Source: Promethearchaeota archaeon
Lineage (GTDB): Archaea > Asgardarchaeota > Lokiarchaeia > Sigyniarchaeales > SOKP01
Assembly (NCBI GenBank): GCA_048941265.1
Contig: JBHLNT010000002.1
Coordinates: forward strand, 20,087-84,086
Reading direction: 5' to 3'
DNA: 64,000 bases
Shown here: positions 1-64,000 of the stretch, one piece after another
Layout: each line of letters starts with the position of its first letter
Position numbering within the stretch: position 1 is the stretch's first letter
Program-made: the position numbers and the translations under genes
The notes under the pieces: generated by a model
Database searches by the model: none
What the model was told of the DNA's origin: nothing
Seen by the model: the letters and a program-made list of their open reading frames with translations, nothing else

Positions 1-198
1 TACCTTCTTGATAACTTTATTACAAGTATTCTTAATTGCATTCCACCAAATTATAGGATCTTGTTCTGAAATCCCAACCGGTTGATCAACAGCTGGATAC
101 TCCTCATAAGCTCTTACAATTTCTTTTCCGTTAATATCAAAAATAACTGTTCTGGTTCCCGTTGTCCCACAATCAAACACACATATTAGGTCGCTCAT
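1..198 (-). CDS. FGGY-family carbohydrate kinase (xylulokinase/glycerol kinase-like), N-terminal part only; runs off the window edge
   Basis: Not in the ORF track. Manual translation from ATG at 198 gives MSDLICVFDCGTTGTRTVIFDINGKEIVRAYEEYP...SEQDPIIWWNAI, with the FGGY phosphate-1 motif DxGTT and the EQDP..WW motif. Confidence 0.85.
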   Translation of the reverse strand, partial: MSDLICVFDCGTTGTRTVIFDINGKEIVRAYEEYPAVDQPVGISEQDPIIWWNAIKNTCNKVIKKV

Positions 199-255
199 CT
201 TATCCACTTCAGAGAAATAATTTTTTCTTGGGTAGTTTAATTTCAATTTTAAAAA

Positions 256-1524
256 TTATAAAGCTTTAATTAATAATTCAGCGATATCTATTATTTTAAT
301 TTTTTCTTTATCATCTTCACTGACTCCATATGCTAAACCTAACTCACAGAGAGGGCATGCGGATACGATCACATTCGAACCTGTTTCTTTCAATTCATTA
401 ATACGATTCTTGGCTTCTTTGATCGCTAACGCTCTATCCGCCCAATGGGCTGTACCGCTCCAACCACAACAGTGAACATTATCTTTATTATAGATTGGTT
501 CTGAAATTTCAAGATCTGGAACTTTACTCAAAATAGATCTTATTGATGAAATATCATTTAAGTTTCTTGATATAAGACAAGGATCATGAATCGTTATATT
601 GCTAAACTCACCGCTCATATTCTTTTCTAACTTAATCTTACCATCATCAACTAATTGCTTGATATACTCTACGATATGGATAATTTTTGTACCGATTTCT
701 ATTCCTGCTTTTTGGTACCTATTTGTTAAGGTAACAACACATCCAGGACAATCAGATACCACTACCTTAGCCCCAGTTTTCTCGATAAGGTCCTTATTCT
801 TATTTGCAAAATTTATACCAGTTTCTAAATCCCTTATATTAAATGCTGGGCCTCCACAGCATACCTTCTTTTCTAAATTTGTTGAGAACTTTACACCTGC
901 TTTTTTCAAAATTTCAATATTTGCTTTTATAACCTCTGGAAATTTCATAGATTCACAACCAATATAATAATAAACTTCATCATTTCCATCAGTTTCTATA
1001 TTTTCTATTCCTTTTTCCTTATAAGTCTCATAAATATTATGATCCTCTATGGTATTTGTCTTTTTTAATTTTTCAATTTGTTCCTTACAGTAATCTGGCA
1101 TAAGACCTTTATCATTGAGATCATCCCGCACAGTCTCAAGCAAAGAAACTACAGAGAATTCAAAAGGACACCATACCTTGCAGGATTCTTCATTTGAACA
1201 CTTATACATCAAATCAATAAATGCTTTATTTTCCTCTTTTAAAGGATCTATTTTCCCTATTGTAAGATAATATCCAATTCTTGCTTTATAGGCAGGACTC
1301 ATTGTTTCCTTCTGTTCAGCTTGAAGAGTTCCGCAATCAAAACGACACATATTAGGACACAGCATACAATTTACTAAATTTTTTATATCCGCTTTGTATT
1401 CTCCTTCAGGAAAGAAATTTTTGTCCCGCATTCGAAAATTCTTCATAAAAAGTCTCTTAATGTCACGATCCATCGCGTCAATTATTGGTCCCATCCATTT
1501 GTATTTCTTTAAAATTTCACCCAT
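256..1524 (-). CDS. Fe-S oxidoreductase with CCG (cysteine-rich) domains, GlcF/HdrD-like
   Basis: CMLCPNMCRFDC and CSNEESCKVWCP cluster motifs; YIGC...CCGG...DCPGC and HDPC...HCCG...ACPLC CCG repeats; strong SD (AGGAGGTGAA) at 1531-1540. Confidence 0.85.
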   Translation of the reverse strand: MGEILKKYKWMGPIIDAMDRDIKRLFMKNFRMRDKNFFPEGEYKADIKNLVNCMLCPNMCRFDCGTLQAEQKETMSPAYKARIGYYLTIGKIDPLKEENKAFIDLMYKCSNEESCKVWCPFEFSVVSLLETVRDDLNDKGLMPDYCKEQIEKLKKTNTIEDHNIYETYKEKGIENIETDGNDEVYYYIGCESMKFPEVIKANIEILKKAGVKFSTNLEKKVCCGGPAFNIRDLETGINFANKNKDLIEKTGAKVVVSDCPGCVVTLTNRYQKAGIEIGTKIIHIVEYIKQLVDDGKIKLEKNMSGEFSNITIHDPCLISRNLNDISSIRSILSKVPDLEISEPIYNKDNVHCCGWSGTAHWADRALAIKEAKNRINELKETGSNVIVSACPLCELGLAYGVSEDDKEKIKIIDIAELLIKAL

Positions 1525-3015
1525 TTAATTTTCACCTCCTTTTTCCCAAAGACTTTCATAAATTTTCCCAGGATTTAATATATTATTCGGATCGAGAAGT
1601 TTTTTTATGGCTTTTAAAGTATCAAAAGATTTTCCCCATTCCACAGGCATCCATTTTGATCTATTTATTCCAACACCGTGATGATGCCCAAAAGATCCAC
1701 CTGCATCTTCCACTGCTTTAACAATTGTGTTCCAAACTTCTTGATAAAATTCAAGTTCAGTGACCTCCTGAGGAGGGATTCCTGCAAAAGTAAAATAAAA
1801 ACCCACTCCATTAGGATAAAAATGAGAAACATGAGCAGTTATCATTATAACTCCTTTTACTTTTTTCGCAGATTTCACAACAGAATGATACATTTCTGCT
1901 GCATTATCCCATAAAAATCCGATTTCAACAGTATCGGCAACCATTTTAAATGTTGGTGTTGAAGATGTTTCTGTTACTCTGAATCTTGTCTCAAACCAGT
2001 GTTCTACAGGCTTTTCACCACATGAGATGCCATTATTCTTTTCACAAGTTTCTCTTGTTATTTTCGCTTCGAGATCCACCAACCTTTCAATTCCCTCGCA
2101 TACAAATACAACCATGACTTTATCCTTGGCATTTTCAATATGGCCAAAATGCCTATATGTTTCATCGGCATCGTAAATACGAATAACAGCAGGATATATC
2201 TGTTGTCTTAAAATTTGTCTAGTTGCTTCTAAAGAATCTTCAAAGGTAGGGAAAGCATAAGAAACAAGTGCTCTCTTTTCAGGATAGGGCCAAATCTTCA
2301 ACGTGGCATTGGTTATTATTCCCAATGTTCCCTCATTTCCTACAAAAAGTTTATCTAACTGAGGACCTGTTGAGGCTCTGGCAATTGTTTTAAATTTTAT
2401 GATTTCTCCCCTTGGTAAAACTAATTCCATACCCATAACTATATCCTCTATTTTTCCATATTTAGAAGAAAATTGCCCGGCAGCTCTATGTGCAATCCAT
2501 CCTCCAACAGAGGAAGTATAAAGCGATTGCGGGATATGTCCACTCGTGTATCCTTTAGCATTCAAGTACCTCTCTAAATTCATTCCGTTTGTACCGGCCT
2601 CTACCGTTACAGTTAAATCCTTATCATTAATTTCTAAAATTTTATTAAATTTCTTCATGTCAAGTATAATCCCCCCATAAATAGGGATTGCACCTCCCAC
2701 AACCCCAGAACCTTCCGAAAATGGAATAACAGGAATTTTTTCCTCATTCGCTAATTTTAAAATGGAGGAGATCTGTTCTGGTGTCTCAGGCCATACAATA
2801 AAATCCGGAAGTGCAGTAAGTTTACCTTCGAGAGTCCAATTAAGTGTTATAAGCGTAGTGTCTTTGTTATATGCTAATAAATCAATTTCATTATCCGATA
2901 CATTGTCATTACCAACAATTTCTCTTAGTCTTGCCTTAACTTGTGGTTTATCTTTAATTAAAACTCGATTATCTTTATAAATTAATTCAAAATTCTCAAT
3001 ATTCATAAAAATCAA
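1525..3015 (-). CDS. FAD-binding oxidoreductase (FAD_binding_4 / FAD-oxidase_C), alkyl-DHAP synthase-like
   Basis: GHIPQS, GGWIAHRAAGQFSSKYG, ARASTGP, HVSHFY, HHHGVG and DPNNILNPGK motifs. Confidence 0.85.
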   Translation of the reverse strand: MIFMNIENFELIYKDNRVLIKDKPQVKARLREIVGNDNVSDNEIDLLAYNKDTTLITLNWTLEGKLTALPDFIVWPETPEQISSILKLANEEKIPVIPFSEGSGVVGGAIPIYGGIILDMKKFNKILEINDKDLTVTVEAGTNGMNLERYLNAKGYTSGHIPQSLYTSSVGGWIAHRAAGQFSSKYGKIEDIVMGMELVLPRGEIIKFKTIARASTGPQLDKLFVGNEGTLGIITNATLKIWPYPEKRALVSYAFPTFEDSLEATRQILRQQIYPAVIRIYDADETYRHFGHIENAKDKVMVVFVCEGIERLVDLEAKITRETCEKNNGISCGEKPVEHWFETRFRVTETSSTPTFKMVADTVEIGFLWDNAAEMYHSVVKSAKKVKGVIMITAHVSHFYPNGVGFYFTFAGIPPQEVTELEFYQEVWNTIVKAVEDAGGSFGHHHGVGINRSKWMPVEWGKSFDTLKAIKKLLDPNNILNPGKIYESLWEKGGEN

Positions 3016-3118
3016 AATTTATTGTTTTATTATTTTAATATAAATTTACAAGATAAGATTAAAATTTTGATTAAATGATATTTATAATACAAACAAACTA
3101 AAGATTTTATATCTGGAA

Positions 3119-4606
3119 TTAATAAATAGTCTCTCCAGTAATACTATTTACTTTTAAATGTCTGAATTTTGCAGTCGACGCAGTTGAAATATTATCAATT
3201 TTAGAGATTTTATTGACGACTTCTTCAGGAAATAGATATTTTGCTAAATGAATCATCATTTGCTTAGTTTCTATACAGTTTAGAAGTTTTAAACTCTCAC
3301 AGGAATAAAATATCTCACTTAGTAAATCATAATTTGTATCTTGAGAAATATAAAGAATTTCCAAATTTCTATAAATTCTCGAAATTATGTTTCCAAGTAG
3401 ATCATAATCATTTAATTTGTCAAGCGTGTTTCTCATATAATTAACAAATAGAACATAATACGCAGATTCAGAAGAAACAAATCCATCACGGTACTGCTTT
3501 ATCCCCTCAGCTGTAATTCTGCTTTCGATCTCGTCAATTATAACCTTAATTTTTTGAGTGTCTAAATTTTGATAGGCTCCGACAACATGATAGATTTTTA
3601 ATATCACGACTAACTGTGATGTCTCCAGATTTTTTAAATATTGAGGCTCAAAAAATCTTTCTTCTATTTTCATCATTGATCTAATTTCTTCATCTTTCAA
3701 CCATAAATTTACTAATTGAGTCGTTTTAAAGTAGCAATAAACTCTATCTGTAGCTTCAATTACAGGAGCTTCAAATTCATCAACATTTTCCTCATATAGG
3801 TTTAATAAAAACCTTTTTACTTCGAGAAAGTCGATATCGACATCTAAATGTATTGATAAATAAACACCACAGAAATAAAGATCAGGATTTTTTAAAGTAA
3901 CTAAAGGTATCGTATTTAACCATTCATTAAGATTATTTTTAAGATATGATTTAATATGAGAAAAATCGAAAATTTTCTGTAAATGAAAAAAATCGATGAT
4001 TCTAAAGATTAAATATAATAATTGTAATTTATCTTTTGGATCTTTTAAATCTTCTAAACTTTCTATCTTATCCTTGTTTTCTCTAAGTTTTTTTATTACC
4101 TTCTCTCGAATCTGAATATATTTACGCAAGTTCTCGGTCTTTTTCGGAGATCTTTTAAATAATTTCTTTAAATTTATAAGTTCAAAGATAAATTCAAAGG
4201 GAATTAAACCACTAGATTTTAAATTTAATACTAAAGTAACCATCTTATTATCTACCAGGTATTCTACTATTTTTTCTAAGAAGATTTCATAAATTATAGG
4301 CCTTATTTTTTTTTCATAGGCTTGAAATGCATTTGTGATTTCTCTTAAATCCTGCCGATTAATTTTCAAAAAGGGATCTAAAAATTTATCGTCTAATTCT
4401 TTCCCATCAAAACCAAACATTAATAGCTCTTTTTTAAGTACTTTGAGAATTTCTTCAACGACTTTATTTAATTCTGACCTCGCTAGTAGTTTAACATCTA
4501 AAAAAGATTCAAATTTCTCCCGAAAGTATTTGTCAATACTATCATAAAAGATATCAATCTCACTACAGTAGAGATCTAAAATATTAAATAAGCCTTGAAA
4601 AATCAT
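3119..4606 (-). CDS. Hypothetical 495-aa helical protein, paralogue of 23835..25322, possibly an alpha/alpha-barrel
   Basis: Long ORF sharing length and many identical blocks with 23835..25322 (MIFQGLFNIL, EFEAP.IEATD, LKNLETSQL, FRHLKVN..TGETIY). Confidence 0.8.
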   Translation of the reverse strand: MIFQGLFNILDLYCSEIDIFYDSIDKYFREKFESFLDVKLLARSELNKVVEEILKVLKKELLMFGFDGKELDDKFLDPFLKINRQDLREITNAFQAYEKKIRPIIYEIFLEKIVEYLVDNKMVTLVLNLKSSGLIPFEFIFELINLKKLFKRSPKKTENLRKYIQIREKVIKKLRENKDKIESLEDLKDPKDKLQLLYLIFRIIDFFHLQKIFDFSHIKSYLKNNLNEWLNTIPLVTLKNPDLYFCGVYLSIHLDVDIDFLEVKRFLLNLYEENVDEFEAPVIEATDRVYCYFKTTQLVNLWLKDEEIRSMMKIEERFFEPQYLKNLETSQLVVILKIYHVVGAYQNLDTQKIKVIIDEIESRITAEGIKQYRDGFVSSESAYYVLFVNYMRNTLDKLNDYDLLGNIISRIYRNLEILYISQDTNYDLLSEIFYSCESLKLLNCIETKQMMIHLAKYLFPEEVVNKISKIDNISTASTAKFRHLKVNSITGETIY

Positions 4607-4913
4607 CTTATAAATAAACGCAAATAAAAAATTAATATGTTCTATTCTTTAATTCCATCTAATATTAGGGTAATTTTATAATTTATCCATTTTAAATATT
4701 AGTAAAAGTTAAGATACATTTAGGTGGATAATTCAAATTTACTAATATCGTTTATTCACTGAGAAACCTTGTGTTGTAAAAAAGACAATGGGAGGTTACA
4801 TTTTAAATTATTAAAATCTTTAAAAAAATTCAAAAGGTCTATCTTCTTTTGATACTTGTTAAAAAACTTATTTATTCAAGTAAATAATTATTTAAGTAAA
4901 AGTGGATATTTTA

Positions 4914-6344
4914 ATGACTACTCCAATCTTTGGAACGAGTGGTATTCGGCGTGTTTTTGGAAATTATAGCGAATCTGATATTGTTTTTACGCCTCATATG
5001 GCTCTGGATGTAGGATTAGCACTTGGAACTTACCTAAATGGAAATGGTATAGTTGTTATCGGAAAAGATATTCGGGTTACAGCACTACCAATAGAATACG
5101 CAATAGTTTCTGGTATAGTAAGTGCGGGTTGTGATGTAAAAACCTTAGGTATTGTAACTACACCCACTCTTGCCATGTCTTTACAATTTTTAAAAGCTGA
5201 TGCTGGAGTTATGATTACAGCTTCTCATAACACTCCCGAATATATAGGTTTAAAGTTTTGGAACCCTTCGGGTATGGGATATACTCCTGAACAAGAGGAA
5301 GAAATCGAATCGATCTACAATGATAAATCATTTATTAAAAAAGAATGGAATGAGGTTGGTAAAGTATCATATGTCAATGATATAAATGATATTCACATAA
5401 ACGATGTCAATAGTCGTATTATGTTTGATGGGACTAATTTAAATGTAATTGTGGATCCTGGAAATGGGTCCAGCTGCGAAATTGTGCCAAAATTATTAAG
5501 TACATATAATATTAACATAATGACTTTAAACGCTCAGATGGATGGGAGATTTCCAGGGCGCTATTCAGAACCAAGTGAAGAAAATTTAACACAAATTTCC
5601 AGATTCCTAAAAATTTCAGAACAAAATGATATCGGAATTGCATTAGATGGAGATGCGGATAGAGTTATATTTTTAGACGAAGATGGGGAAATAGTTGATC
5701 CTATTCGATTATTAGCTCTTATGGCTAAATATTATATTGAAAAATATGAGGGAACGAAAGTTACGGAGGAAAACATGAAAGTTGTTACACCGATTAATTC
5801 ATCCAGTTTAATTGAGGATGTTCTTAATCCTCTTGGTTGTGAAGTCTGTAGATGTGAAGTCGGAGATATTAAAGTGGCATTAGATTTAAAAAAATGTGGA
5901 GGCTTTTTAGGAGGTGAAAACTCGGGTACATATATATGGCCACGAACTCATTATGGTCCTGACTCAATTGTAACTATTGCTAAAATATTAAATATGATGG
6001 TGGAGACGGGAAAAAAATTGAAGGAGTTATTACAAGAAATTCCAACATATCCTTATTATAGACAAAATTATCGATTAAAAAAGGATATACCTTTTACAGA
6101 TGATATCAACCAAAAGATTGTAGAGGAAATGAAAACAGCTTTTAATGAAATGGAAAAAAAAATCAAATTTATCAATAAAATGGACGGTTGTCGGTTTGAT
6201 TATGATGAAGGTTGGATTTTGATTAGACGCTCGGGAACAAGTCCTTACTTAAGAATTTCAGGAGAGTCTAATATCGACATGCAATCATCCATTGAAATGA
6301 ATAAAGTTGCCACTGAAAGGATGAAAAAGATAGGTTTTATTTAA
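4914..6344 (+). CDS. glmM: Phosphoglucosamine mutase / phosphohexomutase
   Basis: FGTSGIR, catalytic TASHN, metal loop DGDADR and GENSG; lies beside glmS and glmU. ATG at 4914 preferred over GTG at 4902. Confidence 0.85.
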   Translation: MTTPIFGTSGIRRVFGNYSESDIVFTPHMALDVGLALGTYLNGNGIVVIGKDIRVTALPIEYAIVSGIVSAGCDVKTLGIVTTPTLAMSLQFLKADAGVMITASHNTPEYIGLKFWNPSGMGYTPEQEEEIESIYNDKSFIKKEWNEVGKVSYVNDINDIHINDVNSRIMFDGTNLNVIVDPGNGSSCEIVPKLLSTYNINIMTLNAQMDGRFPGRYSEPSEENLTQISRFLKISEQNDIGIALDGDADRVIFLDEDGEIVDPIRLLALMAKYYIEKYEGTKVTEENMKVVTPINSSSLIEDVLNPLGCEVCRCEVGDIKVALDLKKCGGFLGGENSGTYIWPRTHYGPDSIVTIAKILNMMVETGKKLKELLQEIPTYPYYRQNYRLKKDIPFTDDINQKIVEEMKTAFNEMEKKIKFINKMDGCRFDYDEGWILIRRSGTSPYLRISGESNIDMQSSIEMNKVATERMKKIGFI

Positions 6345-6357
6345 ACTCTTTAAGTTT

Positions 6358-7482
6358 TTAGTCTAATATTCTTGAAACTTTCGTAAGAAATTTAGGTGTA
6401 TCGCAGTTAATTCCTTTTATTCGGGCTATTTCTAACGTTAATAATTGAATTCCTAAAATCATTAATAATGGTTGTAAATCCTTAATAGTATTCGGAACTT
6501 GAATTCCGAAATCTATAGGCTCGGGAACATCTTTCTCTTCAATTGATTCATATATACCTAGAATGGTTGCTCTTCTCTCTTTAATTCTCTTAAGAAGGTT
6601 TATTAAATTTTGTTTACGTTTATCTTCCTCATGGGGGATAATGGCCAGTATCCAAGTTCTAGGATCTGCAAGTGTAATAGGACCATGAGGAAATTCAGCT
6701 GTTGAATATGCCTGCCCAAAGATTCTTGCCCCTTCCTTAAGCTTTAACGCAGCCTCCATGGCAGTCCCATAGTCAGGACCGCTTCCTATAATAAAACAAA
6801 ATTCAGCAAACTTAAAATATTGTGAAAATTTTCTTATTTTTTCATGTAAAGATGGTAAAATTTTATTAATTTTTGTCGAAATTGATTCTAATTCTTTCCA
6901 TATGAGATTATAATTATTTTCTGCTAAAGATTTACTCTCTTTTGCTATCTCAAGTGAGATCATTGATAAAACTGCTAAAGAAGAAACATAAGTCTTTGTA
7001 GCCAAAATGCTCTTTTCAACTTCACATTGTAAATTAATAACAAAATTGCAAATTTTAGCCAAAGCAGAGTTTAAAGAATTAGTAATTCCTATGGTTAAGC
7101 AACCCAAACTTTTAGCTATTTTTATCGTTTCGACAGTATCTTTGGTCTCTCCGCTTTGAGAAATTCCAATAACGCAATCATCTTTTTGAAGAATTGGCTC
7201 AATTAAGTATTGGAATTCCATAGAATATTCGGTGAAAGTTGGAACTTTACTTATCCCGTTAAACATATATGACATGGCAAATCCTGCGTGATAAGAACTT
7301 CCTGCTCCAATGAGATAAATATGTTTGATCCCGTTGGAAATAATTTTTTTAGCAATTTTATTTATCATATTTTTCTGTGATAATACTCTGCTTAAACATT
7401 TAGGAATTTCGTATATTTCTTTTTGAGTATAAGTTCCTAGTTCTTCAGTTTTATTTAAATAATTTTTTTCTTCCATTTTCAT
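6358..7482 (-). CDS. Double-SIS-domain protein (GlmS isomerase-domain-like; GlmD/FrlB-type sugar-amine phosphate deaminase)
   Basis: GAGSS, SQSGET, ATKTY, EAALKLKE and EFPHGP motifs; no glutaminase domain. Confidence 0.8.
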   Translation of the reverse strand: MKMEEKNYLNKTEELGTYTQKEIYEIPKCLSRVLSQKNMINKIAKKIISNGIKHIYLIGAGSSYHAGFAMSYMFNGISKVPTFTEYSMEFQYLIEPILQKDDCVIGISQSGETKDTVETIKIAKSLGCLTIGITNSLNSALAKICNFVINLQCEVEKSILATKTYVSSLAVLSMISLEIAKESKSLAENNYNLIWKELESISTKINKILPSLHEKIRKFSQYFKFAEFCFIIGSGPDYGTAMEAALKLKEGARIFGQAYSTAEFPHGPITLADPRTWILAIIPHEEDKRKQNLINLLKRIKERRATILGIYESIEEKDVPEPIDFGIQVPNTIKDLQPLLMILGIQLLTLEIARIKGINCDTPKFLTKVSRILD

Positions 7483-7670
7483 TTTACCATATATTCTTCC
7501 TGTTTTTCAAATGATTCTAAGAATTAAATTCTTGTTTTTTTCCATCATGCAAATCAAAATAATTATGAAAGTTATATTCATTATACATTATGCTTCCCAA
7601 AAAAGCCACGATAACCTTAAAATACTTTTCATTACTTGATAATTTATTCAAATAAGTATTTGATCAAGAT

Positions 7671-9521
7671 ATGTGTGGCATTTTTGGTATTATCACATCA
7701 CAAGAGAATATTTCGATAGCAAAAATCGCGTTAGAAAGTATAAAACGTTTAGAATATCGTGGTTATGATTCCTGTGGAATTGCCACTCCATATAATGGAA
7801 AATTATACATTAAAAAGGATGCAGGCAAAATTGATGAAATTCATAAAAAACATAAATTAGATGAATTTCCAAATGGATCAAAGTCGGCACTTGCACATAC
7901 TCGATGGGCGACTCACGGACCCCCAACAAAGATTAATAGCCATCCTCATGTTGATTGTTCAGGTAAAATTGCTGTGATTCATAATGGAATAATCGACAAT
8001 TTCATTGAATTAAAAGATAAACTCTTGGCTAAAGGGCATAAATTTAAATCTGAAACTGATACCGAGGTTATTCCTCATCTTATTGAAGATTATATGAATG
8101 ACGGTTTAGATTTTAAAGCTGCTACAACAAAAGCGCTAAGGCAATGCACTGGAGCTTATGCAGTGGCTGTATGTAGTGCAGACACACCTAATTATATTAT
8201 TGTTTTACGAAAAGAATCACCATTAGTAATTGGGATAGAAGAGGGAAAAACAACATATTGCGCGTCAGATATCCCCGCTTTTCTTCCTTATACAAGAAAT
8301 TGTTATATTTTAGAAGATGATGAGATGGCAATATTGCATCCCGGGAGTGTTGATTTCTATGCCCTACAAAGCGGTGTGCAAGTGAAAAAAGAAATAAAAC
8401 AGATTGATTGGAATATTGATGCAGCTGAAAAAGGTGGCTATGAGCATTTTATGTTAAAGGAGATACATGAAGAACCAGCAGCTCTAAGGAGAACTTTAAA
8501 AATTCCAAATGCTAATTTAAAAACATTTGCTCAAGTTTTATTGGATGCCCAACACATTTTTATTACCGCGGCAGGTACATCTTTTCATGCTTCTCTTGCG
8601 GGAAAATTCATAATCACTAAATTTCTAAGTAAATATATCCAAGCAATTGAATGTTCTGAATTCCACACTCAATTGGAAAACTCCTTACCAGAAGGAGCTG
8701 TAATTATTGCTCTCTCTCAATCTGGAGAAACAATCGATTTAATTGAAGCTATCAGATGGGCAAAGGAAACTAAAAATGTAAAAATTTTAGCTATAACGAA
8801 TATAATCGGTTCAACTCTCACAAGATATTCCGATAATGTAATTGTCACACAGGCTGGACCTGAAATCGGAGTTGCGGCAACAAAAACATATGTTACTCAA
8901 GTGCTAACATTGGCGTTAATTGGCTTAGAAGTGGCAAGAATGAGAAATTTTGAACCTGAAGAAGAGATAAATAACTATTATGAAGCATTAAAATCGACAC
9001 CAGATATAATAGAAAAGTTCCTGAATAATGACATCCGCTTGATTAAAAAAATAGTAAAGAATTTGGAGAAAACTCATAATTTTTTCTTTTTAGCCCGAGG
9101 TATTTCAATAGCAACCGCAAAAGAAGGCGGCTTAAAATTAAAAGAAATAGCATGTCGATTCATAGAAGGTTATTCGGCTGCGCATGCAAAGCATGGTCCA
9201 ATTTCTCTGGTAAGAAAAGGATTTCCAATTATTTTTATTGCTCCACCTGATGAGACTTACGAAAGATTACTTGGTAATGTTATGGAATTCAAAGCAAGGG
9301 GAGGCAAAATTATTTCTTTAGTTGTAAAGGCAGACAAAGTAATAACTGATTTAAGCGATATAATTATAGGGATAGATCAGCCAGCTAACAAATATTACAA
9401 TCTATTTAGTCCAATAACATTCATACCTGCATTACAACTCTTAGCGTATTATTATTCTGTTGATGTTGGATTAGATCCCGATCAGCCTCAAAATCTTGCA
9501 AAGACTGTTACAGTACACTAA
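7671..9521 (+). CDS. glmS: Glutamine--fructose-6-phosphate transaminase (isomerizing)
   Basis: N-terminal MCGIFG (Cys nucleophile), LEYRGYDS, HTRWATHG, HNGII, SQSGET and C-terminal NLAKTVTV. Confidence 0.97.
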   Translation: MCGIFGIITSQENISIAKIALESIKRLEYRGYDSCGIATPYNGKLYIKKDAGKIDEIHKKHKLDEFPNGSKSALAHTRWATHGPPTKINSHPHVDCSGKIAVIHNGIIDNFIELKDKLLAKGHKFKSETDTEVIPHLIEDYMNDGLDFKAATTKALRQCTGAYAVAVCSADTPNYIIVLRKESPLVIGIEEGKTTYCASDIPAFLPYTRNCYILEDDEMAILHPGSVDFYALQSGVQVKKEIKQIDWNIDAAEKGGYEHFMLKEIHEEPAALRRTLKIPNANLKTFAQVLLDAQHIFITAAGTSFHASLAGKFIITKFLSKYIQAIECSEFHTQLENSLPEGAVIIALSQSGETIDLIEAIRWAKETKNVKILAITNIIGSTLTRYSDNVIVTQAGPEIGVAATKTYVTQVLTLALIGLEVARMRNFEPEEEINNYYEALKSTPDIIEKFLNNDIRLIKKIVKNLEKTHNFFFLARGISIATAKEGGLKLKEIACRFIEGYSAAHAKHGPISLVRKGFPIIFIAPPDETYERLLGNVMEFKARGGKIISLVVKADKVITDLSDIIIGIDQPANKYYNLFSPITFIPALQLLAYYYSVDVGLDPDQPQNLAKTVTVH

Positions 9522-9533
9522 CTTTAAAACACT

Positions 9534-9549
9534 AAAGTGCACTTTTTTT
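9534..9549. terminator. Palindrome AAAGTGCACTTT followed by a T-run between convergent genes; possible terminator
   Basis: Perfect 12-bp palindrome at 9534-9545 running into a T-tract just after the glmS stop; an A-tract further on could serve the opposite gene. Confidence 0.35.
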
Positions 9550-9581
9550 AAGGGTTAATAAAAAAAAAAATGAAATAAAGC

Positions 9582-10265
9582 CTATTTAATTAAAAATCCT
9601 TTAACTACGAATACTACCCCGACATCAAAAGCTATTAGACCAAGGATTTCAATTAGTATTGATCCAATTATTCCGCCAATTAAATTAAGTAATATTGCAA
9701 CAATAACAATGAAGGAACCAGCAAAAAACCAGAGTACTTGTTGTCTTGGAACTCCCTGAGTGCTTTTTGCAACAATCGCATATTTATACAGAACAAAAAT
9801 AAATAACACTAATCGCCATATGTTTACAAATATAAACCATCCGATGGGGGTTTCAGTATCAATAATACCTTGCCTATATCTCTCCATATTTAAGGTTGGA
9901 GTCCAAATAAAATATCCAAATATCGAAATGATAAACAATATCGCCATCCTTCCCAAATATTTAGAAGTCATAGCTAATTTCTCAGATTTCTCCAGGATAA
10001 ATACGGTCATTACAAGTGATATAATAGCAAAATTATAAAGAAACTGTGCCGTGATCATTATTGGGATAATGAAATATGGCTCCAAAGTATTAATATGGTA
10101 AATTGTATAAGCCAAAAAGCCAAATGCAGCTGAAACAAAAAAAATTGCAAACCATCTATTTAACCAATAGTCAGGATTTTTGTGCAATTCAATATAGCCA
10201 GCTATTAAAGTAAAAATCACTGTAATTATTGATGTTATTATCTTAAGAATATTATAAATGTCCAT
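9582..10265 (-). CDS. Stand-alone 7TM membrane protein (HisKA_7TM-like sensor domain)
   Basis: Seven hydrophobic segments; KNPDYWLNRWF loop after TM1; no cytoplasmic output domain. Confidence 0.6.
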   Translation of the reverse strand: MDIYNILKIITSIITVIFTLIAGYIELHKNPDYWLNRWFAIFFVSAAFGFLAYTIYHINTLEPYFIIPIMITAQFLYNFAIISLVMTVFILEKSEKLAMTSKYLGRMAILFIISIFGYFIWTPTLNMERYRQGIIDTETPIGWFIFVNIWRLVLFIFVLYKYAIVAKSTQGVPRQQVLWFFAGSFIVIVAILLNLIGGIIGSILIEILGLIAFDVGVVFVVKGFLIK

Positions 10266-10394
10266 ATTGAGAACGACCTCTATTTCTTTTTAATAACAAG
10301 TTTAATAAAATAAGAAGCGAAAAAAAGTTTTATATTTTTGGATACTTGCTATGCAATATATTGAGTTTTTCTTAGATTTGTAGATTTATTGGAA

Positions 10395-11681
10395 TTAAAT
10401 TTTTTTTTTAATTATTCCTTTACTTGGGTCTTGATAATATAATGTATTAGGTGGAACATCTTCAATGACTATGGTATGGGCTCCGATTTTTGAATTTTCT
10501 CCTAAAAGTTTTCCAGTCATTATACTAACATTTATACCAGTTTTTACATTAGGTCCAATAATAGTACCCAATTTTCTCCGCTGTGAATCAATTAATTTTC
10601 CTTTTATTTTGACCTTAACATTGCCATCATCAAGTCTTAAATTAGCCACTTTTGTTCCCGCACCTAGATTGACATTTTCACAAATAATTGAATCCCCCAC
10701 ATAATTAAAGTGTGGAATATTAGAATCCGAATAAATAATAGAATTTTTCACTTCGCTAATTCCAATATGGCAATTATTTTCAATTGAAGTATTCGGTCTT
10801 ATAAATGCATTTGGTCCTATTATATTATTATTTCCTATATAGCATGGGCCCTGAATATAAGTACCGGATCGGACTATAGAATTTTTTCCAATATATACAT
10901 TTCCATTCATTTGTACGTTTGGCTCGACAGTACCAAGTATTTTTCCCTCTAAAGTTTTTAATATAAAGTTGTTTGCATCTAATAATTGCCAAGGGAGACC
11001 AATATCGCTCCAAAAGGTTTCTTTTATCGTATAGCCAATAATTCTCCCATTTAATTGGTTAATTAATAGTTCCATAGAATCAGTGAATTCATATTCTTCT
11101 CTTACAGACTTTTTAGTCATTTCAATAGCTTTAAATATTAGAGAATTAAAAATAAAAATTCCTGCGTTCGCTAAATTTCCTAAATTTAACTCTGGAGAAG
11201 GTTTTTCAGTAATTTTTTCCACATATCCATTGGAGTTGAGGGTAATTATTCCAAAATCTTGAGGGTTATGTACCTCAATTAAGGAAATTAATCCTGCAGC
11301 TTTAGAATCATTGAACTTTTCCACAACTTCTTTAAAGACGATTGGATCTACAAGGATATCCCCGTACATCATTAAAAACGTTTCGTTCTTTATAAAATCC
11401 TTGGCATAGTTAGCAGCATGTGCAGTTCCTAAATATTGCTTCTGGGTAATATATTTAATTTTAATATTGAATTTATCAATCCCATTGCCAAAATAGTTTT
11501 TAATTAATTCTTCTTTATATCCGACTATTAGTAAAACTTCATCTATTCCTGCAGCTTTTAATCCTAAAATAGTGTGTTCTAATAATGGTTTACCGGCAAT
11601 AGGTAATAAGGGTTTAGGACGAGATGAGGTTATCGGGCGTAATCTCTTACCTTCTCCTGCCGCCAGTATAACAGCTTTCAT
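10395..11681 (-). CDS. glmU: Archaeal bifunctional sugar-1-phosphate nucleotidyltransferase/acetyltransferase (GlmU)
   Basis: LAAGEGKRLRP...RPKPL, LGTAHA, EKP, hexapeptide repeats, HFNYVGDS and NLGAGTKVANLR. Confidence 0.92.
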   Translation of the reverse strand: MKAVILAAGEGKRLRPITSSRPKPLLPIAGKPLLEHTILGLKAAGIDEVLLIVGYKEELIKNYFGNGIDKFNIKIKYITQKQYLGTAHAANYAKDFIKNETFLMMYGDILVDPIVFKEVVEKFNDSKAAGLISLIEVHNPQDFGIITLNSNGYVEKITEKPSPELNLGNLANAGIFIFNSLIFKAIEMTKKSVREEYEFTDSMELLINQLNGRIIGYTIKETFWSDIGLPWQLLDANNFILKTLEGKILGTVEPNVQMNGNVYIGKNSIVRSGTYIQGPCYIGNNNIIGPNAFIRPNTSIENNCHIGISEVKNSIIYSDSNIPHFNYVGDSIICENVNLGAGTKVANLRLDDGNVKVKIKGKLIDSQRRKLGTIIGPNVKTGINVSIMTGKLLGENSKIGAHTIVIEDVPPNTLYYQDPSKGIIKKKI

Positions 11682-11813
11682 TATTGAAATAAATTGATAA
11701 TTATATTAAAAGATTCTTTTAATCTTTTAGAGAAGAAAATTTAGGCATCTAAAAGTTTTTTATAGTAAGATCTGTAATATATTATTTATACAACTCTGTG
11801 AGGAAGAAATTTC

Positions 11814-12392
11814 ATGGTTAAATTATCTGATGAAGCAAGAAAATTAATAGAAAAGTATCAAAAAACTGAGAAACAGAGAGAATTTCAGTTTGATTTTTTT
11901 GTTGATCAATCAAATTACGAGAAATGGGAAGATGTCGTGATAGGAACGGAGGGTTTCGGAGAAAGAACCTTTGAAGTAAAAAAAGAGGATGTCGATGCCT
12001 ATGTGGATTGCACTATGGAAGAGAATCCGGTTTTTAAGAATGAAGAATTCGCAAAAAAAACTCCTTGGGGTGGATTAATCGCTCCTCCCATGTTCATAAC
12101 ACCTGTAATCTTTTGGATTGCTGGCACGGGTTCCGGAAGTTGGATAAGAACCCCAGGTGCAATTAATCCCGGCCAAAAAATAGAATTCTATGAACCTATT
12201 CGAGTAGGAGATGTAATAACAATTAGATCAGAAGCTTATGATAAATATTTAAAAAGAGGAAAACGCTACCTTACCTATTATTCGGAATTTACAAATCAAA
12301 GGGGAGAGCTTGTTGCAAAGTGGTGGGGAACTTTAATACTGCCTTTTTCTAAAGATGAAGAGGAACACAAAATTGAAGGAGGGAAGAAATAA
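11814..12392 (+). CDS. MaoC/FAS1-dehydratase-like hotdog-fold protein (probable non-catalytic partner subunit)
   Basis: EENPVF...A..TPWGGLIAPP and IEFYEPIRVGD; lacks the D-x4-H catalytic pair; its stop overlaps the next ATG. Confidence 0.75.
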   Translation: MVKLSDEARKLIEKYQKTEKQREFQFDFFVDQSNYEKWEDVVIGTEGFGERTFEVKKEDVDAYVDCTMEENPVFKNEEFAKKTPWGGLIAPPMFITPVIFWIAGTGSGSWIRTPGAINPGQKIEFYEPIRVGDVITIRSEAYDKYLKRGKRYLTYYSEFTNQRGELVAKWWGTLILPFSKDEEEHKIEGGKK

Positions 12393-12829
12393 TGTCTAAA
12401 AGCATAAAATTTGAAGAAATAGCATTGGATTACGAGTTACCGACCTTACAAAGGAAAATTTCACAAGAAGTTATCTCAATGTTTGGTTGCGGTTCCCTCG
12501 ATTTCAATCCAATTCATATGGACCCTGTCTGGGCGAAAGAGGTAAAACTCTTCGGTTTCGGTAAGACGATTGGTCATGGGCAATTAACTATTGCACTTTT
12601 AACCCAAGTAATTACCAATTGGTGTTATATTGAGGGTGGGAGACTTAAATCACTCGATATAAAACTTATCTTGCCATTATTTTCTGGAGATACAGTAATA
12701 TGTGGAGGAAAAATAGTCGCAAAACATCCAAGAAAAAAAGAATTGAGTTTTGTGGACTTAGAACTATATGCTGATAACCAAAAAAAGAAAAGGGTAGCTG
12801 TAGGTAAAGCCCAGGTATATTTACCGTAA
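12392..12829 (+). CDS. MaoC-family (R)-specific enoyl-CoA hydratase/dehydratase
   Basis: Catalytic motif DFNPIH plus IGHG; translationally coupled to the upstream hotdog gene. Confidence 0.85.
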   Translation: MSKSIKFEEIALDYELPTLQRKISQEVISMFGCGSLDFNPIHMDPVWAKEVKLFGFGKTIGHGQLTIALLTQVITNWCYIEGGRLKSLDIKLILPLFSGDTVICGGKIVAKHPRKKELSFVDLELYADNQKKKRVAVGKAQVYLP

Positions 12830-12830
12830 A

Positions 12831-14333
12831 TTATGAAGTTAAACGCTTAATATCAAATATATGAGCTTTCCATGGAAGTAAATCTATATATAAACCAAAT
12901 TTACCGAGATTTTGACCATTATATGTATAAGTTTTCTGTGTTAACAAATCACTGAAATTCCAATCACTAATCCCATAGTCTATTTCATCAATTCTGATAT
13001 GACCTTGAGAGGGATAAGGACTGAAATTAACTACTATTAGTTGATATAGTTCATTTACAAACCATAAATAAGTAATTAAATTTGTAGATGAACGATTTTC
13101 ATTGCTAATTTGATCAACTCTACAAAGTGACCATCTAGCAAAATTAAATTCTCTTCCAGGTGCGGCTTTTAACAGGTTTTCATAGAATTTTGTGATATTT
13201 GGATTTTTTTCTTCAAGGAATCGTCTGCCTAATTGAATTGGCAATTTAATTGTGTATCCATACACTTGTCCTTCATGGACTAATCTTGCTCCTGGTAGAG
13301 TTAATGCAATTACTGCTGCTGCTTTAGACTTTTTTTCTCCAAATACTTCAATAGCTCTTTTCTCATCATGGTTTTCAATAAATCTAACTAATTTTGTTTG
13401 ATAATCCCATTCTGCTTTAAGATGTTCTCTAATAAATGATGCCTTATCATGAATCATTCGATCATATAACCGCTTGTCATAACAGAAATCAAAACCTTGT
13501 TGCTGTAATTCCCATTCCATATCCCAATATACCTCGGCTAAAAATTTAAACCTAGGGGATTTATTTCGAACAGCTTCAATAACCTCGACCCAAAACTCCT
13601 TCTGTGGAATTGGCACCGCTCTTTCACCCCAGGTCTTAGAAAATACTTTATTAGTCATGAGCATTGCCATATCACAGCGGACACCATCACAATGCTCCGC
13701 AATTTCTGATAGTGTGAAAATTGCCTTTTCTCTGGCTTCAGAAGAAAATGCATTAATTTGGATTGTATCTGTCCAAGAAGGAAAGTAAGGATCCTTTCCA
13801 TTAGCATAGACTTGATCAACTGCCTTAAAAAATTCATTGGGGCTCGAGACCAAATCTTCTTCAGTTCCCTTAATAAAAAGATCTGTTTTTAGTAAGGTCC
13901 ACATATGATCGACAGCAACATGGTTAGGAACATAATCCAAAATTAGAAGCATACCGCGATCTTTTAATTTCTCTCGAAAAGAATCTAAACCTGCATTTCC
14001 ACCTAGATATTTATCAACACGATAATAATGAACAGAGTAAGGTGACCCTACAATATCGTCTTTACTTAAATCTTTTAGAGCTTTTCGATATTCATCCTGC
14101 AAATCTGGATGTTCAATCGCAATATTTCTGCCCTGTGGGCTTCTTTCCCACACCCCCATAAGCCAAATTACATTAAAATATTTAAAATCATTCTCTAAAA
14201 CTTCATCAGGTATATTATTTAACTTAATTAACTTGTTTAACTTATATTTTTCCGATAAACTATTAAGCCACGGCCACGTATTAATCTCGAGAATTTTAGG
14301 ATGTTTAGGCCAATTTATTTCTCGTGACGACAT
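12831..14333 (-). CDS. GH13 alpha-amylase-family glycoside hydrolase
   Basis: Conserved regions DYVPNH, GVRCDMA (nucleophile Asp), AEVYW (acid/base Glu) and FIENHDE. Confidence 0.9.
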   Translation of the reverse strand: MSSREINWPKHPKILEINTWPWLNSLSEKYKLNKLIKLNNIPDEVLENDFKYFNVIWLMGVWERSPQGRNIAIEHPDLQDEYRKALKDLSKDDIVGSPYSVHYYRVDKYLGGNAGLDSFREKLKDRGMLLILDYVPNHVAVDHMWTLLKTDLFIKGTEEDLVSSPNEFFKAVDQVYANGKDPYFPSWTDTIQINAFSSEAREKAIFTLSEIAEHCDGVRCDMAMLMTNKVFSKTWGERAVPIPQKEFWVEVIEAVRNKSPRFKFLAEVYWDMEWELQQQGFDFCYDKRLYDRMIHDKASFIREHLKAEWDYQTKLVRFIENHDEKRAIEVFGEKKSKAAAVIALTLPGARLVHEGQVYGYTIKLPIQLGRRFLEEKNPNITKFYENLLKAAPGREFNFARWSLCRVDQISNENRSSTNLITYLWFVNELYQLIVVNFSPYPSQGHIRIDEIDYGISDWNFSDLLTQKTYTYNGQNLGKFGLYIDLLPWKAHIFDIKRLTS

Positions 14334-14486
14334 TTTGGTAATTAATATTTTTTAAGGTGATTTAATTGATTAAAGAAGAAGATATGCTACCTTATATTTA
14401 AATCAGATTTTAATTAAAAATTAGTTATTAATATTTTATTTTACAATTTTACTATTTCTAAAAATAAGGAAAACAATCTAACAAAA

Positions 14487-14825
14487 TTATTTTTTATATT
14501 CAATAAATGATGTGAATTCTCTCCCCTGTGCTCTAATTATACAACGTTTTTCTTTAGAAGATAGTTTTATAAGAGCTTCATCAATAACCTCAATCGGGAT
14601 CCCCTCTTTTGGCAATACTTCATGAAACCATTTCGAAATTGCCATGTAATATCTTTCTACGTTATCTCCTTCCATATTTGGAGTTATTTTACCCGAGATC
14701 AAATCAACTTCAATATCAAATTCAGGAGTATAATGTTCAAAAGGATCAAGGAGGTATCCTATATCATCACTAGTTGAGGTTCTGATAGCATTATAAGCCA
14801 CAGACTTTAATTTATTTAATTTCAT
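14487..14825 (-). CDS. Hypothetical protein
   Basis: 112-aa ORF with an SD-like GAGGTGGGAG upstream, directly downstream of the MaoC gene. Confidence 0.7.
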   Translation of the reverse strand: MKLNKLKSVAYNAIRTSTSDDIGYLLDPFEHYTPEFDIEVDLISGKITPNMEGDNVERYYMAISKWFHEVLPKEGIPIEVIDEALIKLSSKEKRCIIRAQGREFTSFIEYKK

Positions 14826-14845
14826 ATTTAATCTCCCACCTCAAT

Positions 14846-15262
14846 TTAATAGGGGATACATATTGCTTCACTCTCACATACACATTCTCCATTTTCATTA
14901 TAACAAGTCATTGAGAAAATTAAACGTTTCTGTTTTTTATCTACTTCAGTAATAGTTGCGATGGCATGAATTGTATCTCCAAAAAATACTGGCCTTAAAA
15001 ACTTAAATGAAATTGCTTCAGCAAGACAACCTGGTCCGGGAAAAAGATCGCCTCCAAAATGGCTAATCATTCCTCCTATCAGAAGTCCGTGAACAATAGG
15101 CTTTTTGAACCGAGTGTTCCTTATAAATTCCCCGTTATAATGAAATGGATTATGATCACCAATTAAATCCGCCATAATTTCAGTTTCTTCTTGAGTAAAG
15201 GTATGGGAAAATTCAGCTTTCATACCTACCTCAAATTCATCAATAGTTCGACCAATTTTCAT
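14846..15262 (-). CDS. MaoC-family (R)-specific enoyl-CoA hydratase (PhaJ-like)
   Basis: GDHNPFH, IVHG, FPGPG and FLRPVFFGD. Confidence 0.9.
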   Translation of the reverse strand: MKIGRTIDEFEVGMKAEFSHTFTQEETEIMADLIGDHNPFHYNGEFIRNTRFKKPIVHGLLIGGMISHFGGDLFPGPGCLAEAISFKFLRPVFFGDTIHAIATITEVDKKQKRLIFSMTCYNENGECVCESEAICIPY

Positions 15263-15436
15263 GATTTAGAAATATATAAAACCAAAAATAAAATTTGTTT
15301 TTTTTAGAAACAGCTATAAATTCACTAAAACTAAAATATAAAAAGAAGTTTTAGTATCTTTTATTAAACAAATACATATATATTACTAAAATATCTTAAT
15401 TATAATAAGAATTAAAATAAAAGAGAACAAGCCGTA

Positions 15437-16018
15437 ATGTCAGAATCAGAAAAAGAAGCGTTAAGAAAGTTAGTTATGATTATTTCAGATTTACGTGCGA
15501 AAGATGAAGAACGTTATGAAGCGCACGTAAACTTTATGAATGAAACAATAAAAATGATAAGAGCAATCGAGTCTCAAATGAATAAACACTGGGAAACAGT
15601 TTTAGATTCATTAAAAGATTTGAATGAAAGTATAAATGCTAATTTAGACTCTTTACTTACAGGTATTAACCCGAAAGGTTTAAGAGAAACTTCAAAATCT
15701 TTAAGAGAAATCATGGATACTATGAATAAAAGCGTTCAATCTATGAATCTTGAGAAAGTGTTAAGTGAATTAAAGATTCTACAATCAGGTACCTATGCAG
15801 TTCCCATAGCAATTCAAGGTGCTCAACAACAACCAGAACCTATAACCGCAGGTGCTGGTTTAACTCCTCCTCCTGGATTAACAGCTCCAGCGGGAGCAAA
15901 GGCACCTGCTGCATCATCAGAATCAACCCAGTGGGTTGATCCCTCAGAAGCAGCAAAAAAGAAAAAGGAAGAAGAAGAACCTCACTTATTAAAGCCTTCG
16001 GATCTATGGGGGAGTTAA
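15437..16018 (+). CDS. Hypothetical protein: helical/coiled-coil N-terminus, Pro/Ala-rich linker, short C-terminal motif
   Basis: Heptad-like N-terminal ~115 aa, then TPPPGLTAPAGAKAPAA and the terminus EEEEPHLLKPSDLWGS. Confidence 0.75.
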   Translation: MSESEKEALRKLVMIISDLRAKDEERYEAHVNFMNETIKMIRAIESQMNKHWETVLDSLKDLNESINANLDSLLTGINPKGLRETSKSLREIMDTMNKSVQSMNLEKVLSELKILQSGTYAVPIAIQGAQQQPEPITAGAGLTPPPGLTAPAGAKAPAASSESTQWVDPSEAAKKKKEEEEPHLLKPSDLWGS

Positions 16019-16050
16019 TTTTCTATTTTTTCTTATTAAAACTTCATTTC

Positions 16051-17400
16051 TCATTTGAACATTTGCATAAAAGAACTCAATTGAGTTCTAATTTGTTCAA
16101 CATCTTCTCCAATTTTTTTAAAGCTTATTACAAATGCAGGAATATCAAGTTCATTTCTTATTCTCTGTTGTAAAGTAGAGTAAATATTCGATAATGTATG
16201 GCACCCAAATACTTGATTGAAAATGAATCCGTCAATATTCACTTTTTTAGCTGTTTTTATATAGGACTTAGTTAAATTCTCACTATCACATCCTATTCCT
16301 TTTCTGGAAGCATCTAAAAGAAATCGCGCATAATCTTCAATAGGATCCGAATTATTTGACACAGGTATTTCTTCAAGAAATCCTAAGATATCCCAGTCTG
16401 CATATAAAACTCTGCCTCCTAATTCATAAATGATTTCATGAATATATGGTTCCCACCCCCCATACATCGGAGTTAGAATAATTCTAGGCATATTACTAAC
16501 ATCCATTCCAATTCTATTTCTAATTCTTTCTCTCATCTCTTTTACTAATTGACTCATATTTTCTAAATATCTCTGAGCGTTAGAATTATAATCTTGAAAT
16601 GTGATTGTTAGCAATGCCAAAATTTCGGCAAAAGTTGCCGGATTACAGGGATAAAAATCGGAGGCACTTATTTCATAAAGAACTGTTTTATAAAACCTTT
16701 TAACCTGGTTTCCTATACGATATTGCTTTTTTAGACTATTGTCAGTAATTACATTACCGGTAATATTTTCGATTTCAGTTATTGCCCTCTTAAGATTATC
16801 TACCATAATTTCTAAAGCCCTTTTATTATTCCCTATCTCTTTAGGAGGTATGTCAATCCAAATCTGGTTAGGGACTATTAATTTTAACGATTCTGAGAAC
16901 CTATTCCATTCACTACAGCGTATAGCAAAATTAAGATTTGCATTGATATCTTTTCCCTTTGAAATATGCATCCCATAAAGTGTTTTTATACCATAACACA
17001 ATTCAGTCGGAACAGCATTCTCTTCTGCTAAATCGTACATTTCGTTATATTTTTTATTGGTAGAACTGATAACATCACTAATAATATGATCCGCAACCTT
17101 TAATACGTCAAACTTTCTAAGTTGTTCTAATAATTTCGATGTTAAATCCCAGCCTAAAAAAGAGGTGGCAGAATTTAAAGCTAATAGAGTTTTATTAATC
17201 TTAAACGATTCCATTCGAATGGGTAAAACGGGTATAGAATCGGCAGCAAATACTAAATCTGGAAAACCTAACGCGACAGAGATTAGGTTTTTCCTCTCCC
17301 TAATCTTTTTCTTTCTTAGATACTCTCTACCAGTCAAGAAATTATACGCAATCTTTAATACAGAGGTAAAACTTACAACGTCATCGGCGTATATACTCAT
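16051..17400 (-). CDS. 2-hydroxyacyl-CoA dehydratase-family subunit (HGD-D), paralogue of 17572..18927
   Basis: Three cluster cysteines (ELCYG, IRCSE, FGCHT) and C-terminal EQIRTQLSSFMQM. Confidence 0.8.
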   Translation of the reverse strand: MSIYADDVVSFTSVLKIAYNFLTGREYLRKKKIRERKNLISVALGFPDLVFAADSIPVLPIRMESFKINKTLLALNSATSFLGWDLTSKLLEQLRKFDVLKVADHIISDVISSTNKKYNEMYDLAEENAVPTELCYGIKTLYGMHISKGKDINANLNFAIRCSEWNRFSESLKLIVPNQIWIDIPPKEIGNNKRALEIMVDNLKRAITEIENITGNVITDNSLKKQYRIGNQVKRFYKTVLYEISASDFYPCNPATFAEILALLTITFQDYNSNAQRYLENMSQLVKEMRERIRNRIGMDVSNMPRIILTPMYGGWEPYIHEIIYELGGRVLYADWDILGFLEEIPVSNNSDPIEDYARFLLDASRKGIGCDSENLTKSYIKTAKKVNIDGFIFNQVFGCHTLSNIYSTLQQRIRNELDIPAFVISFKKIGEDVEQIRTQLSSFMQMFK

Positions 17401-17571
17401 TTTCCAATAAACTCCAATGCTGCCTTTATTTTTATAGATAGATGAGAATTAATATTTTAAAATTATAATAGTTTTGTAATAAAACTTTTGAGAATATTTA
17501 AGAAAATAAGAAGATTAATTGTTACTTTTAAGAGTATGAAAGATATAAGAGAGATTTTCTTACGGAAAGTT

Positions 17572-18927
17572 TTAATTGAACATTTCCATAAAAGCTCCTA
17601 AGCGGGTCTTAACTTGTTCCACATTTTCACCAATCTTATTAAAAGTGAGAGCTGTTGTAGGAATCTCAAGTTCTCGGCGGATCTTTTCTCTTAACATCGC
17701 ATAACAATTTGATATTGAATGGCAGCCAAATAATTGAATGAAAATTAAGCCGTTAGCTTTCATTTGTTCCGCATTTCTTAAATATGAATTTGTCAGCGTG
17801 TTATTATCACACCCCACTCCCATAGAGGTTGCTTTTTGCAGATATTTTGCATATTCTTCGATAGGATTTGAGCTCCTTGAAACATTTATTTCTTCTAAAA
17901 GGCAGAGCATATCCCAATCGGCATATAATGCCCGTCCTCCTAATTCATAGATAATTTCGGTTATCTGCGGTTCCCATCCTCCAAACATGGGGGTTACCAA
18001 GATTTTAGGTCTATCGCTTACATCCATTCCAATACCATTTCTTATCCTATCTTTCATTTCACTCACTAAATGGTTCATATTATCTGCATATCTCTGAGCA
18101 TTTGAGTTGTAATCCTGGAAGGTGTGATTTAATAGAACCAAGATTTCAGCAAAAGTTGCCGGATTACAGGGATAAAAATCAGAAGTGCCTATATCGTGTA
18201 AAATTGTTTTATAACATTTCTTTACTTGATTGCTGATTTGGAAATGTTCCCGTAGTCTATTATCGCTACATGTGATTCCTGTTAAATTTTCTAATTGATT
18301 AATTGCCTTTGAAATATTATCCATTAATATTTCCAAGGAATTCCCGATATTTCTCGGTGGAATATCCACCCATATCTGTTTCGGAGGATGTTCAATTGTT
18401 TTTAAACTTTCTAAGTATTTATTATAAGCGCTACATCGGATTGTAAAATTTAAAACCGCATCGCAATTCTTTCCTTTTGACACATGCATTCCATATAGAG
18501 ATTTTATTCCATAACAGAAATCGCTGGAAATGCCACTTTCAATCCCAAGTTCATAAACTTCATTGTATTTTCTATTAATTACGTCGATAGCATCATCAAT
18601 GATTTTATCCACCGTTTTACTAAGCTCATTTATGCCCGAGCTCTTAATAAACCCTAAAAAGTCAGAGACCTGTTTCCATCCGAAAATACTTCCAGCAGAA
18701 CCTAAATACACGAGATATTTATTTATGTCAAGAATTTCCATTCTAATCGGAAAGACAGGAATTCCCCCAGCAGCAAAAGCTAAATCCGAAAATGGCAGGG
18801 CAATGGATATTAATTTTTTCTTCTCCCTAAATTTTTTCCTCTTCAGGTAGTCTCTGCCGGCTAAGAAATTATAAGCTATTTTTAACACAGAACTGAACCT
18901 TACAATATCATCAGCAAAAACGCTCAT
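17572..18927 (-). CDS. 2-hydroxyacyl-CoA dehydratase-family subunit (HGD-D)
   Basis: DFCYG, IRCSA and FGCHS cysteines; C-terminal EQVKTRLGAFMEM signature. Confidence 0.85.
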   Translation of the reverse strand: MSVFADDIVRFSSVLKIAYNFLAGRDYLKRKKFREKKKLISIALPFSDLAFAAGGIPVFPIRMEILDINKYLVYLGSAGSIFGWKQVSDFLGFIKSSGINELSKTVDKIIDDAIDVINRKYNEVYELGIESGISSDFCYGIKSLYGMHVSKGKNCDAVLNFTIRCSAYNKYLESLKTIEHPPKQIWVDIPPRNIGNSLEILMDNISKAINQLENLTGITCSDNRLREHFQISNQVKKCYKTILHDIGTSDFYPCNPATFAEILVLLNHTFQDYNSNAQRYADNMNHLVSEMKDRIRNGIGMDVSDRPKILVTPMFGGWEPQITEIIYELGGRALYADWDMLCLLEEINVSRSSNPIEEYAKYLQKATSMGVGCDNNTLTNSYLRNAEQMKANGLIFIQLFGCHSISNCYAMLREKIRRELEIPTTALTFNKIGENVEQVKTRLGAFMEMFN

Positions 18928-18930
18928 TTT

Positions 18931-20067
18931 TTAAATCATCTCCAAAAATGCCTCTATTCGTGTAGTTAATTGTCCCCGGATTGATTTACTATAATCGCGT
19001 TCCAAGTTCAGCACCTGAATTTCTTTTTCTTGCAGTCTATTCTTCAAAAACACAGACATGATTGAAATATGATCGCAAAATTTTATGATGTGATTTATAA
19101 CTGCCAATTTTTTACCCGTCTTTTGTTTATAGTTTTTATAAATTTTCTCAATTTGTGTAATTTTATTTTCTAAATAAAAAGGAACCGAATGATCTCCAAA
19201 TACGTTATTCTTAAATCTATGGACTAATAATTCGATTGGGTCTGAAATGGAGTTTAGAATATTATCTTCAAAAATTTGTGAAAAATATCTATTCCCAATC
19301 CACGTATCGAAAATTACAATATTCCCTCCACTTTCCTCAATTAAGTCGCCTAAATAATCCCCAATAAACACGGAGCATCCGGTTAGGATTAAGTCCTTTG
19401 AATTACATAGTCCCTGGTCTTCATTACTTATATTATCTTGAGTTAGTTTTTCTAATTCCGGCAGGAAATCAGGACCGTATAGCATTGCTTTTTGAAAAAT
19501 TTCTAATTTCTTAGTACCGCTCAACTTACTTTCATTGAGTTCAGAAAGTTTTTTCTTAAATCTATTATATTTTTTAATACTTTCTAATAAGTCATGATTG
19601 TTTATTTCAGAACCTTTTATCTTTTCTAATTGACTTTTAAAATCTAACAATTCGAGGTTATAATACTTAAACGCATTATCATCCTGGGTATAAGAGATAT
19701 AAAAGTTCAGTCTGGGAATTGAAAAATACTTTGAAATGATTTCTGACGCACATATATTAAGAACACAGTGATTCGAAATAACAAAATAATCAATCAGTTC
19801 TAAAAAATTAAATTGGCTTGGTTTTATGGAAAACAATCCAATACAACTCTGAGCAAAACTACAAGTAGATGGCGGTAAATAGTCATGGCTCGCATTCATT
19901 AACTCATCATTTCCCGCAAAGAGAAGAGTTAAAGGAAAAAAGCCTGCCGCGTCAATTAATTCTTCCGGGATATTTTCATGTGCCATAAAAGCGACAATTT
20001 TTTTTCCTTCTCGTTTTTTCTCTTTTAAGAAACTATGAAATTCAGCCAAAAATTCTGAATGATTCAT
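18931..20067 (-). CDS. 2-hydroxyacyl-CoA dehydratase-family subunit (beta/HgdB-like)
   Basis: IPEELIDAAG, STCS, NHC, KFCD and GQLTTRIEAFLEMI. ATG at 20067 preferred; TTG at 20079 is an alternative. Confidence 0.88.
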   Translation of the reverse strand: MNHSEFLAEFHSFLKEKKREGKKIVAFMAHENIPEELIDAAGFFPLTLLFAGNDELMNASHDYLPPSTCSFAQSCIGLFSIKPSQFNFLELIDYFVISNHCVLNICASEIISKYFSIPRLNFYISYTQDDNAFKYYNLELLDFKSQLEKIKGSEINNHDLLESIKKYNRFKKKLSELNESKLSGTKKLEIFQKAMLYGPDFLPELEKLTQDNISNEDQGLCNSKDLILTGCSVFIGDYLGDLIEESGGNIVIFDTWIGNRYFSQIFEDNILNSISDPIELLVHRFKNNVFGDHSVPFYLENKITQIEKIYKNYKQKTGKKLAVINHIIKFCDHISIMSVFLKNRLQEKEIQVLNLERDYSKSIRGQLTTRIEAFLEMI

Positions 20068-20073
20068 TTTTAT

Positions 20074-20134
20074 ATTCAAAATAAAATTCTTTTATTAAAC
20101 TTTTTGACCATAAAACGAGTATGTAAAATGTTTT
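20074..20134 (+). repeat. 61-bp imperfect direct repeat, copy 1
   Basis: ATTCAAAATAAAATTCT...GAGTATGTAAAATGTTTT aligns without gaps to 21288-21348 at 54 of 61 positions (counted by hand). Confidence 0.85.
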
Positions 20135-20168
20135 GAATATAAAAATAATACAAATCAACTAATTATTC

Positions 20169-21170
20169 TTATTTCTTCTTTAATCCTTTCATGAGCTCTT
20201 GTTGTTTTTTCGCTAATTTCTGCATCCCTTTGAATGTTTGTTCTCGAGCTACAGGTGTCATATATTTCATATCCTCAATAATCTTCTTAGTGCTTTCTTG
20301 TATCCTGGAGAAAAATATTTTCTGATCTTCAGGATCTAATTGTCTTATGATATTAAAGTATTTTTCCATTAAATCTTCAGGATCTTGTGGTACCCTCCCA
20401 GATAAAAGTCCACCATCTACTTTAAGGGTTACTCCTGAAATAAAACTACTAGTATCTTCTGCTAGAAATAGGGCTGCATAAGCAATATCTTCCGGTAAAC
20501 CAGCACGTCTAATAGGCTGAAAAATGGCAAGAATTTCTTTAATAAATTCCCCAAATTTTACAGCTACTTCGGGGGATAAACCGATTCCTTGACCAAAAAT
20601 ACCAGTTGATATACCTCCCGGTGCGATTGCGTTTGCTCTAATTCCAAACGGTCCTAATTCCACAGCAGCAATTCGCGTAAGCTGTATAATTCCCGCTTTA
20701 GAAAGTGAATATGGTAGCGTGCCTAATCCCTGTTGAAAACCCGCTACGGAACTTGTAGTTATAAAACATCCTGAACCTTGTTTTTTCATAATTGGTATTG
20801 AATATTTCATAAATAAGAATGCAGCACGAAGATGAATAGCAACAGTGCGGTCAAATTCATCTGTCGGAACATCCTCAATTACTCCTACAGGACCGGGATT
20901 ACCAGCATTTGAAAATACGATGTCAAGTCTTCCGAATTTTTCTATAGCGAGATCAATAGCTTTTATTATATCGGCTTCCTGAGACACATCAGTATGAACA
21001 TAGATTGCATTAGGTCCAAGCTCCTCGGCTTTTTTTTCTCCCATTTCATCCCAAATATCAGCCATTACGACTCCTTTGGCTCCTTCTTCTATAAAGAGTT
21101 TTGAAGTGGCTCTTCCTATTCCACCGGCTGCTCCAGTTATTAATGCTACTTTTCCATCTAATCTTCCCAT
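20169..21170 (-). CDS. Short-chain dehydrogenase/reductase with a helical C-terminal extension
   Basis: TGAAGGIG, SNAG, catalytic YSLSK, NAIAPG and VDGG. Confidence 0.93.
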   Translation of the reverse strand: MGRLDGKVALITGAAGGIGRATSKLFIEEGAKGVVMADIWDEMGEKKAEELGPNAIYVHTDVSQEADIIKAIDLAIEKFGRLDIVFSNAGNPGPVGVIEDVPTDEFDRTVAIHLRAAFLFMKYSIPIMKKQGSGCFITTSSVAGFQQGLGTLPYSLSKAGIIQLTRIAAVELGPFGIRANAIAPGGISTGIFGQGIGLSPEVAVKFGEFIKEILAIFQPIRRAGLPEDIAYAALFLAEDTSSFISGVTLKVDGGLLSGRVPQDPEDLMEKYFNIIRQLDPEDQKIFFSRIQESTKKIIEDMKYMTPVAREQTFKGMQKLAKKQQELMKGLKKK

Positions 21171-21287
21171 AGATCAATTAAATGAATTATTTATTTAATA
21201 CTTTAAGAAGAAGACTTGTTAGAAACTTAATGGTTTTCTCTGTTATTTTGTCTCTCTCTTATGTTATATATAATTTTGTGATAAGTG

Positions 21288-21348
21288 ATTCAAAATAAAA
21301 TTCTATTATTTAATTTTTTGAATATAAAAAGAGTATGTAATATGTTTT
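21288..21348 (+). repeat. 61-bp imperfect direct repeat, copy 2
   Basis: See copy 1 at 20074-20134; the two copies bracket the SDR gene. Confidence 0.85.
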
Positions 21349-21378
21349 AATAAAAGGTGAATAGAATTAGAAAAGTTT

Positions 21379-22152
21379 TTAGTTTCTATCTTTTTGCGCG
21401 ATTAAAGCTGCTCCAATGGCTCCTGTAAGTTGAGGATATTCAGGTCTCACAATTTCAAAACCCAATTCCTCTTCTAAATATTTTTTAACTGCGATATTTT
21501 TCGCAACTCCACCGCAAAAAACTAAAAGTGGGGCGACTCCAATGCGTTTTGCCATTCCTGCTACTCTTCTCGCAATTGATTTATGTATTCCGCCAGCGAT
21601 TTCTACCTTAGAGATCCCTCGGGCAAAGAGAGATATAACCTCACTTTCAGCAAAAACAGTACAAGTAGAACTAATGGATGCTGGTTTTTTCGAGTTTAAA
21701 GCTAATTTCCCGAACTCATCTAAGGATACATCAAGAGCGTGGGCCATAACTTCTAAAAATCTGCCCGTTCCTGCCGCACACTTGTCATTCATCTGAAAAT
21801 CAATGACATTTCCACTCTTTTTTGAAATAACTATAGCCTTACTATCTTGACCTCCTATATCAATTACAGAATGTGCTTCCGGGAAGAAATATTGTACCCC
21901 TTTGGCATGTGCTGTAATTTCAGTAATGCGATCATCAGCAATATCGATTGAATTTCTGCCATATCCCGTCGACATGACATACACATCAGACTTTTTTAAA
22001 TTATTTTTCTCTAAGATATCATCAAATAAATTATGACCAATTCTTTTAAAATCATGAGTGGATCTATCTATACGAAAGTCAATTAAAGTACTATTATCTA
22101 AGAGCACAACTTTTGTGGCCAAGGACCCTATATCTATTCCAATAGTTTTCAA
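21379..22152 (-). CDS. CoA-substrate-specific enzyme activase (HgdC / BadF-BadG-BcrA-BcrD ATPase)
   Basis: GIDIGS, TGYGR, DIGGQDSK, MNDKCAAGTGRFLE, STCTVFAESE and GGVAKN; TTG start. Confidence 0.95.
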   Translation of the reverse strand: MKTIGIDIGSLATKVVLLDNSTLIDFRIDRSTHDFKRIGHNLFDDILEKNNLKKSDVYVMSTGYGRNSIDIADDRITEITAHAKGVQYFFPEAHSVIDIGGQDSKAIVISKKSGNVIDFQMNDKCAAGTGRFLEVMAHALDVSLDEFGKLALNSKKPASISSTCTVFAESEVISLFARGISKVEIAGGIHKSIARRVAGMAKRIGVAPLLVFCGGVAKNIAVKKYLEEELGFEIVRPEYPQLTGAIGAALIAQKDRN

Positions 22153-22240
22153 TGTTAACTTTTCTCGCTTGTAATTTATAAAAGGGAAAATGAAGTCCTA
22201 AAAATAAATTTTTTGATATAAAATGGAAATTACTGTATTA

Positions 22241-22969
22241 TTATCCCAAAATTAAAACCGTAATTATTATTGTTAAAGAAAAGGCAGCAACCATTTGCAA
22301 AATATTCTTAGGAATGGACTCTTCGGAGATATACCCTAAAAATATCCCTAAAAAGATAATACAGATAAATATGATTACAAAAGAAGTGATAAAGCAGGTC
22401 AATCCTGCCTCTTCTACGAAGAAAAATGGAAGAATCGCCACAATTCCCCCCAAAAATGGACTAATTCCATTAACTATTGAAACGATAATTCCCGTAAAAG
22501 TTTCCGCTTTTTCATGGAGGGTTTTAGCTTTTTTTTCCATTCTTTTTCTTTTAAGTGAATATTTTCTTTTTCTAATGGTATTTCTTTTATTTACGGGTAT
22601 AACCATTGCTTTCTGAATTTCTTCCACCTCATTTTCCATAGAATCTTTTGCTTCTTGTTCCTCCTCTTTTTCAACAATGATACCCATTGCACGTTCTAAC
22701 TCCTTCCTTCCTTTTTTTTGCTCCGCCTTTTCAGAGAGATAGGAACCAGAAATTCCTGATATTAACATTGAAATTGACGTTCCCATGCCTGTTAATATCA
22801 CATAGGAAGATAAGATAGGTTGATTTGGATTTTGAAGTAAGAAAACTAAGAAACCTAACAAAATCCCCATAATTGTGAGCATTCCATCATAAAAATTATT
22901 AACAAAATACCTCCGAGCAATTTGAGAATAATTTGTTATCTCGTTATATGTTTTTAGCTTTTTTATCAT
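22241..22969 (-). CDS. VIT1/CCC1-family membrane protein (putative Fe/Mn transporter)
   Basis: RRYFVNNFYDG, ISG..GSYLSEKAE and the five-TM layout with a charged cytoplasmic loop. Confidence 0.8.
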   Translation of the reverse strand: MIKKLKTYNEITNYSQIARRYFVNNFYDGMLTIMGILLGFLVFLLQNPNQPILSSYVILTGMGTSISMLISGISGSYLSEKAEQKKGRKELERAMGIIVEKEEEQEAKDSMENEVEEIQKAMVIPVNKRNTIRKRKYSLKRKRMEKKAKTLHEKAETFTGIIVSIVNGISPFLGGIVAILPFFFVEEAGLTCFITSFVIIFICIIFLGIFLGYISEESIPKNILQMVAAFSLTIIITVLILG

Positions 22970-23152
22970 TTTATGTTAGAAATTTTAAAATAATTGTCAT
23001 AAATATAAAGTAATATAAATGATATATTTTAGATTCTTTCTTTAAAACTATTAATTTTTTTAGTCACCTATAATATTATTAACATAAGCAGTAATAAAAA
23101 ATTTAAATTTACTGAAGATAATTAGGACTAAAAAAATTTTAATGCGATTGCT

Positions 23153-23788
23153 ATGAGCCATAAAATCAAAGATGAAATGATAACAATGCTTATTGAGCAT
23201 TCAAGAATTATATATGATGTAATAAGTGATATGTCGGTGTTTTATTCAGGCTGGGCTGAAAATTATCAAGGAAATAAGAAAAATTTGGATAAAAAAAAGG
23301 CAAAAATGCAATTATCTGAAGAAGATGCTGATGCAATAAAAATTAAAATTATCAAGGAATTCGGCGAAGCAGGACCTCAAGGATTAGGAGGATATTTAGG
23401 TCTAGTTTTAAAGATGGATAATGTGATAAATAATGCCCTTGAATTTGTAGATATTTTAGCCTCTATTGACTATAAAATAAATGATGATATAAAGAAGAGA
23501 TATCAGAAGTTACTAAATAAAATTATAAAAATGGTGGACGTTTTAAAATTGGCGATTAAGAATCTAAGAGACAATCGGGATGAAGTTTTTAAAAATACAA
23601 CTGCTATCCATGAAATTGAAAACCAAATTGATCTAATTTTTCGACAATTCTCTAATTATTTATATGAAGAGGAAGATCTTGAAATAAGAAAATTATTACG
23701 AATTAAAGATTCAATCATTATTTTAGAAGATTTAGCAGATAGGATACATGATATAGCAGATGAGGTTCGTATTTTATTATACAGCTGA
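23153..23788 (+). CDS. DUF47 / PhoU-like protein (phosphate transport regulator family)
   Basis: Repeated acidic metal motifs EEDAD...MDNVIN and IENQID...LEDLADRIHD. Confidence 0.8.
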   Translation: MSHKIKDEMITMLIEHSRIIYDVISDMSVFYSGWAENYQGNKKNLDKKKAKMQLSEEDADAIKIKIIKEFGEAGPQGLGGYLGLVLKMDNVINNALEFVDILASIDYKINDDIKKRYQKLLNKIIKMVDVLKLAIKNLRDNRDEVFKNTTAIHEIENQIDLIFRQFSNYLYEEEDLEIRKLLRIKDSIIILEDLADRIHDIADEVRILLYS

Positions 23789-23834
23789 ATCTTTAATAAT
23801 TATCTTTGCTTTCTTTTTTTATTTAAAGCAATTA

Positions 23835-25322
23835 TTAATAAATAGTTTCACCAGTGAATCGATTGACTTTTAAATGTCTAAATCTAGCTGTGGTAACTGC
23901 TGAAAAATCTTCAATCTTTGATATCTTATTAACAATTTCTTGAGGAAGTAAATAATTAGCTAGATGTATTATCATTTGCTTTGTCTCTATACAATTAAAA
24001 AGTTTTAAACTCTCGCAAGAGTAAAATATTTCGCTCAACAAATCATAATTTGTCTGTTGTGAAAAATTACATAATTCTAAATTTCTATAAATTCTAGATA
24101 CGATGCTTTCTAAAAGATCGAATTCTTTTAATTTATCGAGTGAATTTGCCATATAATTTGAGAAAATTACATAATATGTAGATTCAGAGGAGAAAAATCC
24201 GTCACGATATTGTTTTACTCCTTCAGGAGAAATTCGTGTATCCAATTCATCAAAAATCGATTTTATTTTTTGAATTTCAATCTTTTCATATAGATTAAGA
24301 AGATGATAAATTTTGAGAATAATAACTAATTGGGAAGTCTCTAAATTTTTTAAATATGAGGGTTCAAAGAATTTTGAATCAATTATGGTTATTGGTTTAA
24401 GCTGTTCTTCTGTTAACCATAGTTTTATAAGTTCGGTAGACTTGAAATAATAGTATACTTGATCTGTTGCCTCAATGAGGGGTGCTTCAAATTCATCAAT
24501 AATTTCTTCGTAGAGGTTCAATAAAAATTCATGCACTTTTTTTTTATCGAGTTTAATACCAAAACGTTTAGCCAAATAGATACCACAGAAGTATTGATCA
24601 GGATTTTTTAAGTTAACTAATGGAATTGATTCTAACCATTCATCAACATTATTTTTAATATAGTTTTTAATATGTGAAAAATCAAAAATTCTTTGCATAT
24701 AAACAAAATCAATAATCCTATAAATAAGATATATTAACTGTAATTTATCTCGAGGACTATCTAAGTCCTCTAGACTTTCTATTTTATTTTTATTTTCGCT
24801 AAATTTTTGAATAATATTTTCTTGAATTTGAATATATTTTCTTAAATTTTCTTTCTTCTTGGGATTTTGATCGTATGAATTTTTTAAATTTCGCAATTCT
24901 AAAATAAATTCAATCGGGAGAAGTCCCTCAGACTTTAAGTACAGCATTATTGCTCCTGTATCTATGTCAGCAAGATAATGAAAAATTTTCTCCAAAAAAA
25001 TTTCATATACAAGAGGAGCGATTTTTTTTTTATATAGGTCAATTATAGTAATAATTTCCTTTTTTTCATTTTTATTAATTATTAAGAAATGATTTGAAGT
25101 TTTATTTTCAAATTCATTTGGTTTAAAACCCAATTTAATAAATTCTTTTTCAAGTATTGATACTGATTCTTTAAGTTTTTTAGATAAATCATTATTTTTT
25201 TTTATTGATTCTTCAAAAATATTACTAATTTTATCTTGAAAATATCTATCGATTTTATCATAAAAAAATTCTTCTTGAGTAGAATACAATTCTAAGATAT
25301 TGAAGAGTCCCTGAAAAATCAT
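23835..25322 (-). CDS. Hypothetical 495-aa helical protein, paralogue of 3119..4606
   Basis: Same length and colinear conserved blocks as 3119..4606. Confidence 0.8.
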   Translation of the reverse strand: MIFQGLFNILELYSTQEEFFYDKIDRYFQDKISNIFEESIKKNNDLSKKLKESVSILEKEFIKLGFKPNEFENKTSNHFLIINKNEKKEIITIIDLYKKKIAPLVYEIFLEKIFHYLADIDTGAIMLYLKSEGLLPIEFILELRNLKNSYDQNPKKKENLRKYIQIQENIIQKFSENKNKIESLEDLDSPRDKLQLIYLIYRIIDFVYMQRIFDFSHIKNYIKNNVDEWLESIPLVNLKNPDQYFCGIYLAKRFGIKLDKKKVHEFLLNLYEEIIDEFEAPLIEATDQVYYYFKSTELIKLWLTEEQLKPITIIDSKFFEPSYLKNLETSQLVIILKIYHLLNLYEKIEIQKIKSIFDELDTRISPEGVKQYRDGFFSSESTYYVIFSNYMANSLDKLKEFDLLESIVSRIYRNLELCNFSQQTNYDLLSEIFYSCESLKLFNCIETKQMIIHLANYLLPQEIVNKISKIEDFSAVTTARFRHLKVNRFTGETIY

Positions 25323-25492
25323 TTTAAGAAAAATTACTCCATTTACTATAAAAATTAAAAAACTTTTACCATAAATATTTTATTTTTGTATAAAAAAAGA
25401 CAAGTATTAAAAAAAATCAGAAACTTAAGAGAAGTTTTCCTTCTTTTTCTTTTAAAATTGAGGTATATAAGGTTGTTTTTGCGATAATACTT

Positions 25493-27316
25493 TTAACTGT
25501 AAAAAGAATATAATTTGTGAATTAATCTATTTTTTATATTTTCAATTTTATCAAAGTCATCATTTAAAATTGATTTACCCATACTCAAGATATTATTTAA
25601 GAGCTCATTATCTAATAAATCTTCAACATAAATTCCAAGTTTATTTAGTTCTTTACCCTGATTATAAAGTATAAGCATAATTTTTATAATTCCCAATAAT
25701 TTTTTGAAATCTGTATAAACCTCTACCTCAGTAAAAGCATTTTGTATTAAAAATCCATTTCTAATAATTTTTGCGATAAATATATCGAAATTTTGATTCT
25801 CAAATTCATTACTTTCTCCTGTTATTTGAGAGACTAATTTAAGTTCATTTTCTTTACTTAAAATTTCATTTATCTGATTGCGACATTCAAACCAATCTAA
25901 ATCTATCTCATCCCATTTTATATCTCTTTCATTCCACCACTCTTTAAGATATTCTGGATAGTTTGAATATGAATTTAGCCAATCGATTGCAGGATATTGC
26001 TTTAAGTAAGCTAATTTAGAATCCAATGCCCAAATTCCTTGAACAACACGTTTAGTCGCTGCCGTAACCGGCTCATTAAAGTCTCCTCCTGGAGGAGAGA
26101 TAGAACCAATAATAGTTAAAGAACCTCTCATATCATTCCCCGATGGATCTTTCCCTAAAGTTTTAATTACTCCAGCGCGTTCGTAAAAGCTTGAAAGTTT
26201 TGAAGGTAAATAAGCAGGATACCCTTCCTCTGCGGGCATTTCTTCTAATAAACTTGATATTTCTCTCAATGATTCTGCCCATCTTGATGTGCTATCTGCT
26301 ATGATAGCAACATCATATCCCATATCTCGGTAGTATTCAGCTATAGTCACTCCTGAAAAAAGACTTGCTTCTCGTGCGGAAACAGGCATATTTGAAGTAT
26401 TAGCAATGACAATTGTTCGATTTATTAGCGGTTGCTTACTCTTAATATCAATTTTTTCCATAAATTGCTGTAAAATATTCGCAATTTCATTTCCTGGCTC
26501 TCCACATCCTATATAGATGATTATATCTGCATTACAACATTTAGCGATATTTTGTTGGATAACAGTTTTACCAGTTCCAAATCCTCCGGGAACAGCAAAA
26601 GTACCACCCATTGCTATTGGAAATAATAAATCAATTGTTCTTATTCCTGTCAGTAAAGGTTTATCTGGAGTTAGTCTCTTTTTAAACGGTCTTCTTTTAG
26701 TAATGGGCCATTTTTGGAGCATAAATAGAGATTTTTCCGCACCATTTTTTTTTAATCTATAAATTTCATCAATTATAGTATAATCTCCCTCTTTTGCTAT
26801 AAAGGATAATGTTCCAGAAGAATCATAGGGAGCTAAAATTTTATGCTCTATGGTTTGAGTTTCTCGAACAGTTCCAATTACATCTCCCCCTAATATTTTA
26901 TCATTAAGCTTTTTTTCGGGAATAAAATGCCACTTACTTTTCCGTGATAGAGGTTTGAATTCTGAACCTCTCTTTAAGGTACCTTCTCTATATTTTTGAA
27001 AAGTTAATTCTAAAGGTCTTTGAATCCCATCAAACACATGCGATAAAAGACCAGGTGCTAATTCCATAGATAAAGGTTCTCCCAAGGTAATTACTTCTTC
27101 TTTTAATTTTAAATTTGAAGTATTCTCAAAACATTGAGCAATTAAAGAATCCTTATTTATTTGAATTACTTCACTTAAAATATTGTGATTAACAATCTTA
27201 ATTAAATCATAAAGACGTACTTGTTTTTTTAAACCCTTTACCTCTATTAAAGTACCATGAATAGCAGAAATAAACCCATGATTTAAATTTTCTTCATATT
27301 CGGTCATTATCTTCAA
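25493..27316 (-). CDS. atpA: A/V-type ATPase subunit A, second divergent copy (GEPGNE variant)
   Basis: Walker [41 protein letters not shown] and QNAF; GCGEPGNE replaces GCGERGNE. Confidence 0.93.
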   Translation of the reverse strand: MKIMTEYEENLNHGFISAIHGTLIEVKGLKKQVRLYDLIKIVNHNILSEVIQINKDSLIAQCFENTSNLKLKEEVITLGEPLSMELAPGLLSHVFDGIQRPLELTFQKYREGTLKRGSEFKPLSRKSKWHFIPEKKLNDKILGGDVIGTVRETQTIEHKILAPYDSSGTLSFIAKEGDYTIIDEIYRLKKNGAEKSLFMLQKWPITKRRPFKKRLTPDKPLLTGIRTIDLLFPIAMGGTFAVPGGFGTGKTVIQQNIAKCCNADIIIYIGCGEPGNEIANILQQFMEKIDIKSKQPLINRTIVIANTSNMPVSAREASLFSGVTIAEYYRDMGYDVAIIADSTSRWAESLREISSLLEEMPAEEGYPAYLPSKLSSFYERAGVIKTLGKDPSGNDMRGSLTIIGSISPPGGDFNEPVTAATKRVVQGIWALDSKLAYLKQYPAIDWLNSYSNYPEYLKEWWNERDIKWDEIDLDWFECRNQINEILSKENELKLVSQITGESNEFENQNFDIFIAKIIRNGFLIQNAFTEVEVYTDFKKLLGIIKIMLILYNQGKELNKLGIYVEDLLDNELLNNILSMGKSILNDDFDKIENIKNRLIHKLYSFYS

Positions 27317-27334
27317 AAGTACGTTTCCTATTAT

Positions 27335-27769
27335 TCAAGTTCCTATATTTTCACCACAATTAGGACATTTTTTTGCAAATCCCGGGACAATTATTCCACA
27401 ATTACTACACTTACGAATAATTGGTTTGCGATATTTAGATTGAATATTTATAGTATCAATTCTCCTTTGCTGAGGATGATATTTTTCATACACGCTTAAA
27501 AAATCTTCTTTGGATGTATTTTTTGAGTTATTTTTATTTTTCTTAAACATGGAAAAAAAAGGTTTACTTTTATCTCTGACTAACACGCCTATAAAAACTA
27601 AAGTTGGAAAAAGCATTATTAACAGGGCAAGTAAAAGAGAAGCCCCAAGGTTCATTAAAACAGTATATAATTCATATAGAAAAATTATAAATACAATTAT
27701 CGAAATTACTTTAATGAGATTACGTTTCCAAGACTTCTTTCTTTTTACATCAGTATTTACAACTGTCAT
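27335..27769 (-). CDS. Two-TM membrane protein with a C-terminal zinc ribbon
   Basis: Two hydrophobic helices and CSNCG...CPNCG; co-oriented inside the ATPase gene run. Confidence 0.8.
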   Translation of the reverse strand: MTVVNTDVKRKKSWKRNLIKVISIIVFIIFLYELYTVLMNLGASLLLALLIMLFPTLVFIGVLVRDKSKPFFSMFKKNKNNSKNTSKEDFLSVYEKYHPQQRRIDTINIQSKYRKPIIRKCSNCGIIVPGFAKKCPNCGENIGT

Positions 27770-27788
27770 GTTCTATTTAATTAATTTT

Positions 27789-30083
27789 TTAAAAAAATTT
27801 CTTAGAAATATAATTCTTTGCCATTTCAATTTCTTTTCTAGTTTCTTCAGATTCAATTTCTTTTTCAATTTCTTTGGAGACTACATCCTTCACAGCATCA
27901 ATATTGAACGAAATTTGAGAAAAGTCACTTTTTAAAATGAGAGGGACAAAATCAACTCCTCTTCCTTCATAAAATTTAAAAAAGAATTCATAAAAATGTA
28001 ACCTTATTGCATTTAAAAATACAAGTATTCCCTCTAAAAGAATTACTAAAATATTCCCTAAAATTAAACCAATTATTATTAGTACCTGTACAAGTATTGA
28101 CTCTTGGTTTGGTAAAATGTTAATCATAGCTTCTATAGCAAGCATTAAAGATAAATGCGCTAATAACAAAGCTAATAATCGTGTATAAGAAAGAACGTTA
28201 CTCGGAACAGATAAAACAGTTTCAAAAGTATCCATTGATCCTTCTCCCAATAATGCACCATATGTCTGTTCTTTCATATATGAGATACCAATCAATTTCC
28301 CAAAGGGTTTAAATAGTAATAGTAAAATTCCGGGGAGTATGGGCAGTAAAATAGGAGGAAAAGGAGTAGGAGGAACAGGTGTGAGCCATGCATTAAAATT
28401 TATCCCCCATACAAAAATTAATACAATCCCTCCATCTAAAAATAGCATTTTCATTAAGGTTTCGGTAAATGCTTGATATTTTTTAGATGCTTTCCATAAG
28501 TTTATAATTTGAAGAAGCCATCCTAAGTTAAGATGAAAAACTCCAATAAATATAGCCATAATAAAGATAGTCATGATGTTATTTATAGGATTATAAAAGG
28601 TTATAGGTCCAATAAAGGGGAGGGGTATTTGAACAGGCATTAAATGATATCCTAAAATCTCTTCAGTGCCAAAAAATTCACCATAAAGAAACCCTACTAA
28701 AATTGCCCATAATCCACACCAAAAAATTATCCAAGAAAAATTAACATAATCTCCACCTCGTTTTTTAAAAACTCTTGAACCGACAATTCCAGCAATAGCT
28801 AAAACTAATCCATGTCCAATATCTCCAAACATGATTCCAAATAACAAGGGAAACGTAATAAATAAAAATGGGGTAGGATCTATTTCAGAATAAGAGGGGA
28901 TTCCATACATTCTCGTTAAAGTTTCAAAAGGTCTTATTATCCGATTGTGTTTCATCATCGTTGGGGTCTCATCCATAATATCTTTCTGTGCTCCTGAATC
29001 TTCCTCTTTTTCCTTAACTACCTTTTTAGGAGCAGCTCCAGATCTTATTGATTTATCTTCTGATGAGCTTTGAGTATCTAAATCTTCAGTTATTTGACCT
29101 CTTTTCTCGATATTAAATACTCTAACATTTATTTTTTGACCGTAATTATCATATAACGTCTTTTTTACTTCTTCTTTTTTCATTAGAGGTACAAAAAATC
29201 TAAATCTAAGACGATTAAATGATAAATCTTCAAATTGTTTTTCTGCCCAGCTAAATTCTTCAAGATTATATACAACTTCATTTATAGCAGCAAATTTTGG
29301 TAAATTATCGTCTCTGATTCTTTTTAATTCCATTTCATATTTCGTTAATGTATTTTCTATGACATCAATTTCTCTATTAACTCGTAAGAAATTTATACCA
29401 TCAGAATTCAAATATTTTTTTAATATAGGAACTTCTTCTGCATGGACGACTCCAAGTCTTTCTCTGAAATCTTTTTCTCTGTCTTTTGGATACACTATAA
29501 AAAAAACTATTCTATCGGTTGAAATAACTTGCGTGCGAATTATATTAGGAAATTCAGTGAATTCAAAAACTGTCTTTAAGTTGGGTAAATTTTTTGAAAA
29601 AGTTGTATATGCTTGAATATTAAAGTAATTTAGTTTTGAGAGGTTATTACGTGATAAATTAATTGTATCAAGGAGTTGATATGTTTCATTTATGATTTTT
29701 ATTTTTTCAAATTCTATTTGTGTTGTTGAAATATATTTTTCTAATTCATTGAAACGATTTGTATAAAAATATACTTCTTCTAAAAGATTAGTAATAAGTT
29801 CTGATGAGTCTTTTGCTGTAAAATCAATTTTTACTTTACTTGTTAACCTAATTTCATTAAAATCATTTTCATAAATATTTAGTTTTTTGAATAAGTTATC
29901 TAAATTCACTCTTAAACTTATAATATCCTCCTTTTTAGTACTCTCTTCCTTTTGATAAATTGGTTTTGATTTTATATGAATAGCTTTTAATTCGGCAAGT
30001 TTAATTAATAAAAGTTCTTGATATCTCTCGTCTATAATTATATTGAAAAGACACATTTCATTAGTAACTTTCATTTTTCCCAT
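27789..30083 (-). CDS. atpI: A/V-type ATPase subunit I (a)
   Basis: YG.P.Y.EIDPT, FGIMFGDIGHG, SNVLSYTRLLAL (essential Arg) and RLHFYEFF.KFYEG. Confidence 0.95.
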   Translation of the reverse strand: MGKMKVTNEMCLFNIIIDERYQELLLIKLAELKAIHIKSKPIYQKEESTKKEDIISLRVNLDNLFKKLNIYENDFNEIRLTSKVKIDFTAKDSSELITNLLEEVYFYTNRFNELEKYISTTQIEFEKIKIINETYQLLDTINLSRNNLSKLNYFNIQAYTTFSKNLPNLKTVFEFTEFPNIIRTQVISTDRIVFFIVYPKDREKDFRERLGVVHAEEVPILKKYLNSDGINFLRVNREIDVIENTLTKYEMELKRIRDDNLPKFAAINEVVYNLEEFSWAEKQFEDLSFNRLRFRFFVPLMKKEEVKKTLYDNYGQKINVRVFNIEKRGQITEDLDTQSSSEDKSIRSGAAPKKVVKEKEEDSGAQKDIMDETPTMMKHNRIIRPFETLTRMYGIPSYSEIDPTPFLFITFPLLFGIMFGDIGHGLVLAIAGIVGSRVFKKRGGDYVNFSWIIFWCGLWAILVGFLYGEFFGTEEILGYHLMPVQIPLPFIGPITFYNPINNIMTIFIMAIFIGVFHLNLGWLLQIINLWKASKKYQAFTETLMKMLFLDGGIVLIFVWGINFNAWLTPVPPTPFPPILLPILPGILLLLFKPFGKLIGISYMKEQTYGALLGEGSMDTFETVLSVPSNVLSYTRLLALLLAHLSLMLAIEAMINILPNQESILVQVLIIIGLILGNILVILLEGILVFLNAIRLHFYEFFFKFYEGRGVDFVPLILKSDFSQISFNIDAVKDVVSKEIEKEIESEETRKEIEMAKNYISKKFF

Positions 30084-30088
30084 CCTAA

Positions 30089-30733
30089 CTATGTTATAAT
30101 CTCTTTTTTAACTAAATTTTTTGTTTTTTTCAACCTCACAAAATTTTCTCTATCAAGCTCTTCTAAAGTATTTTTAATTGTTTTTATATTCGATTCTAAT
30201 TCAGGTTTGACTACATTCCTTATCCCATTTATTCTTCTGCTTATTTTTTTAAAATTAAATGCAAGCTTTAACATAATATTTTCTTTTTCAGCAAATAAAA
30301 TGAGTTTATTAAAAAAGTCCTTTAAAACGAGGATTAGATCATCAAGCTGAGGGCTTGTGTTGTCAAATGAATATGAGGGAAGCTTTTTTTCTTGTTTTAA
30401 TTCATAATTAATATAATGAAATAAAATCCCAATCTCTTTTTTATATTTGATGTTAATTATTGGTTTAAACTGGATTTCACTAATCTTACTTATTAATTTA
30501 ATTCTCCGCTTTCCCATTTCCTTATACGCATTATTTAAGGTTAATAAAGATTTTCTATACAAATCATAAAAATTATATTGAGAAATTTTATAATCTGACC
30601 AAGTATGGTTAATTTGTTCCATTAATTGTTCTTGTTTATATTCTAAAAAATTTTCTCCTTTTTTAACAAATTCCAACTGTTTCATTAACTTAATTAAATT
30701 GGTTTTTGTTTGATTTAATTTTTTAAAACTAAT
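30089..30733 (-). CDS. atpD: A/V-type ATPase subunit D
   Basis: C-terminal RRINGIRNVV.P.L...I...LEELDRENFVRLK. Start extended from ATG at 30685 to ATT at 30733 because the upstream codons encode QTKTNLIKL, matching the family PTRxxLxxL segment, behind a GGTG SD. Confidence 0.88.
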   Translation of the reverse strand: MSFKKLNQTKTNLIKLMKQLEFVKKGENFLEYKQEQLMEQINHTWSDYKISQYNFYDLYRKSLLTLNNAYKEMGKRRIKLISKISEIQFKPIINIKYKKEIGILFHYINYELKQEKKLPSYSFDNTSPQLDDLILVLKDFFNKLILFAEKENIMLKLAFNFKKISRRINGIRNVVKPELESNIKTIKNTLEELDRENFVRLKKTKNLVKKEIIT

Positions 30734-30736
30734 ATT

Positions 30737-32128
30737 TTACACCTTTGATGGATAATATTTCTCAATTAACTCTCGATGAATTCGATACAATTGATTTTGT
30801 GGAATGTTAGCGAGAACTTCCCATCCTATTGAAAAAGTACTTACAAAATTCCGATTTTCCTCAAATGATTGATTTAAAAATTTTCTCTCAAATTCTTCTC
30901 CAAATTTTAATAGTGCCTTTTGATCCAAATTAAGACTATCTTCTCCAACTATTGATATTAAATCTCGGACTTCAAGTGAACTTGAATAAGAAGCTAGTAA
31001 TTGAGAGCTAATATCCGCGTGATCTTCTCTTGTATTTTCTTTTCCTATTGCATCTTTCATTAGTCGCGAAATTGAAGCTAAGACGTCGAACGGGGGATAG
31101 ATCCCCTTTTTTTGTAAACTACGATTAAGGACTAATTGTCCTTCAGTGATATAACCGGTTGTGTCGGGGATAGGATGAGAAATATCATCATTCGGCATTG
31201 TTAAAATTGGAATTTGGGTAATAGACCCTTTTTTACCCTTTATTTTTCCTGTTCTTTCATAAATGGATGCTAAATTAGAATATAGATACCCTGGATATCC
31301 TTTTCTGCTCGGAATTTCCTCCTTAGCTGTACTTAGTTCTCTTAAAGCTTCGCAATAATTAGTCATATCAACTAAAATCACTAAAACATGCATATCTTTT
31401 TCAAATGCGAAATATTCTGCTGTTGTTAGCGCAACATTTGGTATAATCAATCGTTCCATTACAGGATCATCTGCAAAATTAATAAATGAAATTATATTTT
31501 GTATATTTCCGCTCTGTTGAAAACGATCCATAAAAAAAATTGCCTCATCCTGTATAATTCCAATTCCACAAAAAATTACTAAAAAAGGTTCTCCTGTTAA
31601 GACTTTCGCTTGGGTTACTATTTGGGCAGCAACTCTATTATGTGGTAATCCCTGACCACTAAAAATAGGAAGTTTTTGACCTCTTATTAATGTAAATAAA
31701 CCATCAATTGTAGATATTCCTGTCTGTATAACTTCTGAAGGATATTGTCTAGCAAATGGATTTATGGGAGCCCCATTAATATCTCGCTCAACATCAGTTA
31801 AAATATCGGATTCCAAAACTTTTTTCGTATAGATATCAATTGGCCTACCTAAAGAATTAAAAACACCACCTAACATATCATTTGAAATTTTTGCTTTAAA
31901 AGAATCTTCTGTAAAAATGACTTCTGAATTATCTGAAGATAATCCTTTTGTATCCTCAAAAACTTCAACTACAATTATATTCTCATCAATTTTTACCACT
32001 TGTCCAATTCGATCTTGTTGACCATCTGTATGGATATTTACAATTTCTCCATATTGCACACTATGATCATTTTCTATAAATAATAATGGCCCTGCAATTT
32101 GTCTTATTTTATTATAGCTAATACTCAT
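30737..32128 (-). CDS. atpB: A/V-type ATPase subunit B
   Basis: [47 protein letters not shown] and SRLMK. Confidence 0.97.
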
Positions 32129-32130
32129 CT

Positions 32131-33963
32131 TTATCTCATCATACTATAAGAGTGTTTTAATGCTTCAATTTCATTAATTAATTTTTCTTTAATTCTCTCT
32201 ATTTTATAAAACTCATCATTAGGGATTGATTTTCCAATCCCCAAAATATCATTGATGATTTCAAGATCTTTGATTTCTTCAATAATAATTCCTTCATCTA
32301 AGAGATTTTTAGCTTCTTTATATAACAAAAGTATAATTTTTATATGACCAAACAACTTATTAACATCTGAATAATTGTCTATACTATCAAATGCATTTTG
32401 AATAAGAAAACTTTCTCTAATTAACTTCGCTATAAAAAGATCCAACTGCTGGTCTTCTGGTAAATTTTCTTCTCCTATTAATTGAACAACATTTTTTAAA
32501 TTATTTTCTCTTGATAAAATTTCATTTACTTCATTACGGCACTCAATCCAATCGATATCGATCTGGTTCCAGTCAATGTTTCTTTTGTCCCACCAAGTAG
32601 AAATATAGTCTGGATAGTTGGAATATGAATCAAGCCAATTTAATGCAGGATAATGTTTAGCATATGCTAATCTGGCATCCAAAGCCCAAAAAGCCTGAAC
32701 AAAACGTTTAGTGGTAGCTGTAACTGGTTCACTAAAATCTCCTGAAGGAGGTGATACAGATCCAATAATAGTTAGTGAACCCATGCTTTCTTCTGCCAAT
32801 TCATTATTTCCTAAAGTTTTCACTATTCCTGCTCTTTCATAAAAGCTTGAAAGTTTTGAGGGCAAATATGCAGGATATCCTTCTTCTGCAGGCATTTCTT
32901 CCAATAAGCCAGAAATTTCTCTCAGTGATTCAGCCCATCTTGAGGTACTATCGGCCATAAGTGCTACATCATATCCCATATCTCTAAAATATTCTGCAAT
33001 CGTTATTCCCGAAAAAATACTCGCTTCTCGAGCAGATACTGGCATGTTTGAAGTATTTGCTATAATTATAACTCGTTCTAGTAATGGACGACCGCTTCGA
33101 GGATCGACTAATTTTGAAAATTCTTTTAAGCTATCAGCAATTTCATTTCCTCTTTCGCCACAACCAACGAAAACAATAACATCAGCATCACACCATTTAG
33201 CTAATGATTGTTGAATCACAGTTTTGCCTGTACCAAATCCTCCTGGAACTGCTACAGTACCACCTTTAGCTACTGGAAATAATAAATCAATTACACGAAT
33301 TCCCGTAATTAACGGAACTTTTGGAGTTTCTTTTTTATAGAAAGGTCTTTTTCTCGTGATTGGCCATTTTTGTATCATGTCATAAGTCTTTTCTTTCCCA
33401 TCTTTCTGTAGTGTATAAATCTTATCTTCTATTGTATAATCTCCCTCATCTCTTATAAAACTTAAAAATCCAGATTCCCCTGGAGGAATTAAAATAAAAT
33501 GTCTAACTGAAGCTGTCTCTTGCACATAACCAATTTTATCTCCCTCGAATACTTCTTCTTTTTTATTTTTTAACGGTATAAAGTGCCATTTTTTCTTCCT
33601 CGACAAGGATGGTACTTGAATCCCCCTTTCTAAAAATCCCATTTCAAATTGCTCATAAATATTTTCTAATGGTCTTTGAATACCATCAAAAATTTTTCCC
33701 AAAAGACCTGGAGCTAATTCCATAGATAAAGATTCTTTTAGATCAACAACATCTTCATATAATACCATATTATTGGTATTCTCATAACATTGAACAACTA
33801 TTCTATCATTATATATTTGAATAACTTCTCCTAAAACATTATGTTTTGAAACTCTAACTAAATCATGAAGTCGAATTTCGTGTTCCAAACCTTTAATTTC
33901 GATTAAAGATCCATTTATGGCAGAGATATATCCTAGATTCAAAACATTATTCGATTTGGTCAT
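32131..33963 (-). CDS. atpA: A/V-type ATPase subunit A (canonical catalytic copy)
   Basis: [32 protein letters not shown] and [11 protein letters not shown]. Confidence 0.97.
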
Positions 33964-34627
33964 ATTTACTCAAATATTCCTCAATATTCCTTTTTTTATC
34001 ATTTATTAATTTTTCAAATTCATTTTCTAATTTTTTATATTCATCGTCGGTAATCAAGTTAGAAAATTGCATTTCAATTAGGGTTTTTTGTAAATTTATT
34101 AAATGATTTATTGTGTAATCATAAGAAACTATCGCATTTTTTCTTGATATCTTAAATCCTCCAATAAAACCACTTGAATCTTCTTTAATAATTACTTTGT
34201 TTTTAAATAATTTCTCAATTTTTTCGGAATTTTTTATAAAATATTTATAATCATTTGAATTAAACAGGATTATAATTTCAGGAGGAGAATCAATATTTTT
34301 ACTAATATTTTTAATATAATTCAATAAAAAATCAATGTAATGGGAGTAATTTTTTTTAATTCTCGCTTTAATTGAGTCTAGAAGAGTTACTTTGAAATCT
34401 TTTAGCAAACTATTTTTTAAACTTAAAATCCTTTCCTTTGCTTTTAAAAGTACTGTTGTTATTTGTGTATTTAAGAATTGGTTATAAGCTTCAACAAAAC
34501 TTTGCCTAATTTTCATAGAACTATTATTTCCTTGTTCAGTATTTTTTTTTCTAATTTTCGCTTTTTGAAATAAGGTTTGCTTATGTATTTCACTAATTTC
34601 TAGCTGAGCTCTTTCTACCAAATACAT
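33947..34627 (-). CDS. atpE: A/V-type ATPase subunit E (probable true start ATT at 34672)
   Basis: Long N-terminal helix and C-terminal FIGGFKI...SYDYTI motif; located between F and A. Confidence 0.8.
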   Translation of the reverse strand: MYLVERAQLEISEIHKQTLFQKAKIRKKNTEQGNNSSMKIRQSFVEAYNQFLNTQITTVLLKAKERILSLKNSLLKDFKVTLLDSIKARIKKNYSHYIDFLLNYIKNISKNIDSPPEIIILFNSNDYKYFIKNSEKIEKLFKNKVIIKEDSSGFIGGFKISRKNAIVSYDYTINHLINLQKTLIEMQFSNLITDDEYKKLENEFEKLINDKKRNIEEYLSKYDQIE

Positions 34628-34686
34628 TCCTAAAGTTCCGACACTTTCTTTTAGACTTTTTTCTTTTGAAATATTAGAACACCCTT

Positions 34687-35007
34687 TTATTTTAAGATCT
34701 TTCCGATTGATTCATAAACCTTTTTTAATAATACATCCTTTTGTTCCAAATCTAAGTTAAAAATGTCTGGTAAATAAATGACAAAAGGTTTTCTTATATT
34801 TAATTTAAAATTGACTAAATACTCAATGATATCATCTGCAATATCTAAGGCAACAATGATCATTTCAATTTTAGGGTCATTTGTCAATTTTTTAAATTGT
34901 TTCATAAAATTCTCATTCTCACTAATAACTGTTCCTTCTAAACCCAACAATCCAAACATTAAAACACTTTCATCATTCCCAATTATATGAATCTTTTGTT
35001 CAGACAT
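34687..35007 (-). CDS. atpF: A/V-type ATPase subunit F
   Basis: KIHIIGNDESVLMFGLLGLEG and P..I.LPD; size and operon position fit. Confidence 0.9.
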   Translation of the reverse strand: MSEQKIHIIGNDESVLMFGLLGLEGTVISENENFMKQFKKLTNDPKIEMIIVALDIADDIIEYLVNFKLNIRKPFVIYLPDIFNLDLEQKDVLLKKVYESIGKILK

Positions 35008-35318
35008 TAAAAATCATATCCCATTTTTTTTGTAATAAGTTCTGCTAAATTATCTTTACTATTTTGATAATTTAAATCAATCTTTTTTATTGCTTCACTG
35101 AATTTTTTCTCAAACTTTTCAATATAATCATTAATTTCTTTTGAAACATCTTTTATAACCGAATTTACAAATTCATTTTTTTTTTCAAGTGTTGATTTTA
35201 AATCGTTTTCTAATTGTTCTTCTATCGATTGAATATCAGTAGAACTCTCTTCTTTTGCTTTATTAATTAAATTTTCATAAACTTTTTCTATATCACTTAA
35301 CATTTCGAAAAGATTCAT
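35007..35318 (-). CDS. A/V-type ATPase subunit H (G), peripheral stalk
   Basis: 103-aa all-helical coiled-coil protein within the ATPase operon; start/stop overlap with subunit F. Confidence 0.7.
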   Translation of the reverse strand: MNLFEMLSDIEKVYENLINKAKEESSTDIQSIEEQLENDLKSTLEKKNEFVNSVIKDVSKEINDYIEKFEKKFSEAIKKIDLNYQNSKDNLAELITKKMGYDF

Positions 35319-35359
35319 GGAGCATCGTTTCTTTTTTATAATTATATTAATTTTGTAAT

Positions 35360-36403
35360 TTACTCTAAAACACTAAATTTTTCATGAATAATTCTTACTA
35401 CATTTGGTATAATTTCATATTTAATTTCAAGTTCTTTTCTAATTATCAGTTCTAAAATTCTAAAAATTGTTAAATCATCAATATCTTGTATTTGATATCT
35501 AGACTTACTAAAAAAATAATCTTTATATATCCTTTCGAGTTTCCACATCGGACGATCTGATTCAAGGATTTGAAGGCCTTCCAGGTCTGTAATCCTTCCT
35601 AAAGTATCATTAATATATGAAAAAAAATCTTCTAAACTCTCTCGAGTTAAAAGAAACTCCATTTTTTTATCATTGAAGAAAAAATACTTATTGATTAAGA
35701 ATTGAGATAACAAATTTTTGTCTATATTATTTTTAATTCCACGATAAATTAAGTTTATATTATAAATTTCAGTAATGAATGAATCAAATAATGAAATAAT
35801 CCTTTTTTCGTTTTGATCATATGATCCTTCTCTGTTAACCAAATTTAGATAATATTGTTGATCTAAGAACGATTCTAGTACGAATACTTCATTGTAATTT
35901 TTAAAATAAAGTAGACCTTCTCGTATAGCTTTATAATATCTGGTACCCTTCATATATAATTGAATCTGTTCTAATGTTGGAATCTCAATTAAATCTTTTA
36001 TAAAATCTGTTTTTTCTAAATATTCTTCAACTAAAAAATTTACATTTCGTAGTATTTCTTCATGACTCATATTAACAATAAAACCTAAAATGATCTGTTT
36101 AATATTCATAATTTCATATTTCAGTAAATAGTCTTTTAAAAAATTTCTCATATTTAATGGAGAAAACGAAATAATTTTTCCATTTACCTTGATAAAAAAG
36201 TCATATAGTGCTAGCTCGATATTTTCAATAGTATATTCTTTAATATTTAAATCAGGATAAAAGGGTTTTATAAATTCTATAAAATCTTCTATTGTGTAAT
36301 AGTTCCCCAATTTTTTTAGTTGATCTTCATCCATTAATAATTTTTTTAAGTAGGTTGACCTGATAAATGTATACGCATAAGTCGGTACAACAACACTCGT
36401 TAA
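35360..36403 (-). CDS. atpC: A/V-type ATPase subunit C (d / AC39 family)
   Basis: KYEIMNIK, LESFLDQQYY and EIYNINLIYRG repeats. The open in-frame region upstream of ATG at 36334 encodes YAYTFIRS.YLKKLL, resembling the family N-terminus, behind an AGGTGA SD. Confidence 0.85.
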   Translation of the reverse strand, partial: LTSVVVPTYAYTFIRSTYLKKLLMDEDQLKKLGNYYTIEDFIEFIKPFYPDLNIKEYTIENIELALYDFFIKVNGKIISFSPLNMRNFLKDYLLKYEIMNIKQIILGFIVNMSHEEILRNVNFLVEEYLEKTDFIKDLIEIPTLEQIQLYMKGTRYYKAIREGLLYFKNYNEVFVLESFLDQQYYLNLVNREGSYDQNEKRIISLFDSFITEIYNINLIYRGIKNNIDKNLLSQFLINKYFFFNDKKMEFLLTRESLEDFFSYINDTLGRITDLEGLQILESDRPMWKLERIYKDYFFSKSRYQIQDIDDLTIFRILELIIRKELEIKYEIIPNVVRIIHEKFSVLE

Positions 36404-36451
36404 ATAATCACCTAAAACCTCAAAAATTTTGCAATAAATATTAAAACTCCA

Positions 36452-36835
36452 TTAAGCTGGAATATTTGGGATTTTCGTCCACAAGAGTATTGCAATGATC
36501 AGCCCGTAGACAGCAAGAGCTTCACATAAAGCTACAACTAAAAAAGCTTTAAAAAAAGCTTCTTCTCTTTCAGTCAATGTTGCTATCGCAGAGGTGCCAA
36601 CTGTTCTTAAAGCCAAACCACTTCCTAGTATACCCAAGCCTACTGCTATTCCTGCACCTAAACCAAGCATTCCTGCTGTTCCGGCTTGATAATACTTTAA
36701 ATTATCTGAGCTTGTACCCTGAGCTGCCGCAAAAATGATGATTCCGTTGACAGTGAAAAATACAACCGCAATTAAAAATAATTGGTAAAATACAAGTAAT
36801 GAATAAAATTTTTTTTTACCATTCATAAGTATCAT
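36452..36835 (-). CDS. atpK: A/V-type ATPase proteolipid subunit K (c): single hairpin plus N-terminal hydrophobic leader
   Basis: GAGIAVGLG..GSG helix and ALCEALAVYGLIIAILL with the carrier Glu. Confidence 0.93.
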   Translation of the reverse strand: MILMNGKKKFYSLLVFYQLFLIAVVFFTVNGIIIFAAAQGTSSDNLKYYQAGTAGMLGLGAGIAVGLGILGSGLALRTVGTSAIATLTEREEAFFKAFLVVALCEALAVYGLIIAILLWTKIPNIPA

Positions 36836-37108
36836 ATCGTTTTTTTTTTAGTTTATTAAGAATTATATATTAATACTTCTGTTTAAAGATTGCTATAACT
36901 TTTGATAAATTTTCATTGCTTTTTAATATCCCAAATAAGGATTAAGAAATAGAACTTATTATAACGAGTATTTCTGTTGAACATTAAGATTCTTCAATAT
37001 TGGATCTGATTTTCTTAATGTCTTCACACTACTATAAAAATTATTTAATTTTAGATTTTATTATAAAGTAAAATATATCGACTATTCTATTTTTTTATTA
37101 ATTCTTTA

Positions 37109-37146
37109 AACTCGATTATGATAATCTAACTCGATTATGATAATCT
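37109..37146. repeat. Tandem 19-bp direct repeat (AACTCGATTATGATAATCT x2); each unit contains the palindrome GATTAT-G-ATAATC
   Basis: Read directly from the sequence between the endA stop and the ATPase operon start. Confidence 0.9.
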
Positions 37147-37169
37147 ATTAATTAGGTTATTTTATTAAT

Positions 37170-37775
37170 TTATGGCTTAAACCACTCGAAGAAATAATAA
37201 CTGTTTGTTAAAGGATTCGCAATCACGAATTTTTTTCTTACTGATGTTGCTAATCTTCCGGCCCTCACCATATCAATAGCACTAATTTTTGAGTCATGTG
37301 GAAGAACATGAACAATAAAAGGAGAATGTTCCAAACCCGGGCCTTTTTTATAAACTACAAAATCTGCTCCAAATTTAAGTCCTGGTCTTGGAATATAACC
37401 TTTTTCCCTCAAATCTTTATATATTACATATTTCTCCTCAAATTTATGATGATTTTTTTTCCCAATTTCATACAGTTCTTTGCAACTTAATAATTGATTT
37501 GTTTTTACATCGAGAACAGTTATCTCATCTCTTTCAAGTAAATAATTAGCTTCTATAAGAGATAATTCTGAAGGCTTAGAGAAATATTCCAATCTGGGCT
37601 TGTTAATACCTAACGGAGATCCATAAAACCCTTTTTTTACGTATAGATAAGATGCGTAAAGAGGATTAAAAACTATAACTCTTGAATTTATAAATTTTGC
37701 GGGAATTTTTTTTGGTATATCTTCGGGATTAATATCATCCAACGAAATTTCGTTATCTGTCTCCTTACTCATCAA
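37170..37775 (-). CDS. endA: tRNA-intron endonuclease (catalytic subunit)
   Basis: LSLIEA.YL, YKDLREKGY..RPGLKFGADFVVY..GP..EHS and R.ATSVRKK, giving the Tyr/His/Lys triad. Confidence 0.95.
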   Translation of the reverse strand: MMSKETDNEISLDDINPEDIPKKIPAKFINSRVIVFNPLYASYLYVKKGFYGSPLGINKPRLEYFSKPSELSLIEANYLLERDEITVLDVKTNQLLSCKELYEIGKKNHHKFEEKYVIYKDLREKGYIPRPGLKFGADFVVYKKGPGLEHSPFIVHVLPHDSKISAIDMVRAGRLATSVRKKFVIANPLTNSYYFFEWFKP

Positions 37776-37898
37776 TATAGAATTATTTAGAATAATTTAT
37801 TAACCCTTTCAAATTCTTAAGAATGGAATAAAATTATTTATATTCCAAAATGATTAATAAATTTAATATTAAAAATCTATAAATTGCGAATTATAAAA

Positions 37899-38771
37899 AT
37901 GGTATTTAGAAAAGCAGGTTATGCCGGAAGTTGGTATAAAAAAAAGGGGTTAGCTGAAGCATTAGAAAGTTATTTTTTGGATAAAAATTTCGGACCAGGT
38001 GAAAAACCTGAAAGTCTTAATCTTGAAGAACCTAGAACTATTATCGGAGGTGTATCACCTCATGCAGGTCACGAATACTCTGGACCCTGTGCGGCACACA
38101 CCTATCTTAATCTATTTAAAGAAAAAATACCTGATACAGTTATCATATTAGGGACCGATCATAGAGGGTATAGAAACATTGCATTATTTGAAGACGGAGA
38201 ATGGGAGACTCCTCTGGGAAATTTAAAGATAGATAATGAGTTATCTAAGAAAATATTAGATACTAGCAAGAAAATTGTAAATGATAGTTCAGCATTCTTG
38301 ATTGGTGAGCACAATATTGAAATTCAACTACCTTTCATTAAATATTGCGCAAAGGAAAAGGATTTGAAGATAATTCCAATAAAAATTACACCTCGGATAA
38401 ACTTTAATGTAATGGATGAAATTTCTAGTGATATCGCAAATGCTCTTAAATCTACAGATAAGGATGTCGTCGTCGTTGCATCATCTGATATGACACATGA
38501 ATATGTTCATAGTCAAGAACAGTTAAAAAAATTTAAGGAAATAGATCAAAAAGTAATTGATGGATTTGAAAAATTAAATCCTAAAGAAACACTCGATGCT
38601 GCATTAAGAACTACCGTTTGTGGTCCCCAGACAATTACTACTCTGATTTTAATAAGTAAAAAATGGTTAAATGCAAGCAAGGGGAAACTTTTGAAATATT
38701 ACACAAGTAGTGAAAAAACAGGAACTTTTGACTATTGTGTTGGTTATTTTTCTGGTATTATCATCAAATAA
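37899..38771 (+). CDS. MEMO1-family protein (AmmeMemoRadiSam system protein B)
   Basis: AGSWY, PHAG..YSG, WETPLG, EHNIEIQLPF, SSDMTH, TVCG and VGY. Confidence 0.93.
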   Translation: MVFRKAGYAGSWYKKKGLAEALESYFLDKNFGPGEKPESLNLEEPRTIIGGVSPHAGHEYSGPCAAHTYLNLFKEKIPDTVIILGTDHRGYRNIALFEDGEWETPLGNLKIDNELSKKILDTSKKIVNDSSAFLIGEHNIEIQLPFIKYCAKEKDLKIIPIKITPRINFNVMDEISSDIANALKSTDKDVVVVASSDMTHEYVHSQEQLKKFKEIDQKVIDGFEKLNPKETLDAALRTTVCGPQTITTLILISKKWLNASKGKLLKYYTSSEKTGTFDYCVGYFSGIIIK

Positions 38772-38821
38772 TATAAATAATGAAATTTAATATAAATTAA
38801 AATAACTTTTATTGAGATAAG

Positions 38822-40081
38822 ATGTCAGAAGAAAAGAAAGATGAGGATTTTGTTGGAATGCTAAAAAGAATGAAAACCGAAATGAAAAGCCCATCTGTTA
38901 TCGGCGATGCACTTGAGAAGATTGAAATGTTACAAAAAGAAAATGAACAGTTAAAAGAGCAACTAAATAAAAGTATTAATTTAATACATTCTTCAGAACA
39001 AGTTCTTCAGAAAGCACTAGATGAAAAAGAACGTATAAAAGATGATGGTAAGACAGCCATGGAGAAATTAGGTGAAGATGTAATCGAGTTGAAAAATAAA
39101 GTGAAAGAATTACAGAATGTATTACTTGATAAAACCGAGGAACTCCAACAAAAAGAGAAACAAATTTCTGAATTAAAGATTACAGTAGAAACAGCTTCAA
39201 GTGAACTAGAAGCTAAAAAAAAAACTATGCCACAAACTGATTCTGCGATATCTCAGGCCTTGGTTGAAGATCTTTCTTCTGAATTGTCAAAAAGAAAAGT
39301 TCAGATTTCGGATTATGAGAATCAAATAAAGAATTTAAAAGCCCAAATTGAGAGTTTAATACATGAAAATGAAATGTACAAATCAAAGGGCGAAATTATT
39401 GCTCCCCCTTCAGAAATATCGCCTGAATTGGCTAAAAAGGACAGATATATATATGAATTAGAGGAGAAAATTAGAAATCTTGAACAGCATATCTCAGAGT
39501 TAGCCGAAGAAAATGCAAATTTAAAAAAAGATGTAACTGAGCAGCAATCTGCATTGGATGTAGATTATGTGATACCAGTTGTAGAAGCTACGACTACTGC
39601 TAAAAAACCAGAACCTGCTCCAACATCAGTAAGTACACTGGAAGCGTTATGTCAAGATCTTCAATCTGATTTAAATAGATCTAAGAGAATAATGGATTCC
39701 CTTAAAACTGAAAACAAAGAGCTTAAAAAGGCTTTGGAGTCGCAAGGGATCTCAACTGATTATCAAGAAATAAATAATCTCAGAAATGAAAATATTTCAT
39801 TTAAAGCAAGAATTTTAGAATTAGAAAAAACCTTGGAAGAGCAACCATTAGAAATTAGCTTATCACCGGATTCTGAAAATAGAATAAAAGAGCTAGAAAA
39901 CCAATTAAACGAAAAAGATATCCTTATAAACGAATTAAAGACCTCTGAAGCTACTCAGCCTGTAGCTCAGAGTGGTCCTATGTCTAATTTAGTTGAAGAT
40001 TTACAAGCAAGGATCAATAAAATGAAGATTGCATTAAATGAGAAGGATAAAATTATTGAAGACTTAAAAAGAAAAGGCTAA
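38822..40081 (+). CDS. Long coiled-coil protein with internal repeats
   Basis: Heptad-rich E/K/L sequence broken by Pro-rich linkers; no ATPase motifs. Confidence 0.8.
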   Translation: MSEEKKDEDFVGMLKRMKTEMKSPSVIGDALEKIEMLQKENEQLKEQLNKSINLIHSSEQVLQKALDEKERIKDDGKTAMEKLGEDVIELKNKVKELQNVLLDKTEELQQKEKQISELKITVETASSELEAKKKTMPQTDSAISQALVEDLSSELSKRKVQISDYENQIKNLKAQIESLIHENEMYKSKGEIIAPPSEISPELAKKDRYIYELEEKIRNLEQHISELAEENANLKKDVTEQQSALDVDYVIPVVEATTTAKKPEPAPTSVSTLEALCQDLQSDLNRSKRIMDSLKTENKELKKALESQGISTDYQEINNLRNENISFKARILELEKTLEEQPLEISLSPDSENRIKELENQLNEKDILINELKTSEATQPVAQSGPMSNLVEDLQARINKMKIALNEKDKIIEDLKRKG

Positions 40082-40245
40082 AACTGCCTATCTAATAAAT
40101 ACCCAAAATTTTAACCTTTATTAATTATCCTTATTTCTTTGAAATCCATAATTGAAATAAATATTATCAGTTAATACACTATTTTGTAAAAATACTCTTA
40201 TTTTATAAAAAAAAATAAAATACTTAAAAAATTACCTAAAACTTA

Positions 40246-41223
40246 ATGAAAAGCACTAAAAAAAATCCGCCATCAATCTTTTTTGTTGGTCATTTTGCCA
40301 TTGATACAATAATAAGATTTAATAAAGAACATAAGCCAACACTAGGTGGAAGTGTTTCATTTGGCTCATTATCATTAAGAACTTATACCAAAGATGTTAA
40401 AGTTAGTATTATTTCTAATTTGGGAAGCTTGAATTTTAATAGATCTTTATTAGATATTGTAATAGCAAATGATATTGATTTAAATGGGATTAAGTGGACC
40501 GATACTAATAATACAAATTTTGTATTAGATTACTTCAATCATTCAAGATCTTTAACTCTTAAATCTAGAAGTCCTGATCTTAAATTTGAAAATATTCCGA
40601 ATAAATATCTTAAAAATCCTCCTGATGTAATTATTCTCGCTCCTTTATGTAATGAAATTTCTTTTACTTATATATGTAAAATATTGGAATGCTTTCCAAA
40701 TGCATATATTGGAATTGATCTTCAAGGTTTCATAAGGAAAATCGAAAATGGCCACGTTTCTATCGAAAGAGACGAAAAAATTATAGAAAACATGGAAAAT
40801 ATTATAAATTTAATCGGCGATAAATTAATTTTGAAAGGTTCAGAAGAAGAGATGAAAATTCTTTCTGGGGAGGATAATATCTATAAAGCTATGAAACATT
40901 TTGATTATTTTGATTTTAAAGGTATTTTTATTATGACATTAGGAGAGGCTGGATCATTAGTTCTAAAGAAAGGAGAAAAAATTTTAAAAGTACCTGCATT
41001 TCAATCCAATGGAGTAATTGATGAAACTGGTGCAGGGGATGTGTATTTTGCGATCTTTTTATATGAATTTATAATTTCTGATAAGATTTGGAAATCAGTT
41101 GAAAAGGCTGCTTTATTTGCATCTTCAGCAGCCTCTTTTAATGTAGAAGCAACGGGACCCAATGGGTTTCAAGAAAAAACGCATGTGCAAAGAAGAATAA
41201 ATAAAAAAAAATATATCAAATAG
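40246..41223 (+). CDS. PfkB/ribokinase-family carbohydrate kinase
   Basis: GH..ID, LGGS, IDLQG, MTLGEAGS and the anion hole DETGAGD. Confidence 0.9.
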   Translation: MKSTKKNPPSIFFVGHFAIDTIIRFNKEHKPTLGGSVSFGSLSLRTYTKDVKVSIISNLGSLNFNRSLLDIVIANDIDLNGIKWTDTNNTNFVLDYFNHSRSLTLKSRSPDLKFENIPNKYLKNPPDVIILAPLCNEISFTYICKILECFPNAYIGIDLQGFIRKIENGHVSIERDEKIIENMENIINLIGDKLILKGSEEEMKILSGEDNIYKAMKHFDYFDFKGIFIMTLGEAGSLVLKKGEKILKVPAFQSNGVIDETGAGDVYFAIFLYEFIISDKIWKSVEKAALFASSAASFNVEATGPNGFQEKTHVQRRINKKKYIK

Positions 41224-41235
41224 TAGGGGAGAATT

Positions 41236-41826
41236 ATCCATATAAATAGTCACTTCGCTATTGGAGTTATAATTGCTTCTATTTTTAATCATTTTTTTGG
41301 TTTTTGCCTCCTTGAATTCGCAGGAATAGTGGTATCTGCGTTTTTAAGCGATTTTGATGTATTTTTTGCCAAATATGCTAAAGACCAAAACCATCGAAAT
41401 TTAATTACACACAGTATTATTCCAAGTGTCATTATCATCATATTAGGTCTGATGATTTCATGGCCTGCATTAATAATTGGTGGATTTGCCTATTTTATGC
41501 ATGTGATTGTAGATATGTTTGACTGGGGAACAAATCTTTTTTATTTTCCTAAGAAGACCTTTGGCCCGAGATTATTCATGTCAAAAGAAGAAGAGGAAAA
41601 TTTGTCAAAAATTTTATCTCAATACAAAAATGGAGCAAGTTATTTTGATTTTAAATACTATAATAGTAAGGTTGCCTTAAGTATAGAAGTATTTTTATTT
41701 GTATTAATGATGATATTTATTATTGCTCTTGCTTTTGAATATATCCTAATTTCACTCATATATTTTTTAGGATTATATTTTCACTTATCAAGACATTATC
41801 ATTTAAAGAAGATCGAATCAAAATAA
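41236..41826 (+). CDS. Membrane-bound metal-dependent hydrolase (YdjM-like)
   Basis: SDFD, HRNLITHS and HVIVD motifs. The first conserved His (INSHF.IG) lies upstream of the tracked GTG at 41329, so the start is placed at ATC 41236 (or ATT 41233) behind GGGGAG. Confidence 0.75.
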   Translation: MHINSHFAIGVIIASIFNHFFGFCLLEFAGIVVSAFLSDFDVFFAKYAKDQNHRNLITHSIIPSVIIIILGLMISWPALIIGGFAYFMHVIVDMFDWGTNLFYFPKKTFGPRLFMSKEEEENLSKILSQYKNGASYFDFKYYNSKVALSIEVFLFVLMMIFIIALAFEYILISLIYFLGLYFHLSRHYHLKKIESK

Positions 41827-41838
41827 TTATTAAATCTT

Positions 41839-42894
41839 ATGACGATTAATAATCCAAATAATTTGCGTAAATATCGTTTTGATCCTTTTCTTAATAATCT
41901 TCATGGATGGATTGATTCTTTTAAATTCAATAAACAATCAGGACAATTTTCAGTCGTTAGAGGTTGGAATAAACCCTCATTATACGGCATATGTGATATG
42001 ATTTATAATTTAGTAATACCAAATGAGTTACACTCCTATATTAAATCTCATAATAATGAAGAAATCGATGATTGGATATCTGTTATTAAGTTGTATCAGG
42101 ATAAGAATACCGGTTGGTTTAGGGAAGGAAGATTTAATTACGCATATCACTTTAAAGAACATAGTACTGCATTCGCAGTTTCAGTTTTAAAACTATTAAA
42201 TTCAACACCCGATCATGACTTTAAAATCTCAGAAAAGCTAAATTCCAGAAAAAAAGTGTATAACTGGTTGAAAAAAGGACCCGAATGGGGATTACTGTAT
42301 TGACCAGGCTCACATAGAGGTGGGGGAATGGGAGCTATATATGCTACCTTGGGTCCAGATTCTTATCCTCATGAGAATTTCTTTGATTGGTATTTTGAAT
42401 GGCTGGATAAAAATGCCGATAGAGATATAGGATTTTGGAGATTAGGATGGATTCATAGGTTAAAAAAAGATCGATTGACTAAACATGAATTAGGAGGGGC
42501 TGTGCATTATTATTGGATATATGAATTCTTAGGACATCCTATTCCTTTTCCAGAAAAAGTTATAGATTCTACGCTTTTATTACAAAAAGACCTTGGAACA
42601 TGGGACACTCCATATTCATATTGTATTGACCTAGACGCGATATTTTGTTTGACAAGATGTTGTAAACAAACTAAAGGATATAAAAAAGAAGAAATTCAGA
42701 ACGCAATAGTAAAATATCTCGATTATATAGTTGATAAAATCAATAATAAGAATTTTCTATATCAAAATTATAAATCCGCACATAAATTAACAGGTTTTCT
42801 ATGTGCAATAGCTGAAATTTACAAATTTGTACCACAAATCCTTGATTTGAAAAAAGAATGGATTCAGACTCTTGATATCACTCCGTGGATTTAA
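41839..42894 (+). pseudogene. Single ~351-codon reading frame with one in-frame TGA (42301-42303); prenyltransferase/QW-repeat-like alpha-barrel protein
   Basis: The two tracked ORFs are in the same frame: EWGLLY*PGSHRGGGMG. QW-like motifs YQDKNTGWF and LQKDLGTW fall on either side of the stop. Confidence 0.6.
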
Positions 42895-43050
42895 TAAATT
42901 AAAATACTATGTATATTAAAGGAAAAATTCATTATTTATTTTGAAAAAACTCATCGTTAAATTTTTTAATTATAATTTGATTTGCCAATTTTAAGTAATA
43001 TGTTAATAATATAATCCTTAAGATTTGGAAAAAATAAGGTAGGATCGATA

Positions 43051-43509
43051 ATGATTGATCGACTCAATAAAATGTATGAACATATAAAGGAATCTGTCGA
43101 CTCAAAATTATCAGATCCCGGATTTAAGTTCACGTGCGAAATTAATGGTAATAAATTAAGAGAATGTATTACTGAATATTTTTATAAAGAGGAATCCGAA
43201 TTAATTGCTGTAGATCGTTCAAGGCTCTTTTCAAGATCTGTGTTAAATTGTTTAGAAGTAGGATTGGAATTATGTATAAAACAAAAAGAATTAAAAATGG
43301 AGGAAATTTGTACTGAAGCCGATTTTGTTGTAATAAAAGATAAAAATAATTTATTGCATGTTAAATCAATTACCATAAAAGTAGATCCTAAAAAAGTGAA
43401 TAAAGAAATTTTAGAATGCATAAAGAAATGTTTGAAATTCTATGAATTTAGTTGTAATAAAAATTCGGTAAAGATGCCAATAAAAATTAATTTTAGTATT
43501 GCAGACTAG
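43051..43509 (+). CDS. Divergent OsmC/Ohr-family protein (copy 1)
   Basis: SRLFSRSVLNCL...C and FYEFSC align with the Cys segments of the canonical OsmC neighbours. Confidence 0.65.
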   Translation: MIDRLNKMYEHIKESVDSKLSDPGFKFTCEINGNKLRECITEYFYKEESELIAVDRSRLFSRSVLNCLEVGLELCIKQKELKMEEICTEADFVVIKDKNNLLHVKSITIKVDPKKVNKEILECIKKCLKFYEFSCNKNSVKMPIKINFSIAD

Positions 43510-43638
43510 CAAAATTAACTATTTATTCTAATAAGATTAAAATATCATTGCTAAGATTTATATAATAATATAGTTGAAAAATCACTTCATATTCAATTAT
43601 AAGAAAAGTTAAAAATCATATTGTAGAGAATTATTGTT

Positions 43639-44100
43639 ATGTTTGAAGATCTAAATAGAATGCATAAAGATTTAAAAGAAATAATGGATTCAAAAGTCTC
43701 CATACCTGAATTCAAATTTACATGCGAATTAGGGGATCAAAAAAAACTAAAAGATTGTATAACTGAAGAATTTAATATAGAAGAATCTAAGTTAATTGAG
43801 GAAGATCCTACAAGATTGCTTACTAAATCCGTATTGACCTGCCTAGACTCTGGTTTAGCATTATGTATTAAACAAAAGGGATTTAAATTGGAGGAATTAA
43901 TGACCGAAGCAGAATTTCACATGATTACTGATGAGAAAGGACTATTTAATATCGATTCCATAACTATAAAATTGAATCCAAATAAGACTGATAATGTTCT
44001 GCTTGACGATATAAAAAGATGTTTGAATTTTTATGAAAAGGCATGTAACGAGAGGGCAGTCAAAATGCCAATCCTAATCAATTTTGAATTTGCCATATGA
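43639..44100 (+). CDS. Divergent OsmC/Ohr-family protein (copy 2)
   Basis: DPTRLLTKSVLTCL...C and FYEKAC; clear paralogue of 43051..43509. Confidence 0.65.
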   Translation: MFEDLNRMHKDLKEIMDSKVSIPEFKFTCELGDQKKLKDCITEEFNIEESKLIEEDPTRLLTKSVLTCLDSGLALCIKQKGFKLEELMTEAEFHMITDEKGLFNIDSITIKLNPNKTDNVLLDDIKRCLNFYEKACNERAVKMPILINFEFAI

Positions 44101-44200
44101 AAATCCTATCTTTTATTATAAAAACATTAAAAAGGCAAAATATTTGATAAAATTATAAAAATTGATTAAGATACATAATTTTTTAAATTGTGAGAACCAT

Positions 44201-44638
44201 ATGGCTGAGGAAATAAAAACAAAAGTCGGATTAAATTTAGAAAGTGGTATGCTTTTTAAATGTGATTTAGGTCAAATGAAAGTAAAAGATTGTTATATTG
44301 ACGAGGAACATCGGGAAGAAGTAGATATGTTGGGGCCAAATCCCTCGAGAATGTTAGGAACGGCCGTTTTAGGATGTTTGAGTGCGAGCTTCATATTCTG
44401 TTTAAAGAAAAGAAATTTTAATGTAAATGATTTAAACGCCGAAGCTGAAATAACCATCGCAAGAAATGAAAAAGGATTCTGGAGAGTAAAAAAAATAGAG
44501 GTGAATATAAAACCGAAAATTGACGATCCTGATGTAAGAAAACGCGCAGACCAATGTAAGAAGATGTTTGAACAATATTGTATTGTTACTCAGGCGGTAC
44601 GAGAAGGGATAAACGTAGAAGTTAATCTTGATTATTAA
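44201..44638 (+). CDS. OsmC-family protein
   Basis: IDE...GPNPSRML..AVLGCL and FEQYCIVTQAVREG, with both redox Cys; ATG at 44201. Confidence 0.9.
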   Translation: MAEEIKTKVGLNLESGMLFKCDLGQMKVKDCYIDEEHREEVDMLGPNPSRMLGTAVLGCLSASFIFCLKKRNFNVNDLNAEAEITIARNEKGFWRVKKIEVNIKPKIDDPDVRKRADQCKKMFEQYCIVTQAVREGINVEVNLDY

Positions 44639-44704
44639 TTAATCTCTTAGTTGTAAAATATATAAAATTTATCATAGAATAAAAAAAATTAAAGATGATT
44701 TAAG

Positions 44705-45163
44705 ATGGTTCGTGAAGAAAATGTGACAGTAGACATGATATTAGAGAAGGATTTAATTTTCAAGGTAAATCTTGCGCATAATAAGCTCAAAGAGCTCTTT
44801 ATCGATGAATCCATGAGTGAAAAATCCCAAATGTGGGGTCCCGATGCCGCACAGCTACTTGCGATGGCATTATTAGGGTGTTTAAATGCGAGTTTTCTAT
44901 TTTGTTTAAATAAAAGGAATTTAACTGTTGATGATTTGGAAGCTCACGCAGAAATATCTTTTAAAAAAATTGAAAAAGGGTATACTAGAGTTGATAAAAT
45001 TAATGTGAAAATTGTACCTAAAACTACTGATCCCGTTACTCTTAAAAGAATAAATCAATGTATTAAAAAAATGAAAAATGGAAATATGTTTTTTGAGGAA
45101 ACATGTATAATTACCGAATCAGTAAGACAGGGAATAGAAGTTAATGTGGATGTCGAAATCTAA
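44705..45163 (+). CDS. OsmC-family protein
   Basis: IDE...GPDAAQLLAMALLGCL and FEETCIITESVRQG. Confidence 0.9.
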   Translation: MVREENVTVDMILEKDLIFKVNLAHNKLKELFIDESMSEKSQMWGPDAAQLLAMALLGCLNASFLFCLNKRNLTVDDLEAHAEISFKKIEKGYTRVDKINVKIVPKTTDPVTLKRINQCIKKMKNGNMFFEETCIITESVRQGIEVNVDVEI

Positions 45164-45199
45164 CAATTTTTCTATTTAAATGCATAAAGATTTTATAAT

Positions 45200-46012
45200 T
45201 TAGTAATCTAGTCCTTTCACACGCTTCTTGGATCGAGGAGGGCAACGTAAAAACCTCACATTCGGATATCCAATAGTAAAAACTCCCCAGCTCTTTCCGT
45301 GGACACCTGCCAATTTTAACAGTTTTTTGTTGGTGCTAAATGCACTCATGGTCCAGCCGTTCCAACATGTACCCAAACCTAATGATTGCGCGATCATTCT
45401 CCCATATGTTACTTGTATTGCGATATTAATATAATCAAGCATGTTGTCCGATGATGCATATACAAAAATAACATGAGGGGCATCAAAATAAATAGGACAA
45501 TTATATGCTCTTTTAAGTAATTTAAAAACACCACCATAACCGGATTTCCATGCGGGATTTGTTTGTAATTCTTCCATAATCGCTTCTGAAAGCTTATAAA
45601 TTTTCTCGTCATCAGATAACAGTACATATTTTTCAGCTCTCATGTTTCCTCCTGTAGGTGCACACTGCATAGCATCAAATACTTCACTTAACACATTTGT
45701 AGGAACTTTTTTCTTTTTATACTGCCGTGTAGAACGATTTGCTCGAAGAAAGTTATAGACAGTCCTATGGGGGATCAATTGATCGAGATTTTCAATTCCA
45801 TCAAATGTATATGGATCATCTTCAAAATTTTCGAAAATAATTGCATCTTGTGGACAGATAGCAATGCAATGACCACATGAAAAACAAGGCATAGTCGGAT
45901 TAGGAACGTAAAACCTATTATTTTCTTTATCTCTTTTGATTTTTAGACCACATTCTTTTACACAAAGCCCACAATTAGTGCATTTTTCATAATCGATTCC
46001 TATTATTGACAT
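45200..46012 (-). CDS. Nitroreductase-family protein with an N-terminal 2[4Fe-4S] ferredoxin domain
   Basis: CTNCGLCVKEC and CFSCGHCIAICP; RANRSTRQY, APTGGN, SLGLGTCW and IGYP. Confidence 0.92.
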   Translation of the reverse strand: MSIIGIDYEKCTNCGLCVKECGLKIKRDKENNRFYVPNPTMPCFSCGHCIAICPQDAIIFENFEDDPYTFDGIENLDQLIPHRTVYNFLRANRSTRQYKKKKVPTNVLSEVFDAMQCAPTGGNMRAEKYVLLSDDEKIYKLSEAIMEELQTNPAWKSGYGGVFKLLKRAYNCPIYFDAPHVIFVYASSDNMLDYINIAIQVTYGRMIAQSLGLGTCWNGWTMSAFSTNKKLLKLAGVHGKSWGVFTIGYPNVRFLRCPPRSKKRVKGLDY

Positions 46013-46158
46013 CTTTATTATACCCTCTAAAAATTTGTTAATTATTTATATATTAAGTTGATTGATTTTAAAAATCTTAATACTTTAGATGTCAATACAC
46101 AAATCTTATTATTATTTAGATCTTTGAGAAGAAGTGCCATAATTATGCGACCTATGAA

Positions 46159-46968
46159 TCAATCTAAGCCTTTCACGGATTTTTTAGAACGTGGAGGACA
46201 ACGTAAATACTTAACATTTGGGTACCCAATCGTAATTACACCCCAGCTTCTACCTCTTATACCGGCAATCTTTCCTATTTTAGGATTTTTTTCAAAAGCT
46301 ATTTGAGTCCACCCATTATAACATGTCCCTAACCCTAAAGATTGTGCTGCTAATCTTCCATATGTAATTATATTTCCAATATTATAATGATCAATAGCTG
46401 TATTTCCTAAACTCTGTATTATTATCACATGAGGAGCATCAAAATAAACCGGATTATCATAGAAATTTTTACGAATTTCAAAAGATTCTTTCCAACGTGA
46501 TCTAGTAGCAGGATTTTTGAGGAGTTCCTCAAGAACTCCAGCAGCTAACGCTTTTATCTTTTGGGGATCAGAAACAATGATAATTTTTTCGGCTCTTACA
46601 TTCGCACCTGTAGGAGCACATTCCATTGCTCTAATAACCCTTCTTAATATATCTTCGGGAACACTCTTTTTTTTATAATGTCGTATTGAGCGATTGGCAC
46701 GAAGAAAGTTAAAAATTTTGTCATATGAGAGATAATTAGTAATATCTTCTATGCCATCAAAAACATAAGGAGAATCTCCTAAATTTTCATATAAGATGGC
46801 CTCTTCCGGACATATCGCGATGCAATGCCCGCAAAGAATACAAGAGCCCGTCGGATCTTGAAAAATAATTCTATTTTTTTCTTTATCTTTTATAAAACGT
46901 CTTGGACATTCGCTTACACATAGTCCACAGTTTATACATTTTGCATTATCAATTCCAAGAATAGGCAT
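46159..46968 (-). CDS. Nitroreductase-family protein with an N-terminal 2[4Fe-4S] ferredoxin domain (paralogue)
   Basis: CINCGLCVSECP and CILCGHCIAICP; NRSIRHY, APTGAN, SLGLGTCY and IGYP. Confidence 0.92.
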   Translation of the reverse strand: MPILGIDNAKCINCGLCVSECPRRFIKDKEKNRIIFQDPTGSCILCGHCIAICPEEAILYENLGDSPYVFDGIEDITNYLSYDKIFNFLRANRSIRHYKKKSVPEDILRRVIRAMECAPTGANVRAEKIIIVSDPQKIKALAAGVLEELLKNPATRSRWKESFEIRKNFYDNPVYFDAPHVIIIQSLGNTAIDHYNIGNIITYGRLAAQSLGLGTCYNGWTQIAFEKNPKIGKIAGIRGRSWGVITIGYPNVKYLRCPPRSKKSVKGLD

Positions 46969-47030
46969 ATATTTATCTCACTAACGTATAGAATTAGTAA
47001 AATCAATTAATATAGTAATGATCACTTTAT

Positions 47031-48029
47031 TTAGTCTGCTATCCCATCCTCTGTAATTGAAAATACGGCATCCTGTTCAGGTAAATGAGGAGCATCAATG
47101 ACTTTGGCAACTCTCTGCTCACCCTTGCCTTTTCTAAGAAATATTCTTATTGTGGCACCGTGAGCAACTATATGGCCCCCAGTATGAGTAATAGGGTTGC
47201 CATAAAAAACATCTGGCTTGGAAGATACTTGATTTGTTACGACAACAGCCATTTCATCATAAGATTCGGTTAACCTTAATAAATCGTGAATATGACTATT
47301 CAAAATCTGTTGCCTAGGAGCCAATGTCCCCCTACCGATATATTCACTTCGAAAATGACTAATTAGTGAATCAACAATAATTAGTTTGATATTCTTATCA
47401 TCGATGATTTTGGACGCTTCTCTTGCAAGAAGTATTTGATGGTCAGAATTATAGGCTCTACCTACTGTAATATTCTTTAATATTTGATTATAATCTAAAT
47501 CTCTAGCATCCGCCATTTGGATTATCCGCTCAGGTCTAAAAGTTCCCTCTGTATCAATGTATAAAGCATTCCCAGCAAGACCTCCTTGCTCATAAGGTAA
47601 TTGGACATTTACACAAAGTTGATGAACAATTTGAGTTTTTCCAGTTCTATACTCTCCAAAAATCTCTGTAACTGCCCCAGGTTCAAAACCACCTCCTAAT
47701 AAATCATCTAAATTTTGACTGCCGGATGTTAATTTATGAAGTACCTTTCTTTTCTCCCATATAGTATCCGCTGTAAGAAAACCCATCTTTTCAATATCTT
47801 GAGCCATTTTAATTAATTTTGCTGCAGTTTTTTCTCCAATACCTGCCTCATCCATTAATTTTGATTGAGGAATCATCGCAAGAGATCGTACAGAAATGAT
47901 TCCCGCATCCTTTAATTTTTTTAAAGTTGCATCCCCGATTCCCGGCAAATCCATCAAGGTATATACTTTTTGGGATTTAGAATCTTCACTTTTTTGTTCC
48001 TTCTCTTCTGCGGTTTTTTTCTTTGCCAT
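47031..48029 (-). CDS. radA: DNA repair and recombination protein RadA
   Basis: HhH domain DLPGIG, polymerisation motif GFLTA, Walker [30 protein letters not shown] and GGHIVAH. Confidence 0.97.
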
Positions 48030-48152
48030 TTTATATTCTCAAGTTTATGCTATTTAATTAGATTATCATTAAATTCCCTATATTAATATATAAAAATACC
48101 AATTAAAAAATTAATAGTAAGAATAAAAAAATAAAAGAAAATTAATTTTAAA

Positions 48153-48824
48153 TTATTTCTCTCTTGTCAAAATTAATAAAATAATCAATAAGATCACAGC
48201 AAAAAGGAATGTCAGCGGCCACCCTAATCCTCCAATCCATATATAAGCTAACCAATAGAATGGACCGAGAAATATTATTACAATAATAATCAATGCTAGT
48301 AAGCTTATATGTTGTTCACTATCTTTTAAATCTACTATCATGGGCCAAATAGCCAGAATAACCATCAGTGTTGCCGAAAGTCTGAAAGCTAATAAATAAC
48401 TTGAATTGACCCAAGATTCTATCCCGTAATTAGCAGTGTACACATCTGGGAAGTAAAAATACACCCAAGCAATAGTATTTTGTTGCATTTGGGGATTCAA
48501 CTGATTAGCCGGTAGGATTGCTGTAAGTAAAATTTGTATCAGTATACCTAATCCGAGAAAAAGTAAAATATCGTCATATTCCCTAGTTTTGCCATAAACA
48601 AATAACAAATCGCGAATTAGACAGATATTCCATAACATAAAAAGAATCACGTATACTAGCAATACATCGGTCCCTAAAAACCAGAGATAATTAATAGGAA
48701 TTACTGCCATAATATAAGCCAGAAATCCCCATTTCTCCCCTCTCCTGAATATATCATAAAAAAGAAAGATCCCATAGATGATAAATAAGGTAGCTGCTAC
48801 AATAATTTCACCTATATTAGCCAT
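48153..48824 (-). CDS. Hypothetical multi-pass membrane protein
   Basis: About seven hydrophobic segments in 223 aa. Confidence 0.75.
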   Translation of the reverse strand: MANIGEIIVAATLFIIYGIFLFYDIFRRGEKWGFLAYIMAVIPINYLWFLGTDVLLVYVILFMLWNICLIRDLLFVYGKTREYDDILLFLGLGILIQILLTAILPANQLNPQMQQNTIAWVYFYFPDVYTANYGIESWVNSSYLLAFRLSATLMVILAIWPMIVDLKDSEQHISLLALIIIVIIFLGPFYWLAYIWIGGLGWPLTFLFAVILLIILLILTREK

Positions 48825-48916
48825 ATAATCATCTTCTCAGTTTTTGAATAATTTTTTTGATTAATTTTTTTATATCATTAATAATATTTAATTTCAAGGT
48901 ATTATAAATTTTTAAT

Positions 48917-50311
48917 TCATACCTGATTTGATAAATTAGTTATTAATCCCTCAAGTTCTTTTACCATATCTTTTGCGGCTTCAACATCTTCAGATTCAGC
49001 CGACAATAAAACCGCGTTTCTGTAGAGGGATAATTTAACATTTATAGAAACATTTTTCTCATCATCAATTATTTTTAGTTCGTTAATGATGTCGTGGTAC
49101 TTATACCCATTTAATTCGATTGTTTTTCTTAATTCATTATGAAAGGTTTCAATTACTTCCGGTAAAAGAGGAATAGTTTTATTTACTTTAATACCTTTAG
49201 GAAACCCCCTAGTTAAAGAACTTAGGAGATCGTCTTGAGAAGTCATTATTTCAAGCAGTTTTAATAAAATAAAATTACCATCTGAGAATGGCGCATAATA
49301 TGGAAAATAGAATTTTAAAGTATCAGCGGCTGCAAAACATGCCCTTTCTTCTCTAATGTGTCTCGAGATCTCTCCAGGATAATTTTCAACCTCCTTTATG
49401 GGATATCCAGCCTCCTCCAAAAATTCTTTCACGATTAGAGATGTAGAAGGAGTGGTAATAATGGTATTTCCTTTAGAATTGACAATTCTTTCTTCATAAC
49501 TTACAAAAAGCATTAGTATATCTTCAAAATTAATTTCCAATCCATTTTCATCAATTATTAAAATTCGTGAACCATCAACATCAAAACAAACACCTAAATG
49601 ACTATTAGATGCTTTCACTATATCTGCACAATTCCTAATGGTATTAATATTTGGCACCGGATTTCTTGATCTGTCCCGAAAATGAGTATTAAGCGCGATC
49701 ACTTCTACTCCAATCTCATTGAGTAGGATGGGTGATATCTTACCACTAGGTCCGTACGAGCAGTCTGCAACAATTTTAAGATCTGCTTTTTTAATTTTTT
49801 TTTTATCAACAAATTGTTGTAAAGATTTAATATAAATCTCTTCTGTTTGTGGAATACCAGTTATATGCCCAATTTCATTGGGCTCGACCCTTCTCACTTG
49901 TTTAGGATAAGTATTGAAAGAATCTATTAACTTTTCTATTTCTGCTGGTGATAATTCAATTCCTCCAGCATCAACAAATCGAATCCCAACCTCATCGCTG
50001 TATAAATGGCCTCCTGAAAAGTACACTCCACCACTAGCCCCAAATCTTCTAATAGTGAACTGCAACAGAGGATAAGTACAATCGGAAAGATTTAATAAAT
50101 TGACTCCAGTACTCATGATTCCTGAAGTATACCCACGCTTCAACATACGACTATCATTATGATAATCTCTACCCATTACGATTGATTCATTTTGATTAAA
50201 CGTACTACCATGAATTGATCCGATAGATGAGGAAATCTCTGGAGTAAAAACATAATTTGCTCGTCCTATAATTCGCCCACTTTTGTACAGCTCTCGAAGA
50301 TTTTGCACCAT
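48917..50311 (-). CDS. Phosphomannomutase-like protein lacking the catalytic phosphoserine
   Basis: PMM fold markers (GRD...SRMLK, ADCSYG, FDVDGSR); YFSGGHLY stands where active enzymes have TASHNP. Confidence 0.8.
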   Translation of the reverse strand: MVQNLRELYKSGRIIGRANYVFTPEISSSIGSIHGSTFNQNESIVMGRDYHNDSRMLKRGYTSGIMSTGVNLLNLSDCTYPLLQFTIRRFGASGGVYFSGGHLYSDEVGIRFVDAGGIELSPAEIEKLIDSFNTYPKQVRRVEPNEIGHITGIPQTEEIYIKSLQQFVDKKKIKKADLKIVADCSYGPSGKISPILLNEIGVEVIALNTHFRDRSRNPVPNINTIRNCADIVKASNSHLGVCFDVDGSRILIIDENGLEINFEDILMLFVSYEERIVNSKGNTIITTPSTSLIVKEFLEEAGYPIKEVENYPGEISRHIREERACFAAADTLKFYFPYYAPFSDGNFILLKLLEIMTSQDDLLSSLTRGFPKGIKVNKTIPLLPEVIETFHNELRKTIELNGYKYHDIINELKIIDDEKNVSINVKLSLYRNAVLLSAESEDVEAAKDMVKELEGLITNLSNQV

Positions 50312-50520
50312 TTAAATCAATAACTTTAATTTTTATAATTAATACTTGCTTTAAATTGGAAAATATATATTACATACCTCAATCAGCATATTTATTTTTT
50401 ATTATTATTAAAAGTTTAGTTATGATAAACTCTACTTATCATATGTAAAATTATTTTAGGAAAACAATCATTTAATTCTGTAATCAATTTGATCATATTA
50501 AAAATAGCTTTATACACTTG

Positions 50521-52242
50521 ATGAAAATGACTGAAAAATTAGGCTCTTTTGCGCTTGTTTTACATTCTCATTTACCATGGGTTCTTAATCATGGAGTTTG
50601 GCCTCATGGAACCTCTTGGGTGAATGAGGCTGCCTCAGAAACTTATATTCCACTTCTTCAAGAATTATATAAACTTGTAGATGATGGATACCATCCAAAA
50701 ATGACTCTTGGACTTACACCTGTTTTATGTGAGATGCTTAGGCACCCTTCATTTATTAATGACTTTTTAGGATACTTAGATGAAAAAATTGGAGCAGCAC
50801 TCCATGATAAGGAAGATTTTACAGAAAATAAGTATGAGGAAGGTCGAATAAAATTAACTAAATGGTGGGAAGAATTCTATGAAAGAGTTAAGGATGATTT
50901 CACGCATAGATTTAATAAGGATATTATAGGTGCGTTTAAAAAACTGCAAGATATGGATTTACTTGATATCATTACTAGTGGTGCTACTCATGGTTATAAT
51001 CCATTACTTTCTAAAGATAGTTCTATTAATGCCCAATTTAAAACTGCTGTGGATAATTATAAAAGACATTTTGGAAGAGAACCAACAGGAGTTTGGCTCC
51101 CAGAATGTGCGTATCGTCCCGGGTATAAATGGAAGAATCCTATAACGGGAGAAGAATATAATCGTCCTGGAATTGAGTTCTTTTTAGCTAATAATGGGTT
51201 GAGATATTTCTTTATTGATACGGCATTATTATTAGGAGGAAAGTCTCAAGGAGTTTACGCGGCCAGATTTCCCCTCCTTAAACAGTTATGGAAGCAATTT
51301 GCAGATCAATATGAAGAAATTCCCACTTCTTTCGAGAAATCCCAATATGAGGCTTATTTGGTATCAACTGATCCCTCAACTCCAGCCCCTGTAGGTTTCT
51401 TTACCCGAGATGAAAAAACGGGTATTGTGGTTTGGTCAGGAGAACATGGATATCCGGGTTGTGCAGAATATCTTGATTTTCATAAGAAGCACTATCCTGG
51501 GGGTTTGCGCTATTGGAAAGTTACAGGCCCTAAGATTGATTTAGGAAAGAAAATGCTTTACTGGCCCGATGATGTTCCAGGAAAATTAGATGAAAATGCG
51601 GGGCACTATGTTAATTTAATAAAAGACATCTTAAGAGCCCATAAAGGTGATTCTGGAAATTCTGGAATTGTTGTTGCTCCTTATGACTGTGAATTATTAG
51701 GTCATTGGTGGTTTGAGGGAAATTGGTGGTTAGCAAGAGTATTTCGTTGGATTGAAGATGATCCTGAAGTAGAATTGACACACACAAGATCATACATGGA
51801 ACAAAATCCTCCAAATAAAGTGGTATCTATTATTGAGGGAAGTTGGGGTCAAGGATCAAGCCATTGGGTTTGGTTGAATGAATGGACAATTTGGACATGG
51901 GAAAAAGTCTACGAATGTGAGGCAAAAAGTGAAGAAATTATCTCAAAATATAAAGATTCACATGATCCAAATCTTATAAAAATTTTAAGACAAATGGCAA
52001 GAGAATTGCTCTTATTGGAAAGTTCGGACTGGCAATTTTTAATAACAACTTGGTCAGCAAGAGATTATGCTGAAAATCGAGTAGCAGCGCATTATGAAAA
52101 CTTTAATAGACTTTATAAAATGGTAGAAGAATATGCCAATGGAAAATATGTTGAAGAAGGCGAATGGCATTTTCTAGGGACTCTTGAATACTCTGATGGT
52201 TTATTTGAAGCTCTTGACCTTGAACCGTTTGCAAAAAAATAA
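50521..52242 (+). CDS. GH57 1,4-alpha-glucan branching enzyme
   Basis: LHSHLPWV, ETYIPL, ATHGY, WLPECAY (nucleophile Glu), PYDCELLGHWWFEG (acid/base Asp), GSWG and ESSDWQF. Confidence 0.93.
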   Translation: MKMTEKLGSFALVLHSHLPWVLNHGVWPHGTSWVNEAASETYIPLLQELYKLVDDGYHPKMTLGLTPVLCEMLRHPSFINDFLGYLDEKIGAALHDKEDFTENKYEEGRIKLTKWWEEFYERVKDDFTHRFNKDIIGAFKKLQDMDLLDIITSGATHGYNPLLSKDSSINAQFKTAVDNYKRHFGREPTGVWLPECAYRPGYKWKNPITGEEYNRPGIEFFLANNGLRYFFIDTALLLGGKSQGVYAARFPLLKQLWKQFADQYEEIPTSFEKSQYEAYLVSTDPSTPAPVGFFTRDEKTGIVVWSGEHGYPGCAEYLDFHKKHYPGGLRYWKVTGPKIDLGKKMLYWPDDVPGKLDENAGHYVNLIKDILRAHKGDSGNSGIVVAPYDCELLGHWWFEGNWWLARVFRWIEDDPEVELTHTRSYMEQNPPNKVVSIIEGSWGQGSSHWVWLNEWTIWTWEKVYECEAKSEEIISKYKDSHDPNLIKILRQMARELLLLESSDWQFLITTWSARDYAENRVAAHYENFNRLYKMVEEYANGKYVEEGEWHFLGTLEYSDGLFEALDLEPFAKK

Positions 52243-52269
52243 AATAAGCTTTAATTTTTTTTTAAGGTG

Positions 52270-53421
52270 TTATATTTGTTGTCCTAATTCAAGCGTTTTA
52301 TCCTTAATTTGCGAATCGCTACTTATTTTACAAAAAGGAGCAACAATTGCTTTATTTAATACGACATTGTCACCTAATTCACAATCGTTACAAATAATCG
52401 ACTCTGTAATGTGGCATCCATGCCCTATCTTAACATTGTCCCACACAACAGATTTTTCAATTACAGTGTCCTCTCCTATTACTACATGATTCCCAATTGA
52501 AGTTAATTCTTTAATTTTTACGAAATTCTCAAGTCTAACATTTTTTCCAAAACAAGTTGGTTTCTCGATTTTTATATCTTGACCTGAATCAATGATGCCC
52601 ATAACAAAAATACCATCATATTCTTGGCCGTTTGGTGTAATAGGCCAACTGTATTTTCTTAATAAATCCCAATTTGCCCACATATAAGTTTGAGCATTTC
52701 CGCAATCAAGCCAGTAATAATCTTTTACATATCCATATAGATTATAGTCATTTTCAAGAAGATATGGAAAAATTTCCCCTCCAAAATCCATTAGTCCCGT
52801 CTCCCGTAATACGTTAGCGATTTCCTTTTTAAAACAGTAAATTCCCGTATTGATGATATTGGTATGAAGAAATAAATCTGTTCTTTGAGCCATACTACTT
52901 AAATATAATTCCATAGGCATCGGTTTTTCTAAAAATAGATAAATTTTACGATCATTATCTAATAAAACCACTCCATATTGAGTTGTATGGCTTTCTACGG
53001 TTTTCATAGAAATTGTAGCAATCCCTCCCTTCATAGAATGAAAATCCATGAAATTTTTCACTGGAAGATTCGTAACAATATCTGCCATTGAAACAACAAT
53101 TTTTTCCGAGTCAATTTGGTCCAATAATAATCTATACGCATCAGCAGTTCCTTTACTTTCATGAATTTCACATTCTAACTCCACATCTCCCAATTTATCC
53201 CGAGTCCACGTTTTCTCAACGTATTCCTTTAACATATCCCCCATATAAGCTAATGCTAAAATGATATGCTTAATATCTGCATATATAAGATGAGCTATAG
53301 AATAATCTACCATAGGTTTATTGGTTACCTTGACAAGTGGTTTTGGAATTTGAGCAGTTAAGGGCATTAAACGAGAACCTTTACCACCAGCCAAAATTAT
53401 TGCAGACCATTCTCTCGTCAT
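52270..53421 (-). CDS. NDP-sugar synthase (mannose/glucose-1-phosphate nucleotidyltransferase) with a left-handed beta-helix
   Basis: LAGGKGSRLMPLT..PKPL, KGTADA, YGVV, FLEKP, INTGIY, DFG.EIFP, YWLDCG and hexapeptide repeats. Confidence 0.9.
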   Translation of the reverse strand: MTREWSAIILAGGKGSRLMPLTAQIPKPLVKVTNKPMVDYSIAHLIYADIKHIILALAYMGDMLKEYVEKTWTRDKLGDVELECEIHESKGTADAYRLLLDQIDSEKIVVSMADIVTNLPVKNFMDFHSMKGGIATISMKTVESHTTQYGVVLLDNDRKIYLFLEKPMPMELYLSSMAQRTDLFLHTNIINTGIYCFKKEIANVLRETGLMDFGGEIFPYLLENDYNLYGYVKDYYWLDCGNAQTYMWANWDLLRKYSWPITPNGQEYDGIFVMGIIDSGQDIKIEKPTCFGKNVRLENFVKIKELTSIGNHVVIGEDTVIEKSVVWDNVKIGHGCHITESIICNDCELGDNVVLNKAIVAPFCKISSDSQIKDKTLELGQQI

Positions 53422-53643
53422 TTAATTGGAATCCTCTATTTTATATAATAGCTTAAAAAGTATGGAATTTATCTAATTTGTAAGTGTAACATTAAAAAGA
53501 TGTAAAATTATTTAAAACTCGATTGAGTTATTTCAGTTTATTAAAAAACTTCTTTTTCTTTTAAATCTTCGCGATAAACTTAATTTCTTTAACAAAAATT
53601 AGATATAAAAATTAAAAAAAGGTTCCGATAATATTTTATTAAT

Positions 53644-54909
53644 TCAATGTGTAATTCCTTGTCTAATTTCTGCTGCAGCTTCATGAGGTAACTTCCTCGC
53701 AACACGCATATCATCAGCCATTTCTGCTCCTCCTATTATTTCATGTGGAATAATATCACCAAACATATGAAAATCTGCATCATAGCCATAAGGGCAACAA
53801 TTCAATAATATATTTCGATTTTTATCGATATTTATATTATCTAAACCTATGAAGATTGTTTTTAGGGATTTTGCTAAATCCTGAATTTGATTTATGTTTA
53901 ATTGAGAAAATCTTCTTATATGTTCGTTAGGGTGGAATCGTATATGATAATTTCTAACAGGACTTCCGGTTGTATAAAAAGTCCAGTAGGTTGTTTTTAA
54001 TATAATTCGGTCAGTTTCTCCGTGAGATGTTTCACATAAATGACAATTATCCCCCATTTCTTTAAAAGCTTGAAGATAACCTTCCAATCGACTTCCATGC
54101 CCATCCATATTTAAATCGATATAAACTTGGCCATGAATTCGAGGTTGTGAGCCCCCTACTTTTGTACCTATATTAAAAAAGGGAGAAACTGGAATATCAT
54201 AATAATCTCTCTCTATTGCCTCCTGAACACTATATAGAATTGCTGCCTTCATAGAAAGGAATATACCTGCTAAAACATCATCAGGAATTAATTTGAAACA
54301 AAAAGTTGGATAGAAATCCCTGGAAAGAGAAACTAAATTTATACCTTTTGCCAATTTTAAATGAGAGGGTAATTTTTCAACCACAGTATCATAAATTTCG
54401 GGGTCAATAATCCGAGCCATAGAAGGATATCGATTTATTAAAGTTATTGCTTTACATGAATCAGGCAATCTCTCTATTCTATGTGGTTTATCTGAGAAAG
54501 GAGAATCTCTTCTCTTTTCATCCTCCGTTATAATTATTGTAAACCCATCTCCTATTTTTTTTCCATCATCATACAAGGGTTTACCTTCTGTAACTGCTGT
54601 AAATACATCTTTAGCTTCTTCTAATATCTGTTTTGTACAATCAATATCTTCACTCTTCTTATCTAAAATTTTAAATCCTTCTGGTCTTCGACCCCGAATA
54701 GGACTTAAATATGCATAATGCCCATAATATCTTACTCGATCTTCTCGAAGTCCAAACTCTTTTGTTCGAATAGCGCGTATTGATAGGGGATCCCATCTCT
54801 TAATTGGAAGCTCATAAGTGGTTTTAAATGTATCTTTCGCAATAATGCCCCATTCCATAAATTTTGGAATATAATTTTCTTCTCTATTTCCTTCTTTTTT
54901 ATTTGATAT
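53644..54909 (-). CDS. GalT/HIT-superfamily nucleotidyltransferase-like protein (paralogue 1)
   Basis: SP.RG.RP, INRYP, FFN.G...GGSQPRIHGQ and CHLC. Start extended from ATG at 54858 to ATA at 54909 by homology to paralogue 2. Confidence 0.8.
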   Translation of the reverse strand: MSNKKEGNREENYIPKFMEWGIIAKDTFKTTYELPIKRWDPLSIRAIRTKEFGLREDRVRYYGHYAYLSPIRGRRPEGFKILDKKSEDIDCTKQILEEAKDVFTAVTEGKPLYDDGKKIGDGFTIIITEDEKRRDSPFSDKPHRIERLPDSCKAITLINRYPSMARIIDPEIYDTVVEKLPSHLKLAKGINLVSLSRDFYPTFCFKLIPDDVLAGIFLSMKAAILYSVQEAIERDYYDIPVSPFFNIGTKVGGSQPRIHGQVYIDLNMDGHGSRLEGYLQAFKEMGDNCHLCETSHGETDRIILKTTYWTFYTTGSPVRNYHIRFHPNEHIRRFSQLNINQIQDLAKSLKTIFIGLDNINIDKNRNILLNCCPYGYDADFHMFGDIIPHEIIGGAEMADDMRVARKLPHEAAAEIRQGITH

Positions 54910-55080
54910 AAGAACCCACTGTTTTATTGTAATTTTAAATAAAATTTAATTCAATTTCTATTATAGCTTGGAACAATATATAATTAATTAAATCAAAAGA
55001 TTAAACCTATCTGATAATTAAAAAAAGTGAATAAAAAATTTAAAAGTGAAAAAAGTACACATGATAATTTACACCTTTAA

Positions 55081-56364
55081 TTAAGAAATCAATTTCCTTA
55101 TTTCTGCTGCGACATGTTCGGGCATTTTTCTGGCAACTCTCATATCATCTGCCATTTCAGCCCCACCTATGATTTCATGAGGTATTATATCCCCAAACAA
55201 GTGAAAATCTGCGTCATAACCGTATGGACAACAATTAAATATAATATTACGATTCTCGTCGACATTTAAATCATCTAATGCCTTAAAAATTATTTTTAGG
55301 GATTTGGCTAAATCTTGCATTTGATTAATTTTAAGCTGTGAAAATCTTCGTATATGTTCATTTGGGTGTAATCTGAGATGATAATTTCTTACTGGACTTC
55401 CTGCGACGTAAAAGGTCCAGAATCTGGTTTCTAAGACTATTCTATTCGATTCTCCATGAGTAGTCTCGCATAAATGGCAAGAATCTCCCATTTCTTTAAA
55501 TGCTCTTAAAAATCCTTCTAATCGTGAACCATGTCCGTCCCCATTTAAATCTACATAAACTTGACTATGAATCCGTGGTTGCGAGCCCCCAACTTTGGAA
55601 CCGATATTAAAAAATGGTGAAATTGGAATGTCATAATAATCTCTCTCGACTGCCTCAAGAATACTATATAGAATTGCCTCTTTCATTGAGAGAAAAATAG
55701 CCGTTAGAACTTCTTCAGGAATAAAATCAAATCTTAAAGAAGGGTAAAAATCTCTAGAAACTGTGACTAAATTTATGCCCTCTGCGAGTTTAGAACCCGT
55801 AGGTAACTGTTTTTCTATTAATTGTTTTATATCACGATCCACTATTCGGGCCATTGCTGGATATCTGTTTATCAGAGTGATCGCTTTACAGGAATCGGGA
55901 ATTCTTTTTATTCTATGGGGGGTTTCATGAAATGGTTTATCCCGTTTTTTTTCATCTTCAGTAATAATGATCGTAAATCCATCCCCAATTAGAGCACCTT
56001 CATCATTATAAATGGGTTTACCTTCCATAACGGCCGTGAATACATCCATATCTTCTTTAAATTCTTTTATAGAGATTGCTTTAATTTCACTCTTTTTTTC
56101 TCTAAGATTATAACCTATGGGACGCTTACCGCGAATAGGAGAAAGATAAGCGTAATGGCCGTAATGTCTATCTTGCTTCTTATGCAATCCAAATTCATTT
56201 GTTGAGATCATGGCAGTTGATAATGGGTCCCATCTTTTTAATGGGACATCGTGAATTGATTTAAAATTTTCCTTAGTAATGATTCCCCATTCCATAAATT
56301 TTGGCTTATAACTTTTTCCTAAATTACTATCTTCTTTCTCTGAAATAAAAACACATTCCTCCAT
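55081..56364 (-). CDS. GalT/HIT-superfamily nucleotidyltransferase-like protein (paralogue 2)
   Basis: Same motifs (GGSQPRIHSQ, CHLC, GGAEMAD) with long identical blocks to paralogue 1; probable start is ATT at 56346. Confidence 0.8.
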   Translation of the reverse strand: MEECVFISEKEDSNLGKSYKPKFMEWGIITKENFKSIHDVPLKRWDPLSTAMISTNEFGLHKKQDRHYGHYAYLSPIRGKRPIGYNLREKKSEIKAISIKEFKEDMDVFTAVMEGKPIYNDEGALIGDGFTIIITEDEKKRDKPFHETPHRIKRIPDSCKAITLINRYPAMARIVDRDIKQLIEKQLPTGSKLAEGINLVTVSRDFYPSLRFDFIPEEVLTAIFLSMKEAILYSILEAVERDYYDIPISPFFNIGSKVGGSQPRIHSQVYVDLNGDGHGSRLEGFLRAFKEMGDSCHLCETTHGESNRIVLETRFWTFYVAGSPVRNYHLRLHPNEHIRRFSQLKINQMQDLAKSLKIIFKALDDLNVDENRNIIFNCCPYGYDADFHLFGDIIPHEIIGGAEMADDMRVARKMPEHVAAEIRKLIS

Positions 56365-56387
56365 TTAATGTAGTAAAAATATACGAT

Positions 56388-57269
56388 TTATTGAGATTTT
56401 ATTAATTTAACATCCATCTCAATTATACCGTTAACTTTGTATAAATCTTCAATTAGGCTATTCAACATATCTATATCAATGTCTAAATATACTTCATATA
56501 TGCACTTATCAACTTCTTGGCAAATTCCCGTAGTGAATACTAACTTTAAATTATCTTCATATTTAGATAATATTTTTGAAATTTCTTGCAAAACACTGAC
56601 GGTCATTTGTTCTCCAAACATTATGATTAAATTAAAAATTTCATCCGTTTCAACAGGGATGACATCTAATTTCAAAGCTTCTCCACGCGTTCTAAACACT
56701 AAAAAACAATGTTTCTTATTCTCAGTCAATTTACTTAACTTTTGAATCACATCGTTAGATAATTCAATATTTTTAGTTTTTTTTAATTTTGATAAAGAGA
56801 TAAGCTGCCCCTCAGTTTCGATTTTTTTTATTATTAATATCTTGTATAAATTATTAAGCTCTTCTTTTAGTAATGTAAATTTGTTCTGGATCTCTTTTTT
56901 ATTCATCTTTATAGAATCGGAATTAATATAAAATGCCTTGTAAAGTTCGGGAATATTTTTCAATTTTTCTACAAACTTTGAAAGAATGAGTTCATATGCA
57001 GAATAATCAGGTTCTTCTTCTGAAACAATTAAGGAGATCATAGCAGATTCAGAACGGCCACGTGCCCATTTTGAGTCTAAATTAAAAGCCCAATTCGCAG
57101 TCTTAAAATCAGAAGAAAAATTGTGAGTGAAAAATCCTGTGGATTCAGATTCCATTAATGATTTGATTTGATTAATATAATCATCCTCCAAACTTTTAAT
57201 TAAATTCTGAGGATTTGTTAGAAATACTTTAGGACCTAAGATTCTGTCAAAATAGCTAAGAACTAACAT
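56388..57269 (-). CDS. Longin/uDENN (folliculin/SMCR8/NPRL2-like) domain fused to a C-terminal ACT-like domain
   Basis: N-terminal LSYFDRILGPKV and FNLDSKWARGRSESAMISLIV; the C-terminal ~80 aa follow a beta-alpha-beta-beta-alpha-beta pattern ending L..L..V.GII.MDV. Confidence 0.65.
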   Translation of the reverse strand: MLVLSYFDRILGPKVFLTNPQNLIKSLEDDYINQIKSLMESESTGFFTHNFSSDFKTANWAFNLDSKWARGRSESAMISLIVSEEEPDYSAYELILSKFVEKLKNIPELYKAFYINSDSIKMNKKEIQNKFTLLKEELNNLYKILIIKKIETEGQLISLSKLKKTKNIELSNDVIQKLSKLTENKKHCFLVFRTRGEALKLDVIPVETDEIFNLIIMFGEQMTVSVLQEISKILSKYEDNLKLVFTTGICQEVDKCIYEVYLDIDIDMLNSLIEDLYKVNGIIEMDVKLIKSQ

Positions 57270-57686
57270 ATACCTATATAAAATTTTAACTTCTGTGGCT
57301 TAATTTGTTAACTATGTATAAGAATTAATTTAGTAATTGTATTTAATAAATCTTATATTTATATTTTTAACACGAATGAAATTAAAAATAAATTTCCCTT
57401 TTTTCACAGGAGAATGAAATAAATCATTGAACAAAAAGTATATCTTGAACAATTTATAGTAAATCTTATTTATATTATAATTATTGTTTAACGGTTTTAT
57501 TTAATCGAGTGACAATTTTTTTTATTCCTAATAAATTCAGAAAAAAATTTTTCCATTATATTTAAAAGAAAAAATGTGCTTAAATTTGAGGTTTAGAGTG
57601 TTTTTCAAAAAATTAACACTTTAATAGTGGCACTTAAATACGTATTAAGATTCTTTGGTAAATCTGTAAATAATTTTAAAAAGATC

Positions 57687-57732
57687 TTTTAATCGGTTGA
57701 TATTAACCCATTAAAAAAACAAGATTTATATA
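57687..57732 (+). promoter_or_regulatory. Inverted repeat (putative operator) next to a BRE/TATA element
   Basis: TTTTAAT-C-GGTT-GATATT-AACC-C-ATTAAAA at 57687-57716, then an A-rich BRE-like stretch and TTTATATA at 57725-57732. Confidence 0.5.
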
Positions 57733-57772
57733 TTATTTCATAATAAAATATATTATAAAAAAAAAGTGATAA

Positions 57773-57987
57773 GGCGACTGAATTAGTCAATTGCAACAAT
57801 ATTTGACCCCGATAGTTATATTTAGGATACTTTCAAATATATCTATGGGGAAGAGTTGGAATTTTTCGAATCCGTACTAATTGTTGCGATTTCAAATTAA
57901 ACGTTGCTAATATAAAAAAATCAATAATGATGAGATATATCAATCTGGTAAATGCATTGAAATTTTCATCCAAGATTGTAATATCTC
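57773..57987 (+). ncRNA. Putative structured 5' leader or small RNA upstream of the RHH gene
   Basis: 12-bp stem 57789-57800/57880-57891, nested CCCC-G-AUAG/CUAU-GGGG and UAUAUUU/AAAUAUA stems, and a second hairpin GAGAUAU..CAAUCUGG/CC.AGAUUG..AUAUCUC at 57932-57987. Confidence 0.5.
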
Positions 57988-58018
57988 TAACAATATTTAT
58001 ATAAAAGGGGTAATAATA

Positions 58019-58309
58019 ATGAAAATAGTCACTGTTAATGTGCCAGAATCATACATCGACGCTATAAATAAATTAATTGGTGAAAATGGTCTCTATCCAT
58101 CCAGATCTGAATTAATTCGATGTGCTGTTAGAGAATTTCTTTTAAAGGAATTAAGATTGGCGAAAAACATACCAGACTACAATAAATCTGATATTGATGA
58201 TTATGATAAGGAAAAATTTGTTCGTGTTCCCATAGTCGATTCAGAAAATAAAAAGGCTCCTGTACAAGAATTCAAAACATATAAAATAATCAAAAGACTC
58301 GAATTTTAA
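58019..58309 (+). CDS. Ribbon-helix-helix (CopG/MetJ/Arc; CdrS-like) transcriptional regulator
   Basis: MKIVTVNVP beta-ribbon and G.YPSRSELIR.AVREFL. Confidence 0.9.
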   Translation: MKIVTVNVPESYIDAINKLIGENGLYPSRSELIRCAVREFLLKELRLAKNIPDYNKSDIDDYDKEKFVRVPIVDSENKKAPVQEFKTYKIIKRLEF

Positions 58310-58443
58310 AAAGAAATTCTCGATTTTTACTTATTTTTTTTTTATTTTTCATAAACTTAACCGAATTCTTATTCAATTAAATTTTTATATACTATTCTTT
58401 GATATATTTATAACACATAATAAATATTAAGTTATAGTCGATA

Positions 58444-59847
58444 ATGAGCGAACAAAATTTAATTGAAGCATTCATGAATGAACTTCAATTTGATGTAAGT
58501 GACTATTTGGATTCAGAGTTATCCGATTACCAGAAAAAATTAGTTGAAGACGCTACTTTTATAATGCAAGATAATATCGTGGGTGATATCAAAAAATTAG
58601 GGGGGAATTTCCAAAAAAACAGAGAAAAATTTGACAATTTCTTAAAACGAGCTGAAACCGCAATTAAAAATGAGAAATTTAAGGATTCTGAAAAGGAATT
58701 AAAGCAATTTCTTAAAGATTACTCTAAAAAGCTGCAAGAACTTATTGATAAAACTTGTGTTGCTGTAATTCCTGTAAAAGAGCTACCCTGGGTTGATGTA
58801 TTATTTAGAAGTGTTCCTCGCATAGTATTGGATAATAAAAAAATTGAATTACTTGATAATGCAATCGCCTATTATGGGGAAATTAAGTGTGTAATCTCAA
58901 GAACTACTATCTATGGAAAAATTAAGGATGAAAAACCTTTATTTGCACCTTTAATGGGAGAATTAGAATTACAGGGATATAAAATAGATGATTCTCAGCA
59001 AGACAAACCAAAATCTCTTATTTATCTCTATATAAATGCAATTATAGAATCACTCGACTCTTCTTCAACACGGAGCCAATTGGCGAAATACCATGAAGGA
59101 TATCAACGACATGGAGAACCCATATGTGATTTCTTGATGAATGAAACAGAACTCTTAGAGACCATGGAAAAAATTCAAACTGGGTTAGACTCTGGTCGCA
59201 TTAAATCTGACATTTCAGTATGCGGAATTGCTATACCTTTTCCCTCAGATAACACTAGTCTTATAGTACTTTTAGACGAAAGCAAAGATTCAAAAAAATT
59301 TGGAAATTGTTTTGAGGGATTATTAAGATTTTCTGCCGCTTGTTGTAAAGCTCCCTCCACAGGTATAGGAGCAGGCGTAGAAAAACCAGGTCAAGTATCT
59401 CAACAACAATCCGGAGTAATAAGAACTCCTGGTGGCCAAGAATTAAAAGTCTGGACCGCAGAAGAATTGGCAGAAGAAGCTAGTAAAAGAGGAGGAGGAA
59501 TATCGCCAGATATGGATGTTTGGTCTCCGGAAGATTTACAAAAATTAGCTGAAGAGAGGGGGAGTGGGATACCTGAGGGTATGGAAGTGTGGACTCAAGA
59601 AGAATTGACGGAGTTGGCTAAAAAAAGACAAGGAGGCCTAGATATTCCAGAATGGAAACCGGATGATGACTTGATAGAATGTGTGAAGTGTGGTTACAGT
59701 TTAAGAAAAGGATGGTCTGAATGCCCTATTTGTGAGACTCCTGTAGGATCTCAAGGTACTACTGAATCTATCCCAACTTCAGAACCAGAGCCAGATGAAT
59801 CGAATTCTAAAGATCATATCTCAAATGAGAATTCAGAAAATGAATAA
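58444..59847 (+). CDS. Hypothetical protein with three 23-aa tandem repeats and a C-terminal zinc ribbon
   Basis: VW[TS]xE[ED]L..A..R.GG repeats, CVKCG...CPICE and an acidic tail. Confidence 0.8.
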   Translation: MSEQNLIEAFMNELQFDVSDYLDSELSDYQKKLVEDATFIMQDNIVGDIKKLGGNFQKNREKFDNFLKRAETAIKNEKFKDSEKELKQFLKDYSKKLQELIDKTCVAVIPVKELPWVDVLFRSVPRIVLDNKKIELLDNAIAYYGEIKCVISRTTIYGKIKDEKPLFAPLMGELELQGYKIDDSQQDKPKSLIYLYINAIIESLDSSSTRSQLAKYHEGYQRHGEPICDFLMNETELLETMEKIQTGLDSGRIKSDISVCGIAIPFPSDNTSLIVLLDESKDSKKFGNCFEGLLRFSAACCKAPSTGIGAGVEKPGQVSQQQSGVIRTPGGQELKVWTAEELAEEASKRGGGISPDMDVWSPEDLQKLAEERGSGIPEGMEVWTQEELTELAKKRQGGLDIPEWKPDDDLIECVKCGYSLRKGWSECPICETPVGSQGTTESIPTSEPEPDESNSKDHISNENSENE

Positions 59848-60007
59848 CATTAAGAATTTCTAAAAATTTGATTTATATTTAAGTAAATTTGTACGAAAAC
59901 TTTAAATCAAAAGAAGTTCATAAAGATTTGAATTTTACGAGTAATTCACAACTTTTTTTAATAAAATATTATTACCAAACTTAAAGAATAATATCTTTGG
60001 AATACCT

Positions 60008-61042
60008 TTGTTAACTAATATATTTCTCTTCATAGGAAAAAATTTTCAAGACCTAAATCAGCTTAACATTTATGGGTATCCAAATGATATTATCAATTTT
60101 GATGATAAAGATACAATTAGCAAAGTGATTTATGGACATGATCATGGGGATTTAGTCTCGAATTCTAAAATTCTTAATTCTCAATTTTCACCTTCAAGAG
60201 ACCTTAGCAATGTTGAGGGGCTATACTTGATTGACAATCCCATACCCCAAATAATTGATGGTTTAAACATTTACACATCGTGTATTAATGGAAAAATTAT
60301 CATCGGATTAGTATTTGATAAAGAAGATAACCCATATGACTATAAAGATATTTTTAATGAACTTTTAGATGAGCTTTTAAATGTTGAGAAATCTTGTGCT
60401 TTTGAGGATGAGATAGAAATTGAAAACTTTTTAATTACGATTTTTATAGATATCAGAAGATTTGGAGATGAGCAAGTAGAAAGACGTCCTCAAATTGAAT
60501 TTCGATATCAGGAATCCTTTATAAAAGTATTTTTATTTGGAATTGATGATGTGGGAAAATCCTCGTTAGTAAGAAGAATCAAAACAGGTGAATTTAATGA
60601 TAACTACTTCATGCCCACTAAAAAATTCTCTATTGATTATGTTCAAGCTGAAGAAAAAGGATTCTTGGCTTTTTGGGATATGCCTGGACAACGTTCATTT
60701 CGGAAGAAGTGGCTTATTGGCCTCCAAGATTCTAACATCGTAATTTATATGATTGATGTGGCAAATCAAAGAAGGTTTGAAGAATCAAAAAAAGAATTTT
60801 GGAAAATAATAAATAGGTATGATTTACTCGGAATTCCTGTGTTGATATTGGCAAACAAGATTGATTTAATTCAACATTCAGATGAAATTACGAAAGAACA
60901 ATCTGAAAAATTAAAGAATGAAATTATCACTTACTTTGAATTTGATAAAATTCAAAATAGAGAATGGAAATTTCTTTTTACATCCGTCAAGACGAAATTT
61001 AATATCGAGACAGTTATGAAAGAAATATTTGACTTAATATAA
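60008..61042 (+). CDS. Ras-superfamily small GTPase (Arf/Rag-like) with an N-terminal ~170-aa extra domain (longin/roadblock-like)
   Basis: G1 GIDDVGKS, G2 MPT, G3 WDMPGQ, G4 NKID and G5 TSVK; TTG start. Confidence 0.88.
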   Translation: MLTNIFLFIGKNFQDLNQLNIYGYPNDIINFDDKDTISKVIYGHDHGDLVSNSKILNSQFSPSRDLSNVEGLYLIDNPIPQIIDGLNIYTSCINGKIIIGLVFDKEDNPYDYKDIFNELLDELLNVEKSCAFEDEIEIENFLITIFIDIRRFGDEQVERRPQIEFRYQESFIKVFLFGIDDVGKSSLVRRIKTGEFNDNYFMPTKKFSIDYVQAEEKGFLAFWDMPGQRSFRKKWLIGLQDSNIVIYMIDVANQRRFEESKKEFWKIINRYDLLGIPVLILANKIDLIQHSDEITKEQSEKLKNEIITYFEFDKIQNREWKFLFTSVKTKFNIETVMKEIFDLI

Positions 61043-61131
61043 TTTCTGATCAAATTTTTTTTTTAAACAAATTTTAAATAATTAATGAGATAAATAATAT
61101 TTATTAAAGATATTGAGAGATTCGTTTAATT

Positions 61132-61731
61132 ATGTCTAAGAGATTTAAAAAAACTAAACATGATGATCAAATCATCATTGATGAAAAAAAAGGGCAATTA
61201 TATATTGGAACTAAAGATTTACGGCTCGTTATGTTTCGTCCTATTGATATAATAGAATTTACCGAATTTGCTGGAACCAATGCTGAAGATATCATATTAT
61301 GGGTTGGAAAGACCATCGCAAAATATTTTATCGAAAAATTATTTCCCGGAGAAAACCTTAGCAATGAAGATTTATTGACCAAAAAAGAAGTTGTTTTAAG
61401 TGTTCTTGAAACGTTTGAACATTTAGGCTATGGAGTCCTAAATGCTATATTTAGAGAAAAGGAAGTATATATTCATGTTCATGATCCAGTAATTGCAGAT
61501 GAAAAAGAAAACGTAATGGCTAAAAACGTATGTATTCTTTATCAAGGTATCTTTAGTGGATTACTAGAACAATTAGAAATTGACGTAGAAGGCGAAGAAA
61601 TTGAATGTGCCCTTTTAGGGGGTGAGCACTGTATTTTTAAATACTCTCTTCTGACAGGAGAATTTGGAGCTGAAATTATCGATCCGTTAGAAAGTGAAGG
61701 GGCTATCGTTGATTTCCTAAAAGGCGTTTAA
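61132..61731 (+). CDS. V4R-domain protein (TRAPP/Bet3-related fold)
   Basis: LGYG, NVCILYQGIFSG and EEIECALLGGEHCIF Zn-site pattern. Confidence 0.85.
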   Translation: MSKRFKKTKHDDQIIIDEKKGQLYIGTKDLRLVMFRPIDIIEFTEFAGTNAEDIILWVGKTIAKYFIEKLFPGENLSNEDLLTKKEVVLSVLETFEHLGYGVLNAIFREKEVYIHVHDPVIADEKENVMAKNVCILYQGIFSGLLEQLEIDVEGEEIECALLGGEHCIFKYSLLTGEFGAEIIDPLESEGAIVDFLKGV

Positions 61732-61946
61732 ATTTAATAGGGCTCATATTTCTATATTTCAGATTTTATTAATAAAAATTAGACCTATATTAATAATCAT
61801 TAAATTTAAAAGACTATAGACAGCTTTTACATAAATTAGTACATATAATCGTATTTTAGTTTATTTCTTATAAGCGAAGATATGTAATCTTTAAATAGGA
61901 TTTGAATTTTATAAAAATCATATTTCAAAAATATGTGATTCCAAAT

Positions 61947-63374
61947 ATGACACAAGATAAAGAGGAAGCAATTTCAATAAAATTAGGAAAAGAACAATTA
62001 ATGAAAAAAAGAGTTATTTATGTTGGCGATCGTGTTGCTTTCGGTGTTGTTTTTTCATTTCTAGTCCTTTTCGGCTATATATCGCTTGTTTATCGCAGAA
62101 ATGATATTATAATGATGAATCCGTGGTTCTTTTTGTTTTTAATAATTTTAGGCTTTTTATTTTTTCTTTGGTATGTGTTAACAAATGATGAATTTTATTT
62201 TTCTGAACACATATTTCTTAATTCTAACTTTATTTATGTACAGTTAATATGGATTTGTTGGATGAGTGTGGTAACAAGCTTTTTTGCCCTTTTCTACGGG
62301 TGGCAACACGTTATAGAAATCACAGTGCTTTATTTACTTATGTACATAGTCGGTTACATCTCGGGACGCTTTCTTTGGTTGAATTGGGATAAATTGGGAA
62401 AAAATTCAAAAATTTATTTAATATTTTTCTTAGTTATAGCAGTGTTGATTACAACGATAATTGTTGGCTCAATTTTTCTCAATGCCGGTAATTTACGGAT
62501 GTGCATATTTGTATATCTTTTTGGTATCGGGAGTTTAGGTTCTATGGGCCTAAATGCATTTATGCTGTACTTATATTATGACAAGAGTGGAAATGATGTG
62601 CTCGAGGATCCCCCTAGTTTGCTTGTTATCATCGGTATCATAAATACTCTTATTATTAGTTTTATAGTTTGGTTAATTATGGTCATTTTTATACCATTCA
62701 TACCAGGATCTAAACGAGGCAGCAGAAAAAAAGGAGGAAGTAGTTATCATAAAAAAGGCTCATCATCTGGAGGAAGATTTCCTAGAATTTATCGTACAAG
62801 AAGATATTACTTTTTTGGTCCTAAAATTGAGGAAGAACGCCCTTCAGTTGATCATTATTGGCAAATTGCTATGGGAATCATCGGAACCGAAATTACATAT
62901 AAAAAAGCTGAGGTAGATGAGGCCAAGAATAAAATAATTGATTTATTATATGAAGAAGAAATTATCCCTTCCCAAAAAGACCTCCAAAATATATCAAAAA
63001 TAAATCCCCCTCTCATTGATTTTGCTTTAGATGAGTTAATAAAGGAAAACAAGATCAAATACACTCGACAAACTGCCTCACATTGGTGGACTAAAGGTTA
63101 TAGTCTGACAGTATACTATTACAATAAATTAATTGAGCAAAGAGGGTTAGTCGATAAAGAAAAACTAGAAAAGGATTTCGATAAAAAAGTCGAAATTTTT
63201 CTGAAAGTTGTGAAAGAGAGAGAACCAATTAAAACTAGATACCAACTTTGGGATTTAGCCGTTGATATTGGTTTGAGTCCTAAATGGAAAATCACCCCAA
63301 CATTAAATAAATTAGTAAAACAGAAAAAAATCAAATACTCGCGCAAAATTCCCAAGGGATATTATATTCCGTAA
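61947..63374 (+). CDS. Multi-pass membrane protein with a Gly/Ser/Lys linker and tandem winged-helix-like C-terminal domains
   Basis: About seven TM segments, linker GSKRGSRKKGGSS, then two L..L....I.Y...KGY units (FALDELIKENKIKY...KGY and TLNKLVKQKKIKY...KGY); ATG at 61947 preferred. Confidence 0.7.
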   Translation: MTQDKEEAISIKLGKEQLMKKRVIYVGDRVAFGVVFSFLVLFGYISLVYRRNDIIMMNPWFFLFLIILGFLFFLWYVLTNDEFYFSEHIFLNSNFIYVQLIWICWMSVVTSFFALFYGWQHVIEITVLYLLMYIVGYISGRFLWLNWDKLGKNSKIYLIFFLVIAVLITTIIVGSIFLNAGNLRMCIFVYLFGIGSLGSMGLNAFMLYLYYDKSGNDVLEDPPSLLVIIGIINTLIISFIVWLIMVIFIPFIPGSKRGSRKKGGSSYHKKGSSSGGRFPRIYRTRRYYFFGPKIEEERPSVDHYWQIAMGIIGTEITYKKAEVDEAKNKIIDLLYEEEIIPSQKDLQNISKINPPLIDFALDELIKENKIKYTRQTASHWWTKGYSLTVYYYNKLIEQRGLVDKEKLEKDFDKKVEIFLKVVKEREPIKTRYQLWDLAVDIGLSPKWKITPTLNKLVKQKKIKYSRKIPKGYYIP

Positions 63375-63425
63375 TAATTTTTCTCAGAATTATTATTTAA
63401 AATAATAAATTACAGCAGAAATTTA

Positions 63426-63977
63426 TTATTCATTCCAAGAAATATTTAGATTAAACCAAGTGGAGTTAGTATTCTCATCAAATTCATTAGTCATCTTTAA
63501 TTTTAAACATTCAAACTTAATTTCATGATGAATAATAATACCTTGGAAAACTTCGATAAAACTCTTTATCTCCGGATTTGATGACTCCCAATTATGAATT
63601 ACCTCATCAATACATAAAATTCGATCTTGACTCCCCCTTGTATTCCAAATTCCTTGAACTAACATAATCTTAAATTCTTGATTAAGTTCTTCTGGTAATA
63701 GAGCCATCAAAAAGCTTTTAGTAATATCTTTCGTAAAAGGATTAATTGACCTCTCATCGCCTATCCAATTCCTGTCAAGAGATAATGAAGCCTTAATAAT
63801 TTGATCATCTGAAATGTGGAAGAAAATATCAATAAATTGTTGAAATCCTCCCGGTTTTAGTAAAATTAATTTAGAATTCTGAGGAATTTCTTGATAGCTT
63901 CTATTAATCTCGCTTAAATTAAAAAAAGTAAAAAAATCAGTCTCTTTTAATTTTGAATAAATAACTCTTTGGCACAT
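63426..63977 (-). CDS. Hypothetical protein
   Basis: 183-aa ORF with protein-like composition; no recognised motif. Confidence 0.65.
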   Translation of the reverse strand: MCQRVIYSKLKETDFFTFFNLSEINRSYQEIPQNSKLILLKPGGFQQFIDIFFHISDDQIIKASLSLDRNWIGDERSINPFTKDITKSFLMALLPEELNQEFKIMLVQGIWNTRGSQDRILCIDEVIHNWESSNPEIKSFIEVFQGIIIHHEIKFECLKLKMTNEFDENTNSTWFNLNISWNE

Positions 63978-64000
63978 TATTTATTATAAATATTTTAGAA

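What the first reader, a model, noticed from the sequence alone, without database searches (positions are those of the whole stretch)
57773..57987. Highly base-paired ~215-nt non-coding element in front of the RHH regulator
Seen: AAUUGCAACAAU (57789-57800) pairs over 12 bp with AUUGUUGCGAUU (57880-57891), including one G-U. This encloses a long inner stem (CCCC-G-AUAG-U-UAUAUUU ... AAAUAUA-U-CUAU-GGGG) and a small GGA..UUCG..UCC hairpin, forming a three-way junction. GGCGAC (57773) can pair with GUUGCU (57903). A second long hairpin spans 57932-57987, about 30 nt before the start codon. The G-U pairs favour the + strand, a TATA box lies just upstream, and there is no sizeable ORF. Inference: an unannotated cis-regulatory leader (riboswitch-like or protein-binding) or a small RNA.
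Basis: partly seen in the sequence, partly recalled or inferred. Interest (0 to 1): 0.7.

Follow-up and report, generated by a model that had tools for sequence, protein, structure and literature searches.

The report
Folded leader made from duplicated gene start
The strongly base-paired stretch in front of this archaeal regulator gene is real, but it is the decayed remains of duplicated copies of the gene's own beginning, reshaped into stable RNA hairpins inside a long leader, not a recognisable riboswitch or small RNA gene.

Summary
All helices lie where stated, and the fold beats dinucleotide shuffles (z -4.08 for 215 nt, -4.57 for 57773-57910). Rfam, tRNA and repeat searches found nothing, and the element is single-copy in its genome.

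Comparing 110 orthologous loci changed the interpretation. The stretch between the conserved promoter and the start codon is colinear with the RHH gene's own 5' UTR plus about 40-46 codons. It is a pseudo-copy (psi1, 57773-57910) with the start lost and stops inside. A second, shorter relic (psi2) holds hairpin 2.

The parent coding regions are unfolded (z -1.3 to +2.0, 0 of 13 at -2 or below). The relic domains are folded in 12 of 13 lineage representatives. G-U pairs outnumber A-C (23 to 7), and hairpin 2 covaries (6 compensatory pairs).

I found no structure shared by all lineages, no conserved SD masking and no second copy, so a riboswitch is not supported. Most likely this is a lineage-specific structured 5' leader born from partial tandem duplication. 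Transcription is not shown.

The parts
57687..57716 (.). Adjacent palindrome TTTTAATCGGTTGAT/ATTAACCCATTAAAA just upstream of the promoter. Candidate operator; this is inference.
   Evidence: I10, 15-nt arms, 87% complementary, no spacer. The right half, ATATTAACCC..TAAAAAA, recurs in orthologous promoters.
57718..57733 (+). Distal promoter core, A-rich BRE-like stretch plus TATA box TTTATATA (57726-57733). The predicted start of transcription is near 57755; this is inference from the usual archaeal spacing, recalled.
   Evidence: A TYTAWAYA box lies 44-56 nt upstream of GGCG in 27 of 34 long-leader loci, and 49-63 nt upstream in 44 of 48 short-leader loci.
57773..57910 (+). Element 1, relic psi1. 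A decayed copy of the RHH 5' UTR (GGCGAyUG) plus about 40 codons, folded as a three-way junction.
   Evidence: Fold z -4.57. blastx of the G000 leader, nt 18-83, against RHH aa 3-23: 'IATIFDPDSYI*DTFKYIYGEE' / 'IVTVNVPESYI-DAIQKLVGEK', E 0.09, colinear. Close homologues give E 0.002-0.028. Best profile offset -2 of 81 tried.
57773..57778 (+). P0 5' strand GGCGAC, which pairs with 57903-57908 GUUGCU.
   Evidence: MFE; unpaired probability 0.02. Other lineages close the domain with other sequences: L042 GCGAC:GUCGC, L012 GGCGAU:GUGUUGCC.
57789..57800 (+). P1 5' strand AAUUGCAACAAU (pseudo-codons 3-6), paired with 57880-57891.
   Evidence: I20. 85% of cells paired in 5 type-A sequences, no compensatory pair.
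57808..57850 (+). P2 long hairpin. Its 5' strand holds the relic of codons P-E-S-Y-I (AGUUAUAUUUAGG).
   Evidence: I6. 91.8% of cells paired, 1 compensatory pair. The motif AGUYNNAUUUAGG lies 44-47 nt from GGCG in 13 of the 37 leaders listed, and at 39-63 nt in eight more.
57854..57878 (+). P3 small hairpin (GGA..UUCG..UCC).
   Evidence: 84% of cells paired in type A. Absent from L042 and from the more distant leaders.
57880..57891 (+). P1 3' strand AUUGUUGCGAUU (pseudo-codons about 32-36, L-I-x-A-I).
   Evidence: In L011 the relic reads 'SELIFAIL' against RHH 'SELIRCAV'.
57903..57908 (+). P0 3' strand GUUGCU.
57927..58004 (+). Relic psi2, with a 25-codon frame MMRYINLVNALKFSSKIVISLTIFI* and no SD in front. 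It ends 14 nt before the true ATG.
   Evidence: 'YINLVNAL' against RHH 'YIDAINKL' (E 6.6, weak). By my reading of the sequences, the same frame is open in G003 and L039 (28 codons) and cut to 5 codons in L042.
57932..57987 (+). Hairpin 2, inside psi2.
   Evidence: I11. In 4 sequences, 84.2% of cells are paired (0 of 500 shuffles reach this). 6 pairs changed on both sides (2 of 500). Slid controls give 35-49% paired.
57989..58003 (+). AACAATATTTATATA, a repeat of the promoter core AACAAGATTTATATA (57718-57732). This is the 'second TATA'.
   Evidence: D1, 14 of 15 identical, spacing 271. The TATA's 3' end is only 16 nt from the ATG. It is not TATA-like in L039.
58006..58012 (+). SD-like AGGGGUA in front of the true start.
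   Evidence: Sequence. Relatives have GAGGUG or GGUG at the same place.
58019..58309 (+). Intact RHH regulator gene (96 aa), the parent of the relics.
   Evidence: Pfam RHH_1, 2e-08. Best NCBIfam hits are CdrS (5.3e-09) and aCcr1 (0.0013), both below cut-off. Orthologue found in 41 of 41 related genomes.

Best explanation
The element is the non-coding remains of partial tandem duplications of the RHH gene's own 5' end.

A first duplication put a copy of the 5' UTR plus roughly the first 40-46 codons (psi1, 57773-57910) between the original promoter and the intact gene. In the G000 / G003 / L039 / L042 lineage a second, shorter copy (psi2, about 57911-58004) followed. Both copies lost their coding capacity. 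psi1 has no start and carries stops.

The copies have since been reshaped into self-contained stem-loops on the sense strand. These are the three-way junction P0-P3 and hairpin 2.

Transcribed from the conserved distal promoter, they form a 5' leader of about 245-265 nt for a CdrS/aCcr1-like regulator.

The likely working (inferred): by folding on itself, the relic is kept from being translated into a truncated N-terminal RHH fragment. It is also kept from pairing with the true ribosome binding site. As a stable structured leader it probably also sets the mRNA's stability or translation level.

Shown: the structure, its homology to the gene, the gain of folding relative to the parent sequence, and the strand bias.
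Inferred: transcription from the distal promoter, selection for folding, and any regulatory effect.
For: Origin.
- blastx of leaders against RHH N-termini gives colinear matches. L011 nt 12-149 against aa 1-46 in one frame with one stop (E 0.008); L039 aa 5-33 (0.002); L010 aa 1-33 (0.028); G000 aa 3-23 (0.09); L045 (0.007); L014 (0.019).
- Control: a best hit at E<=0.1 that is also colinear occurs in 6 of 19 real leaders and in 1 of 380 shuffled leaders.
- A nucleotide profile of 46 short-leader genes hits leaders on the diagonal in 12 of 18 hits.
- The best of 81 ungapped offsets lies within 3 of zero in 11 of 27 leaders.
- Duplication seen in progress: L032 has a 72-nt tandem copy, 92% identical. 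L039 repeats AAAAAAGTGATAA, GTAATAAT and ATATTTCTGAAT at spacings of 154, 89 and 144. The window repeats its promoter core at a spacing of 271.

Folding gained.
- Relic domains reach z <= -2.05 in 12 of 13 lineage representatives: G000 -4.57, L042 -4.86, L066 -5.34, with L045 the exception at -0.86.
- The functional 5' regions of 13 genes give z -1.26 to +1.98 (0 of 13 at -2 or below). The fresh relic in L032 gives +1.27.

Sense-strand RNA.
- The plus-strand MFE is lower than the minus-strand MFE in 26 of 30 leaders.
- On G000's structure, the four relatives have 23 G-U against 7 A-C cells.
- Hairpin 2 has 6 compensatory pairs, reached by 2 of 500 shuffles.

Binding site left free.
- The SD and start are at least as unpaired as with shuffled leaders in 14 of 18 leaders.

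Promoter.
- A conserved TATA lies upstream of GGCG in 27 of 34 long-leader loci and 44 of 48 short-leader loci.
Against: - No transcript data. No RNA run was listed, so the start of transcription is not known. A repeat of the promoter core lies just before the ATG.
- Within the five type-A sequences, element 1 shows only 1 compensatory pair and is no better than shuffles (275 of 500). P1 has a mismatch at the same pair in G003 and G007.
- A MAFFT alignment of 15 lineages gives no consensus structure.
- Whole-leader z is <= -2 in only 13 of 30 leaders.
- I chose the domain limits for after seeing the folds, which favours low z.
- Element 1 (70-87% identity to relatives) is not better conserved than the flanking non-coding DNA (60-94%), though it is better conserved than third codon positions (64-73%).
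- The lineages are related, so the counts are not independent.
- The tree cannot say whether the long leader arose once.
Confidence: 0.55

Rival explanations
1. Neutral junk. The relics of duplication are simply decaying, and the hairpins come from mutational processes such as template switching at quasi-palindromes in AT-rich DNA. The RNA, if it is made, has no role.
For: - Leader length and architecture vary widely, 82-276 nt.
- There is no cross-lineage consensus structure.
- Element 1 has only 1 compensatory pair.
- Its conservation is no higher than that of neighbouring non-coding DNA.
- The minus strand of G000 also folds well (z -3.0).
Against: - Neutral decay should give z near 0, as in the parent regions and the fresh relic. 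Instead 12 of 13 relic domains are at <= -2.05.
- Template switching makes perfect Watson-Crick arms. Here G-U outnumbers A-C 23 to 7, and the plus strand folds better than the minus in 26 of 30 leaders.
- Hairpin 2 covaries.
Confidence: 0.22
2. A true regulatory switch. The leader binds a ligand or a protein, or senses temperature, and toggles translation. One possible design is the three-part set in psi2: a pseudo-SD (5' strand of hairpin 2), an anti-SD-like UAUCUCU (57982-57988), and the real SD.
For: - With the CDS included, G000's MFE pairs UAUCUCU with AGGGGUA. The SD then has an unpaired probability of 0.28 and the AUG 0.18.
- In G003 the pseudo-SD GAGGUGUA is identical to the real SD.
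- The 3' strand ..UCUCUAAU is kept in 4 of 4 sequences.
- The three-way junction with a long closing stem resembles aptamer architecture.
Against: - Binding-site accessibility is not lower than with shuffled leaders in any of 18 leaders. G000 gives 0.32 against 0.35, and the lowest shuffle fraction is 0.13.
- The alternative pairing follows automatically from the SD duplication.
- There is no Rfam hit, no conserved unpaired core, and a single copy in the genome.
- G007 lacks psi2 altogether.
Confidence: 0.12
3. The feature acts at the DNA level. The duplicated promoter-proximal segments add binding sites for the RHH autoregulator (or form cruciforms), and the conservation reflects operators, not RNA.
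For: - GGCGAyUG next to the promoter is kept in long and short leaders alike.
- aCcr1 boxes lie between the TATA and the start codon in Sulfolobales (PMC9976878, abstract and passages).
- The promoter core is repeated at 57989.
Against: - G-U over A-C and the plus-over-minus asymmetry point to RNA.
- The helices change sequence between lineages while staying paired, which an operator would not.
- No repeated box motif was identified inside the relics.
Confidence: 0.07
4. An independent small RNA gene, or a C/D-box-like sRNA around hairpin 2.
For: - AUGAUGA (57927-57933) matches a C box, and CUGA occurs at 57778-57781.
- The G+C content is a little above that of the flanks.
Against: - The C-box-like heptamer is not kept: L039 has AUGAGGA and L042 UUAUGAG.
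- There is no D box at the 3' end, no Rfam sno or sRNA hit above chance, and no obvious terminator or own promoter.
- The stretch is colinear with the gene's 5' end.
Confidence: 0.04

Closest known systems
Structured cis-acting 5' leaders of prokaryotic mRNAs (riboswitches, ribosomal-protein leaders, RNA thermometers)
   Same: It is a long, strongly folded, non-coding stretch between a promoter and a ribosome binding site. It favours the sense strand, and part of it has compensatory changes.
   Different: - There is no match to any of 4227 Rfam models.
- There is no conserved unpaired core or common architecture across lineages.
- There is one copy per genome.
- There is no conserved SD masking.
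- Its sequence descends from the downstream gene's own coding region.
5' UTR stabiliser stem-loops such as the E. coli ompA leader (recalled, not tested here)
   Same: Stable helices sit near the 5' part of a long leader and leave the binding site open. This is a plausible effect on mRNA life-time.
   Different: The predicted transcript start lies about 18 nt upstream of the first helix, so the 5' end itself may not be paired. No decay data exist. The archaeal RNases differ.
Gene-fragment pseudogenes from partial tandem duplication
   Same: It is colinear with the neighbouring parent gene, has lost its start and carries stops. A fresh example is present in another genus (L032: 72 nt, 92% identical).
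   Different: Here the relic sits inside the transcription unit of the surviving copy. It has gained folding stability well beyond the parent's, which ordinary decay does not predict.
CdrS / aCcr1 ribbon-helix-helix cell-cycle regulators (PMC7439475 and PMC9976878, passages read)
   Same: The downstream gene is a small RHH protein whose best NCBIfam hits are CdrS and aCcr1. Regulatory sequence between the TATA and the start codon is a theme at aCcr1 targets.
   Different: - The scores are below the curated cut-offs: 35.9 against 100 bits, and 18.6 against 60.
- The protein has a 45-aa C-terminal extension.
- No ftsZ lies beside it; the two FtsZ genes are on other contigs.
- No structured leader came up in the passages I read of these papers.

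Membership tests
Any Rfam family (riboswitch, leader, sRNA, ribozyme) | Covariance-model score at or above the family's gathering threshold | tested here: not met
   There were 0 matches in the 64-kb window at gathering. With E up to 10 on 57300-58100 there were 4 matches of 14-17.5 bits, against thresholds of 34-73.
Riboswitch-like regulatory leader | A conserved ligand-binding core and architecture shared across diverged lineages | tested here: not met
   RNAalifold on 15 lineage representatives predicted 0 pairs. The CM of type A scores other lineages at only 13-27 bits. P3 is absent outside type A.
Riboswitch-like regulatory leader | Recurrence upstream of several functionally linked genes | tested here: not met
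   CM R1 finds 1 real match in the 5.0-Mb genome. The other two have E above 5. BLAST finds 1 match.
Riboswitch-like regulatory leader | An expression platform that masks the SD or start, or forms a terminator | tested here: inconclusive
   An anti-SD pairing exists in G000. Binding-site accessibility is not below the shuffled-leader expectation in 0 of 18 leaders, and is higher than the shuffled mean in 14 of 18.
C/D box sRNA | Conserved C (RUGAUGA) and D (CUGA) boxes at the ends | tested here: not met
   AUGAUGA is present in G000 and G003 only. L039 has AUGAGGA and L042 UUAUGAG. There is no 3' CUGA.
tRNA / tmRNA | Cloverleaf detected by ARAGORN | tested here: not met
   0 genes in the window.
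MITE or other dispersed repeat | Multiple copies in the genome | tested here: not met
   It is single-copy by BLAST and by CM.
Gene-fragment pseudogene (partial tandem duplicate of the RHH gene) | Colinear sequence similarity to the parent gene beyond chance | tested here: met
   Against shuffles, 6 of 19 real leaders and 1 of 380 shuffled leaders have a colinear best hit at E<=0.1.
Gene-fragment pseudogene (partial tandem duplicate of the RHH gene) | Disabling changes (lost start, stops, frame breaks) and a position next to the parent | tested here: met
   The relic reads contain stops. No ATG occurs at the old start position in the leaders printed. The longest + strand frame in psi1 is 29 aa from a TTG. 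The relic lies directly upstream of the intact gene.
CdrS / aCcr1 family (for the downstream gene) | Score above the NCBIfam equivalog cut-off | tested here: not met
   CdrS 35.9 bits against a cut-off of 100; aCcr1 18.6 against 60. Pfam RHH_1 is met, 34.3 against 20.5.
CdrS / aCcr1 family (for the downstream gene) | Synteny with ftsZ2 (CdrS) | tested here: not met
   The two Tubulin/FtsZ-family genes of the genome are on contigs C212 and C341, not on C258.

The most novel reading that the evidence does not exclude
The relic has been domesticated into a working riboregulator of a cell-cycle-type RHH regulator in an Asgard-like archaeon. It would be a regulatory RNA born de novo from the gene's own duplicated coding sequence. 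The pseudo-SD, the anti-SD and the real SD of psi2 (and perhaps the 25-28-codon relic frame that ends 5-14 nt before the true start) would set translation in response to a protein, a ligand or temperature. The psi1 junction would control mRNA life-time.
Probability: 0.12. Interest if true: 0.7.

Novelty: new variant of a known kind. Interest (0 to 1): 0.42.

Why it matters
If the reading is right, this locus records how a structured mRNA leader can arise. Several stages are still visible in related genomes:

- a fresh 92%-identical duplicate that is unfolded (L032);
- older relics that have lost coding capacity;
- relics that fold far better than their parent sequence.

This makes the origin of structured non-coding RNA from coding sequence testable at one locus. 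The gene concerned resembles the RHH regulators that time cell division in other archaea, and the lineage probably belongs to the Asgard group. That placement is inferred from an Arf-family GTPase nearby and was not tested by taxonomy.

The case is also a caution for RNA-motif screens. A strong fold z-score and local conservation upstream of a regulator need not mean a riboswitch.

Tried and rejected
- Rfam at gathering and at E<=10: nothing above chance.
- ARAGORN: no tRNA.
- C/D box reading of AUGAUGA at 57927: the box is not conserved.
- Dispersed repeat or MITE: single copy.
- Conserved SD sequestration: not supported. The G000 anti-SD pairing is explained by the SD duplication.
- Cross-lineage consensus fold on a MAFFT alignment of 15 leaders: 0 pairs. 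No structural aligner was available.
- nhmmer E-values for leader against gene are individually weak (0.00014 to 5 on a database of about 5 kb). I relied on colinearity and on the shuffle control instead.
- Covariation within the five type-A copies of element 1: no better than shuffles.
- Group B (7 sequences): helices mostly invariant, 2 compensatory pairs.
- RHH protein tree to count origins: only the quick tree finished. The long-leader label needs between 4 (forced by well-supported branches) and 16 changes, so the number of origins is unresolved.
- RNA evidence: no RNA holder was listed, and read laying was not used.
- Literature: searches for 'CdrS'+'Asgard', 'Lokiarchae'+'non-coding RNA'+'riboswitch' (1 paper, on rRNA expansion segments) and Asgard/leaderless/Shine-Dalgarno terms brought up no description of this leader in the listings I saw. 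I did not read those papers in full.
- GGCGAU as the ancestral SD: dropped. An AGGU lies further upstream in short-leader genes.
- A 5'-terminal protective role for P0: dropped, because the predicted transcript start lies about 18 nt upstream of GGCG.

Full report
**1. The observation**

- 57789-57800 pairs with 57880-57891 (12 bp, one G-U).
- 57808-57823 pairs with 57835-57850.
- 57932-57946 pairs with 57973-57987.

The minimum-energy fold of 57773-57910 is the described three-way junction, closed by GGCGAC:GUUGCU. Folding is well beyond chance. The 215 nt give -52.4 kcal/mol against -36.2 +/- 4.0 for 200 dinucleotide shuffles (z -4.08, 0 as good). The 138 nt give z -4.57. The reverse strand folds less well (-44.8, z -3.00). 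The largest + strand frames are 29 aa (TTG) and 25 aa (ATG). Rfam gives nothing at gathering thresholds in the whole window and only chance-level hits at E<=10. ARAGORN finds no tRNA.

**2. Setting**

The window is contig C258 of a 5.0-Mb, 361-contig, AT-rich archaeal assembly. The element lies in a 750-nt spacer between two divergent genes. Downstream is a 96-aa ribbon-helix-helix protein (Pfam RHH_1, 2e-08). Its best NCBIfam hits are the cell-division regulators CdrS (5.3e-09) and aCcr1 (0.0013), both far below cut-off. The genome's two FtsZ-family genes are on other contigs. An Arf-family GTPase lies 2 kb downstream. That suggests an Asgard-type archaeon, but this is my inference and was not tested.

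**3. Relatives**

BLAST with 57760-58020 finds full-length homologues in only 2 of 40 other related genomes. These are G003 (72% identity) and G007 (81% over the first 137 nt). It finds one copy in G000. The RHH protein is found in 41 of 41 genomes and in 130 metagenome stretches, of which 80 were kept.

In these 110 loci a conserved promoter block is followed by the word GGCG[AG].
- In 51 loci that word lies 10-14 nt before the start codon ('short').
- In 34 loci it lies 42-274 nt before it ('long'). This group includes all 9 genomes of the window's genus that have the gene.
- In 25 loci it is absent, or the contig is cut.

**4. What the leader is made of**

A covariance model of the five closest leaders aligned some short-leader genes from GGCG into their coding sequence. 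That prompted a direct test.
- A nucleotide profile of 46 short-leader genes (GGCG to codon 60) hits the long leaders on the same diagonal in 12 of 18 hits. The E-values are individually weak, 1.4e-4 to 5.
- In an ungapped scan of 81 offsets, the best offset is within 3 of zero in 11 of 27 leaders. For G000 it is -2, z 3.4.
- blastx of the leaders against RHH N-termini gives colinear alignments:
  - L011 (G007), nt 12-149, against aa 1-46 in one frame with one stop: 'LTIATIFVPYSCI*DSSEYIYWKGLELFNSELIFAILKTHSFKTPK' over 'MKIVTVNVPESYIDAINKLIGHKGLYPSRSELIRCAVREFLIKELK' (E 0.008);
  - L039 (0.002);
  - L010 (0.028);
  - G000 'IATIFDPDSYI*DTFKYIYGEE' over 'IVTVNVPESYI-DAIQKLVGEK' (0.09);
  - L045 (0.007);
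  - L014 (0.019).
- With 20 dinucleotide shuffles of each of the 19 leaders, a colinear best hit at E<=0.1 occurs in 1 of 380. It occurs in 6 of 19 real leaders.

The recurrent motif AGUYNNAUUUAGG lies 44-47 nt from GGCG in 13 of the 37 leaders listed, and at 39-63 nt in eight more. It is the relic of codons E-S-Y-I-D.

Element 1 is therefore a pseudo-copy (psi1) of the gene's 5' UTR plus about 40-46 codons.

A second relic (psi2) follows in G000, G003, L039 and L042.
- G003 still reads GGUGUAAUUAAAUG-AAAAUUGU ('MKIVSNN').
- L039 repeats AAAAAAGTGATAA, GTAATAAT.. and ATATTTCTGAAT at spacings of 154, 89 and 144.
- The window repeats its promoter core AACAAGATTTATATA as AACAATATTTATATA, 271 nt downstream.

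Hairpin 2 lies in psi2. G007 has psi1 only. The process is caught fresh in another genus: L032 has a 72-nt tandem copy of the first 24 codons at 92% identity.

**5. Is the folding more than a by-product?**

Evidence for:
- The functional 5' regions (136 nt) of 13 RHH genes, among them the intact copies of G000, L039, G003 and G007, give z -1.26 to +1.98. None is at -2 or below. The fresh relic in L032 gives +1.27.
- The relic domains give z <= -2.05 in 12 of 13 lineage representatives: G000 -4.57, L039 -3.87, L042 -4.86, L010 -2.45, L011 -3.38, L041 -2.69, L012 -3.68, L013 -2.79, L014 -3.09, L056 -3.71, L097 -2.05, L066 -5.34. L045 is the exception at -0.86.
- The plus-strand MFE is lower than the minus-strand MFE in 26 of 30 leaders, with 2 ties and 2 reversed.
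- On G000's structure, the four relatives carry 23 G-U and 7 A-C cells.
- Hairpin 2, in 4 sequences, has 84.2% of cells paired (0 of 500 shuffles reach this). It has 6 pairs changed on both sides (2 of 500). Slid controls give 35-49% paired and 0-1 such pairs.
- In per-sequence folds laid on the relic's codon frame, pseudo-codons 2-6 and 10-14 are 5' strands of helices in 9-15 of 15 lineages, with many pair types. The apex falls at pseudo-codons 15-16. That table leans on folds of domains I delimited.

Caveats and evidence against:
- I set the domain ends after seeing the folds. On whole leaders, with no such choice, z is <= -2 in 13 of 30 on the plus strand and in 5 of 30 on the minus strand.
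- Element 1 in the five type-A sequences is 87.8% paired, but has 1 compensatory pair and is no better than shuffles (275 of 500).
- Group B (7 sequences) has 18 consensus pairs, of which 2 are compensatory.
- A MAFFT alignment of 15 lineages gives no consensus fold.
- Element 1 is 70-87% identical to its relatives. Third codon positions are 64-73% identical, and neighbouring non-coding DNA 60-94%.

**6. Tests of a switch**

The element is single-copy in its genome by CM search. With 30 nt of CDS added, G000's best fold pairs UAUCUCU (57982-88, the 3' strand of hairpin 2) with the SD AGGGGUA. The SD then has an unpaired probability of 0.28. Because the 5' strand of hairpin 2 is a copy of the SD region, this alternative pairing comes with the duplication. 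Over 18 leaders, the SD and start are never less accessible than with shuffled leaders (lowest shuffle fraction 0.13). They are more accessible than the shuffled mean in 14 of 18. A relic frame of 25 codons (57927-58004) is open in G003 and L039 too (28 codons, ending 5 nt before the start). It is cut to 5 codons in L042 and has no SD in front; this is my reading.

**7. Reading**

Most likely this is a lineage-specific, structured 5' leader built from duplicated and disabled copies of the gene's own beginning. Folding on itself would do three things:
- keep the relic from being translated;
- keep it from pairing with the true binding site;
- make a compact leader that may tune mRNA stability or translation.

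The origin is well supported. Transcription from the distal promoter, selection for folding, and any effect on expression are inferred. No RNA run was listed for this sequence. The repeat of the promoter core just before the ATG leaves a proximal start site possible, although its TATA is only 16 nt from the ATG and is not kept in L039.

Rivals are neutral decay with mutational hairpins, a true riboregulator, DNA-level operators, and a separate sRNA.

**8. Comparison and novelty**

It works like other structured 5' leaders, but it meets none of the tested criteria for a riboswitch or for any Rfam family. It does meet the criteria for a gene-fragment pseudogene. The passages I read on aCcr1 (PMC9976878) and CdrS (PMC7439475) place regulatory DNA boxes between the TATA and the start codon, and describe wide conservation of CdrS. 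In the passages I read, no structured leader came up. My literature searches turned up no account of this element in their listings. I rate it a new variant of a known kind. It is of moderate interest, mainly as a staged example of a structured leader arising from coding sequence.

Noticed in passing
window 57687-57716: An adjacent 15-nt palindrome, TTTTAATCGGTTGAT/ATTAACCCATTAAAA, lies directly upstream of the BRE/TATA. Its right half (ATATTAACCC..TAAAAAA) recurs in most orthologous promoters. It is a candidate operator of the RHH.
   Followed up: partly
window 57606-57635: There is a direct-repeat-like pair, AACACTTTAATA / GCACTTAAATA. It is conserved as TTAATACTTTAATAA.TAATACTTAAATA about 100 nt upstream of the TATA in other genera.
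   Followed up: no
L032:1418-1572 (G016): A fresh tandem duplication of the first 24 RHH codons: 72 nt, 92% identical, spacing 83. The upstream copy keeps its ATG, and the downstream copy begins with ATT. The relic is unfolded (z +1.27).
   Followed up: partly
L031 (G013), 182 nt and 11 nt upstream of the start: The whole promoter plus GGCGATT is present twice in tandem. The upstream copy is followed by ATG-TGA.
   Followed up: no
short-leader loci, e.g. L023:1490-1512, L060:992-1012: GGCGAUU can pair with codons 3-4 (AAUUGUY / AAUCGUG), which puts the start codon in a 7-nt loop. This hairpin is in the MFE of L023, L020, L018, L060 and L052. The third base of the Ile codon varies U/C/A, so constraint is unclear.
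   Followed up: partly
window 58005-58140 and 12 orthologous regions: The functional translation-start regions of the RHH genes fold no better, and often worse, than shuffles (z -1.26 to +1.98).
   Followed up: yes
window 58444-59847: A 467-aa ORF with no Pfam family. It has three repeats of the kind 'VWTAEELAEEASKRGGG' and a C-terminal CxxC...CxxC motif.
   Followed up: no
window 60008-61042: An Arf-family small GTPase (PF00025, 1.6e-27) with an N-terminal extension of about 170 aa.
   Followed up: no
window 55081-56364 (- strand): A 427-aa protein with weak HIT / GalT-like matches, below the curated cut-offs.
   Followed up: no
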